Shown here in pieces: positions 1 to 64,000 of a DNA stretch of 64,000 nt. This DNA is from Squalus acanthias (lineage: Eukaryota), in NCBI GenBank assembly GCA_030390025.1, contig CM059432.1, forward strand, positions 66,032,001 through 66,096,000. The letters run 5' to 3'. Positions within the stretch are counted from its first letter, which is position 1. Each line of letters begins with the position of its first letter. A program made the translations under genes and the position numbers. The notes beneath the pieces were generated by a model. That model made no database searches. It worked only from the letters and a program-made list of their open reading frames with translations, and was not told where the DNA came from.

Positions 1-3000
1 AGGCCAGACGGGTTGCACCTCAACAGAGCCGGTACCAATATCCTTGCGGGGAGGTTTGCTAGTGCTGTTGGGGAAGGTTTAAATTAAGTTGGCAGGGGAA
101 TGGGCACCAGGATGCAGCATTAGAAAGGAGAAACGAAAGGCACAAAGGATTGTGAGAGACGGATAGCACTAAAATAATAAATAGTAAGGTATTAGGTGGG
201 GTCAGACTAAGAGAGAACGCAGGATATTCTAAGATAGGTTTACAGTGTATATATGTGAACGCACGAAGCATAGTAAACAAGGTTGGAGAGTTGCAGACGC
301 AAATAGCCACATGGGAATATGATGTTGTGGCAATAATGGAGACCTGGCTAAAAAAAGGGCAGGATTGGGTATTAAATATTCCTGGATATAAGGTGTTCAG
401 GAAAGATAAGGAAGGAAAGATAGGAGGTGGTGTGGCATTACTGGTTACGGAGAATGTTACAGTGCTGGAGAAAGAGGATGTCCTGGAGGGGTCAAGGACA
501 GAATCTATATGGCTAGAGTTAAGAAATAATAGAGGTGCCATTACACTACTAGGTGTATTCAATAGGCCACCAACTAGTGGTAAAAATATGGAGGAGCAAA
601 TTTGCAGAGAAATTACAGAGAGATGCAAGAACTATAGAGTAGTGATAATGGGGGACTTCAACTATCCTAACATAGACTGGGATAGTAATAGTGTAAAGGG
701 CAGAAAGGGGGAAGAATTTCTGTAGTATGTTCAGGAGAACTTTCTGGATCAGTATGTTTCTGGCCCAATGAGGAAAGAGGCATTGCTGGATCTGGTTCTG
801 GGGAATGAGATAGGTCAAGTGGAGCAAGTGTCAATAGGTGAACATTTAGGGAACAGTGATCATAGTATCATAAGGTTTGGATTAGCTATGGAAAAGAACA
901 GGGAGCAATCTAGAGTAAAAATATTTAATTGGAGGAAGGCAAATTTCAGTGGGATGAGAACAGATCTGGCCTGGGTAAATTGGAATCAAAGATTGGCAGG
1001 CAAAACTGTAATGCCTTTAAAAAGGAAATAGTTTGGGTACAATCCCACTAGGGGGAAAGGTAGGGCAACTAAAGTCAGAGCTCCCTGGATGACGAATGAG
1101 ATAGAGAGTAAGATGGAGCAGTAAAAGAGCACGTATGACAGATGTCAAGTCGAGAATAAATCTGAGAATCAGGCTAAATATAGAAAGTTCAGAGGAGAAG
1201 TGAAAAAAAAATAAGTGGGGCAAAGAGAGGGTATGAGAATAGAATGGCAGCTAACATAAAAGGTAATCCAAAAGTCTTCTATAGGCATATAAATAGTAAA
1301 CGGGTAGTAAGAGGAGGGGTGGGGCTGATAAGGGACCAAAAAGGAGACCTATGCATGGAGGCAGAAGGTATGGCTGAGGTGCTAAATGAGTACTTTGCAT
1401 CTGTCTTTACCAAGGAAAAAGAAGCTACCATAGACAGAGTGAAGGAGGAAGTAGAGCAGATACAGGATGGGATAAAAATTGATAAAGAGGAGGTATTAGA
1501 AAGGCTGGCTGTACTTAAAGTAGATAAGTCACCAGGACCAGATGGGATGCATCCTAGGACGCTGAGGGAAATGAAGGAAGAAATTGTGGAGGTACTGGCC
1601 ATAATCTTCCAATCCTCCCTAGAAATGGGGGTGGTGTCAGAGGACTGGAGAATTGCAAATGTTACACCCTTGTTCAAAAATGGGTGTAAAGATAAACCCA
1701 GCAACTACAGGCCAGTCAGTTTAACCTCGGTAGTGGGGAAGCTTTTCGAAAAAATAATCAAGGACAAAATTAACAGTCACTTGGACAAGTGTGGATTAAT
1801 TAAGGCAAGCCAGCACGGATTTGTTAAAGGCAAATTGTGTTTAACTAACTTGATTGAGTTTTTTGATGAGGTAACAGAGAGGGTTGATGAGGGCAATGTG
1901 GTTGACGTGGTGTACATAAACTTCCAAAAGGCATTTGACAATGTGCCACATAATAGGCTTGCCAGCAAAGTTGAAGCCCATGGAATAAAAGGGACAGTGG
2001 CAGCATAGATATGAAATTGGCTAAGTGACAGGAAACAGAGTAATGGTGAACGGCTGTTTTTCAGACTGGAGGAAAGTACGCAGTGGTGTTCCCCACAGCT
2101 TTTCTTGATCTATATCAATGACTTAGACTTGGGTGTACAGGGCACAATTTCAAAATTTGCAGATGACACAAAACTTGGAAGTATAGTGAACACTGAGGAG
2201 GATAGTGATAAACTTCAAGAGGACATAGGCAGGCTGGTGGAATGGGCAGACATGTGGCAGATGAAATTTAACACAGAAAAGTGCGAAGTGATACATTTTG
2301 GTAGGAAGAACGAGGAGAGACAATATAAACTGAAGGGTACAATTCTAAAGGGGGTGCATGAACAGAGAGACCTGAAGGTATATGTGCATAGATCGTTGAA
2401 GGTGGGAGGACAGGTTGAGAAAGCAGTTAATAAAGCTTACAGGATCCTGAGCTTCATGAATAGAGGTATAGAGTACAAAAGCATGGAAATTATGAAGAAC
2501 CTGTATAAAACACTGGTTCGGCCTCAACTGGAGTATTGTGTCCAATTTTGGGCACCACACTTTAGGAAGGATGTGAAGGCCTTAGAGAAGGTGCAGAAAA
2601 GATTTACAAGAATGATTCCAGGGATGAGGGACTTCAGTTACGAGGATAGACTGGAGGTGGTTCTCCTTAGAGTAGAGAAGATTGAGAGGAGATTTGATAG
2701 AGGTGTTCAAAATTATGAGGGGTCTGGACAGAGTAGATAGAGAGAAACTGTTCCCATTGACAGAAGGGTCGAGAACCAGAGGACACAGATTTAAGGTAAT
2801 GAGCAAAAGAACCAAAGGCGACATAAGAAAAAACTTTTTACGCAGCGAATGGTTGGGATCTGGAATGCACTGCCTGAAAGGGTAGTGGAGGCAGATTCAA
2901 TCATGGCTTTCAAAAGGGAGTTGGGTAAGTCTCTGAAGGAAAAAAAATTGCAGGGCTATGGGGAAAGACCAGAGGAGTGGGACTAGCTGAAGTGCTCTTG

Positions 3001-3083
3001 CAGAGAGCTGGCATGGGCTCAATAGGCCAAATGGCCTTCTTCCGTGCTGTAACCATTCTATGATTCTATAATTCTATGATTCT
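1..3083 (+). mobile_element. CR1 LINE: end of ORF1 (SGNH esterase-like), disrupted ORF2 (APE endonuclease + RT) and 3' tail
   Basis: Bases 1-87 read RPDGLHLN...GLN*. ORF2 motifs NARSI, VIMGDFN, YRPVSLTS, SQHGF and SKFADD are present with several stops and frameshifts, and QGSVLG is deleted near 2095. Tail is an (ATTCTATG)-like repeat. Confidence 0.95.
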
Positions 3084-3086
3084 AAG

Positions 3087-3595
3087 ATTCACTAGTTACA
3101 GCCTGCCAACTGGAAAATGACCCGTTTATCCCTACTTTCTGTTTTCTGTCCATTAACCAATCCTCTCTCCCTGCTAATATATTACCCCCAACCCCATGAG
3201 CCATTATCTTGCATAACAACCTTTTATGTGGCAACTTATCGAATGCCTTTTGGAAATCCAAATATACTACATCCACTGGTTCCTCTTTATCTACCCTGCT
3301 AGTTACACCCTCAAAAAACTAATACATTTGTTAAACATGATTTCCCTTTCATAAAACCATGTTGACTCTGCCTAATCATATTATGATTTTCTAAATGCCC
3401 TGTTACCACAAATGGATTTCAGCATTTTCCCGACAACTGATATCAGGCTAACTGGCCTGTGGTTCCATGTTTTCCTGTTTTCCCCATCTTTCCCTCCTTT
3501 CTTGAATACCGGGGTTACATTTACCACCTTCCAATCTGCTGGGACCATTCTAGAATCTAGGGAATTTTGGAAGATCACCACCAATGCATCCACCC
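3087..3595 (-). mobile_element. CR1 RT fragments, followed by a C-rich tract (3595-3657)
   Basis: DVVYLDFQKAFDK and VPADWKVVNVTPVFKKG. Confidence 0.85.
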
Positions 3596-4477
3596 TGCCC
3601 CCCCCCCCCCCCCCACTCCCCGCGCCACCCCGCCCCCCCCCCCCACCGCACCCCCACTCATCTGGGTGAAATGATAAGGTGAAATCCATATGCAAAAGAT
3701 ATGATATTTCCTGTCACATTAAAGGTAATATGGTGCCGATTATACTCTGCTTTGTGCCCCAGGAATGCCTATTTCCTGATGCACAGCGGGAAAAAAACAG
3801 ACAGAAATCATTATGGCTGGTCCCTATCTCCTTTGTACTGTATGCACACTTCTGGGTTTTTTCTGAGGAGGCATGGAGCACCTCTTCCTGGATTATCCTG
3901 CTCGTGAGACGGAGTGATGTCAGTACATCTCCCACCTCATTTTCCCGGGTCTCCACCTGGCAGAAGCCCAAATGCAAAGGTGCCCATTGCAAGTGAGCCT
4001 TCCAGATTGGACCCAGACTCCTCAGATTAGAGGATCTGAGAAGGACCTTGATGTGTCGATTGTGGAATTGGCCCAAAAGGTACGTAATTACACATTCAGA
4101 TGATATCGATAAATTGTTCCACTTTCTCCTCAGCGTTTCTAACATTACCTGGATCATGTTATGTTAATGCCTTGTACGACAGTCTTAGCTGTGTGTTATT
4201 CTAAATATAACACAGATAATGCTTCTGCATTAAACAGTTAAAAAAAATACAATTTTTGAGACACATAACATATATTTAGTTTCATTGCATCCACTTTGTT
4301 TGATTTCAACGGGGTGAAAATCAGACGGGTTTTAAATGGGCTGGCGATCCGCTCTGCCAGAGTACTGCCCAAACAGTGAAGGTGAAAATTACCGTTTACT
4401 ACTGACAGGATACCATAACTCTGGCAGCATTGTTTAGACGAGAAAATGAAAGATGGGAACATAAAGTGAGAACATAC

Positions 4478-4579
4478 CTGAGCATTTGGTCTGAGCTTTG
4501 TCCAACCCTTGTGAGATCATTCTGTTTGTCCTGGGATTTAGCCACTTTCTCTGCTGCAGCAATTGGGCAGCCGGAGAGA
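4478..4579 (-). CDS. ST18: ST18 exon completing the second finger (102 nt)
   Basis: tttaatag|(S)LSGCPIAAAEKVAKSQDKQ...DQML(R)|gtatgt. Phase 2 to 2. Confidence 0.94.
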
Positions 4580-5030
4580 CTATTAAACAAAGAAAATCAA
4601 TAAATATAACTTACTTAGGGAGTTACATTAGTTAAGGAGGTATATACAATTACGATATTTCAATCTGGTATCAAACAACTTTCTTGAATAACGTGAGCTA
4701 ATTATGTTTTATAGGAACATTAGGAACAGGAGTAGTCCATTCAGCCCCTCAAGCCTGCTCCACCATTCAATTAGATCATGGCTGATCTGTACCTCAGCTC
4801 CATTTATCTGCCTTTGTTCTATTTCCCTTGATTCCCTTACCTAACAAAAATCTATCTACCTCAATCTTGAAAGCTCCAGTTGCCCTAACATCCACAGTTT
4901 TTTGGGGAGAGTTTCATACTTCTACTACCCATTATGTGAAAAAAATGCTTCATGATTTCACTCCTGAATGGCCTAGCTCTAATTTTAAGATTATGTCCCC
5001 TTGTTCTTGATTCTTCCATCAGAGGACATA

Positions 5031-5767
5031 GGGGGAGAAATTTGGTAACGCCCCGTTTGGGGAGCTAAATTTTGAAAGCTGGAAAAAATAGCGCTAGGCG
5101 CTAATCATTCTCAGCTTTCGCTAAATTCAGTGTTTGCGCTCCAGGAAGGAAGTGGAGCGCTAAATCAAGTGCTACTACTTCCCTTCTGGAGCACTAAACC
5201 AAGCAGGGGGGTGAGGGGGGGCGATGTGCAGTAGAGGTGCAGCGCTGTACAATGATCATTGCAGCGCTGCCGGGATCCGAGGGCTCCTTCCCTCCCTTAA
5301 AGGGAAGGGCCATTGCTGCAGGCTCTGCATTTGAACGATCTCCCTCGTCGCCAACGGCAGCCGGGATCCTCGACGATCAGCCCCAAGCACGCTAACAGAG
5401 TGCAGGGCTGATCAATCGCACCATTTAAAAATGTTCAAAATGCACCCAAAAGGAAGGAAACACATTAATTAGCGCTCCCAAAGTGCCCGGCCTCCCGAAC
5501 AACGCATCCTGCAGCTGTCGGTGTTATCGCCCGCTGATGCTGCAGGGAGCGGAACCGAATTTTGGGTCCAGGGCACTAATGGGGCATTGCGCAGCTGGAG
5601 GATGTCACGATCTCTGGGCGCAGGAGATCGTGGTGCTAGGGGTTACTGCCGCCGCAAACCGCCAGGTGAATTTCGCGGGCGGCGGTAACATCATCGTGCC
5701 CGGGCGATAAGTCGTTAGTGTCCCATTATCGCCCCCCGGAGGCACTAACCAATCGAATTTCTCCCCC
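5031..5767. mobile_element. PIF/Harbinger-type MITE (GC-rich, many GCGCT motifs)
   Basis: TIRs gggggagaaatt / aatttctccccc and a 3-bp TSD (ATA). The host CR1 continues on both sides. Confidence 0.85.
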
Positions 5768-6742
5768 ATAGTTCCTCCATATCTACCCTATCAAATCCTT
5801 TTACCATTTTAAACACCTCGATCAGATCATCCTTCAATCTTCTATACTCAAGGGAATACAAGCCAAGTTTATGCAACCTGTCCTCAGGATTTAACCCTCC
5901 AAGCCCCGTTATCATTCTGGTGAATCTGCACTGCACCCCTCCAAGGCCAATATATCCTTCCTGATGTGCAGTGCCCAAACTGAACGCAGCACTCTAGATG
6001 CGGTCTGACCAAGGCTCTATCCAAATGAAGCATAACTTCCTCCCCTTTGTATTCCAGCCCCATTGAGATAAAGGCCAACATTCCATTAGCCGTTTTGATT
6101 GCTTTTTGTGCCTATCCACTAGCTTTTAATGATTTGTGTACTTGGACTCCCAAATCTCTTTGCACCTCCAATTTCTAATCTCTCACCATTAGGAAATACA
6201 CCGATTTATCTTTCTTAGGTACCTCACACTTCCCCACATTGAACTCCATTTACCATATATTTGCCCACTCACTTAATCTGTCTATGTCCCTTTCTAACTT
6301 TCTACTCCCTTCTACACAACTTTTTCTGCCTCCTAATTTAGTGTCATCTGCAAACTTGGATGCACATCTCTGTTCCATCATATAAATTATTATGTATGAG
6401 GAAAAGCTGAGGACCTAGTACAGATCCTTGCGGAGCACCACTTGTCACATCCAGCTAATCAGAGTACATTCCCTTTATCCCTACTCTCTGTTTCCTGCCT
6501 CTCAAGCAATTACCAACACATGTCACAGGTTACCTCCAATTCCGTGCACTCTCATTTTTGCTAATAATATCTTCTGTGGAAACTTAACAAATGGATTCTG
6601 TCCATATATACAATATACATAGACAGTCCCCTATCCACTATGCTAGCGACATCTTCAATAAAATTGAATTTATTAGTCAGACATGACCTACCCATCACAA
6701 ATCCAGGCTGTCTCTTTTTGACCATGTCATACTTATCACTCT

Positions 6743-8990
6743 GGGCTGGATTTTCCGGGGGGTCAGCGGGCGCGATCGGTGGTGGGTCAGGGTGGGAAAG
6801 TGTTTTTTTTCCCCAGCAGGTTGGGACCCCGCTGTGAACCCGCTACCACACGCGTTTCCCCGATGTTGGGACAGTGATCGCTGAGCAGACCCGACCCATA
6901 GCGGCGGGTTCACAGCGGGGACCCAATTCAGGTAATTAGTGGCTTGTTTAGAACCAATTAAGAATGAATTTCAGCTCACCTTCTGCATTTGGCAGCTCGC
7001 CCACTGGGTCCACGCTGGTCATGGACCACGTCTGTCAAGCTGAGGTGGAAGTTCAGTGGCCACTGAATCAGCTGTTGAGTTGACAGCTTCAAATGTACAG
7101 TAAAAACTCCCACCTGACAGAGATATCTTCTCTCAGCCACAAACTCTTCCTCACTGCATTTCCACAACAGGTTCACCATGCTGCAAGTCTTTACACAAGT
7201 CTCCATCCAGTCTGAGCTCATACTTCTCTCACCATTGACAGATCGCTTCTGTCTTTTCTACTTCACCTGCCAACTATTCCATCAGCATGGGTGCCCTTTA
7301 TACTCTCTCACCATGATCAGCCCCAACACCAGCAGCACCAGGCACACCAGCAGCACCAACAACAACACCAACAACCTTCTCCGCAATTACCTGATGCTGC
7401 ACAGGACACAGGGCATCAGCACCCGGCCACATTGCTGCCCGGGAGGCCAGGGATGGCCTCACCATGGCCAGATTTACTTCACTTGACGCTGTACACCCAT
7501 ATGGCTGCCACATGATGCGCCAGGTTGGCACCGCCCCACACCAACACCATAAAGCATCCCTACAATGCCCAAGCCATTCCTTTCACATTCATGACCATTG
7601 CGGGGGGTACCGTTATGTCTCACCATTCACTGCAACTCACGAAGCCACTTCCAAAGGTGCACACAAATCTGTCCAAGAACACAAAGTGTTGAACATAAAG
7701 GACTGGATTTTCTCAGCCCCGAGGAGGTGGGCATGGAGGCGGGACTGCCGGTAAAGTAGCAGAAAGTGGGGGCAGATGGCAACCCCCCCCCCATCCTGCC
7801 TCCATGCACTTTTGCCAGGAGGCGGGAAGATGTGCTGCTTCGGGTCCCGTCTCCTGAAAGCGGGAAAAGGCATTAAATCTTTTTAACTGCCTGTTAACAG
7901 TCCTGAACACAAGGACTCATCAAACTACAGAGAATGTCAGTGTTTGACAGCTTCACAGAGCTGTCAAACGCTGACATTTCTTCTTTCAAGAAGTCTTGAC
8001 AGATAGCACGTCAGACGTTGACGTGCTCTGTCAGTGACTTCCTCCCTAATTGGCCTGCTGAGCCCGCAGGGCGGGCCTAACAAGGTCAATCAGGGGAAAA
8101 TCCCTCTGGTTGGTCAGATGATGATGGAGGCGGGACATTGACACGACAAGCAGCAGTCCCTGCCTCCAACTCGTCTCCATTGAGAAAATCCAGCCCAAAG
8201 GTTTCAACGTTTGACACCACATTAACAGATACTTTACATGAACATTGCATAAAACGCCCAAGTGCCGACCCTTGTGTGTTGTTAGTTGGTATGATTAGAC
8301 TAGGATGAGGGTGAGTGTGAGGGGTGGCTAGTGAGATGGGGATGTGATTATGTAGATAGAGAGGGATGGGTGGAGGTGCAAGGTAAGCTGGTCTGAGTAA
8401 GGATGTGCAGGAGTAGGGTAGGGAAGGCAGAGTGATGGGGATGTGATGAGAGGCACAGCAGGATGAGGTTGAGTGTGGCTTTGTACTATAGTTTTGTGAT
8501 CTACTGAGATTATTGAAACATTTGCGGCACTGCATCCAGGTCCTCCTGACCACATCCCTGCTTGTGCCCTCCTCTGCAATGTGCAACCAGGCTGTGTTGA
8601 TCTCCTGGGGAGGTCTCTTCCGCCCATGGGAAGGGAAGAGGACCTCCCTGCGTGCTGTGACTCCCTCCATAAGCATATGGAGGGAGTCATGGGAGAGCCT
8701 GGGTGCAGCTGTGCACCTCTGTGCAGTGCTTGTCAGTGTTTGCAGCACCTCAATGCTGTAGAACACTGACAGCACAACTGTCAAAATCAATTTGGCCATG
8801 GTCCCTTTAAGGAAACCGGCTGATAACACGTCATCAAATGACGTCACCAGACCCACTTCCTCTAATTGGCTGGTAAACGCGCTGCGTGGGCTTAACAAGC
8901 CCAATCTAGGGAAATTCATTTCAGAGGCCGGGATGGAGACAGCAGCGGGGTCGGGACCTGCCACCGACATTGCCTGCCACTGACACTAAC
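6743..8990. mobile_element. Non-autonomous Harbinger deletion derivative: Q-rich transposase N-terminus (+), Myb/SANT domain (-)
   Basis: Left TIR gggctggattttcc. The minus ORF contains APRLS...VLFP...AWLHIAE...RTWMQCRKCFNNL. Homologous to 34816-36232 and to the element at 28590-32767. Right TIR not seen. Confidence 0.85.
7700..8196. mobile_element. Harbinger MITE nested in the previous element
   Basis: TIRs ggactggattttc / gaaaatccagccc, TSD AAA. The empty site is visible in the sister copy near 35790. Internally deleted relative of 43017-43861. Confidence 0.88.
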
Positions 8991-11596
8991 GCGTCTGTAG
9001 CTTCCTGGTTTTCCTCTCTGTCCCTTCTTAAATAATAGAGTGATTATTGCCATTTTCCAATCCAAAGGCAGAATTCCTGAATCTAGAGAAACTACACATC
9101 TGCAATTTCCTCACCTCATCTTTTTAATACTCTGGGGTGGAAACCAACAGATCCTGTAGATTTGTCTATCTTACGTCCCATTATTTTCCCCATTGCGATT
9201 TTTTATTCATGTTAAGTCCACAAAATTCCTCCCCTTGACTTATTTTTAAGTTTTCTTTTACCACTGTGAAAATGGTAACAAAGTTTTCATTTAACACGTC
9301 TGACATTTCCTTGTTGTCCACTATAGTCTCACCTGCATCTGTCTTTAATGGGCCCACATTTCTCTTTACCACTCTCTTTCTCTTAATATATTTATAAAGC
9401 TACAGAATGAACTACTCTGAATAGATATCTCTAAGGTGAAAAATCCAAGCTAACACTAGGGATATGCTACAAACCCCAAGTTAGCATAACAAGGAAGATA
9501 AAATGCTCTATGAAGAAATAGAAAGGGTATCTGAGAACAGGAAAGTTTGGGAAAGAACAGGAATGTGAGATTTCAATCCAACAAATATAAACCGGGAAAA
9601 CTCAAGTGTTTTAGAATCAGATGTGGTAAATGTAATACTTGACAGTTTGATGATCAAGTATTTCAAGGAAGCAACAAACTGCACTGCTCATCTTGACTTG
9701 GTATTTGTAAATGATCCAGATAATATACAGGAAATGGAAGTTGTAATAACTTGGGGAACAGCAGCCACAGATTGATAAAGTTTAAGATGATCTGGAAGTC
9801 CGAAATAGCTATGACCAAGAGCCATATATATATAACTTTAAAAAGGCTAAATTCAATAAAATAAGGGAACAACTAAAGCAAATAGATAGGCAAAGGTTGT
9901 TCAACATTTCAGTAGACGACAAGTAAACACTGTTAAAGTTATAATGCTAAGCATGCAGGACAAATACATACTGAAAATCAACAAGCTGAGCCTGAACAAA
10001 TGTGACTGAAAATGGATCAACAAACTAATTAAAAGTGATATAAAGAGGAAAACTGACCTCCATAAATCCTGCAGAAAGGAAAGGGAAGAGGTTCACTGGG
10101 ATAAATATAAGAAAATGCTGAAATTGTCCTTTTTTGTCTACTCTGTATTTTTGGATTACTCTATACCCCTGAATATTCCATTCCATTCCATCCTCGCTGT
10201 TTAGCAACATTTCTGATATTTCTACCACATCAGTTTTCTATTGTCACAACATTTGTCACTCTGGCATTTTATTCCTAATGCTTCTATCATTCATATATAT
10301 ACATCTCATTATAGATTTACCTCATTTCAAGCCCCCTAGTGTCTTCCTATTCCTGGTCTCTGGTTCATGTGTGTCTCTCTGGAATTCTGTGGTCTTACCC
10401 ACCTATTGACTACCTTCTCCCCTGTGATCTGTCTCATCTGGGATTCCGATTCCTTCCTGCTACCTTTCCACCTATCTAATTTAAATTATTCTCAATTGCT
10501 ACCTCAACTTTCTTCACAAGTCTCTTTGTTCCCATTTGGTTTAAGTGTAGCCATCTCTCATGTACCAGTTTTTTGTGTTCTGAAAATTTCCCATTATTAA
10601 TGAAGGTAGTATAATTACTTTCAGATTACATTGCCAGCCGCTCATTAACATCCTCAATTTTCACTGATCTGTGGTTACTCATTTACCAAGTCTAATAATA
10701 GCCATTTGCTCTTAACTATCTGCTCTTTTATGTCTCTTCTTATAAGTTCCTACACCTTCCTCTCTACAGCCATAACCCTTTCTTTAAGCTTGTTGATCAA
10801 TAGGCAGTTTTTGCATCTTTTAGTCTATCTACTAAACCTAGCTTTTTTGTTTGTAAACATACCACAGCAAACGTATCTAATGGCTTCCATCTTAATTTCA
10901 CTTCTCTCTTTTGTTCTACATTAAATCTAACTTTGCTCATTCATCCCTTTTTTGTTTGATTTACATGTGTGCCTCCTATTTCTTTGCCTCTTTCATTTAT
11001 CCCCTATTTAATTAATCTTCAGCACTATTCCAGCACTAGTAAAGAAAACATTGTCAGCTTTATTTGCTTTATTTGTATTCCAACCCCACTTTAGATTATT
11101 TTCTGCCACAGTGTTATCTTTCTATTTGGCAACCATCAACATGTGCCAATTCCGTTTTTGGACAAGCAGCTAGGAACTGCACTGGACTGATTCATGATCC
11201 AATTTCCCCTCATACTTATTTGTTCCATTTGGTTTCAGCTAAACTGGTTGAGTCCATCACTGTATGAGTAACTACAGGGGAGAACCCAGTCCATACCGTT
11301 CCTCAGTGTTGCATGCAAGTGCATTGTGATGCTACACCACTTAGCGCCACTCTATTTTGACTTGCCAGATGCTTCATTTACTTATATCAATTCAGTGGAA
11401 CCTCTACATACAATTAAAAATACAATAAGTGAAGGAGGAACTAGTTGGGCCTAAAAGCCTCCTTCATTTGTATTTTGTTTTGTAATCTTTATGAAATTAC
11501 TTACCACAAGGAAATTAATGAGGAATGAAAGCCTAGTGGAAGTACATTCTGTTGAAAGTAATCACCCACTCCCAGTTCTGTCCTATAAAGATATAT

Positions 11597-12400
11597 CCCT
11601 GGAATTTCAATGCGGGTTCTCTGATGGGAGATCAGTGGAACCCCTAAAGAAATGGTATGAACAGCCTTTCACGCTGTTTCTCCAGGGTATCCGCCAACGT
11701 TATGCAGGAGATTGGGAGAACCCCCATGAAACTCAGGGTCATACAGTGGAATCTGCATATAGCGATCAATTTGAGCACTAGAAGAGGCTGATCACTAGAT
11801 CAGTAGGAAATCTACCAGCAAGATCAGCTGGGCCACACAGCCTCTCTGTCAGATATTGTGATGGTTGAGAGCTTCTGCCAACCAGCTGCCCGACCCACCA
11901 GAGATACAAGATGGACTTGTAGAAGACAATTTTACAGGGAGGCGGGGAGGGTATGGGGGAGACCAAAAGTGGCTGAAGAACCTGACAAGACTGGGGATGC
12001 GGAGGTCCTGCCGAATTTAACGGCAGGACCTCATTATTATTTTTTCCTTCCATTTCTCGCTCGGCTGCTGGCCAAATTGACGGGCTGGTTGAACTTACCT
12101 TCTGGAGCTGGCAGCTCCCGCCTCCATTTCGCTGCCACGTTTCCCAAAACTTGGGAAACCCAGCTGGTAACCATTAAATTTAAATCGGGCTCCCAACTGC
12201 ACTGTGGGAACGTGATTTAAATATGTTAATGAAATGCCCCACCTCTCCAAGATGGGAAACTCGCATGTCTCAATACCCACCACTGTAAGAATGACAGCAG
12301 GCATGTACGCCTCGGGTTGGGGTCGTGTTTCGCATTTTTTAGGGTTTAATCCACCCCCCTCGACCTCCTCCTGCCCATCATGGGGGGATTAATAGCGAAC
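11597..12400. mobile_element. Decayed Harbinger-type non-autonomous element
   Basis: Starts ccctggaattt and shares the ggagaaccc motif with the short MITE family. GC-rich end similar to other Harbinger termini. No TSD resolved. Confidence 0.5.
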
Positions 12401-13530
12401 CTATTGTTTTTATCTGTTTTTTCACCTCTTCCTGGCGATCACATGGCTTTCGGGTGGGATGGGGCGTTTCTATATTGTGATGCACATGGCATCGCAGTTG
12501 TGTGGCATAGCCTGCATGGACCAAAGGGACTTTTCCTATCCGTCATTGTTCATATGTTCGCATGTAAACTGTATAAATATTTGATTTTAAGATTTGTTGT
12601 GATTTAAAATTATTATGGACTCCCTAATGCTGATCTCAAGTGCAGATGGGATTGCTATAAGCGAGGACATAATGTTTTTGGTATTCACTTCTGTAGCTGG
12701 GCACTCATGGTTAACATAAATCAAGAATTCTTAAAGCCAAATAGTTTATACAGTCTTTTAAAATGATTGTGTCAGGCGTGTGGAGTTGCAGACTGGTGCA
12801 TGAACAGGTATATCAGTTAACAAACCAACTGTGCAGTGGAACTAATCTTACCCCCATCGTCATGCTTCAGAGTCTGCAAACAAACTACGCAGAAATCGTC
12901 ACCTGGCATGGAGTGCACAATCTTCTTGATTATGCTAGCCATACTGATGTTGTAGACATCCGATTTGAATGTTGTATATCATGATTACTCAGCACCAACT
13001 GTTTAATCCATGTTCTCATGTAAGGGGTCTTGCCAATGGCACTTGCCCACTGTGAGGCTGTCTCCCTCTCCAGGGTGCTGAACAACACATTCGTGTAGGC
13101 TGGAGTCCTTTCATAATTTGCTCCTTTTTATCACAAATTCTTCTCACAGCTTGGCCCTGGACTTCACATATTGGCAAAGGGAATCCCTTCTGTGGCACAT
13201 ATAAAAGCTCGAAGCCTTGAATCAGAATTGTTTGGACATAGATCGAATAAAACATAAGCTTAACCTGCACTAGAACTTTGGTGTCAATGAAGAAAGCGAA
13301 AAGCTTCCAGCACAATAGTTTTTGCCTGTCACGTTGATCAGTAGAGTTGCAAGAGTACAAAAGTGGGATTTACAGGTGACTAGCCAAATGCAATATATTA
13401 GTCACTGACTAATTAATAATGAAATGCTAAGGAGGTGTGGAAATATTTCTAGTATCTGAACAATAGTGCTAAACTGATCAGTATAGCCAACTTGCATTGT
13501 TCAGTACAAAGGAACCAAAATAGCCACATT

Positions 13531-13828
13531 GAGGTAAATTTTCATGGGCGTTCTCCAGCTCATCGGCCATAACTTCGGCAGACAAGCCAAAGAAAGGCAG
13601 CGTAAATGCCGTATTTACAGGGTTTTCGCAGCTTTTACGCCGAGGTTTTTGTTAACCAAAGGTATTAAGGGATATGGGCCAAAGGCGGGTGTATGGAGTT
13701 TGGTCGCAGATCAGCCATGATCTCACTGAATGACGGAACAGGCTCGAGGGGTTGAATGGCCTATATCCGTTCCTATGTTCCTAGGTTAGGGTGGACGAGT
13801 GGGGGAACCTCCATGGAAATTCACCCCC
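13531..13828. mobile_element. Short Harbinger-type MITE with a nested CR1 3' fragment (about 13650-13782)
   Basis: Ends gaggtaaatttt / gaaattcacccc. Related copies at about 15257-15407, 26006-26186 and 48781-48952. Confidence 0.65.
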
Positions 13829-14223
13829 ATTCACCTGAACTATCCTTCTAGGTAGGAATGCTGTGGAAACAGCAGGGAAAATTGGGTGACGAGGCCTACC
13901 CATGCCTCCTCATCCCAACTTTAATTTCCCTACTCTAGATCCTTACGGGACCACCTCTGGTTACCCCTTCACCAAATGTTGCATGCAAATACTGGAGGCA
14001 GGTGAGGCCCAGGTTCCTGGCCCATTTCTCTCCTCCCCACCCTTCTTAGCTCCAGTGGTAGGGATCTCACTGGGAGCTTGCCATGATTAAGTAATGACCC
14101 ATGACCCAGGAAACTAGGATGGTATTATGTTGGGTCGTGGCAGTGGGCAGAAGTCCCACCACAATCTTGTAGGTCAAATTAAAGAATATCTAGCCAGTTG
14201 AAGAAGGAAATTAGACCATTATA

Positions 14224-14668
14224 CAGGAAACTCTCGTTTAAATGGTACCTAAATATCCGGAATCATCTATTAACCTGGCAAAATTTAGGAGTGGGTTCAG
14301 GTAAGTTTTACTGTATATTAGTGGCCGTGTAACCGGGGTTCCTGCACCTGTGGCCGTGTAACAAGGACACCTGGATCTGTGGCCGTGTAACCGGGACTCC
14401 TGCACAAGTGGCCGTGTAACCGGGACTCCTGCACAAGTGGCCGTGTAACCGGGACTCCTGCACAAGTGGCCGTGTAACCGGGACTCCTGCACAAGTGGCC
14501 GTGTAACCGGGACTCCTGCACAAGTGGCCATGTAACCGGGACTCCTGCACAAGTGGCCGTGTAACGGGGCTCTCGTACCTTGGTAGGTATACATCTCTGT
14601 TATCTGGAATTTTCAATAAACCGGCACCATCCCGGTCCCATAGGTGCCGGATACCAAAGAGTTACCTG
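14224..14668. mobile_element. Tc1/mariner (pogo/Tigger-like) MITE
   Basis: TA|caggaaactct ... agagttacctg|TA: an 11-bp TIR with 1 mismatch and a TA target duplication. Confidence 0.7.
14322..14570. repeat. 29-bp minisatellite, about 8.5 units
   Basis: Unit gtggccgtgtaaccgggactcctgcacaa, head-to-tail with no spacers. Confidence 0.95.
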
Positions 14669-16256
14669 TATCTTGATCAATATTATTAACTAATTTGGTT
14701 TGCATTGCTTTGACACCTGCCTGAATCTTAAATACCAATAACATTTAATTTTCTGATCTAAACTCATTTGCATAATTATTCATAACTCCAGGTGCAAACT
14801 CAGGCGGCTCTAAGGATGAAGTCACTGGTAGGAAGCCAAATTTAAAGGGGTGGTGAGTGTCACAAGAAGGGGGATAAAATTCAGCAAGTTCTGGGAGAGC
14901 ATTACGATGGATTTCAATTCATCAGCTGCCTTTTCCAAGACAGAAGAGGCAGGGGATTAAGGCGTGATAGGCCAAGATGAAAGGACGAGGAAACCTAGGT
15001 GCAGATATGAGTTTCCGGACAAGTCGCAGACCAGCCCAGCACCCGGTCTCCTCTTTGGCTGCTGCATGAGATGCAAGTGAGGAAGGTTGCCCTCTGTACC
15101 ATTCCATAGCACCTTCCCACTGCATCTTTCATAAAGATTAAAAGAAAAGTACAAATGAGCACTGCGTACCTGCAAGAAGGTGCAGCCAAGTTTCAGGCCA
15201 CAGCTGACCATTACTAATCCTGTGCATGTGCTATGCTGCATGGGAGTAGCATTTGCTGGGAATTTCCTCGGGGATTCTCCTAATCAGCCGAGATAACTTT
15301 ATCAGATAAATTGGTGGAAACACAGTTTACATAGTGTACCGGGGTTTCCAGCCATCTTCCGCTGAAGTTACAGTGGCCAATCGGAGTTCCCCCAAGGAAA
15401 TTCCCAGTGATTGTCATAGCAGATAGTACAACTCAGCATCTGCCTTTCTGCCGACCCAGACCCTGAGAAGACAGGTTCTCATGGTCATTACCAGATAGGT
15501 TTTCCAGGACTTGCAGAAATGGTTGGTGGCATCTTGGCAAGTACGGCCAGACAGTCAACTCCGGCCCCTGATCACCCTGGCGTGCCTTCTTTCGTGAAGT
15601 TATGGCGGCCAGTCAGGAGAACTCTTGAAGCAATTACTGGTGAATGTGGCTACCCTATAGCATCTCATATGGGATGCAAGTAATTCCTTCTCATTTCACT
15701 AGAATGACTCAGAAGAGATGGAGATCACAAATGGTGGGTCTTTATGAGGCATCTAACTCAAAGTTATTTATAAGAAGAAATTTATGTTTTCTTACGACAC
15801 TGCTAGAAGGGAGTACTCTGAACAGAAAGTATTCCCTCTATACTTTCCTACAATGTAACCATTTTCCCAATTTCTCAATTAGCGGTTGGTTAGATTAATT
15901 TTAAATCACCTCTTATATTGCCCTGACAACAAGCTTACGCTCCAACCTCACAAAAAGCACACTGATTGTATCACCGTGATTATTCCTTTTATCAATTATC
16001 TTCATGGCCATTTCTGAAAACTGAAAAGTTGGTAGCAGCTGAAGTAATATACAGCATAATTTTGTGTTATTAACTAGATTGTGACTGCCTAAACCCACTT
16101 AAGGCTTTTAGTCAAAAAAGACAGCTTTTAATCCTACCCCTCTCAGATGGATTGAACTCTGGAGTGAAAGAAGTGGTCTAAACCATTAATTTAGCCATTC
16201 TCTTGATTGTCTGACATTCTCACTATAAAGTACGCACACTAAGTAATACAACTTAC

Positions 16257-16347
16257 CTTCGGTGTGAATTGCGGTTGCTATTCACATGCCCTCTTCCTGT
16301 GCAGCCTGGGGTTGGGCACCTGAGCACATTCTCATGCATGGCAAGGA
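16257..16347 (-). CDS. ST18: ST18 exon encoding most of the second CCHHC zinc finger (91 nt)
   Basis: attcag|(I)[29 protein letters not shown](S)|gtaagt. Phase 1 to 2. Confidence 0.96.
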
Positions 16348-17074
16348 CTGAATATAGGAAAAGATGCAACAAAACAAGTCTGTGTCAGTGACGATGCTGA
16401 TTCATTTCAGTTTGTTTGCTTTTCCTTCAGTGTCTAATCTATCTATCTATCTATGTATATATATACATACATGAATAATAATACATATGTAAATAAGAAA
16501 TTTACATAGAATATATTGCATATAATAAAATCTGCTTAATGCAGGAATGCAAAGGTTCAAATGGAGCCATCGAATTCTGCTGTACGACAGTAATTTCATG
16601 TAAAAACTGAATACAATTTGCCCCCTCCTGTCCTGAAAATGCTGACTTTGGCTGGTGTATGGTTCCAAGCATGCTGACAGTCCTGTGATAACTTGCCCAA
16701 TTAACCATTCTCCACATATGTGGCTTGACAATGGCTGTTAGCCAACTAGTCCACGATAGAGCCATCAAAGCTGAGCCTGAACCTGTCCTCACCAGACATC
16801 CACACCAATGCAGAAGTCGCAGGACAATGCCACAGGGTGCCCCAAAGGCAGCTGTAGGATGGAAAGATGATTTCGGAAATTGGTCCTGATGGTTGCTGGG
16901 AGCACAGAAGGACTTGAGTAATTTTATGAAAAGGCAAGGTGCTTTTCCTTCTTGGGAAGCTCCACAGTTCCTACTTAGCATCTGTTCATTCAGATGAGTA
17001 ACCTCCATTCTCCATTCACCCATTCTGTGGCATGGAATGTTCCTTAAACCAACAGCAGTGCCACTTTAATGTTT

Positions 17075-17465
17075 CAGGAACTCGGCTGCCCGTATCCTAA
17101 CTTGCACCAAGTCCCGTTCACCCATTACCCCTGTGCTCGCTGACCTACATTGGCTCCCAGTTAAACAACGCCTCGATTTTAAAATTCTCATCCTTGTTTT
17201 CAAATCCCTCCATGGCCTCGCCCCTCCCTATCTTTGTAATATCCTCAACCCCCACCGAGATATCAGCGCTCCTCTAATTCTGGCCTCTTGAGCATCACTG
17301 ATTTTAATCGTTCAACCATTGGTGGTCATGCCTTCAGCTGCCTAGGCCCTAAGCTCGGAAATTCCCTCCCTAAACCTCTCCGCCTCTCTAACTCTCTTTC
17401 CTCCTTTAAGATGCCCCTTAAAACCTACCACCTGCCCTAATTTCTCCTTATGTGGCTCGGCGTGA
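17075..17465 (+). mobile_element. L2-clade LINE 3' fragment (tail resumes at about 19408-19540)
   Basis: QNSAARIL-like sequence followed by SPITPVLADLHWLPVKQRLDFKIL. The tail tgtgaagcgccttgggacg...tatataaatacaagttgttg follows the intervening insertion. Confidence 0.85.
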
Positions 17466-17467
17466 AT

Positions 17468-19405
17468 TAAAAAAAAAATTGTTCTGGGATGTGGGCGTCG
17501 CTGGCAAGGACAGCATTTATTGCCCATCCCTAATTGCCCTTGGTGGTGGTGAGCCGCCTTCTTGAACCGCTGCAGTCCGTGTGCTGAAGGTATTCCCACA
17601 ATACTGTTAGGGAAGGAGTTGCAGGATTTTGACCCACCAACAATAAAGGAACAGCGATATATTTCTAAGTCAGGATGGTGTGTGACTTGCAGGGCAACTT
17701 GGAGGTGATGGTGATTCCATGCACCTGCTGCACTTGTTCTTCTAGGTGGTAGAGGTCGCGGGTTTGGGAGGTGCTGTCGAAGAAGCCTTGGCGAGTTGCT
17801 GCATCTTGTAGATGGAACACAATGCAGTCACATTGCGCCAGTGGTGCAGGGAGTGAATGTTTAAGGTGGTGGATGGGGTGCCAATCAAGTGGGCTGCTTT
17901 GTCCTGGATGGTGTTGGACTTCTTGAGTGTTGTTGGAGCTGCACTCATCCAGGCAAGTGGAGAGTATTCCATCACACTCCTTACTTGTGCCTTGTTGATG
18001 GTGGAAAGTCTTTGGGGATTCAGGAGGTGAGATACTCGCCACAGAATACCGAGCCTCTGACCTGCTCTTGTAGCCACTGTATTTATGTGGCTGGTCCAGT
18101 TAAGTTTCTGGTCAATGGTAACCTCCAGGATGTTGATGGTGGGGGAATCATCGATGGTTATGCCATTGAATGTCAAGGGGCGGTGGTTAGCTTCTCACTT
18201 GTTGTTGGAGATAGTCATTGCCTAGCACTTGTGTGGCATAAATGTTACTTGCCACTTATCAGCCCAAGCCTGAATGTCGTACAGGTCTTGTTGCATGCGG
18301 GCATGGACCACTTCATTATCGGAGGAATTGCGAATGGAACTGAACACTGTGCAGCCATCAGCGAACATCTCCACTTCTGCTCTTATGATGGAGGGAAGGT
18401 CATTGATGAAGCAGCTGAAGATGGTTGGGCCTAGGGCACTGCCCTGAGGAACTCCTGCAGTGATGTCCTGGGGCTGAGATGATTGACCTCCAACAACCAG
18501 AACCATCTTCCTTTGTGCTAGGTATGACTCCAGCCAGTGGAGAGTTTTGCCCCTGATTCCCATTGACTTCAGTTTTACTAGGGCTCCTTGATGCCACACT
18601 CGGTCAAATGCTGCCTTGATGTCAAGAGCAGTCAGTCTCACCTCACCTCTGGAATTCAGCCCTTTTGTCCAAGTTTGGACCAAGGCTGTAATGAGGTCTG
18701 GAGCCGAGTAATCCTGGCGGAACCTGAACTGAGCATTGGTGAGCAGGTTATTGGTGAGTAAGTGCCACTTGATAGCAATTTCGACGACACTTTCCATCAC
18801 TTTGCTGATGATTGAGAGTAGGCTGGTGGGGCTCTAATTAGCTGGATTGGATTTGTCCTGCTTTTTGTGGACAGGACATACCTGGGCAGTTTTCCACATT
18901 GTCGGATAGATGCCAGTGTTGTAGCTGTACTGGAACAGCTTTGCTAGAGGCGTGGCTAGTTCTGGAGCTCAAGTCTTCAGGTCGACAGCCAGAATGTTGT
19001 CGGGACCCACAGCCTTTGTTCTATCCAGTGCGCTCAGCCATTTCTTGATATCATGTGGAGTGAATCGAATTGGCTGATGACTAGTTTCTGTGATGGTGGG
19101 GTCCTCAGGAGGAGGCCGAGATAGATCATCCACTCGGCACTTCTGGTTGAAGATGGTTGCAAATGCTTCAGCCTTGTCTTTTGCACTCACGTGCTGGGCT
19201 CTGCCATCATTGAGGATGGGGATATTCATGGAGCCTCCCAGGGCCACTCCCTCCTGACTGTATACTACTGTGCCACCACCTCTGGTGGGTCTGTCCTGCT
19301 CGTGGGGCAGGACATACCCAGGGATGATGATGGAGGAGTCTGGGACATTGGCTGAAAGTTATGATTCTGTGAGTATGACTATGTCAGGCTGTTGCTTGTC
19401 TAGTC
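17468..19405 (-). mobile_element. CR1-group LINE (second family), RT to 3' end
   Basis: ALDIKAAFDRVWH, GVPQGSALGP, MFAD and QVRSVMEYS; A-rich tail at about 17470. Confidence 0.9.
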
Positions 19406-19547
19406 TGTTTTATCACACTTCTGTGAAGCGCCTTGGGACGTTTTACTATGTTAGAACACAGGAAATAGGAGCAGGAGTAGGCCATATGCCCCCTTGAGCC
19501 TGCTGTTAAAGGCTCTATATAAATACAAGTTGTTGTTGTCGCCACCC

Positions 19548-20300
19548 ATGAGTCAAGTGTCAGTCTAACCACCACCCCATGACATTCAGCGGCATTTCCA
19601 TCGCCTGAATCCCCCACCATCAACATCCTGGGGGGTCACCATTGACCAGAAACTTAACTGGACCAGCCACATAAATACTGTGGCAACAGGAGCAGATCAG
19701 AGGCTAGGTATTCTGCGGCGAGTGTTTCACCTTCTGACTCCCCAAAGCCTTTCCACCATCTACAAGGCACAAGTAAGGAGTGTGATGGACTACTCTCCAC
19801 TTGCCTGAATGAGTGCAGCTCCAACAACACACAAGAAGCTCGACACCATCCAGGACAAAGCAGTCCGCTTGATTGACACCCCATCCACCAACTTAAACAT
19901 TCACTCCCTCCACCACCGGTGTACCGTGGCTGCAGTGTGTACCATCTACAAGATGCACTGCAGCAACTCGCCAAGGCTTCTTTGGCAGCACCTCCCAAAC
20001 CCGCGAACTCTTCCACCTAGAAGGACAAGGGCAGCAGGCGCATGGGAACACCACCACCTCCAAATTCCCCTCCAAGTCACACATCATCCGGACTTAGAAG
20101 TATATCGCCGATCCTTCATTGTTGCTGTGTCAAAATCCTGGAACTCCCTCCCTAACAGCACTGTGGGAATACCTTCACCACTCGGACTGCAGCAGTTCAA
20201 CAAAGCGGCTCACCACCACCTTCTCAAGGGCAATTAGAGATAGGCAATAAATGCTGGCCTTGCTAGCAATGCCCACATCCCATAAATGAATAAAAAAAAG
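19548..20300 (+). mobile_element. 3' fragment of the same LINE family in opposite orientation
   Basis: MSAAPTTHKKLDTIQDKA...SWNSLP; ends gaataaaaaaaag. Confidence 0.9.
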
Positions 20301-20899
20301 TCAAAGTCCGAATGTTAATGCAACCATCCATAATAATGTTTGGATGACAAGGGCCTTGTTCGTAATGAATAGACATTCTGGAGTGTAATGCAAAGAGGGG
20401 TGCTGACTGTTGATCCATTGGCAGAGTCCAAGGGGGCAGTGGTGGGTGAGGTGAGCAGAGTTGGAAGGAGGTTGACAAGGTTAGCTCCCAGTGGGCGCTG
20501 GGTGGGAAGGTCAGTGAGAGAGGAAGAAGGGGCAGTTGGGGTTGATGCTCAAAAAGAGGCAATGATAAGTGCCTCACAGGGCCCTTTGGAGAATGCCAAT
20601 CTGCTCAGCTGGTCTGTCACAAACCTTGTTACCAGGGTCCTGTGGTGGGAAGCTCCTCATAGAAACTGACATTACAAAGTTCTAAACAATCCTGTAAATT
20701 TTAATGTATGAATTTTAAATGATGGAATTTTTGTTGTTGTTCCAGTGGTAAAGGTTTTAGCAACGGACTGGCAGCAAGTTTGGTGTGACAGCAGTTAGTT
20801 TGTGACCAACCTACTCCTGCTTTCCTCTGGCTGGGTAAAGACCATGCCATGCATTGCATGAGTTGTCATCTGATCACCAACCTACAGGCTTATGGCATG

Positions 20900-21853
20900 A
20901 GGGGGGCTGGAGGAGCATGGGGCAGTGCGGGGGGGTGCGGGGGGTTGGGGAGGGAGCCGGGAGCACATTGGAGGGCCGGAGCAGCTGATCAGAGGGCCGG
21001 AGCAGCAAGGGAGGGTGGGGGAGCGGGGGGGAGCCAGGAGCACATCAGAGGGCCGGAGCGGCTGATCGGGGTACGGGGCAGCACCGGGGTCGGGGGTGGG
21101 GGTGGTGGTGGGAGCACATTGTAGGGCCGGAGCAGCTGATCGGGGGGGCCGGGACAGCACCGGGGTGGGGGGTGGGAGCACATTGTAGAGCCGGAGCAGC
21201 TGATCGAGGGGCCGGGGCAGCACTGGGGTCGGGGGTGGAGGTGGTGGTGGGAGCACATAGTATGGCCGGAGCAGCTGATCGAGGGGCCGGGGCAGCACCG
21301 GGGCGGGGGCGGAGGAGCATAATCGGGGGGCCAGGAGCAGCATCAAAGAGCCGGAGGAGCACAGGATGGGGGGCTCCGGTGCACATAGCAAGGGCCGGAG
21401 GAGCACGGGGGGACGGGCCGGGGCATGATCAGAGAGCCAGAGGATGGGAGGGGCGTCCAGAGCACATCGGGGTGGGGGGGGGAGCCAGAGGAGCATTAGG
21501 TCTTTGATCGCAGGGGGTGGGTTAGGCAGGAGCGCTGGATCCAGGAGGTAACTGTAAAGGCACTTACCTCCTGGATCCAGCAGTCTTCGCCTTGCATTAG
21601 CTGGCGGGTTTCCCGAGGCCTGCAAAACCCGATCAGCCTGTTTTTAAAATGGTGGTTAAATCAGAGGCATGCCTGCCTCATTATAATATTTAAATGGACG
21701 ACTCGCCACCTGGGAGCGGGTTGGTTGCCTGCCCCCCTGTCCCGTCTCCATTAAAACCGGAAGTGGGCGGGTTCTGGTTGGGATTCAGATTTTTAACACT
21801 TTAACTTCCCACCCAACCCCAACCCATCGTTTTTTTGAGTTAAAATTCCCCCC
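20900..21853. mobile_element. GC-rich Harbinger-type element with an internal imperfect tandem repeat (gggccggagcagctgatc units)
   Basis: Right end ttaaaattcccccc. Shares a hairpin, accggaagtggg and terminal sequence with 59599-60686. Left end not resolved. Confidence 0.7.
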
Positions 21854-23141
21854 AGTGAGTTTATCTAGTGAATAGCTGAGCTATACAGACCAGAAAGGCC
21901 CCAGGTTCCTAGGCCTGTGCTAGTTTAGTTGATCTCTTCCAGAGTAGTGGTATAATTGGCTTCAGTTCCCCTAAATTTGGGAGGTGAAAATCAGTCAATC
22001 TTTTTAGGTAAAAGTTCATTTTTAGTCTTTATTTCAGTCATATAATGTTTGAATAGATTTATTACTGTAAAATTAATATTAATTTCAGCATTGCAGTTTA
22101 TGATTTTAAAATCTGAGGGTCCTATTTACCATCTCTCTATAATGGTAAAACTTACAGTGCTATGGAGAAAGAGCAGGCGAGTGGGACTAATTGGATATCT
22201 TTTTCATAGTGCCGGCACAGGCACGATGGGCCGAATTGGCCTCCTTCCGTGCTGCATGATTCTATGATTGTAATGAAAAAAAGTATTCTTTAAATATAAC
22301 AACTATTTCTTTATTCTTATTCTTCCTTCCATTCCCAGTCTTTCTGTTTGCTCAGGTGCTCTTGCTTACTCCTTTCTCAGTCTCTCTTTTGGGACTGAGG
22401 AGCAAAGGAGCTGGGAGAGATTCTAATAAGAGTAAGGTTACAAGGTTAGATGGTTGGGCTATCTTGAATCTGGTATTGCATTGCCTACAGGTATTTCTAG
22501 TACCTTTGCCAGCTCAATGAAATAGACACCTGCACATTGGTGCTGCTATTGTGACTTCAGAACACTTGTTGCTGCCCTTACTGTTACCACAATAACATTT
22601 GATATAGACTCTAAGCTTTGTTCTTTATTATAAATATATATAAACAGTTAGGGTAGCTTAAATCTAATCAACTATCAATTCAACTGTTTAACAATAACTT
22701 TACTTCAAATGATAAACCAAGTGTGGGAGAATGATCCACATTGACGAGTGAGCCTATGAAATGAGCTGTCACTGAGTTCAGAGCCAGCAGGTGGGTTGTA
22801 GATTTAAGGACTCAGCTGTCCTTTTTTTACCATGTGCTGACTTTGGAATCATTAAGTAACAGGGTGGAGCCGTGAGCTATAATCATATCAATAACTGGAT
22901 TTGCCAAGCAGAACATTTGGTCCATTTAAACCATATGTTGAACTGAGGTATAGCCTGTTCTCAGATCTAGATTGCTTCATTCCTTTAATTTACACTTGTT
23001 TTTATTATAACTACAGAGATTTTGAATGTTTGTAATATCCCATCTGCGCACAATAGGTAAGGTTTTTGAATTATATACTGCACGTGCGTGCAAAAGTTTG
23101 GTTTAAGGTAGGAAAAGTGTGTTGCACTGCTGACTACTCAC

Positions 23142-23276
23142 TGTCTGGTGGCACTCTCATTTTGTGAGGACAGCCTGAAAAACTCCGGTGGTGAGGATAC
23201 AGCCCAGTAATATGACCACTGCCATCACAGCCTGGAGTAGGACACTTAGATTCTTTTTTGTCAGATCTAATAGAAT
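23142..23276 (-). CDS. ST18: ST18 exon encoding the first CCHHC zinc finger (135 nt)
   Basis: tttttacag|...[38 protein letters not shown]...|gtgagt. Not in the ORF track; translated by hand. Confidence 0.96.
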
Positions 23277-23489
23277 CTGTAAAAATCAGCAGAGCATTAG
23301 CAGTGAGTTAACTAACTAAAATACATCCACCTGGTCAGCCCTTTCTTACACCAATAATCCTGAACATTGAACTGTTGCTATGAGGAATGGGAATATTCAA
23401 CAGTCAAAACCATGCAGTTATAAGGATAAGGATAAGGGCAAGAGCTAGTAAATATCCCTCAATGAAACATTATGGTTGGGGGCGGCGGG

Positions 23490-24220
23490 GGGTAGAGTTT
23501 CCGCTTTGGGCGCGATCGGCAATCCGGGCGCAAATTGCACTCAAAATTGTGCTAGTTTTCCGAATTGATTTTATGGTTCAAGTTTCCACTCAAACTTATT
23601 TGCATAATCACAAATGTAAAATCATCCCTGAACCAGTGCAGCGTTTTAGAACGTAATTGATTTTTTTTTTCTTGCATTAAAAAATATTCCGTGATATATT
23701 TAAGAGTAGTAACCTGGTACAGTTTTATTAATACAGCTGAAAATGGGTTTAACACAAAAACTAAACATTTTTAATAAGAGTATCTAGTCCACCATCAGTG
23801 AATCACCAGATTTTAAAAAACTGAAAATGACTTAAGAAAACTATACAGAACCATTTACGAGTTTCATTGGTGTACAATAGACAGTTTCTTAGTCAATTTT
23901 AAGAAAATATTTAAGAGCTTTTAAAAGGTGTCTATTAGTGCCCTTGCGCTTAAAAAAAAGTTTAATTTTACGAGCCTCCTCCAAGGGCTGCAAATGGGCG
24001 CAATTAGCGGAAACTCGCCATGGCGATTAATTCGATTGGGGGCTCGGCCAGTTTTGTGGATGTGCGCGGCTTCCAGCACGAGGTTTTTAAAAAACCAGTG
24101 CAAAATATCGTGTGTTGAACGTAACTTGCGCCTGAAATTCCATGGTCTTTCACACCGGTTTGGACGATTTCGGCTGAATTGCACCAGAAATACCAGCGCA
24201 ACCAAGTGGAAACTCTACCC
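23490..24220. mobile_element. Harbinger-type MITE
   Basis: TIRs gggtagagtttcc / ggaaactctaccc followed by TTA. Collinear with 44131-45046. Confidence 0.85.
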
Positions 24221-25654
24221 TTAGCTGTTAGTTCTCGTGTTGTTTGCATACTGACGCTATGCTTTACCCCAGTACATCTAAAACATTTTCTAAACTGTAA
24301 TCTCAAACTGTATTTCTGGAACGATTTATACAGTAATTGTGCTTCAATAATTCTGTAACTCTTGGTGACTATGCCACACAAAAGCACTTACTCACGTCAG
24401 TTAGATATCCATACATCCAATAAAAAGTTATATTTTCTTGCCTTGAAAGGGATAGGCACTATTAAAATACTCATGAATAAAGTACAAAGGAATTTTAATA
24501 AAAAAATAAAAATGAACCAGTTCTTAGAAAAAAATAGTTAATAACAGTTTAATCCATATAAAACACAAAGACTGCATTTACCCTACAACTGTAGTATCAG
24601 TGCAAAGTAGTTTTGTTTCTGGAGGAGAGTCTCAATCTGATTCACTCTAGAGTCAGCTTGTGTGCTGACTCATGACTTTGTAGTGTCAGTGCACGGCAAA
24701 ACCTCTTTGCAGTGACACTACAGTTGTAGTGTAATGCATCCTTAAGGTCCAGTCCCATGATAATACAACGGTACAAGATGTTAAAGCTTCAATGTACTCT
24801 GTCACAGAATGACAGGATGCTGGTTTGCATCCACAATGCCCCTTATATACTGTGGCTTCTGATTTCAATTGTACTATTGTGGGAATCACAGAGTGGAGAA
24901 AAGCTATTTCATAAATGGAGGGAGAGAAGATTGATGGATCAGTCACTCCAGGTGCTCTTGTGCACCTTCTGGAGTGGCATTAATGGAGGGCTGGGAACAG
25001 GTGTACAGGCAGGTATTTGTAGCCCTCAGAAAAAGAAATGGAAGAAACAATAATTTGCAAGAAATAATATGCATGGGCAAAAGAAAATGGTAGCACCCAG
25101 TTCTCCATCACTCCTAAGTGCTAGACTCAAACACAAACAGGATTTGTGCAAAACTAAGAATTCAACCCTCCATCTGCAAGAACAAGTGTAAGGGAACCCG
25201 TGTCTGGTCTTGGAGCAAGGGATGGACTCACTAGAATTAACATGGGATGGCAAACCACAGTATACACAGTTCAGGCACATTCGTAGTGGCTCTTATATAT
25301 TTTTTTCTAAATGCTTATAACTAAACTAATTTATTTGTCAATTCTACAACATGGCACAGGAGTCTTGCCACAGAGGAAAACAGTTTTTCTCTATTTATTA
25401 CATATTCTGGGGTAGATTTTCCATTTCTCCAAAGTATACACTCATCTTCTGCCCAGGTTATGGTGGGAGATCGAGCAAAACCCACAGAAACTTCAAACAT
25501 CTATGTTTTACTATATTTCCACCCATTAATTTAACTCGCCCTTACTTATGCCTTTTTAAAATTCAGGTATTGAGTATTAGAGCACTAACACATTGGGCAA
25601 GAATACAGGTTCCATCGTCATTCCACTCAATTTTCCATTTGAACTCTGCTAAGT

Positions 25655-25845
25655 GCGGAGGTGTCTATAGATGCATTTAAGGGGAAGCTAGATAAGTACA
25701 CGAGTGAGAAAGGCATAGAAGGTTATGCTGATAGGGTGAGATAAAGTAGGGTGGGAGGAGACACATGTGGAGTATAAACACCAGTATAGACTAGTTGGGC
25801 CGAATGGTCTGTTTCTGTGCTGTAAATTTTATGTAATTCCATGTC
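25655..25845 (+). mobile_element. CR1 3' terminal fragment
   Basis: Typical 3' UTR ending gggccgaatgg...ctgtgctgta. Similar fragments at about 22160-22270, 27830-28070 and 32805-32905. Confidence 0.75.
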
Positions 25846-26551
25846 TAGCCAAGGCTGCAATTTTTTCTTACAAGGAGTGAAGGGAATGCCCGAACAAATG
25901 ATGCAGTAACTGTTGGTAAGAATGAATGATACTTTTTATATTACCCTGCGACTAAGATAGCAACATTTGTTGACAAGAAGAGATTAAATATGCACAGATG
26001 TTCAAGGGAGTGAATTTCTGCAGGAGTTTTCCCAATCATCTGCCGTAACTTTGGCAGAAGAGCTGTGGAAACCCTGGGAGAATGGCATGTAACTGACGTT
26101 TCTGTCACTTTCCTGGGCTTTCCACAGCTCTTCTGCCGAAATGATGGTGGACAATCGGGAGAAACCCCGCAGAAATTCACCTCCCCACCTACCCCTGTCT
26201 CCATACAGCAGCTGTTGCAGTAGGGTATTCAGTTTCTAACCTGTAGATTTGAACCATAGTTATGACTGATAATAAAACTCACCTGTCCTGACTGAGCAAG
26301 TTTCATCAATTGCCAGCCACTAAATGGAGAACTACATGGCAGTAAAGCACTCTATCTCTGAGGGAAAAAAGATATAGCAGGACCAATTCCACCCACATCC
26401 TATCATACAGCAGCACTGACATTGGCCACAAGAAATCCAGGTCACGGCTGTGCCAGTTGAAAAAGACAATAAGGATGCAGAGCAGCTCAAAAAGAAGAAA
26501 TTAATTTTAAAGAGTGAATTGAAAATTGTTCTTTCAAAAAAGGCTGCTTAC

Positions 26552-27367
26552 CTCTGCTGGAGTAATTATTTCGGATGCCAATATCAATGATTTTGCAATG
26601 TTGCCTTTCTGCAGTTAGCTTCTCTAGTAAGATCCTTTCATTTTCTTTGTGTGTTCCCTTTATGATGTATCCCTGCTCTGCCTGCAGAGCAATAGCCTGT
26701 TCCAGGAGACTAAGGTTCCCCTTTGTTGTGTCAAAATCTTCTGAATCTTCTGTGGTTGTGGATATCTGAGAAGTGCAGTCGTCATCAGTCTTTGGAGACC
26801 CCATCTTACTGATAGAAATGTCTGGCTTTGAATTTTGTGCTTCTCCAATATTGTTAACTCTGTTCTGGTAGGCAGTCTCTTGTTGGACAACCTCTGTCAT
26901 CTCAATTTCCTTCCCTCTTGCTTCTAAAATATCTCTAGGTTTACAGCCCACGTTACAAACTTGGACTGCAATTGGTTTGAACTCGCTCATGTTGGAAGGT
27001 TTTGATAAATCTTGGGGCTGGTCACAGCTATCGTAAATATTTTCAGAAAGTATTTGATTATTTTCTCCACAGGAATAATGTAGTACCATTTCTTTCTCAC
27101 ATACAGGTGTCTTATCATTAGTTAAAATTTCAGTTGCATGACTTTCATCTGCATCACTTTCTCCCTCCAAAGACTGTACCCCACTGTCATTTAAATTACT
27201 TTCAGTGGATCTCTGTATTGCTGCATCTTCTGCTATTTTCCCCAGATCTTGAAGTGATTTAGCTACAAGCTCTTGATAGCTGTTAAAATCATCACTATTA
27301 TTGTTGGTATCTTTCTCTGGAAGGTCCATTTGAGGATTTTCATGTGCTGAATGCAGAAGTCTGTTTT
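26552..27367 (-). CDS. ST18: ST18 large acidic coding exon (816 nt)
   Basis: Inside ORF 26487-27434. Acceptor gttttctag, donor G|gtaagc. Motifs YQELVAKSL, NLNDSGVQSL and KGNLSLLEQAIALQAE match ST18/MYT1L. Phase 1 to 1; the acceptor was chosen by phase. Confidence 0.92.
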
Positions 27368-28919
27368 CTAGAAAACAAGCAAATTGTTTGAAAGTTTTTT
27401 TCAATAAACTACTCTGTGATGGTTTGCTTTGCATTTTGTTCCTTCATCTCCTGAAAATGCTAATTATTGCTGGTACCTTGCATAAGTGGCTAGTCTTCAT
27501 GCATTAGCCTTGTCAGTGAATGTTATCATGCTATTCTACCACTGTAGGCACCACAGCCAAGCCTCATTCTGTCTTCACCCAGCACCCACACACATGGTTA
27601 GTGATCAAGAACAAGGACCAAGGCTGATTTTTTTTTTCTAACCTTAGGCTCAGGGCACCGAGACTAATTGTAGCACTCCAAAACCACCATTGTGGCTGTG
27701 ATCAGCCAACTCGGCATAGACTGGGGAGGGAAAGCCTGATCTGCATGGCCCAGTACCCACACAGGATAGCACATTTATCCAATCATTCATTGGAGGAGAT
27801 CCATTTTCAAATGATTGGTAATTCATTAGAACAAAGAAGACTAAGAGAACATCTGATGGAGCTGTTCAAAATTCTGAGGGTTTTTTTATTAAGGTAAATC
27901 AGGAATAAACTATTTCCGCTGGTAAGATCAGCACAAAATGAACAAAGAGAGAGGTTAGGAACATTTATTTACACAGAGGATAGTTAGAACAGTGGTGGAC
28001 GCAGAATCATTACTAGCTTATAAAAGATAAGTGGATAATTATTTGGAAAAGAGAAATTTAAAAGAAAAATTCAGTTGATCTCCTGTGGCGTTGCAAATGG
28101 GAATTGAAGATTATAAGTGTCATCTTCAGGTGAAGTGGAATTAGAGGGCCAGGGATATTTGGAGCAGAATATGCAGGTGTAATTCAGTCCCTTTTTTTAA
28201 ATCAGACATTCTATCCTTATTCATATAATACTTTTACTTGCTATTATTTAAAATACAATAGCAAAGTTTCTCCTCAGTACAGGCTGGGCAGCTGGAAGAT
28301 TTGGTAGGCAATGTTCCCTCTAATTTTTTTTGGCCCACGCGGCCCTTTTAATGGGCTGCACGGGCCAATCAAAATTCCGTGCATGCGCGATTTTTCTATT
28401 TAAAAGCTGGCTCACATGGCCGCGCAGCTTAACTTAAACATTGGTGGTGTGAGGGTGTAATCAGAGCGTGATAAATCTACGTAGGCAGTTCCTGTTCTAA
28501 ATGTGGACATAGGAATTTATAATGGAACAAGTTTATATAAAAGTGTCACAAAAACATGACAACAGAATGTGAGATTTTGTAGAGAGGATGGCTGTAATTT
28601 TTACCTTTGAGACGCGCTGGCAGTGGGGGAGCCCTGGATCCGTCGGGAATCCGGAAGTTGGCGAGGTGCGTTTTGAAGTGGCTTTTTAACGAAGCCACTG
28701 CAATTAAATCAGACTTCTGGGCTTCCTGAACAATTAACAGAAGCGGGTGTGATGACGTTACGCATGACTCCAATTCAACTGAGGTATTTAAAGGAACAAT
28801 GCACAGATGACAGTTGAAGGTTGGTGGAGATGCAAGAGAGGTTGTTGGGGAAGAGAGTGGATTGTGTTAAGACTGAGTTGCTTGTGGGTAAAAAAAATTA
28901 TATTGCTGAATAATAAAAA

Positions 28920-30722
28920 ATGCAGGCTCAACGCCAAAAAGCTGCCCAAGATTCAGCGATGCCTCCCTGGAACTCCTGCTCCAAGGAGTCAGGGCCTGCA
29001 AGGACATCCTGTTCCCTGCTGACAGGAGCAAGAGGCCAGCTGTTGTGACCAAGAAGGCATGGCTGGAGATCTTGGCAGAAGTGTGGTAGCCAGGTCGTGG
29101 ATCTAGCACAGGAAGCACTTTAATGACCTCATGAGTTCAGGAAAGGTGAGTGCAATGCCACATTCAACTACATCCTGATGTGCGTGTCAACCCAACCCCC
29201 TCACTCTGCCTTCCCAAGCCTACTCCTGCACATCACTCCTCACACCAACCTATCCTGCGGGTGCATCCATCCCTCTCTGTCTATGCACTTCCGCACATCC
29301 CCATCTGAACATCAACCACTGACACTCACCCTCATCTTAATGCAATGTCACACCTCTCCCTCATAGTCACCCTCTACAGATCTTGTCCATCCATCCCTTC
29401 CACTCATTCCCTGACTCTCACTCAAAGGTCTCTTGGTTCCCTCCTTGCAGGAGAAGAGAGCACAGAACACCCGGGAGAGGCAAACAACTAGAGGTGGCCC
29501 TCCAGTAATGATACCACTGACTGCAACAGAGGAGGAGATGCTAGAGATAAGCAGTGTTGCGGAGCTGCTGGCAGTGGGAGATGGAGAGAAGCTACCTGAT
29601 GACAGAATTACATATCACACAACCACATGGCATACAACAGTCACTTGTGTTGACTTGATGTCAGCAGCCAGTGAAATATTATCATGTGCATAATGGTCAC
29701 TTAAAACATTCTTATCATAACAGTTCTAATTCATGTCTTTACTCTCCCACTGGCCCATCACGTTCCCCCAGACAGTCCAGCCAGAGGAGGAAGAAGACTC
29801 CTCAGAGGAGGTCACGGACTCTGAGGGTGCACCGTCACAGGACCCATGCACACCAAGCACCAGCGCAGACACACAAATGTCGGTGGGTCCACTAAATCAC
29901 AAAGTAGTGTTATCTCCTGGTGTCTCACACATCACATGTGAACAGGAGCAGATGGTGGAGGCAGGAACAGCAGTGGAGAGTCCTCATCGGAGGGCACAGG
30001 ACACTTCAAGCACTGCTTAGCTGAACAAAGATGCTGAACCTCTGGGGCTATCAATAAAGCGGATGATTCTGGAGGAGCACCAAAAAATGTGGGAGTTCCT
30101 GGCAGTATTTCCAGCTGCAATGTGCTCGTTTGCAGGGAGAATGGAGGAGTACATCTCCAGCATGACTCCCATGATGTTGCAGGTGATGGCTATGATGTGT
30201 TCGTTCATGGAAAGGGTAGCCACCTGCATGGAGCATCAAACGCAGCATTCAAGCGAGTACATGATTGTTCTGATCAACAGCTTGCACACACTGAATGCCA
30301 CCTTATCTAGGATGGATAGAAACCTAAACTTGACTGTTCATCACCCCACTGATGTGCAGCAAAATGCTCTCCAGCTCCTTGCTAGCAGGAAAGTGTGGGT
30401 GGGCCGAGAGAGGAACGATGGTGAAAGGGGACACATTGAAGTGTGGACCCTGCTTAAAGCGCTCCCACTTCTCCCCCGTTGCCCCCCCTCAGTCGGAGCC
30501 CCACATGCTGCCTCATGTCCCGATGCTGAGTCTGCCCCTGCACAGGTGCAGGAGGAGCAGTCTTTGGTGGGGCCCTCACAGGCTCCAAAACCCAGAGGAC
30601 GTCGGCCAAAAGTATCTCAGCAGTCAGAGCAGGGAAGTGAGCAGCCTGTCTCTACCTCTGCTGAAGTCACAGGGGTTGCATGGCAAAGAATTGGCAGGAA
30701 GAGGAGGATGAAAGAATTCTAG
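28920..30722 (+). pseudogene. Harbinger Myb/SANT-like DNA-binding protein gene (intron-containing, disrupted)
   Basis: MQAQRQKAA, then a frameshift, then RFSDASLELLLQGV...ILFP...AWLEI...RKHFNDL. Donor AAG|gtgagt at 29145, acceptor ttgcag at 29450, then EKRAQNTRERQTTRGGPP. Acidic exon near 29750 and a basic C-terminus. Confidence 0.82.
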
Positions 30723-31012
30723 ATGCACAAGGGTATGCACATGGGTGTGCTACAAAATTGTTAAGTTTCTGTTTACTTTTTGAGCAACATAAAATTATTT
30801 GTTTGCACCACTTTCCTGTCTTGTCCATTTTTGCCTGCTGCTTGGCAAGTGGCCTTGTCAGTTGGAGTGAATGGTAAGACATGACTTTGAGCAACGGGTG
30901 TGTGTGACAGGAATGGGTTTGGTCATTGTAGGACTGCTTTGTGGTGGGGGGTGGGTGGGGGGGGGAAGTTGGTTCAGCATCTGGGTGCCATTTGGGTGCA
31001 CTGGTGCAACCT

Positions 31013-32219
31013 AACTAAATCATGCCATTATGGGGTCATCCCAGGCATCCCAGGCAGCAATGTGCGCCGCTGATGGTGCCATTTCCACTTCAGTTTCCTC
31101 CTCCTCCTCATGTTCCTTCTCTTCCTCCTCCTCCTCCTCCTCCAAAGAGGCTCTGTGCTCTGCGCCTTGCTCCTCCAGCAGCTCCAATCCTTGCTACTGC
31201 ACTTTGTTGAGCAGAGCGCAGCATACCACGATCATTTTGGAGACCCTGGCTGGCACGCATTGAAGGGCTCCTCCAGATCTGTCCAGGCATCTGATGCGCA
31301 TCTTCAGCATCCTGATTGCTTGCTCTATTACACATCTCATCATCATTTGGCTTTGATTATAACGCTCTTCGGCCTCATTGCTTGGCCTCCTCAATGGTGT
31401 CATCAGCCACATCTTCAGTGGATACCCCTTGACTCCAAGCAGCCACTGGTACGTCTGGTCGGAGGTGCGAAGTGCTGAGGGAGGTTGGACTGACGCAGGA
31501 TGAATGAATCATGAAAGCTCCCTGGCAATCTGGCACACGCCTGCATGATGATCTTTTTGTGGTTGCAGACGAGCTGCACATTAATGGAGTGGAAGCACTT
31601 ATGGTTCATGAACACTCCTGGGTGATCTGGGGGCGCCTTGATGGCCACATGTGTGCAGTCGATAATGCCCTGCACCTGTGGGAAGCCAGGCAGAGCCACA
31701 AACTCGAGTGCCCACTCATTCTGACTGGCTTCATTAGTGGCAAAGTTTACATAATTGCCTGCCCTGGAAAACTTGGCATTGGTCACCTGGGTGATGCATT
31801 TGTGGATGGCCAACTGCAAGATCCTGCAAATATCAGTTGCAGATCCCTGGAAGGAGCCTGAGGTGAAGAAGTCGAGGGCGGTGGTGACTTTGATGCGTGT
31901 CCACCAGGTCCACTTGGCAGCAGGTCTTCTTCCAGAAAGCTACAAATATCCGCCACGACCTGACACGATACCCTGAGCCTCATGAGGCATTGGTGTTCAG
32001 TCATGTCCAGGAAGCTGATCCTTTGCTTATATACCCTGTGTTGGGGGTATCGCCTCCTGCGAGGTGCACCCCTGCACTCATCCCCTCTCTCCTGTGGAGT
32101 GGCAGTTCGGTGAGGAGAAGGCTGCTGTGCTCCTGCTGGTGCTGCTGGTGTTGTTGCTGCTGGGGCTCATCTTGGTCCTCGTATGAGGTCCAAGGTGAAA
32201 CAGCATAAGCAACACCCAT
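31013..32219 (-). pseudogene. Harbinger (HARBI1-like DDE) transposase, frameshifted
   Basis: [49 protein letters not shown] and CCAL; Q-rich N-terminus and acidic tail; split over several frames. Confidence 0.93.
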
Positions 32220-33652
32220 GCTGATCGGATATTTGACAGATGTAAAGTGGACATCAGAAGCACCATCCTCCAATGTAGTGCGAGTGACCTCCAATGTAGT
32301 GAGAGTGACCTCCAAAGTTGTAGAAATCACCTGCAAACTCCTGAAAGCAAACTCTCAGAACAAGTGGTGTCAGCAAAAGCCTTTCCCTTAGGCAAGGAAG
32401 CAGGTGTGAGGTCTGAGTATTTATCTGATTTTTTTAATGTTATTTGTTCAACTCCCTCAATTGTCGCTGTGCTCTCACCTTACTTTCACTGGCGAGGTTC
32501 AGCAAGCCCAGGAATGCTGTGGACTGCCAGTAAAAGCTCTAACAACAAGTAAAAAAGGCTGTTAATAGCCTCTTAACTATCTCTTAATTGGTTTAAATAG
32601 GTAAGCTGCCACTCCCGAGAGAGTTTCTCGCACGCTGCCTAACGTGCTCGAGTTAAAGGTGAAGCCGACGAATTGAAGATGGCTTCCGGACGCACTGTCA
32701 ATTTCAGCACTTTTAACTACCCACCCACTCCCAAACCCACTCACTCTTTAATGTTAAAATTCAGCCCGAAGTGTGCACACTTGTAAGATTTTTAGTATAT
32801 TATATAGATGGGGAAAGGGCAGGGCAAAATGGACTATGTGGATAGCTCTTACAGAGAGCTGGCATTGGTGGGATGGGCCAAATGGCTTCCCCTGTGCCGG
32901 AAAATTGTAGGACTCTGTTACTATTATTACAGCTAATTAATATCAAACAAGCATTATGGCTAATAAAGGTGAGAGTAAGGTACTTTTTATAGCTCATCAT
33001 ATTCTATCATATATTGTATTAAAAGACAAATGTGAATTATGGGTCAGTAGCTTGTAATGGTACATTTTATGTGTTGTGATACATACACCGAGATTAAACA
33101 TCTGAATCGAAAGTAATCATTGTTGTTTCACCCTCAGAAATGTTTTTTTTAATGTTTTTAGCATACTAGTAGGCAAGAGAAAATAAATGCAGCTGTAATT
33201 CTTATTTGGAATTAGCAAATACTATGCAAAAATATCAATGTGTTAAAAATCAGTATACACATGAAAAAAAAACAGAATTATATTTGCTTGTGCATGATTC
33301 ACTGAATTGTTTTTCAATCTACTAGATTGGCCAGATCTGTACATTACTAATGGAAGGATTTTACCTAGTAAAAGCACTAGAAAGCAACAATTACTACAGT
33401 TGCTAAGTTACGCAGCTCTGATCTATCCCCATTAGCCACAGAGCACTGGAAGTGGTGAAAATGCATGTTTACATTACCATGTCTTTTTTTATTACACTCC
33501 TGAAAAACATCATTGAAAAGGGGCATACGTCATTAGAATATTGTTAGATTATACATTGATCAGCCTGTTTAGACTTGCTATATGTTTAAAGAACTTATTT
33601 CTAAAATAGCTCTTGGACTGTAATATGATCTGGGATATTTTTGTTGTAATAC

Positions 33653-33855
33653 CTAACAAGTGGCTGTTGTTTTCCACTTCATCCGTCTGTGTCAGAATCT
33701 CATCAGAATCTTTACTCTCTTTGCTTTCTTCTTCACAGTCCTTGCTGGGACTGTAGTGACGGGGTTTCATCAGGAGGGATTTTCTCTTGTTTACCGATGT
33801 TCCAATTTCATGTTCCTGCATCTTTCTCTTTTTTGCCACAGAACAGCTATGTGAA
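33653..33855 (-). CDS. ST18: ST18 coding exon (203 nt)
   Basis: Acceptor ctctttaaag, donor G|gtatta. Encodes SHSCSVAKKRK...VNKRKSLLMKPRHYSP, a motif characteristic of ST18. Phase 2 to phase 1. Confidence 0.93.
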
Positions 33856-34815
33856 CTTTAAAGAGGAAAAAAAGGAACAAATAAATATATTTTTGTTTGC
33901 AAAATAACAAGGTATACAAATAATATGACTTTTGAATAATACTGCAGAGCATTGCTGGATTGTCAGAATGGAGAGAATCTCTCCCTGCCTATGTGGACTG
34001 CTAAGTGACAGCAGAGGCATATTAAACAGTGGCTGTTTGGCAGTGAGAATTATCAGTAGGCCCATATTGATGGTACGAAGGGAAAGTAAACCACCTTACT
34101 TAATTCTGTTCGGTCATATTGTTCTTCATTGCAGGTAGTTGTGTGTGAATGCTAAAAATATATACGTGCATGTTAATGAGTACCAAGGCATGGTAGATTT
34201 ATGATACTTTATGGTGTCTGATATTTATTCACCTTGCAAGAGAAGCTTTGATGTAATCACACATTCTGAGGATGGGTTGGGATGAAGGGCAATCGAAATC
34301 CCCCTTGGTAAATTTAATCTTATGTTTAAAAAATTAACATAGATTTAAGATTTGTCTCTTTATAATTCATTTATAATTCAGAACAACATATAAATTGCCC
34401 CTTCCAGTTTATATGCCACATGTGAATCAATATTATCATAGCGCACTGTTGGAAACTATTTTAGTTAATCTGTAGTATACTAAAGAGTATCTCTTAATGA
34501 TAATTTTACAAAATTTATATACAGAGCAAATAATATTCTGGCATTCGACTCAGTTTGAAGCTCAAGCATAAAGACATATTAAAAGAATTGACTCTGAATT
34601 TGTAAAGATAGGAATGTGTGTAATATGCTAACTCTATGTAAAAATAACCTTGTAAATTTATGATCTGGATTAGTACCAGGCCAGGGTCAGATCACTTTCT
34701 CTTTCTGTAAGTTACTTTCTCTCTGCAATGAACAGGTCTACTTAATGTAAAAAAAATCTTATTTCGTGCTGTTTCATTTTCTCATTATTTGACTACATCA
34801 TGGCTGTGGAAATCT

Positions 34816-36232
34816 GGGCTGAATTTTGCCGGTGCTCAAAGTGCGGGTTTGGAGGCGGGTCCGCAGTCAAAATCACAAAGATTGACAGCGGGCCGGTATC
34901 CCGCTCTGGACCCGCCTCCTTGTGAGTTTCCCTAGTGCCGGTTCTGCCTGCGCTTTGCAGACCCGGCACTCAGCGGCGGGTCATTCAATTGTGCTAGTTA
35001 AGAGAGTGTTTAAAGCAATTTAATCACCATTTTACCAGGTACAAACCATTTTCCCACGTTTTCCACGCGGTTCATGCTGCTCGGGGATCATGCCAGGTAA
35101 GTGTGTCGGGTTCTGCACAACTCTCCATTTCTTTGAATAGGTGAAAGCAACAAAAGTGGTATAAAACCTACCATTTTACAGCTGTTCACTTCCAAATCTT
35201 AAAAGCTGGAGCATTAATGATTTGGAATACACTTTTGAGCTTTATGCACTTTTGAAGTGTTTGGAGTAATCTCTCTATCCACTGTCACCTCCTTGGAACA
35301 ACCTATCTCAACACTGACAGATTACGTCTGTCATCTTAACCTCACCTGCCATCTATTCCAACAGCATCGGTGCCCTTGAAAAAATCTCACCTTGGTCCTC
35401 AGAATCCCAACAAGATCAGCCCCAACACCAGCATCACTGGGCACACCAGCAGCACCAACATCCACACCAACCTTCTCCGCAATCAACTGATGTTACACTG
35501 GTAACAGTGCATCATCACCCGTGCACACTGCTGCCAGCGATGGCCTCACCATGTCCAGATTTGCTTCATTTAACACTGTACACCCTGGCTGCCACATGAT
35601 GCACCAGGTTGGCACCAGCCCACACTAGCACCATAAAGCATCCCTACAACGTCCAAGCCATTCCTTTCACACTCATCACCATTGGCGTGGGTGGTGGGGG
35701 GAAATGTTATGTCTCACCATTCACTGGAACTCACTAAGAATCTTTCAAAGGTGCACACAAATCTGTCCAAGAAGGCAAAGTGGTGACAATAAGGATTTCA
35801 ATGCTTGACAACACATTAACAGAAACTTTACATGAACATTGGGTAAAACACCCAAGTGCCTACCCTTGTGTGTTGTTAGTTGGTATGCTTGCACTAGGAT
35901 GAGGGTGAGTGTGAGGGGTGGCTAGTGAGATGGGGAAGTGATAATATAGATAGAGAGGGATGGGTGGAGGTGCAAGGTAAGTTGGTGTGAGTAAGGATGT
36001 GCAGGAGTAGGGTAGGGAAGGCAGAGTGATGGGGATGTGATGAGTGGCACAGGAGGATGAGGTTGAGTGTGGCTTTGCAGTAATGTTTCATGATCTACTG
36101 AGATCATTGAAAGGTTTGTGCCACTGAAGCCAGGTCATCCTGACAACATCCCTGCTTGTGTCCTCCTGTGCAATATGCAACCAGGTTGCGTTGGTGTCCT
36201 GGGGAGGTCTCTTCTGCCCATGGGAAGGGAAA
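34816..36232. mobile_element. Second copy of the Harbinger deletion derivative (truncated in the Myb domain)
   Basis: TIR gggctgaattttgcc. 35410-36230 is collinear with 7315-7699 plus 8197-8638. Confidence 0.85.
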
Positions 36233-38049
36233 AATAACTGATTACCGCCACTTCTTGGTTTTAACCTTCCTATTTATATGGTTTTGGTCTTGATTTTTTT
36301 TCTCCTTATTTTAAAGAATATAAAGTAATCTCCTTACAAAAAATGTGATGTCTTATCCCATAAATACCCTTTAAAAATCTATTTTGTCAGTATTACTTTG
36401 TGGTTGTGCTTCCCGAGAACTCTTGTTACAGAGCGATGTTTGTTCTCACTTACTGCATTTCTGTATTGTTATTTTTAACTTTAGCCTATAGGTTCCACCC
36501 TGGCAATGATCGCTAGAACTCACTTTTAGGTTATTTATTATTGCTGACAGACTCAAGGCCAACGCTATGCACATAGAGCAAAGGGGAAATTACAGGATGG
36601 GGTCTGCAAGAACTCCTCAGAGCCAGGTCACACTAATGTGGAATTTTAAATCATCAGTTTTCACTCTATCTGGATCAAAGCCAATGCTTCACCCTTCTAG
36701 TAAATTCATCCAACAACAGAAATCGTGTGGACATATTAGGGTGGATTTCCTTCTTCCCTGCTCCCAAATAGCACCCAAAAAATGAGTGCACCACAGAGGA
36801 ACAATGGGCGGCCAAACTTCCTCTATGCTTTTTGCACCTGATTGAGTTTGAGGAGGTTTTTGAAATTTAAATTATATGCAAATTGGTGTGCAATAGTTCT
36901 ACACACAGATTTCCTCTAATAGCGTGTGATGCAGATCTCGGGCAGTCTACTGCCATTTCCTGAGCTGTCATTTAGGTCTTTTTGGGCTTAAAGTGACAGG
37001 TATTATTAAGAAAGAGCTTTATGTTTTGCTTTTTGAATAAAAGTTGGTTTTGCTGTATCAGAACTCACTGCTGAATACTGGTAGTCTCATTCACTTAGTG
37101 ACAGAAGCAGTGTTCAGTAGAGTGCCAACTCCCTTTTGCAAAATGGCTCATTTCGAGGCAGACAAGGGGAAACAATTACAAGCTACCCTGACGACTGGTG
37201 AAAAAAAATTGCCTGGCCCTGTCCTGAGCCAGGAACAAGGGTTGCCCTGCCACGGAGCAAGATTCCTCCCTCCCCTCACCAAGCAACTATGCCACTCCAC
37301 CATGAATAGTAAGAGAAATCTCACAGTCAAACCAGCACGCTCCTTCTATTGCTGCACCATCATTCTTCACACCCACACTTGTTTTCCTTCACCTACTTCT
37401 GATCACTGTGGTGCTACCCTTTTACCAACTCTTTCTAAGGTAAACTGCACCGTGCCCACACTCCTGCTTGGGGTCCTGCTACCATCCCAAGGATGGCACA
37501 GCAGCACACATACATTCACAGGGGATGGCACATTTAAATAAACTACAATGCCACTGACATGCAAATTTCAATTTCTGGCTGGCCAAAATTAGTCTCAACA
37601 CTCTCCAATATTTGTCAGCAGCTGACAATTCTAAAATTCACTATTCCATACCCCATCAAACAGCCTCAATACCACAAGAATCATTTTTTTCCTCTGGGAC
37701 ATCCATTGCGCCAGCTCCTTTAAGGTGTCAGCTGCTTTTAAGGTCCAGGGATTACCCATAATTCCTGTTCCCAACCTGCCTGCACCCTTGTGTGTGCCCG
37801 GTGCGCTCCAGGATTATTTAAATTAAGCCCAACAGGAAGTGGCTCTGTTTGCTCCCCAATGGCGAGCGTACGCAGGATTCTCTGGCCACATGGGACAGAC
37901 GGGCACCAGAGATGGATCCATAGTGCACCAGTACACACTGGCCCCGTGCAAATGAGGCAATCTCCTGATGATCCTGCAAACTCTAGTCGGGTCAGTGCTG
38001 GAGGCCACTGGTCAGCACAAGCTTGGTTCAATGTCTATGGTCATAGCCC

Positions 38050-38565
38050 GTGAATTTTCAGGGCTAGTATGTTCATGGCATGCCCAAATCGTGAGGCACA
38101 AAGCTCACCTAAATTGGGCCTCAGGCCCCATTCCAATAATTCGGGCGAACTGTAGCTCGACCATTTCCAAGGGATCAATTTTGGGCCAACTGTCTTGCCT
38201 GCAGCGGCCCTTAGGTACGTCTGGGAGGGGGAAGGATAACAGGAGGGTGACTGATCGTGGGCCAGCAGTGGCCCTCAGGAGTGCTGTGGAGCTGGGAGGA
38301 GCATTCTTGCTGCTCCTGGCACCACATCAAGAAGCTAAACAATTTTTTTTTACTTACCTTTTATGGTGACTTGCTGGACTGCATCCATGACAGAAAACCC
38401 GAAGCAAAGCAGGACTGGCAGGGCAGCCCAGTTTAGCTGAGGGGTCCTAAAACAGGTTTTAAGATAATGCCTGTTTTAGGTGGCCACCAGAGACATTGAC
38501 TGACCCCAGCACCTTTAGAGCGTAGCACCACAAAAATTGGGCTTGAAAAATGGGTACAACAAGGA
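38050..38565. mobile_element. Decayed non-autonomous DNA element, related to 63636-64000
   Basis: Shares the motifs cctaaaacagg...gcctgttttag, aaaattgggc and gctcctggc with the element at the window end. Confidence 0.5.
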
Positions 38566-38618
38566 CCAATAAATATTTTGAGCTTGGCTATGGCTTCCTG
38601 TATCTTCCTTGCTCCTTG

Positions 38619-38619
<1 letters not shown>

Positions 38620-38652
<33 letters not shown>
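38620..38652. repeat. (CT)n microsatellite
   Basis: Direct reading. Confidence 0.95.
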
Positions 38653-38656
<4 letters not shown>

Positions 38657-39671
38657 CTGTACTGATAATTTGGAATGTCCTCTTCAGCCATTTTGAATTG
38701 CTTAAATGGTTCACACTTTACAAAGAGGTCTTACATACTATTTGCCTTCATTTAAGATGTGGGTCCACATGAATCATTGTCTGCATATTAACAGTTACTG
38801 TACTTAAAGTAATTCATTGTATCTGAAATGCTTTGAAATGTTTTTGAGAGATAAGGTGCTATATAAATGCAAGATTTTGCATGTGGCTGTGTTCTGAGCT
38901 GATCAAATGGTGTACCTTATTGGTTCTCACAGCAATAACTGAAACAAGCTCTCTTGCGGGGACAGGCCAGTGCAAGAATCCGAATTGATGTCAATGTGTT
39001 AAATGCCTTTTCCGTGCGCAACAGGAAAGCAAGAAACTGAGTAACCTACAATTGTGTCCAAATTTGCCTTTGTATACAACGCATACTGCAAAAGTATACT
39101 TAACCATGTGCTAATAAGAGTGATACCATGCCCATGTGCTAATTGGCTGATAGAAGGAAATAATCTTTTGGTGAAAAGTAAATGGATGAAACAAGCTAGA
39201 AGATACAATTTTCAGGTTAAAAGTGACCTGTATGATAGAACAACTGAATAATGAACTGTTTAGTACACTGGTCTGTGCTGATATTAAGACCATGCTCTAA
39301 CTCCTGAAGCTACAATTTCATTGGCTGGCACTACTAGTCTTCTTATTAAAACATATGTTGCTACATTCTGCTCATTAAGGTAGATGCCTTTAAACTGACT
39401 GCCAAAATATACTGTCAATTTATTCTTTTTTAATTTTGCTCGGAAGTGGTTTCTTATATTAGCAATAAATTTAGAAAATAAAAATAAATAAATGTTGGAA
39501 TTAACAGCTGATTAAATATAGCTGGCGTTATATCCATTCTTATTGGCTAGCATAATTTATTGGGGTTATTATTCGCCAAAGATCTGTTCTTTTTCTAGTA
39601 CTTTAGGGATGTAAGTCTTTTCATGATAGAGTTTGCAATCAATTCCATGCTCTACAATGTCCTATACATCC

Positions 39672-40648
39672 AATCTATATCAATTATTTGGATGAGGGGA
39701 CCAAATGTAATATATCCAAGATTATTAATGATACAAAGCTAGGTGGGAATGTAAGTTGTGAGGAGGATGCAAAGAAGCTGCAAGCGGCTATAGACAGGTT
39801 AAGCAAGTGGGCAAGAACATGGCAAATGGAATATATTGTGGAGAAATGTGAAGTTATCCACTTTGGCAGGAAAAATAGAAAAGCAGAGTATTTTTTAAAT
39901 GGTGAGAGATTGGGAAATGTTGGTGTTCAGAGGGACCTGGGTGTCCTTGTACACGAATCGCTGAAAGTTAATATGCAGGCACAGCAAGCAATTAGGAAAG
40001 CAAATGGTATGTTGGCCTTTATTACAAAAGGATTTGAGTATAAGAGTAAAGATGTCTTACTGCAATTATATAGGGCCCTGGTGAGACTACACCTGGAGTA
40101 TTGTATACAGTTTTGGTCTCCTTACCTAAGGAAGGATATACTTGCCATAGAGAGAATGCAACGAAGGTTCACCAGACTGATCCCTGGGATGGGGGGATTT
40201 TCCTATGAGGAGAGATTGAGGCCTATATTCTCTAGAGTTTAGAAGAATGAGAGGTAATGTAATTGAAACATACAAAATTCTTACAGGGCTTGACAGGGTA
40301 GATGCAGGGAGGATGTTTCCCCTGGCTGGGATGTCTAGAACCTGGGGACACAGTCTCAGAATAAGGGGTTGGCCATTTAGGACTGAGATGAGGAGCAATT
40401 TCTTCACTCAGAGGGTGGTGAATCTTTGGAATTCTCTACCCCAGAGGGCAATGGATGCTCAGTCGTTGAGAATATTCAAGGCAGAGATCGATAGATTTTT
40501 GGATATTAAGGGAATCAAGGGTTATGGGGATAGTGCAGGAAAGTGAGATGAGTTAGAAGATCAGCCATGATCTTATTGAATGGCGGAGTAGGCTCATAAG
40601 GGCCAAATGGCCTACTCCTGCTCCTATTTCTTATGTTCTTCTTATGTT
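39672..40648 (+). mobile_element. CR1 LINE, 5'-truncated
   Basis: WQMEY, KCEVIHFG and LVRLHLEYCIQFWSP; tail ttcttatg. Confidence 0.92.
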
Positions 40649-40914
40649 CAAATATATTGACTTTTGCATTAGAAATAAATTCAAAAAATTAGGGGCACTA
40701 ATTAAAATGGAGGAAGATAATCTTGTAGGCCTGATGAAACTTGTCTTCAGTCAGATCAAGACTAAGGACTAAGGGGATGAAAATTCCCAGGTCTTCTGCT
40801 GCACTCCCATCACAATTCCAGTGGGACTGTGGCAGAAGGGACAGAAAACAGACCGGGATCCAGATACGCCAGATCCTGGCATTACATTGGGAAATTGGAA
40901 GGGGTGGAGGCAAC

Positions 40915-41460
40915 TCGGTTCACTCCAGGTGATATCAAAAAATGGTTGAGTGCACTGAATAAAGCAAAGGCTACGAAACCTGAAAACATTCCGACGGTAG
41001 TGCTGGAGACCTGTGCACGAGAGCTAGCTGCTCCCCTAGCCAAGATGTTCCATTAGAGTTATGACACTGGCATCTACCCAACAACGTGGAAGATTGCTCA
41101 GGTATGTCCTATCCCCCAAATACAGGATAAATCTAACCTGGCTAAATACTGCTCTATTAACCTCCTCCCAATCATCAGTAAAGTGATGGAAAGAATCATC
41201 AATAGTACCATCAAACGACACCTACTTACCAGTAACCTGCTCATCAATGTTCAGTTTGGGTTCTGACAGAACCACTCAGTTACAGTCCTCATTGCAGCCT
41301 TAATCCAGACATGGAAACAAGAACTGAATGCCAGGGGTGAAGTGAGAGTAGCTGCCCTCAACATCAGGGCAACACTCACCAAGTGTGGCACCAAGGAGTC
41401 TTAGCAAAACTGACATCAATGGGAAAATCCTTCATTGGGTGGAGTTATACCTGAAAGAAA
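40915..41460 (+). mobile_element. RT fragment of the second CR1-group family
   Basis: RFTPGDIKKWLSAL...NIPTVVLETCARELAAPL, homologous to 18550-19070. Confidence 0.8.
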
Positions 41461-41649
41461 GGACCCTATTCCCATCCCAAGTTAAATTCAGGGCTTAACA
41501 GACAGAAGAATTTAATTCAAATGCATTAAGCACTTGTCTGCTAATATTGGCAGCAGTGATTTCAAACTTGTAACCATTTTTAGTGCAATAGAACAACAGT
41601 CTGGCGTTACAACTTTGTTGTCCTATGAGATATGGTCAGTGTCCATTAC

Positions 41650-42380
41650 AGCCAATTAAGTACTTTTTTTTTTGAAGTGTATTTAGTGTTGTGATTAAGG
41701 AAATGTAGCAGTCAATTTGTACACAGCAAGGTCCCACTTCAGTCCCATGCTCCTGATCTTTGGTCACCCGGTGTGGAGGGGAGCGGGCAGGTCGGAGGAC
41801 CTACTCGTAGGACTGCTCCTGGGCCTGGTGAAAGTAGCCATAAACAGGTCCAGGCAGCGGGCGGTCGGGGGGGGGGTCATTCGGCCCGATTGCCTGCCTC
41901 CCTTCCGTGGCTATGTTCGCGCCCGGGTGGCACCGGAGATGGAGCACGCGGTGTCCGCCGGCACGCTTGAGGCTTTCCGCGACCGGTGTGCGCCGTGGGG
42001 GCTGGAGTGCATCATCACCCCGGCCAATACAATTTTAATTTAATTTGTTAAGTTTTATTTAAAGTTTTATTAATTTACAGTGATATGTTTGACCAAAAGA
42101 GAACAGCAAGATCCCACAAACAGCAATGTGACAATGACCAGATAATTGGTTTTAATGATGTTGCTTGAGGGATAAATTGGCCAATAAGATGCCCCTGCTC
42201 TTTTTCCAAATAGTCCACCTGAGGAGGGCAGGCAGGCAGGGCCTAGGTTTAATGTCTGATAGTGCAGCACTCCCTCAGTGTCAGCCTTGATTATGTGCTC
42301 AAGTCCTGGCGTGTGAATTGAACCCACAACCTTCTGACTCAGAGTTGATGTGGCTACCACTGAGCCAAGGCTGACACCTA
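41650..42380 (-). mobile_element. Deu-domain (SacSINE/AmnSINE-like) SINE
   Basis: Core gctgtttgtgggatcttgctgt on the minus strand and a tRNA-like head with a B-box (ggttcaattc) near 42320. Related copies at 61765-62170 and at 49990-50215 plus 50800-50935. Confidence 0.7.
41738..42102 (+). mobile_element. Tx1/L1-like LINE 3' fragment inserted into a SINE
   Basis: LLIFG...LLLGLVKVAINRSR resembles Tx1-clade ORF2 C-termini; AT-rich 3' UTR; flanked by the 15-bp direct repeat acagcaag(g/a)tcccac. Confidence 0.7.
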
Positions 42381-43016
42381 TTGATGGAGACTACCTTCTG
42401 TGTAATAGGTCCAATATATTGTAACTAGGAGATTCTCCATTTTCAGAGCCAGTGTCCTATGTGGATCAGGCACTCTCCTTCCACTCGGAATCAGTCTTAT
42501 TTGTAATATTGTGAGTACACCTGAGTGTGTAACAAAACTTTGGACAAAAATCAAATTGCAAAGTAATTCTACCAGAATAGGGAAATATTTATCAGGAAGG
42601 AAAATGTTAATATGTTAAGATATCTCCAATGGCAGTGTTTATGGTAAATTGAAGGAAACTCCAGGGAAGTAACAAAACTAAAGCACTAAGCCTGTGGGAG
42701 AGGGTAAACTTGTGAAGCTAAAACCTACTGTGATGGATTTCTAACACGATTTGTGCATTTTAATATGTATCAGTATATTTTTATTGTGATTTATTTAAAT
42801 GTGATGTATTGTCTTTGTTATAAACAACGTTTTTAGATGTGTATAGTTGGCTCCCTGAAGAAACAACACAGCTCCCAAAAAAGACCCCAAAAAATTGTTT
42901 GAATGATTTGATTGGTTTGTTTTGTGGCAGTTACTGGTAGCTTTAGAAAAAAAGTGAAGGTTTTGATTGATTGTTTTTGTGTGAATTGGTAGTTCATGAT
43001 TGGAAGCTATTTCTAA

Positions 43017-43861
43017 GGGTTGGATTTTGTCAGCCCCGAGGAGACGGGTATGGAGGCGGGACTGCCGGTAAAGTTGCAGGATTTGGGGGCGGCTGGCAAA
43101 CCCGCCCCCAACCCGCCTCCGTGCCCTTTTGCCAGGAGGCAGGAAGCCATCCTGCCCCGGCTCCCATCTCCTCGAGGCGGGAAAAGGATTAAATCCTATT
43201 AACTGCCTGTTAACAGGTAGTTAACAGGCAGAAAAAAGGATTATCCCTATTTTTAGCTCCGAAGTGCAGGCTTCCCGACCTCAGAGAACCCCGCCAGGGT
43301 GCAGGAGACGAGTAGGAGGTCTGCGGGGGTCGGAGGGGTCTGAAAGTGAGATGTAGAGGTGAGTGATGGGTGCAAGTGTGGAGTGGTAAGTAAGTAAGGT
43401 GAGTGTTAAGTGTTATAAAATGTTCACTTACCTTTGTTTCTGCCTACAGCCTTCAGCTGTTGTGGATCCAGAGTCCCGACATCTTCATTGTAGATTTCAC
43501 AGACTGGCTTTTGGATCCTCCGAACCAACAGCCAGGTGATTTCTGCAAAGTTCAAGTGTTTGATGAGTCCTGAACACAAGGACTCATCAAACTACACAGA
43601 ATGTCAGTGTTTGACAGCTTCACAGAGCTGTCAAACGCTGACATTTCTTCTTTCAAGAAATCTTGACAGATGGCATGTCAGACGTTGACGTGCTCTGTCA
43701 GTGACGTCCCCCTAATTGGCCTGCTGAGCCCGCTGGGTGGGCTTAACAAGGTCAATCAGGGGAAAGTCCCGTTGGTTGGCCAGTAGCTGATGGAGGTGGG
43801 ACTGAGACCTGGCAAGCAGCAGTCCCACCTCCAAAAGCTTCCCATTGACAAAATCCAGCCC
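43017..43861. mobile_element. Harbinger MITE with TAA target duplication
   Basis: TAA|gggttggattttgtca ... tgacaaaatccagccc|TAA. Confidence 0.92.
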
Positions 43862-44130
43862 TAACTGTCTATATTTGAATGAAACAGACAGTAATTATTT
43901 GAGTTAATTAGATAACGTTGCATTTGTCATGTTTTGGAAGTGCGATACTTTGAAATGTAATGAACACTTTATAGGTATTACACTTTGAAATGCGATGTAC
44001 ACTTTCTCATTTGGTAATGCAAAACTTTTAATTACATAGATTAAGTTTATTTTCCTTTCTGAATGTAAAAAGTTGAAGACTATTAAGTACGCATTTTACA
44101 TCGTTCTAAATTATATTTTTCCAAGAATTT

Positions 44131-45046
44131 GGGGGTAGAGTTGCCACTTTAGGCGCAATCAGTGATTCTTGCGCAAACTGCGCCCAAAATTATTTTGAAA
44201 AATGTTTCTCCCCCCGAGTTCCAGCTCAAACTCATTTGCATATCACCGAACGGTAACGCTGCTACGAACCAGCGCAATCGGGCAACGCTTTAAAACATAA
44301 TTATTTTTTGATTTTGCTTTAAAAAATATTCCTTGATATATTTAAGAGTGGTAAGTTAGATTAATACAGCTAGAAATGGGCTTATCACAAAAAATAAGCA
44401 TTTAAAATCACAGTGCCAATCCACCACCTTTGAGTAACCTGATATTAAATTACTAAAAATGTCGTTTAAAAAATATTAAACTATTTTCTAGTTAGATTGG
44501 GATACAGTAGTCAGTTCCCTAGTAAATATTCAAGAATGAGTTAGATATGTTTCTTAAAGCTAAAGGTATCAAGGGATATGGGGAGAAGGCAGGTACAGGG
44601 TACTGAGTTTGGATGATCAGCCATGATCTCATCGAATGGTGGAGCAGGCTCGAGGGGCCGAATGGCCTACTCCTGCTCCTATCTTCTATGTTTCTATGTT
44701 TCTAAATTAAAAAAAAATCATTCCAAACCTTTCAAAACGTACCAATTAGTGTCCTTGCGCCCTAAAGTTCCAGTTTAATTTTTGGAGCCTCCTCGAAGAT
44801 GTGAAAACGAGCTCAATTAGCAGAAACTCCCAATGGTGATTAATTCACCCTGAAGGTGTGGCCAGTTTTGTGGGCGGGGCCTGCTTCTAGCACAATGTTT
44901 TAAAAACTGGCGAAAAGATCGCGGCAACTCGAGTTGCGCCGAATGCAATTTGCACTTAAAATTCCGCAATCTTTTCCGCCAGTTACGCCAATATCGGGGG
45001 GGATTGCACCAAAAAATCCAGCACAATCAAATGGAAATTCCAGGCC
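44131..45046. mobile_element. Harbinger-type MITE (copy of 23490-24220) with a nested CR1 3' fragment at about 44528-44703
   Basis: Collinear with 23490-24220. The insert is flanked by taaat on both sides and ends in a ttctatg tail. Confidence 0.85.
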
Positions 45047-45305
45047 TGTATCTTTAAATACTCTCGAATTAAAATAATTTTCCACAGAACAGAGGATAAC
45101 ATATTAAAAACATGCATTTCTTTTTGATTATTGCATCAAATACTCAACAATAATTAAATAATGGGTAATCAAGACGTATCAAGGTAGAGGCAAAGAACAT
45201 CTCAACATTTTTTTAAATGTGGTGGCTAAAATATTTTATCGTTATTAATATATTGGGATCACTTTTATGACAACGACATTATTCTATGTTGCAGTTTTGA
45301 TTTTC

Positions 45306-46290
45306 ATAGAATCATAGAATGGTTACAGCACGGAAGGCCATTCAGCCCGTTGAACCCGTGCCGGCTCTCTGCAAGAGCACCTCAGCTAGTCCCACTCCCC
45401 CGCCCTTTCACCATAGCCCTGCAAATTTCTTTCCTTCAAATACTTATTCAACTCCCTTTTGAAAGATAAGATTGAGTCTGCCTCTACCATCCTTTCAGGC
45501 AGTGCATTCCAGATCTTAACCACTCGCTGCGTAAAAAAGTTTTTTCTTACGTCGCCTTTGCTTCTTCTGCCGATCACCTTAAATCTGTGTCCTCTGGTTC
45601 TCGACCCTTCTGCCAATGGGAACAGTTTCCCTCTATCTACTCTGTCGAGACTCCTCATGATTTTGAACACATCTATCAAATCTCCTCTCAATCTTCTCTG
45701 CTCCAAGGAGAACAACCCCAGCTTATAGAGTCTTAGGCTGGAATTTAGCCAGTGCTCAGGGGGCGGGTTTGGAGGTGGGACATCCGGCAAAATCGCAAAG
45801 ATTGCCAGCGGGCAGGAAACCCGCTGTCAACCCGCCTCCAATCAATCTTCCCAAGTGTCGGGTCCCCGATTTGCGCATGGGCCTGAAACCTAGCGGCGGG
45901 AAGAAGATTATAGCCACTCAACTGCCTGTTAAAGGTTGTTAACAGGCAGTTAACAGGCTCTTTTGCAATTTTGACAATTCTACTTCGGGCTTCCTGACAT
46001 CCGGACACCATGCCAGGTAAGTATGGTGTGTTGTGAGTCTGCTATAATGTTTCTGCATTGATGACAGCTGCAGAAGTGGTATGAAGGATTCAATGGTGCA
46101 CTGGTGAGTTTCAGAGGCAAGATGAAGTGTAATTGGCAATGGCAGAATGATTGACAGCTGCCGGTGCCACCACTATTCTCTGTTTCCTGTCACTGAGCAA
46201 ATTCCGTATCCATGCTGCCACTGTCCCTTTTATTCCATGGGCTTCAACTTTGCTGGCAAGCCTATTATGTGGCACTTTGTCAAACGCCTT
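45306..46290 (-). mobile_element. CR1 LINE (same subfamily as 1-3083) interrupted by a one-ended Harbinger fragment at 45736-46197
   Basis: GLFSLEQRRLRGDLI...WNALP at 45386-45725; AHGIKGTVAAWIRN at 46200-46245; TTA|ggctggaattt at 45736. Confidence 0.88.
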
Positions 46291-46313
46291 TTATGAGCTA
46301 TTTTACAGAACTA

Positions 46314-46688
46314 GGGGGAAAAATTCAGTTGGTTTGCGCTTCCCGTTAGTGCCTTAAGAGGGCGCTAATGGGGCGCAAAGCAACTAGCGCCTGGGTGCGG
46401 CGCCGCCCACGCCTCCTGCGAAATTCAGCGGGAGGTTAGTGGCGGCGCTAACCGGTAGCGCCCTGTGGCGCTGCGCCACCGGCGATGACGTCATCGCCGT
46501 GTGCAGCGCCCCGCTCGCGCTCCGGCCGCGATCTTCAGTAGCGCCCCTTGACTTACTGCCGGACGCTTCCCTCTTGGGGCGCAACCACTCAATTTCCGGC
46601 ATGGGGGCGGTAATTTTTATGGGGCGCTAAAAGTAGCGCCCTGGCGAAGATAGCACCCCAAAGGGGGCGCGACTCAATTTTTCCTCCC
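46314..46688. mobile_element. GC-rich Harbinger-type MITE related to 5031-5767
   Basis: Ends gggggaaaaatt / aatttttcctccc with repeated gcgcc/gcgct motifs. Confidence 0.75.
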
Positions 46689-49600
46689 AAGGATTTTCTT
46701 TTCTTAATGGAAACATTCTTAAAAACATCAGATCCCATTGTTTTCCTATTATACGCATTGCTGGAGAAATGGTGGTTAGCAAGTTACCAAACAGGTTGAT
46801 CAGAGCTGCAGTGCTGCATGCCCTGAGTTCTGTTTCTCAAATTTTGCTTTCAGTATTTCTTGGTTATAAATGTATGTGAAGCCATAGGCTGGCACTAATA
46901 ATAAAATATTACTGTAACATCCAGAAATACAGTGAAACAGAATTTGCAATTCTTACCAGTTCACAAAAAGTCCAAGGTCTGATTCAATCAGATTTAATTT
47001 GAAATTGAGAAATTAAATGTTATCATAGCTTAATATTTAGTTTCACTGTATCAGCTCAACGATCTCAATGCCATAAATTGTTTATTTGTATTGTATAAAA
47101 AATTGCTATAACCAACAGCATTTAGCTGGAGTGTGACCCTCTTTTTATTGTATAATGTCTCTGCTGTTGTTGTACACAAGCACATAATAAACAAACCTCA
47201 TCTTTGTGATCCACAGTCTTTTTGCTGTGTACCACTTTAAGAGATACCACATCAACAGTATCTCTGAGTCATGCAAGCAACAGAGGGCGCAGGAATGATA
47301 ACACTTCCCACTGGCAATCTCACTACTCACATATCAACAGATGCCAGTCCTAGAAGACAGTGGGAAATCACTGATCTCACTCAAAATGACAGGAACAGTG
47401 TAAATTACAATAAAACATTGCAAGAGGCTTCATGACTTGGGAATATTAAAACTGTGAAGTTCCAATTTTGATTTACGCTTAATTTCAGGACATTAAAAAC
47501 ATGGGATAACCCATTTCATTTAATCGGTGATTTATTTGAAAATAATATGCGGATTTGGAGATTCCTCAGCTTTACATAGAGACAGATTTGTGTCATGCGG
47601 CTTGGGGGGAAACGATTCTCAGGTTTTAGAACACATTGCAAATCTGCTACTTTTTTTTAACCAAAAATAGAAACATAGTGCAGATAGTTGGGTCATTTGT
47701 AATCCAATGAACCAGTTTTTTCTGCAAAATTAAAAGTGCTACATTGTTAAGAGTTTCTGACCATGAGATGAAAAAACTCCTAACTAAATTCCAAACTAAA
47801 CAGAGGACCACTGTGAGAGGAGGCCGGACAAAGCAAAATGCCAGTGATGAATTCCACCATCATTTTCAACTTAATGGCTTGTTTTGTGATCTGATTTACA
47901 TTTGTGAAATTGTTCAAAAGAAAGCAAATTTCCAATGATGACAGCAAATTTAAATGAATCGAAGGATATCTGCCCCGTAAGAGTTAGCTCCATAAAGGGT
48001 CAATCTGGTACCCTCCCTCATACTACACCAAGTGATCAATAGGGGTTTTTAATTAGTTCCTTCCTCATGCTGCTTGGATTTTCAAAATACTATTGCAATG
48101 GTGTCTTTGACAATGAAGAGAATATTGATATTGCTGCAGACTTGACTTCAGAGCTTCTGCTTTCTGGCGTTTCTTGGTGAGTTTTTCGTTATGAGAGTTG
48201 GAAGACGGAGAATTATGGCCTAGCGTATATTTCTATTGCTTAAGAACAAAAAGATTTACCATTCCAGGACTTAATCAGTTCTTAAAGCTGCTGGAATATT
48301 TTATTTTATTTTCCTCAGAAATGTTAGCAAAATTCACATGATGCATTGTCATTATTAGTGGAAAGGCAGCAGAGACAGGGGATGTGACTGGCAGTCAAAC
48401 AAAAGACTGTTTTGCAATGATGCATTTGTTGATGAAAGGACTTGGCACAGATCAGACAGCTAAACTAAAATATCAAGCCAGAACTACAAGAGAAATAATC
48501 TCTCTCACTCACAGGGGTAGTGTGAATGTGGCTGATACTAATGATGGGAGAAAAAGAATAATAGAAGCCTTATATAGTGCAGGGAAGGGGGTCTCATTTG
48601 GTCTTAGCCACAGACGTTTTACAGATTTAGCTGTTCCTGTTTCCTATTCTCCCTTTCTCTTGTCGATTTACCGAATGTGTCCATGGTTTCTTTTAAGTTA
48701 ACAGACGAAGAAGAGGTATCAGTAAAGTTCATCATTTTACACCAGGGTGAAGCATGCAGCTAAATAGCCTATCAAATTGTGGTGGAGAATTTCTGTTGGC
48801 GTTCTCCTGATCTACCATTACCTTCGGCGGTAGGTAAGCAGAAACCCTGGAGAAATGGCTGTTTTTGGCTGCACACACCATTCCTCTGTGGGTTCTGCCA
48901 ATCTTTCACCGAACGTACGGCAGAAAATCGGGAGAACCCCCGCAGAAATTCAAGACGCATGTCCCTAAGGCCACTGCTCTCCTTGTCTGTCTGTTGTGCA
49001 GTGTTCTTTGCTCCATTATACTGTGGATACTGTGCACTGGAGTTTGTATCATAAACAAGACAAGATCCATGGACATGATTGTCATTCAGTTGAATGTTGA
49101 TGATATGAATCTAAACAGTTATGAAAGAGAAATGGACAAAAAGAAAAACTCATAAATAAATTACTTGACACTTGCAAGAACTGCAGCGGGCTTAGAGGTC
49201 CAAATGTTTCTATTTTGTCAGAGTTTGCTGACATTGAGAATTTGGATTCACATCATGGGGGTAATTTTCAAGTGGTCATGCCTTCAAGCCTTGCCCGTTG
49301 GGAGCGCATATCAAAAATTCGAGGCTTGCACTGGCCTCGATTTTCCGACTGGACTCGTAAAATTGTCCCCCTATATCATTAGTTCCACTTGGTCCATAGG
49401 TATCACTGAGTTGTCAATTTGCTCCAATTTAGTTAGTGCCCAGCAGCAATCCTGTGGCTTCTGACTTCAGTTCTGGATCACAGTTTGTCCTTTCGAAGCA
49501 GACACAGGATGGAATATTGCCAGACACATTCAGTAAGCTTGTTTGCATTTTTACTGTTGAAGAGCAGGAAGAAGAAATGGGGCTTAACTTTGCACAGAAA

Positions 49601-51354
49601 GCTCAGAGAGACAGTAAAATAAATTAGTTCTAACCTTTAAAATGTACAGATTACTCCAACCTGTGCAGGAGATGCCTGCCAAACAAACTGCAAATGCACA
49701 GCATGCCACCGACTGACTCATATCCTATAAAGGTCGAAGGTCACCAACTGAACTACTATAAAATCTGGTACATAAGTTGATTCTTTCTGTAACTTTTTGA
49801 AAATACAATGGGAACAATTTATTTAGTGGCATAGCTTTTTGCAAAGGCATTGACAGAAGGCTCGCCAGAACAGAGAAACGTACCAGGAACATCGGCAATC
49901 CAAATACAAATCAGAACAAGTCCCAGGATAAATAAAGGATGGTGAAACAGTGAGCAGAAAAAAGACACCAACAGTTATGTGGCACCTTGTCACATCTCTC
50001 TGACACATCTTGAAGTACGTCACCTACAATGAATTACTTTGAAGTACAGTGACTGTAAGGGATTACAGAATCCAGTTTGCAGATAAACAGCAATGACATG
50101 AATCAGCAGTTAATCTGTTTTTTGATGATCTTAACTGAAGGAGAAACATTGGCCTGGATACGAGGAAAACTCCTTGCTCTTCTTCAAATAGTGCCATAAG
50201 ATCTTTAATGCCCACCTATGCCACCACAGAGATGGGACCCGAACATCTGCAAGTCCACAATCCTGGTGTAAGTACTAGGATGTGCTTGTTGGGAACCTCT
50301 GTCGCTAACTCAGCCAAACCTCTGGGATCAACGGGAGATTTGCTAATCTGCATTTTTCTGGCTGATTCTCATGCCACCAAAGGCACATCTTGGCCACTCA
50401 CCAGTGTAGTGGCTGAATAAAAGTAGTGGTGGAAAGCTGTTTCAGGGGTGTCCAAAAACATCAGGTAATTAAATAAATTGCTTGGGGACCTCACATCTGC
50501 CAAAGGAATGCTGGTATTCTTGGAGATACTGAGGTGTATCAGCCGCCCAGCGGCTGAGGCCATCCCAAAGAAACCTTTTGCCTGGAACTGCCCTTCCTCC
50601 ACGCCACGGCCCCTCTGACACAGGGAACCATATTTGAGAAAGGCAGATGTTCTACCCTACAGAGGGCCCACTGAATACTCAGCAGATTTGGGTTCTGGCC
50701 TAATTCGCAGGTTTTCCGTCACACTCCCGGACAATTTATGGTGGACTTTTGTGCCCTTGGGATCTCCAGTTTAGTGATTCATCAGAAGGATGGCAGCTCT
50801 TGCGATGCAGCATTCCCTCAGCACTGAACTGAAGTGTCAACCTAGGTTTTGTGTTCAAATTCTGAATTGGTGCTTGAACCCAAAAATTTCTAACTCAGAA
50901 GCAAAATGTTAACAACTGAGCCAAGCTAACACTTGTAGACCCAAAAGGAGTTTACTTGCGTAAACATGGTTTCGCTGAAGCTATGACAGCAGAGTGGGAG
51001 AAGCCCCATTGAAATTTCTGTATTTTCTACACAACGTTCAAGATTTTTAACAAAAAGGCAAGTTCTACAATTTGTAATCAGCAATGTACGGTAGTGTAAA
51101 GTTGCCTGGTAAAACTGAGCAGAGCATTCATGCTCTGCCCAATTGTCTCCCAAAATAACCATTGGGGTCCTTTGTACGTCGATTTGTATATTAAAATAGC
51201 ACACCACCTGAGACAGGCGGGCGCTCCAACCGCCCAGTGGTAGGTCCCTTTCAGGATGGTGTCGGCCACATCGAGAGGGGGAATGGGGCAGGAAGTTTTT
51301 CCCTGGGACTTTTGGGGTGCTACCATCCTGTTTCCACCCAGTGGAGCCAGTGGA

Positions 51355-54300
51355 AATAGATAGAACAGTACAGCACAGTACAGGCCCTTCGGCCCTCGAT
51401 GTTGTGCCGAGCATTGTCCGAGACCAAGATCAAGCTATCACACTCCCTATCACTCTGGTGTGCTCCATGTGCTTATCCAATAACCGCTTGAAAGTTCCTA
51501 AAGTGTCCGACTCCACTATCACAGCAGGCAGTCCATTCCACACCCCAACCACTCTCTGAGTAAAGAATCTACCTCGGACATCCCTTCTATATCTCCCCCC
51601 ATGCACCTTATAGTTATGCCCCCTTGTAACAGCTGCCTCTACCCGAGGAAATAGTCTCTGAACATCCACTCTATCTATCCCCCTCATCATCTTATAAACC
51701 TCTATTAAGTCGCCTCTCATCCTCCTCCGCTCTAAAGAGAAAAGCCCCAACTCCCTCAATCTTTCCTCATAAGACCTCCCCCCCAAACCAGGCAGCATCC
51801 TGGTAAATCTCCTTTGCACTCTTTCCAATGCTTCCTACGTCCTTCCTATAGTGAGGTGACCAGAACTGCACACAATATTCCAAATGTGGTCTCACCAAGG
51901 TCCTGTACAGTTGCAGCATAACCTCACGGTTCTTAAACTCAAACCCTCTGTTAATAAACGCCAACACACCATAGGCCTTCTTTACTGCTCTATCCACTTG
52001 AGTGGCAACCTTCAGAGATCTGTGGATATGAACCCCCAGATCCCTCTGCTCCTCCACGTTCCTCAGAACCCTGCCGTTGACCCTGTAATCCTTATTCAAA
52101 TTTGCCCTACCAAAATGAATCACCTCGCACTTATCAGGGTTAAATTCCATCTGCCATTTTTCGGCCCAGCTCTGCATCCTATCAATGTCTCTTTGCAGCC
52201 TACAACTGCCCTCCACCTCATCCACTACTCCACCAATCTTGGTGTCATCAGCAAATTTACTGATCCACCCTTCAGTCCCCTCCTCCAAGTCATTGATAAA
52301 AATCACAAACAGCAGAGGACCCAGCACCGACCCCTGTGGCACACCGCTGGTAACTGGTCTCCAGTCCGAAAATGTTCCATCCACCACCACCCTCTGCCTT
52401 CTATGAGATAGCCAGTTACTTATCCAATCGGCCAAATTTCCCTCTATCCCACAACTCCTTACTTTCTTCATGAGACGACCATGGGGAACCTTATCAAACG
52501 CCTTACTAAAATCCATGTATACGACATCAACTGCTCTACCTTCATCTACACACTTAGTTACCTCCTCAAAGAATTCAATCAAATTTGTTAGGCAAGACTT
52601 ACCCTTCACGAATCCGTGTTGACTATCCCTGATTAAGTTGCCCCTTTCCAAATGGTCATAAATCCTATCCCTCAGGACCTTTTCCATTATCTTACCAACC
52701 ACCGAAGTAAGACTAACCGGCCTATAATTACCAGGGTCATTCCTATTTCCTTTCTTGAAGAGAGGAACAACATTCGCCACTCTCCAGTCCTCTGGCACCA
52801 TCCCCGTGGACAGTGAGGACCCAAAGATCAAAGCCAGAGGCTCTGCAATCTCCTCCCTTGCCTCCCAAAGAATCCTAGGATATATCCCATCTGGCCCAGG
52901 GGACTTATCGACCCTCAGGTTCTTCAAAATTGCTAAAACATCTTCCCTCAGAACATCTACCACCTCCAGCCTATCCACCTTTATCACACTCTCATCCTCA
53001 AGAACATGGCCCCTCTCCTCGGTGAACACTGACGAAAAGTATTCATTCATCACCTCTCCTATCTCTTCTGACTCCATGCACAAGTTCCCACTACTGTCCT
53101 TGACCGGCCCTACCCTCACCCTGGTCATTCTTTTATTTCTCACATAAGAGTAAAAAGCCTTGGGGTTTTTCTTGATCCGACCCGCCAAGGACTTCTCATG
53201 CCCCCTCCTAGCTCTCCTAAGCTCTTTTTTTAGCTCATTCCTTGCTACCTTGTACCCCTCAATCGACCCAACTGAACCTTGTTTTCTCATCCTTACATAC
53301 GCTTCCTTTTTCCTCTTGACTAGACATTCAACCTCTTTTGTGAACCATGGTTCTCTCACTCGGCCATTTCCTCCCTGCCTGACAGGGACATACCTATCAA
53401 GGACACGCAGTAATTGCTCCATGAAAAAGCTCCACTTTTCGTTTGTGCCTTTCCCTGATAGTTTCTGTTCCCATCTTATACTCCCTAATTCTTGCCTAAT
53501 CGCATCATAATTACCCCTCCCCCAATTTTAAGCCCTGCCCTGCCGTATGGCCCTATCCCTCTCCATTGTAATAGTGAAAGTTACCGAATTGTGGTCACTA
53601 TCTCCAAAGTGCTCTCCCACATACAAATCAAACACTTGGCCCGGTTCATTACCCAGTACCAAATCCAACGTGGCCCCACCTCTTGTCGGCCTATCCACAT
53701 ATTGTGTCAGGAAACCCTCCTGCACACACTGTGCAAAAACTATCCCATCCGAACTGTTTGACCTATAAAGGTTCCAATCAATATTTGGAAAGTTGAAGTC
53801 ACCCATGACAACTACTCTGTGACCTCCACACCTATTCATAATCTGCTTTGCAATTTCTTCCTCCACATCTTTATTACTATTTGGGGGCCTGTAGAAAACT
53901 CCTAACAACGTGACCGCTCCTTTCCTATTTCTAACTTCAGCCCATATTACCTCAGATGGCAGATCCCCCTCGAACTGCCTTTCTGCCGCTGTTAAACTAT
54001 CCTTGATTAACAATGCCACTCCTCCACCTTTCTTACCAACTTCCCTACTCTTACTGAAACATCTATACCCCGGAACTTCCAACAACCATTCCTGTCCCTG
54101 TTCTAACCATGTCTCCGTAATGGCCACCACATCGTAGTCCCAAGTACCAATCCACGCTCCAAGTTCTCCTACCTTATTCCGGATGCTCCTTGCATTGAAG
54201 TAGACACACTTCAAGCCATCTTCCTGTCTGCCGGTACATTCCTGCGACCTTGATACCCTCCTCAGTACCTCCCTACACTCACCACTGGCTCGTGGACTAC

Positions 54301-54393
54301 AGCCCTTTTTCCCATCCCCCTGACAAATTAGTTTAAACCCCCCCGAAGAGCCGTAGCAAATTTCCCTCCCAGGATATTGGTGCCCCTCTGGTT
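51355..54393 (-). mobile_element. Young CR1 LINE: ORF1 3' end plus near-intact ORF2
   Basis: Endonuclease (NARSI, ITETW, MGDFN, SDH) and RT (GVPQGSVLGP, FADD) share one frame apart from a TAA at 53528-53530 and one frameshift near 51835. Confidence 0.97.
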
Positions 54394-55651
54394 TGAGAGT
54401 CAGCTAAACGCTGCTTTATAAAGAAGGGGCTGGTAAATCAGGACTCTCTATTTAAAATTTAGATATGATACTGGCTCCAAATAACAAATGTAACTTGTGA
54501 CCTCATTGAAACTTCTTCTGCTATCTTGCTATGGTGAATTTTGATTATTCTGCCAGTAACTTTGAAGTCAGCATTATACTCCATATTGTCAACTTAGATT
54601 CCCTGTTTCATGGGTAACACGCCACCTTTTTAAGTTACTGTCTCCTCTTTTCCTTTGAGTCTCTTCAACTACACACCATCCACAACTGATAGGCCAGTGA
54701 GGGATAATCTGCAACCTGGTGTCTTTCAGCACTACTCTGTTACTACTGATAATGAGGAGATGTGCAAGAGCTGACTGTGAATATTCATTATCTGATTTTC
54801 CATCTCTTCATGAAGAGAATTCCTGGCCTCTGCTCAGTACTTCCCTAAAGTGATAGGGTTGAAATAATGAACTGAACAGTGTGAAGGAATATGGGGCATC
54901 AATTCTCACCCCACCACTCAATAGCACTGTTCATTATTACACCACTGAATATTCCCTGAGTTTTTAACAGCTAAATTCCTACCTTCGCTAGCCCTTCCCC
55001 AGTAGTACTTTGCAAATTTCTTTAAATCACTGCTCTGCTGATCATCCGATGCTCACATTCAGAAAGCAAACATTGTGAATGTCTTGAGTGAAAAGCAATG
55101 CACATAAGGTATTGTCCAATAAATGAAATGATGAATTGAATGCACTGCCATGATACTATGTGTTGGAGCACCAACACATGAAGTCGTGAACACTTGGGAC
55201 AGCTAAAATAAATCTCCATCTTGTCGAGTTCCCAGTCTTAGTCACATTGGGGTGCGACAGCAATGAACAGAGACAAAGCTCTTCTCAATAGAAATCAGAG
55301 GGAGAGCCATCTCCAGGCTGCTTTCACACACCTCACTAACCCAATATACTCACATAATTCGACAAGCAGGACACCAGCCCACCCTCTCAATGCAGCAGGT
55401 TTGTTTCACAGGGAGATTAGGAGGGAGATTTTGAGGCCTCCCACCTGGCAAAACTGGGTGTTAGTGCCCCAAATTTGTGGGGAAGAACTTACTGCCCCAT
55501 TCACACCATCACTGTGCCCATCGCCGTTTTGACAGGGTTCTTTGAACAGCTGGCCGCCTGAAGCAAGTGCACAGCTAATTTAGGTATTTAAATTGGAGGC
55601 CTACGATGTGACTAGGACCCAAAGCCATTTTAGGACTATACTGGGCAAAGC

Positions 55652-57005
55652 ATAAGAACATAAGAAATAGGAGCAGGAGTCGGCCATTCGGCCCCTCCAG
55701 CCTGCTCCGCCATTCAATAAGATCATGGCTGATCTGATCTTGGCCTCAACTCCACTTTCTCGCCCACTCCCCATAACCCTTAACTCCCCTGTAGCTCAAA
55801 TATCTGTCTATCTCCGCCTTGAATATATTCAATGACTCCGCCTCCACAGCTCTCTGGGGTCGAGAATTCCAAAAATTCACGACCCTCTGAGAGAAGAAAT
55901 TCCTCCTCATCTCCGTTTTAAATGGGCGACCCCTTATTCTGGAACTATGCCCCCTAGTTCTAGATTCCCCCACGAGGGGAAACATCCTCCCTGCATCTAC
56001 CCTGTCAAGCCCCCTCAGAATCTTATATGTTTCAATAAGATCACCTCTCATTCTTCTAAACTCCAATGAGTATAGGCCCAATCTGCTCAACCTTTCTTCA
56101 TAAGACACCCCCTTCATCTCAGGAATCAACCTCGTGAACCTTCTCTGAACTGCCTCCAATGTAAAGTATATTCCTCCTTAAATAAGGAGACCAAAACTGC
56201 ACGCTGTACTCCAGATGTGGTCTCATCAGCGCCCTGTACAGTTATAGCAAGACTTCCCTACTTTTATACTCCATCCCCCTTGTAATAAGGGCCAACATTC
56301 CATTTGCCTTCCTAATTACTTGCTGTACCTGCATGCTAACTTTTTGTGTTTAATGTACGAGGGCCCCCAGATCCCTCGGTACTGCAGCATTTTGTAGTCT
56401 CTCTCCATTTAAATAATAATTAGCTTTTTTATTCTTCCTACCAAAGTGGATAACCTCACATTTTCCTACATTATACTCCATCTGCCAATTTTTTGCCCAC
56501 TCACTTAACCTAACTATATTCCTTTTCAGACTCTTTTTTGTGTCCTCCTCACAACTTGCTTTCCCACCTATCTTTGTATCATCAGCAAATTTGGCTACAG
56601 TATACTCGGCCCCTTTATCCAAGTCATTAATATAGATTGTAAATAGTTGAGGCCCCAGCACTGATCCCTGTGGCACCCCACTAGTTACAGTTTGCCAACC
56701 TGAAAATGACCCATTTATCCCGACTCTCTGTTTCCTGTTAGCTAGCCAATCCTCTATCCATGCTAATATATTACCCCCAACACCGTGAGCTCTTATCTTG
56801 TGCAGTAACCTTTTATGTGGCACCTTATCGAATGCCTTCTAGAAATCCAAATACACTACATCTACTGGTTCCCCTTTATCCACCCTACTCGTTACATCCT
56901 CAAATAACTCTAGTAAATTTGTCAAACACGATTTCCCTTTCATAAAACCATGTTGACTCTGCTTAATTGTATTATGATTTTCTAAATGTCCTGCTATTAC
57001 TTCCT
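55652..57005 (-). mobile_element. CR1 LINE, 5'-truncated
   Basis: SQHGFMKGKSCLTNL, GVPQGSVLGPQLF and AKFADD; tail (ttcttatg). Confidence 0.93.
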
Positions 57006-57377
57006 TATGCACCTTCCATGCTCCACCCAGTATCAGCTGGCGGTCCAGCTGAAGCAGCGACATGCTCATTTTGTTATGTGTGGCCAGGGGGAGCAGCAGT
57101 GTTCCTCAAAGTTCCCTAAAAATAACCTGGGTCACTGCCACACTGGGTTACCCCTCTTCCCAAGAACTGATATATTCCCCCTTCTCCCAATCCATCTTTT
57201 TCCAGTCCGGTGGCCGGTTAGGTTGCCTGATATAGTCTAATCTGTGATGAGCTAACAGATCTCATCCAGGAAGGCAGAGGAGCCTTTACAGTTGGCCTTA
57301 ATGTCCCTGAGCTAAGGAGGGAAAATCAACCAGTGATCTCCATCTTAGCTGTTGTCCAGTGACTCTTGCCAAAATTT

Positions 57378-58360
57378 GTGTGTGTGTGTAAGTGCGTGAG
57401 TGTGTGCATGTGAATGTGTGTGTGTGTGCAAGTTTGCGTATGAGTGTGTGTCTGCGTGCGACCGTGCGTGTAGGTGTGTGTGTCATTGTTTGTGTGTGTG
57501 CATGCTATTCTTCATGTGTGTGCGTGTGAGTGTGTGTGTGTGCGAGTGTGTGCATGCGTGCGACCATGCGTGTGTGTGCATGTTATTCTTTGTGTATGTG
57601 TGCATGCGAGTGTGTGTGTGCGTGCGAGTGTGTGTGCGTGCATGCATGTGTGTGTGTGAGTGTGTGTGTGCATGCGTGTGTGTTTTGCGTGCATGTATGT
57701 GTGTGTGCGAGTGCGTGTGTGCGTGCGTGTGTGCGTGCAAGTGCGTGTGTGCGTGCGAGTGTGGGTGTGCGTGCGAGTGCGTGTGTGCGTGCGAGTGTGT
57801 GTGTGTGCGAGTGCGTGTTTGCGTGCGAGTGTGTGCGTGCGAGTGCGTGTGTGCGTGCGTGTGTGTGCGTGCGAGTGTGTGTGCGTGCGTGTGTGCGTGC
57901 GAGTGTGTGTGCGTGCGTGTGTGCATGCGAGTGTGTGTGTGCATGCGAGTGTGTGTGTGCGAGCGTGTGTGCGTGCGAGTGTGTGTGTGCATGCGAGTGT
58001 GTGTATGCGTGCGAGTGTGTGTGTGCGTGCGAGTGTGTGTGTGCGTGCGAGTGCGTGTGTGCGTGCGAGTGTGTGTGCGTGCGAGTGTGTGTGCGTGCGA
58101 GTGTGTGTGTGCGTGCGAGTGTGTGTGCGTGCGAGTGTGTGTGCGTGCGAGGGTGTGTGTGTGTGCGTGTGTGTGTGTGCGTGCGAGTGTGTGTGTGCGT
58201 GCGTGCGAGTGTGTGTACGTGCGAGTGTGTGTGTGCGTGCGAGTGTGTGTGTGCGTGCGAGTGTGTGTGTGTGTGCGAGTGTGTGTGTGCGTGCGTGCGT
58301 GTGTGTGCGTGCGAGTGTGTGTGTGCGTGCGAGTGGGTGTGTGCGTGCGAGTGTGTGTGC
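57378..58360. repeat. About 1-kb compound (TG)n/(TGCG)/(TGCGAG) microsatellite
   Basis: Direct reading. It explains the spurious CV/HT-rich ORFs. Confidence 0.97.
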
Positions 58361-58984
58361 ATTTAAGTGTGGCAACGGGGGTAGCTCTGCCAGCCAGCCA
58401 CCCAAAACTGCATGAAGGGAAAATCTACCCCTGGAAGAACAGATAAATGCAGGGAAAAATTAAATGGTAAGATGCCACAAAAACAATTCCATTTAACTAT
58501 ATTTAAGCATACACAAATGATGTAATTATTTATTGTCTATCATTTAAAATTAGGGATAAATTCGCTTAGCTGCTCCCCAAGTCTTTATTCCTCAGGTTTT
58601 TCTCGTAGTGCGACCATTCAGGTGTTAGTGTGGACAAAACTACTTCAGACAATTATATTGGCAGTCATTCATGGTATAACATTTGACACTGTTTTGAAAA
58701 TAATATTGATACAATACTTGTAATATTTCATAGTGTCCACAACAATCTAATGGAGAGGGTTAGATTAATGTACATTATAACAAATAGATCACATATTAGC
58801 TTTAAAAGCATCCTTCAATTTTAAAACATGTGGTTGGAATGTTTGCCTTCGATGGGGTGTAAAACTGTCAGTATCTGATTGGCTGCTCGTTATACACCCT
58901 GCCCGCTTTTCCTTTTCATTGACTGCTTGCTTTGGTACAGTCCCACAGATGCCAGCCTTCCCCCGGTACCTTGCTCTAGTGGTT

Positions 58985-59290
58985 ATTTGAGCCTGGACAG
59001 TGAATGTCAGATGGCTATTTGACTTTGAGGGCATCAAAGCCAAGCCCAATCCTATCCGACGCCACTGCCGCTACGCACATGCACACAGGCATTCCAGCCA
59101 GAGCCACTGGACAGCGGCTAGGAGCGAGAACCTGGTTCATTTTTCCTCCTTTGCTCAGGGGCATTATTGCAAATTTTCCAACCGTCCCTGCGTTCAGTTA
59201 TCTCAGCACAGACTGGTCATCAAACCTTGGTCTGGACAGCTCAGGATCATTTTGGGCATAACATTCACGAGCTGAGCCAATGGGGCAGCT
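58985..59290 (-). mobile_element. SINE-like repeat (relatives at about 11160-11320, 21870-22000, 27540-27790, 57230-57377)
   Basis: Shared motifs such as ccctgagc...ggaggaaaa and gctgtccagtgg, and a tRNA-like head gctcagctcg. Confidence 0.55.
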
Positions 59291-59598
59291 CCTTCCTCAG
59301 GGTTTCTGTTGAACCTCCAACTGTAGACAAATAGTGAAAATCTGCTGATCTCTATGTTGTTGATGAATTGACATTCTTCTACCACAATTTTTCCAGTAGC
59401 GTTGCAGCTGAAGAGGACATTTTTTAATCTTCCGACGTAAATGGCCATTTAAAGGCTGCACTGTTTAAAACCTTGAAATCTAACAGTAGTAAGTAAATCT
59501 ATGGCAGTAGACTTCTTGTCCAATATCACTGGTACAGATGTATTGTCTAATTATTTATAATCCAGATCTTCTATTTTGCGAACAGAATAGCTAACAAT

Positions 59599-60686
59599 GG
59601 CTGGAATTTTCTTTGGGGAGGTGGGTTTGGTGGCGGGGCGGGGTCCGAAGTGGGCGGGAAACCCGTGAGGCCGGGTTTCCCACAGGCCCTGCTGACTTCA
59701 CCGGCAGAGCCTAATTTGAATATGAGGCCTCGATTTCCCGCCCGCAGCCAGCCAGCTTGAGAGGCTGGCTGGCTGTGGGCAGGTAGGCCTCAGTTGGCCT
59801 CAGAGGGGTCAGTTCGGGGGAGGGATCGCAGGAGGGGGGTCAGCAATCAGCGGGGGGGGGGGGCGGGGGGGGCGCAGAGAATCAGGAGGGGTTCGGCAAT
59901 TGGCAGTAGGGGGAGGCGGTGTCGGGAATCGGGAGGAGCTCAGCAATTAACCGGGGGTGGGGGTGTGGGGGTGTCGGGAATCGGTGGAGGGGTGTCGGCA
60001 ATCGGCGGGGAGGGGATCGGGAATCGGGAGGGGAGAGAGAGGATTGGCGAGGGAGGCAGTTGCAGGATCGGCAAGGGATCAGGGATGTCGGGGATCAGCA
60101 GGCAAGCGGGGATCGCGGGGGGGGATCGATGATTGCGGGGCGGATCGGGGATCGCGGGGGGAGTGGTTGGCCAGGGATTGGGGGGAAGGGAGGATCGGCA
60201 GGGGGGCCCGAGGATCGGGGCTGGCCACTGGAGGATCGTGGGTGGCCTCATCATCATTGTTGAGGGTGGGAAGACTGGGGGAAGTGCAGGGGAGACCTGG
60301 GAATGCAATCGGAGGCCTCGTGAGGGGGGTCTCCGATCACCGGAGGTGTTTATGGTCGCGTCCCTGGATCCAGGAGGTAGGTATAAAGCCACTTACCTCC
60401 TGGATGCAGCAGTCCCCGCCTCTGTTTAACTGCCAGGTTTAACACATTGTGTGAAACACGTTCCCAGGCAGTTACATTTAAAATGGACAGTGAAAAAGAA
60501 GCTTCCAGCCGTATTACAATATTTAAATTGAGGTAATGCCCCCTGGGAGTGGGTTAGTCGCCCGCCTCCAGCAAAACCGGAAGTGGGTGGGTTGGAGGCG
60601 GGATCAGGTCGGGAATCCCATTTTTAACAATTTAACTGCCCCCACGCTCCAAACCCACCCGTTTTTTTAATGGGAAAATTACGGCC
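59599..60686. mobile_element. GC-rich Harbinger-type non-autonomous element
   Basis: Ends ggctggaatttt / aaaattacggcc with flanks AAT/TAT; G-rich gggatcg-type interior. Confidence 0.8.
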
Positions 60687-61001
60687 TATGTGTTTTTTGT
60701 GACTTAAAGGTACTAAATCTTTACTCAGATATAGAGGAGCTCTACTAATTACTCGAACCTTTCTTGTCCTGGAATAGTGATGATCACTTGATGAAAGTGC
60801 TGCTGCCACTTCTAATTGTGCTTCACTGTTTACCTGTACATTCTCTTCCTTGCCAGTAATCTATCAGTTAAATCATAGGAGCCAAATTTAGGAAGCCTTG
60901 TGATTAAACTATTAAAATTCCACAATGCATCCTGGCAATCAATCAATAACTCCGATTATGTCAAATGGCAATGGAGGATATATGACCCATAGCTTCCTTA
61001 C

Positions 61002-61032
61002 CTCAGCTCCTGTGCCACAGGCTCCACTGGAA
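61002..61032 (-). CDS. ST18: ST18 coding exon (31 nt, (V)PVEPVAQEL(S))
   Basis: Minus strand reads ttccctctgttgacag|TT CCA GTG GAG CCT GTG GCA CAG GAG CTG AG|gtaagg. The peptide resembles ST18 VPMDSLIQELS and MYT1L VPVEPAIQEL (recalled). Its phase-2 end fits the next exon. Confidence 0.85.
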
Positions 61033-61764
61033 CTGTCAACAGAGGGAATATGAGAATAAAAACAGGTAAGTTTACATTTCCACTACAAGAGCTTCTGCTG
61101 TTTGCACCTGTCTCTCTGTGCTGACTCCAGCTGTAGTGTCAAAACCACAGGTGAGCTTAAGTTCACAGCAATGTCACTGGTAAAGTCATTACAAGTTTAT
61201 TTTCACTAGGAACAATGCATTCATTGTACACATTTAAACCCGAGTGATATAACATACAGTGGCTCCAGTTTTCCTGTCTTTGATGCCAGTTTTCCTGTCT
61301 CTGCTCCTGGCAGTAAGATTACTAATGAACTTTACAAGTTATGGTGTGCAAAGTACCACTTTCCCTGCTAGTGCAGTGCTGGTCCAAATTAATGCTTAGA
61401 GCTCATTTTAAAGAACTTCTAGACAGCTTTCCCTCACTCTCTTTAGCCATTTTAGCACAATATGTGCATTGGTGTGAGTGCTTATATCTGTCCAAGAGAC
61501 TAAGACCTGGAGATTACACTGTGCAATAATAGCATAAAAATGCTCAATGCATCTGCTATTTTAAAGGAGCTATAAGCCCAATTTCATAAGAATGTCTTAA
61601 GCATTTGTGCAGTATTATCACAAAGTCTAATTTTCAGGGTTAGTTGTTTTGTTTCATTTTTAATATTTTAAAGAAATAAGAAAGGAAAAAAGGAGATGGA
61701 TATGGACTTCAGGCTATGGCAATAATCCATCTGAAACTGTTTTTGTTTTAAATAATTAAATAAA

Positions 61765-62170
61765 TAACTTGCATTTATATAGCACTTTCACATCCTCAGG
61801 ATGCCCCAAAGTGCTTCACAGCCAACAGATTACTTTTGAGGTTCATGACCACTTTATGCACAGCAAGATCCCACAAACAACATATGACCAGTTGATCTGT
61901 TTTTGGTAGTGCTAGTTATGAGAGAAATGTTGGCCAGAACATCAGAACAACTCTCTACTCTTCTTCAAAAAACACCATGGGATTTGTTTTACATCCACCT
62001 AAACGGGCAGACAAGTCTTACCTGAAAGACCGTACTTCTGACAATACAGCACTCTCTCAGTACTGTGCTGAGATATCAGCATAAGATGTATGCTTAAATC
62101 CTGTAATGGGGCATAAATAATACAACCTTCTAACCCAGATATATGAGTGCTACTATCACTGAGCCAAGCT
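61765..62170 (-). mobile_element. Deu-domain SINE
   Basis: cacagcaagatcccacaaac core and an L2-like tail (ttgcatttatatagc on +). Confidence 0.7.
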
Positions 62171-63635
62171 GATTATTTTTTAACTGACAACAGCTATTCT
62201 ATGATCTGAGTTCTTTCAGCGTAATGTTGGGAAGCAGGTCATTTGAAGTGCTGACCCATTCTGATATACACTCCTGCACCCCCTGCCCCACACTTCATTT
62301 GAGAGGTACTCTAAATTCCTTCTGCTCCGAAAGGGGGACATTCTGTAATTGGTGCAACAATTTTTCCACATTAGTGGAGAAACTAGCTAGTAATCTTGAG
62401 ATTAAGAAATGTTTTGGGCCAAAAAATTACTTTTAATTACTGATTTTTTTTGTAGTTATGCTCTAATAATAAAATTGTGAAAAAAGTTACTGTAAACAGT
62501 AACAAAAGTAGGGACATATTTATGCTCCTACCATATCAGTGTGAGGCAAACATAGGTAGATAGACTGAATACTGAACAGTCAGGCTATGAATAGAGATTA
62601 CTCCAACATTGCCAAATGATATATAGCATTTTAGTACATTTTATGTGCCATGACTGCAATTATGCACTATGGAGCTGTGGAAGGAGCAGAGAGTAAAATT
62701 GATTTGTTTTCTGTGCATCACAGGACATCTGCATTTTTTAATTTTAAATGAAAAAAACTGGCTTCAATCAATGGCACAGGTAAAGTGTACCATTTTTCAT
62801 AACTTTTGTAAAACAAACAAAACAAAGAGTGAAAACAAAAATGTCAGAAAAGTATGTCCAAAAGATATTACTGACTTTATTCTTTGCTTTAAAAAGAAAC
62901 CGATTTGCATAAATTTGAAACACTGGAGGCAATGGCTTTGGACTCACCAGTAAGTAAGCCCAATAGAGAACCAGGCAAACTGGCATCTATCTCTGTATTC
63001 AGATGGCACAGCTGATCCGCATGGCACACCACTGAATAAAATTACATTTTTATGCTCTGGTGCACTCAGCTATTAGTATCACACCAGCAGAGATTACAAA
63101 ATTCTACCTCATGTTTCATGATGGTCTACGTGAGACAATCTATTTCATATTTACGTTGCACAGATGTAAGTAATGTAGTTTCCACAGCTTTAAGCAAGAA
63201 AATGAATTAACATAAATGGTAATTTTTTTGCTTGTATTAGAAAATTAATATTTTAAAATGTTTTATCACCCTTCTTGTAATGCTGGTTTTTGTATTATTC
63301 AACAAGGAAAAATCATGTGACTAAAAGAGGAGGTAATTTTCAGAGTTCACGCTGCTGGCAGACTCTCCACTGTTGGCCGTATGTATCGAGAAATTGCAGG
63401 CATGCTGCCTATAGTTCACCATCCATTAAAATCGATAAATGGAAAATCATGGGCCACATGCCCGTAATTTTCCAATATGCATTGCCGATAAGAAAGCTCC
63501 CACTGGCATTCCAAACTCAGAAGGTTCGTCCTATTATCTTTATACATTTGCTCATTGTCCCTGGGATTTTAGCACTCTGGAGTTGTGGAATGGATAAAAA
63601 CAGTACAATTAGTCATCATTGTACAAAATATTTTG

Positions 63636-64000
63636 GGGTAGAAATTGTATCTCGTTGCTCCTGATTAGTGAATGAGGGCCAATTTTGGGGCCCAACGTCC
63701 CGTGCCTAAAGAACTGCTGAAAGATGTCTAACCTTACACTGGGTCGTGCCATTATTCAGACATCCCTGGCAGCTGCCTAAAACAGGCATTAGTCCCTTGC
63801 ATATGTAAATGAGGGGCCTAACGCCTGTTTTAGCACACACCGCCCCCCCCCTCCCCCTACTAAATTGGAGATCACAGAGTAGAGCAGGAGCTCGGGATTC
63901 CTCAGCGACCACTGCGACATAAGCAGAGGCTGCCACCAAAAGCTTTGCTTTTGTATAAAAATGTTAAGAATGTTCCTGTGGAGCCAGGAGGAGCAGGAGC
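63636..64000. mobile_element. Left end of a Harbinger-type element, running off the window
   Basis: ggggtagaaatt TIR-like start and a GC-rich body. Confidence 0.55.

Follow-up and report, generated by a model that had tools for sequence, protein, structure and literature searches.

A conserved slippery heptamer at the ORF1/ORF2 junction of CR1 LINEs, best read as a programmed −1 ribosomal frameshift site

INTRODUCTION

How the second open reading frame (ORF2) of LINE retrotransposons is translated is posed as an open question in passages of PMC5009743, PMC2881922 and PMC3894237, where reinitiation, IRES, bypassing and 2A peptides are discussed. Termination–reinitiation is documented for SART1 and human L1, and reinitiation tolerates near-cognate start codons at a reduced level (sections of PMC2881922, PMC10275272 and PMC3708506). 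For the Dictyostelium elements TRE5-A and TRE3-A, a figure legend in the review PMC5911963 states that ORF2 needs a −1 frameshift, so that the idea of frameshifting has a precedent among LINEs. The abstract of PMC13343379 describes most vertebrate genomes as dominated by elements of the CR1 group.

A proposal of frameshifting in CR1 was not found in full-text searches, which covered few subscription papers; the original chicken and turtle CR1 descriptions of 1997, Kapitonov and Jurka (2003) or Repbase notes may contain an earlier mention of an overlap of the two frames. The word frameshift is absent from the main texts of PMC13343379 and PMC4120745, neither of which describes the signal at the junction. 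CR1 is not mentioned in the portion of PMC5009743 that was searched, and the passages retrieved from PMC11835228, PMC2734521, PMC5006619, PMC1925062, PMC7175516 and PMC3905857 contain no proposal of CR1 frameshifting.

Here we analyze a CR1 junction from Squalus acanthias. The window is the whole stretch of 64,000 nucleotides that was analyzed (contig CM059432.1, positions 66,032,001 to 66,096,000), and positions are counted from its first letter.

RESULTS

The junction of an inactivated CR1 copy

The element under study, copy A, is a CR1 LINE on the minus strand at 51356–54393 that comprises the tail of ORF1, the junction and ORF2. ORF2 carries an APE-type endonuclease domain (minus strand, 53528–54214; Pfam PF03372, E 4.7e-23; also PF14529). 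The remainder of ORF2 holds the reverse transcriptase domain (minus strand, 51430–53527; PF00078, E 2.4e-37), and no protease domain was found in ORF2 with Pfam. This order of endonuclease and reverse transcriptase is characteristic of CR1, as are a tail of short repeats without poly(A) and frequent 5′ truncation, and both traits are seen in copy A. The top named protein matches came from cartilaginous fishes.

Some points of the initial annotation had to be corrected. Copy A is a dead copy, with a premature stop at the end of the endonuclease domain (53530–53528) and one frame break near 51834–51767. Of ORF1 only the last 21 codons are present (minus strand, 54331–54393), the element being 5′-truncated at 54393. 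Loose contig ends fall at this position in four sequencing runs, and they show that the family extends further upstream with a DGLHL motif. The same motif is found upstream of the junction in a second copy of the window (copy B) and in the esterase-type ORF1 of the distant relative L053. The 21-codon remnant gave no Pfam match; it resembles the DGLHL...LN end of the L053 ORF1 and of consensus rows labelled CR1.

The ORF1 remnant has a putative esterase-type C-terminus with the end G-L-N and reads GGT TTA AAC TAA on the minus strand. The slippery heptamer TTTAAAC (U_UUA_AAC; 54337–54331) stands in X_XXY_YYZ phase with ORF1, and the ORF1 stop UAA (minus strand, 54328–54330) abuts it. The −1 frame starts FKLICQGDG, runs through a linker of 41 codons (minus strand, 54215–54337) without a single stop or ATG and reaches LKCVYFNARS at 54214. 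Its first ATG is codon 167 (53839), far inside the endonuclease. Heptamer, phase and open −1 frame were thus confirmed as initially described. Copy A therefore shows two traits of a canonical −1 signal, namely an X_XXY_YYZ heptamer whose phase fits the upstream frame and an open downstream −1 frame without a start of its own. A G-rich tract, GGGGGAUGGG (minus strand, 54311–54320), lies 10 nt 3′ of the heptamer and is a candidate stimulator. The ATG inside this tract belongs to the ORF1 frame and not to the ORF2 frame, which is a further correction. Among ORF2 proteins in the databases, one begins M-Q-G-D-G, just past the position of the ORF1 stop. The N-terminal methionine of database ORF2 proteins was left out of consideration; gene callers may render other starts as M.

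Taken alone, the observation in a single copy is weak. A linker free of stops was matched by 7% of base shuffles, the 10-mer TTTAAACTAA occurred at least once in 21 of 100 shuffles of the window, and any X_XXY_YYZ heptamer begins at 0.5% of the window positions. This weakness, together with the common ancestry of the relatives, would suit an explanation by chance or by shared ancestry without function, in which an ancestral junction was inherited without selection. Chance does not account for the recurrence of heptamer and stop at one and the same place in the three endonuclease-bearing CR1 pieces of the window.

Related junctions in the window and in the copy A family

Searching the window by tblastn with the endonuclease gave three CR1 pieces. 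They belong to divergent families and share a homologous ORF1 tail; in all three, ORF1 ends with TTTAAAY plus a stop (at 54337, 78 and 10485), and none has UAAUG at the junction. Copy B (plus strand, 78–87; U_UUA_AAU followed by UAA) belongs to another CR1 family with about 65% identity in ORF2. Its −1 phase is the same as in copy A. The linker has 54 codons with one stop at codon 25, and, going upstream from the heptamer, the −1 frame is closed after 6 codons. Copy C (minus strand, 10476–10485; U_UUA_AAU followed by UAG) represents a third family and is old and decayed. Its −1 frame is open for 49 codons and contains two methionines. Since the endonuclease remnant of copy C lies in another frame, phase is kept in only two of the three window junctions. 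The linker and the sequence around the heptamer cannot be aligned between the window families, and the heptamer itself is retained.

Variation within the copy A family was analyzed with contigs from four of 24 listed runs (four organisms; runs with a small share were left out), which were aligned to 54150–54410. Such contigs show the presence of a variant, never its absence. In these four runs, differences at ≥2% were seen at 54292 and 54344–54360 and none at 54310–54343; the heptamer (54331–54337) likewise had no variant at ≥2%, in contigs that drop rare variants. Loose contig ends at 54309–54315 revealed several different linkers on one common core, and the G-rich tract is the last block common to the subfamilies before the linkers diverge. 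One contig carries 72 nt in place of 84 nt of linker (−12 nt), and the copy B linker is longer than that of copy A by 39 nt; the frame is kept in both cases. Conservation of the −1 phase, to be expected under frameshifting, therefore stands for these linkers, which differ by multiples of three (41 versus 54 codons; 84 versus 72 nt), but not for copy C.

The heptamer in vertebrate CR1 consensus sequences

Vertebrate junctions were taken from Table S2 of PMC13343379, of which the first 400 nt of each of about 1,000 consensus rows were used. Counts from these rows refer to heptamer and stop and not to phase, and the rows contain indel errors. Motif searches gave 17 CR1 rows with TTTAAAC and a stop at the end of ORF1 or just before the endonuclease. 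They come from alligator (2), crocodile (3), bearded dragon (1, with UGA), bullfrog, coelacanth, bowfin and chimaera (1 each), stingray and sawfish (1 each), catshark (2) and dogfish (3). One further row with TTTAAAC and stop, from a teleost, carries the label Crack, and the remaining matches listed were not at junctions. UAA, UAG and UGA are all used as stops in the 17 rows, and the codon preceding the leucine encodes G, A, D, L or C. Most vertebrate rows have a G-rich tract within about 10 nt downstream of the heptamer. A bird CR1 junction was not visible within the first 400 nt of the rows. In the searched files of the PMC4316615 supplement, none of three motif matches was at an ORF1 end, and two of them lay in the 3′ part of bird CR1. 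A protein search with the esterase ORF1 returned mostly bacterial matches and almost no vertebrate ORF1.

Because a motif search is circular, controls were added: reading of whole parts, an upstream anchor and searches for synonymous changes. Six of the 58 parts of the table were read whole, without selection by the motif. The end of ORF1 could be seen in 10 CR1 rows, from sharks, rays and crocodilians; TTTAAAC was present in all 10, and a stop was next to it in nine of them; two rows cut inside the site were not counted. The heptamer without an adjacent stop is seen in ScyCan_CR1-13. A search anchored on upstream ORF1 codons recovered the heptamer in four of five cases, the exception being a low-confidence gecko consensus without an intact heptamer. 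Searches with an altered first base (five matches) and with a synonymous leucine codon (13 matches) gave nothing at a CR1 ORF1 end within these first 400 nt. Synonymous variation, which had been named at the outset as a test of the frameshift idea, is thus not seen at CR1 ORF1 ends in this part of the table. TTA makes up only 15% of the leucine codons in ORF2 of copy A.

The stop codons in these rows bear on termination–reinitiation, in which the ribosome would restart on a codon overlapping the stop, as in SART1 and human L1, and would release a free ORF2 protein. A stop–start overlap yields the same −1 phase, and in vertebrates the position of the stop is tied to that of the heptamer. UAAUG, with the AUG in the ORF2 frame, occurs in three of the 17 rows (ScyCan_CR1-1a, SquAca_CR1-17a and -6c), and AUU or GUG stands at the overlap in copy A, HypSab_CR1-6b and CalMil_CR1-1b. 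The claimed absence of AUG thus holds insofar as no AUG is conserved, but the three UAAUG rows fit reinitiation. In 12 of the 17 rows, however, the overlap codon is neither AUG, AUU nor GUG; AGC, GGU, GGG, GCU, GAU, AGU, GUU, AGG and GUA are seen instead, and copy B has AGU. Reinitiation also leaves the invariant slippery heptamer without an explanation. We therefore consider it an unlikely route to ORF2. On this reading the restart codon would be AUG in some families and a near-cognate or arbitrary codon in others, and the heptamer would be a cis-signal for the restart or a relic. Frameshifting and reinitiation could coexist in some families.

The same 5′ regions were inspected with regard to a spliced or internally initiated RNA as the source of ORF2, with the heptamer kept by protein constraint or as an RNA or DNA motif. 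Donor-like GGTAAG/GGTGAG and pyrimidine-rich, acceptor-like AG sites are found in shark and crocodilian CR1 rows of the table. CTAAT...CAG|G comes just behind the heptamer in copy A, and the 10-mer is also present in two dogfish 5′ regions. However, crocodilian rows lack the AG, and the AUG that follows it opens the ORF1 frame, closing again after 18 codons in copy A. The CAG behind the heptamer was consequently rejected as a splice acceptor, since the AG is unconserved and the AUG that comes next does not lie in frame.

Slippery sites in distant relatives

More distant relatives were obtained by scanning metagenomes with an endonuclease alignment; 413 loci were confirmed, of which the best 80 were used. 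The sequences are likely DNA of animal hosts. No vertebrate-grade relative was among these best 80 (best identity 39%). None of 83 candidates from viral contigs was a relative, and a search of genome contigs gave 12 distant bacterial matches of 25–30% identity. Nine of the 80 loci, without a domain start, were dropped; an upstream frame of at least 150 codons was present in 53, which collapsed to 36 at 75% identity. Chosen by the endonuclease alone, these invertebrate-type loci are termed CR1-like (28–39% identical), and the tree covers endonuclease domains only.

ORF2 is in the −1 frame in 47 of the 53 loci and in 33 of the 36 collapsed ones (two are in the same frame and one in +1). In these 33, strict heptamers were counted 13 times in the slip phase versus 1 and 0 in the other two phases, and relaxed heptamers 23 times versus 4 and 6. 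The relaxed rule, set before the data were seen, also admits GGA, GGU and GUU; G_GAA_AAC is scored under this rule only. For the expectation, synonymous ORF1 codons were resampled with the −1 frame held open in the 32 true overlaps. Thirteen strict heptamers in phase compare with 5.9 expected (P 0.0008) and 23 of 32 relaxed ones with 7.9 expected (0 of 200,000 draws), values that overstate the enrichment because the loci share ancestry and are not phylogenetically independent. One strict match, C_CCA_AAA in the poorly sampled locus L010, is probably incidental.

The slippery types are G_GAA_AAC (11), A_AAA_AAC (7), U_UUU_UUA, U_UUA_AAC and G_GGA_AAC. All 21 sites that end in asparagine use AAC, against a background of 38%. 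L028 (U_UUA_AAC) is sister to L004 (G_GAA_AAC) with 100/100 support and the site is homologous in the alignment, by which one slippery type has been replaced by another. No canonical heptamer was found in nine of the 32 overlaps; eight of these have G_GGG_GAA/GAC and one has nothing. An ATG before the endonuclease is absent from 26 of the 32 overlaps and present in six, and L021, L052 and L053 have an ATG within the first codons of the endonuclease. The nucleotides are conserved beyond the need of the protein, as in a canonical −1 signal.

These data also bear on the alternatives. Echinoderm-like relatives have ORF1s that terminate in L-N or S-N, in line with a protein constraint. Under such a constraint, however, synonymous positions would stay free, and different slippery heptamers are found on unrelated ORF1 types (esterase, PHD and unassigned). 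With the splice sites already discussed, we regard spliced or internally initiated RNA as very improbable. With regard to reinitiation, the esterase-ORF1 loci L001, L012 and L053 have the site 0–3 codons before the stop, as in vertebrates. Where ORF1 is of the PHD type or unassigned, it overlaps ORF2 by 58–190 nt, so that the site is far from the stop, which reinitiation would not predict. There are relatives with the heptamer 39–99 nt before the ORF1 stop, where the open −1 frame has its 5′ end, and this distance exceeds the approximately 30 nt within which viral reinitiation is efficient (passage of PMC10275272). Finally, inheritance without function does not agree with flanks and linkers that cannot be aligned between families while the heptamer persists, with four different slippery types recurring in phase or with the enrichment over both other phases. 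Phase enrichment, resampling and the searches for synonymous changes largely refute this explanation, which we consider hardly credible.

Candidate stimulators

The sequence downstream of the heptamer was folded, with pseudoknots outside the models. Copies A and B did not fold better than shuffles (z −0.06 to −1.1), 31 relatives had a mean z of −0.02 with one below −2, and an alignment fold of 13 sites gave no consensus base pairs. The stem-loop of a canonical −1 signal, 5–9 nt downstream, was not found with these models, which cover neither pseudoknots nor G-quadruplexes. Because no stimulatory fold was found, the junction is not a full member of the canonical class, although it would act in the manner of one. 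Some G_GAA_AAC members seemed on inspection to contain a short hairpin, for which the alignment fold gave no support. Likewise, no SART1-type structure by the stop–start site was found on the downstream side in copies A and B.

The G-rich tract keeps its position between elements, and no fold was found for it; its G4Hunter-type score is 1.56 in copy A and 1.12 in copy B. G-quadruplexes stimulate frameshifting in synthetic constructs (passage of PMC5009743). A stop directly after the heptamer is restricted to esterase-ORF1 elements. We regard the adjacent stop and the G-rich tract as candidate stimulators.

DISCUSSION

The junction is a strongly conserved, real feature, and the reading that suits it best is that of a −1 frameshift site in the most common LINE group of vertebrates. 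Heptamer, phase, adjacent stop, AUG-less open −1 frame and their conservation are directly visible in the DNA. Judged by sequence comparison, the CR1 slippery site has been kept from shark to crocodiles and in invertebrates. We consider it probable that this ORF1/ORF2 junction of a CR1 LINE produces ORF2 by programmed −1 frameshifting on U_UUA_AAC. As ORF2 mostly lacks its own start codon, its protein likely comes from a ribosome slip of one base back. The Gag-Pol-like ORF1–ORF2 fusion proposed in the initial annotation gains support here from comparative evidence.

We envisage that the majority of ribosomes would terminate at the UAA after ORF1. In a minority, tRNA-Leu on UUA and tRNA-Asn on AAC would re-pair one base back with UUU and AAA. 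The slipped ribosomes would then traverse the variable hydrophilic linker into the endonuclease, and a little ORF1–linker–endonuclease–reverse transcriptase fusion would be made next to abundant ORF1 protein. Slippage might be modest and proceed without a stem-loop or pseudoknot. More speculatively, the ribosome may be helped to slip by the G-rich tract, which lies about 10 nt downstream, and by termination being slow at the stop next to the heptamer.

Tentatively, and at somewhat less than even odds, we propose an ancient CR1-wide −1 frameshift from invertebrates to amniotes, which would make a Gag-Pol-like fusion and would have outlived swaps of both ORF1 type and heptamer. It would be free of structure, relying in esterase elements on the terminating ribosome and a G-rich, possibly protein-bound tract, and one invertebrate group would use the non-canonical G_GGG_GAA/GAC. 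If true, few programmed frameshifts in animal genomes would be as widespread as the one at the CR1-wide site.

A signal of 7 nt, found from chimaera to crocodile, makes the translation of a LINE ORF2 testable with a short reporter. If the frameshift is real, the CR1 ORF2 protein would be born tethered to the ORF1 protein and its level would thereby be set. Tethering could account for cis-preference and, by way of the esterase, for membrane targeting. The annotation of CR1 ORF2 would change, and the known −1 sites would gain a natural class that is free of structure.

Copy A agrees with canonical vertebrate CR1 (PMC13343379; type IV of PMC4120745) in its endonuclease–reverse transcriptase ORF2, putative esterase-type ORF1 end and short-repeat tail, and its junction matches the shark and ray CR1 rows in the part of Table S2 of PMC13343379 used here. 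Like retroviral gag-pol and coronavirus 1a/1b, CR1 has an in-phase X_XXY_YYZ site with the same favoured heptamers (passage of PMC5009743) and a downstream polymerase frame in −1 without a start; the likely purpose shared with these systems would be the ratio of structural protein to enzyme. Unlike in these systems, no stem-loop or pseudoknot was found in CR1 with the models used, the stop abuts the heptamer, and the host element is a LINE rather than an LTR element or a virus. The CR1 fusion likely stays uncut, because no protease domain was found in ORF2 with Pfam.

SART1 and human L1 resemble CR1 in their bicistronic LINE RNA and in the dependence of ORF2 on ORF1 translation, as far as the cited passages go. 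The UAAUG of SART1 gives the same −1 phase and is the arrangement of the three CR1 rows described above. In contrast to the fusion proposed for CR1, SART1 and L1 make a free ORF2 protein, and SART1 requires a downstream structure (passages of PMC3894237, PMC10275272 and PMC3708506). Most CR1 junctions have a fixed slippery heptamer instead of an AUG. TRE5-A and TRE3-A are, like CR1, APE-type non-LTR elements for which production of ORF2 by −1 frameshifting is stated; unlike CR1, they are amoebozoan and target tRNA genes. The passage on the TRE elements names no slippery site and presents neither a conservation test nor a measurement, whereas the CR1 site is defined and conserved across animals.

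Junction sequences in CR1-like relatives

Among the CR1-like metagenome loci (L-numbers, with the position in the locus after the colon), eight relatives with -1 overlaps carry G_GGG_GAA or G_GGG_GAC at the place where others have a canonical heptamer, the proposed -1 frameshift site between ORF1 and ORF2 (L006:2991, L015:1324, L036:653, L047:1417, L052:1360, L064:722, L066:1439 and L074:420). GGG accounts for 16% of the Gly codons in these ORF1s. The motif is a possible non-canonical slip site.

In the L003-L061 group, a near-invariant GUGGUAGG block was observed approximately 11-19 nt 3' of G_GAA_AAC (13 aligned loci; for example L004:1565-1573). Folding of these 13 loci revealed no consensus stem from the block. 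It may reflect either dual-coding constraint or a candidate stimulator. In L031, which belongs to a sister lineage, PHD-type ORF1 and ORF2 lie in one frame, parted by a single UGA (L031:1724-1730), and an ATG is found 15 codons upstream of the endonuclease. ORF2 may here be expressed by readthrough or reinitiation.

Other LINE sequences in the window

Additional CR1 3' fragments, belonging to several families, were detected at 55655-57015 (minus strand), 39671-40640, 44525-46292 and 5773-6737; all of them stop short of the ORF1/ORF2 junction. The window also contains a LINE-type RT that is more distant, with 30% identity to the dead CR1 copy A. It occupies 17482-20285 and 40908-41463, and its region includes a 730-bp inverted duplicate (17482-18201 versus 19554-20285, 87%). 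Separately, a compound CA/CG microsatellite of about 1 kb (57400-58460) gives rise to spurious long ORFs on both strands.

Comparison with vertebrate consensus sequences

Table S2 of PMC13343379 was considered for the first 400 nt of each row. Within this portion, donor-like GGTAAG/GGTGAG recurs in the 5' regions of shark, ray and crocodilian CR1 rows, followed 3' by pyrimidine-rich AG sites shortly before the ORF1 ATG. These sites suggest a putative conserved 5' UTR intron. In the same portion of AldAff_Crack-2, a teleost row that bears the label Crack, the TTTAAAC heptamer and UAG come right after an ORF1 end of esterase-like type, hinting that the heptamer signal may reach beyond canonical CR1.
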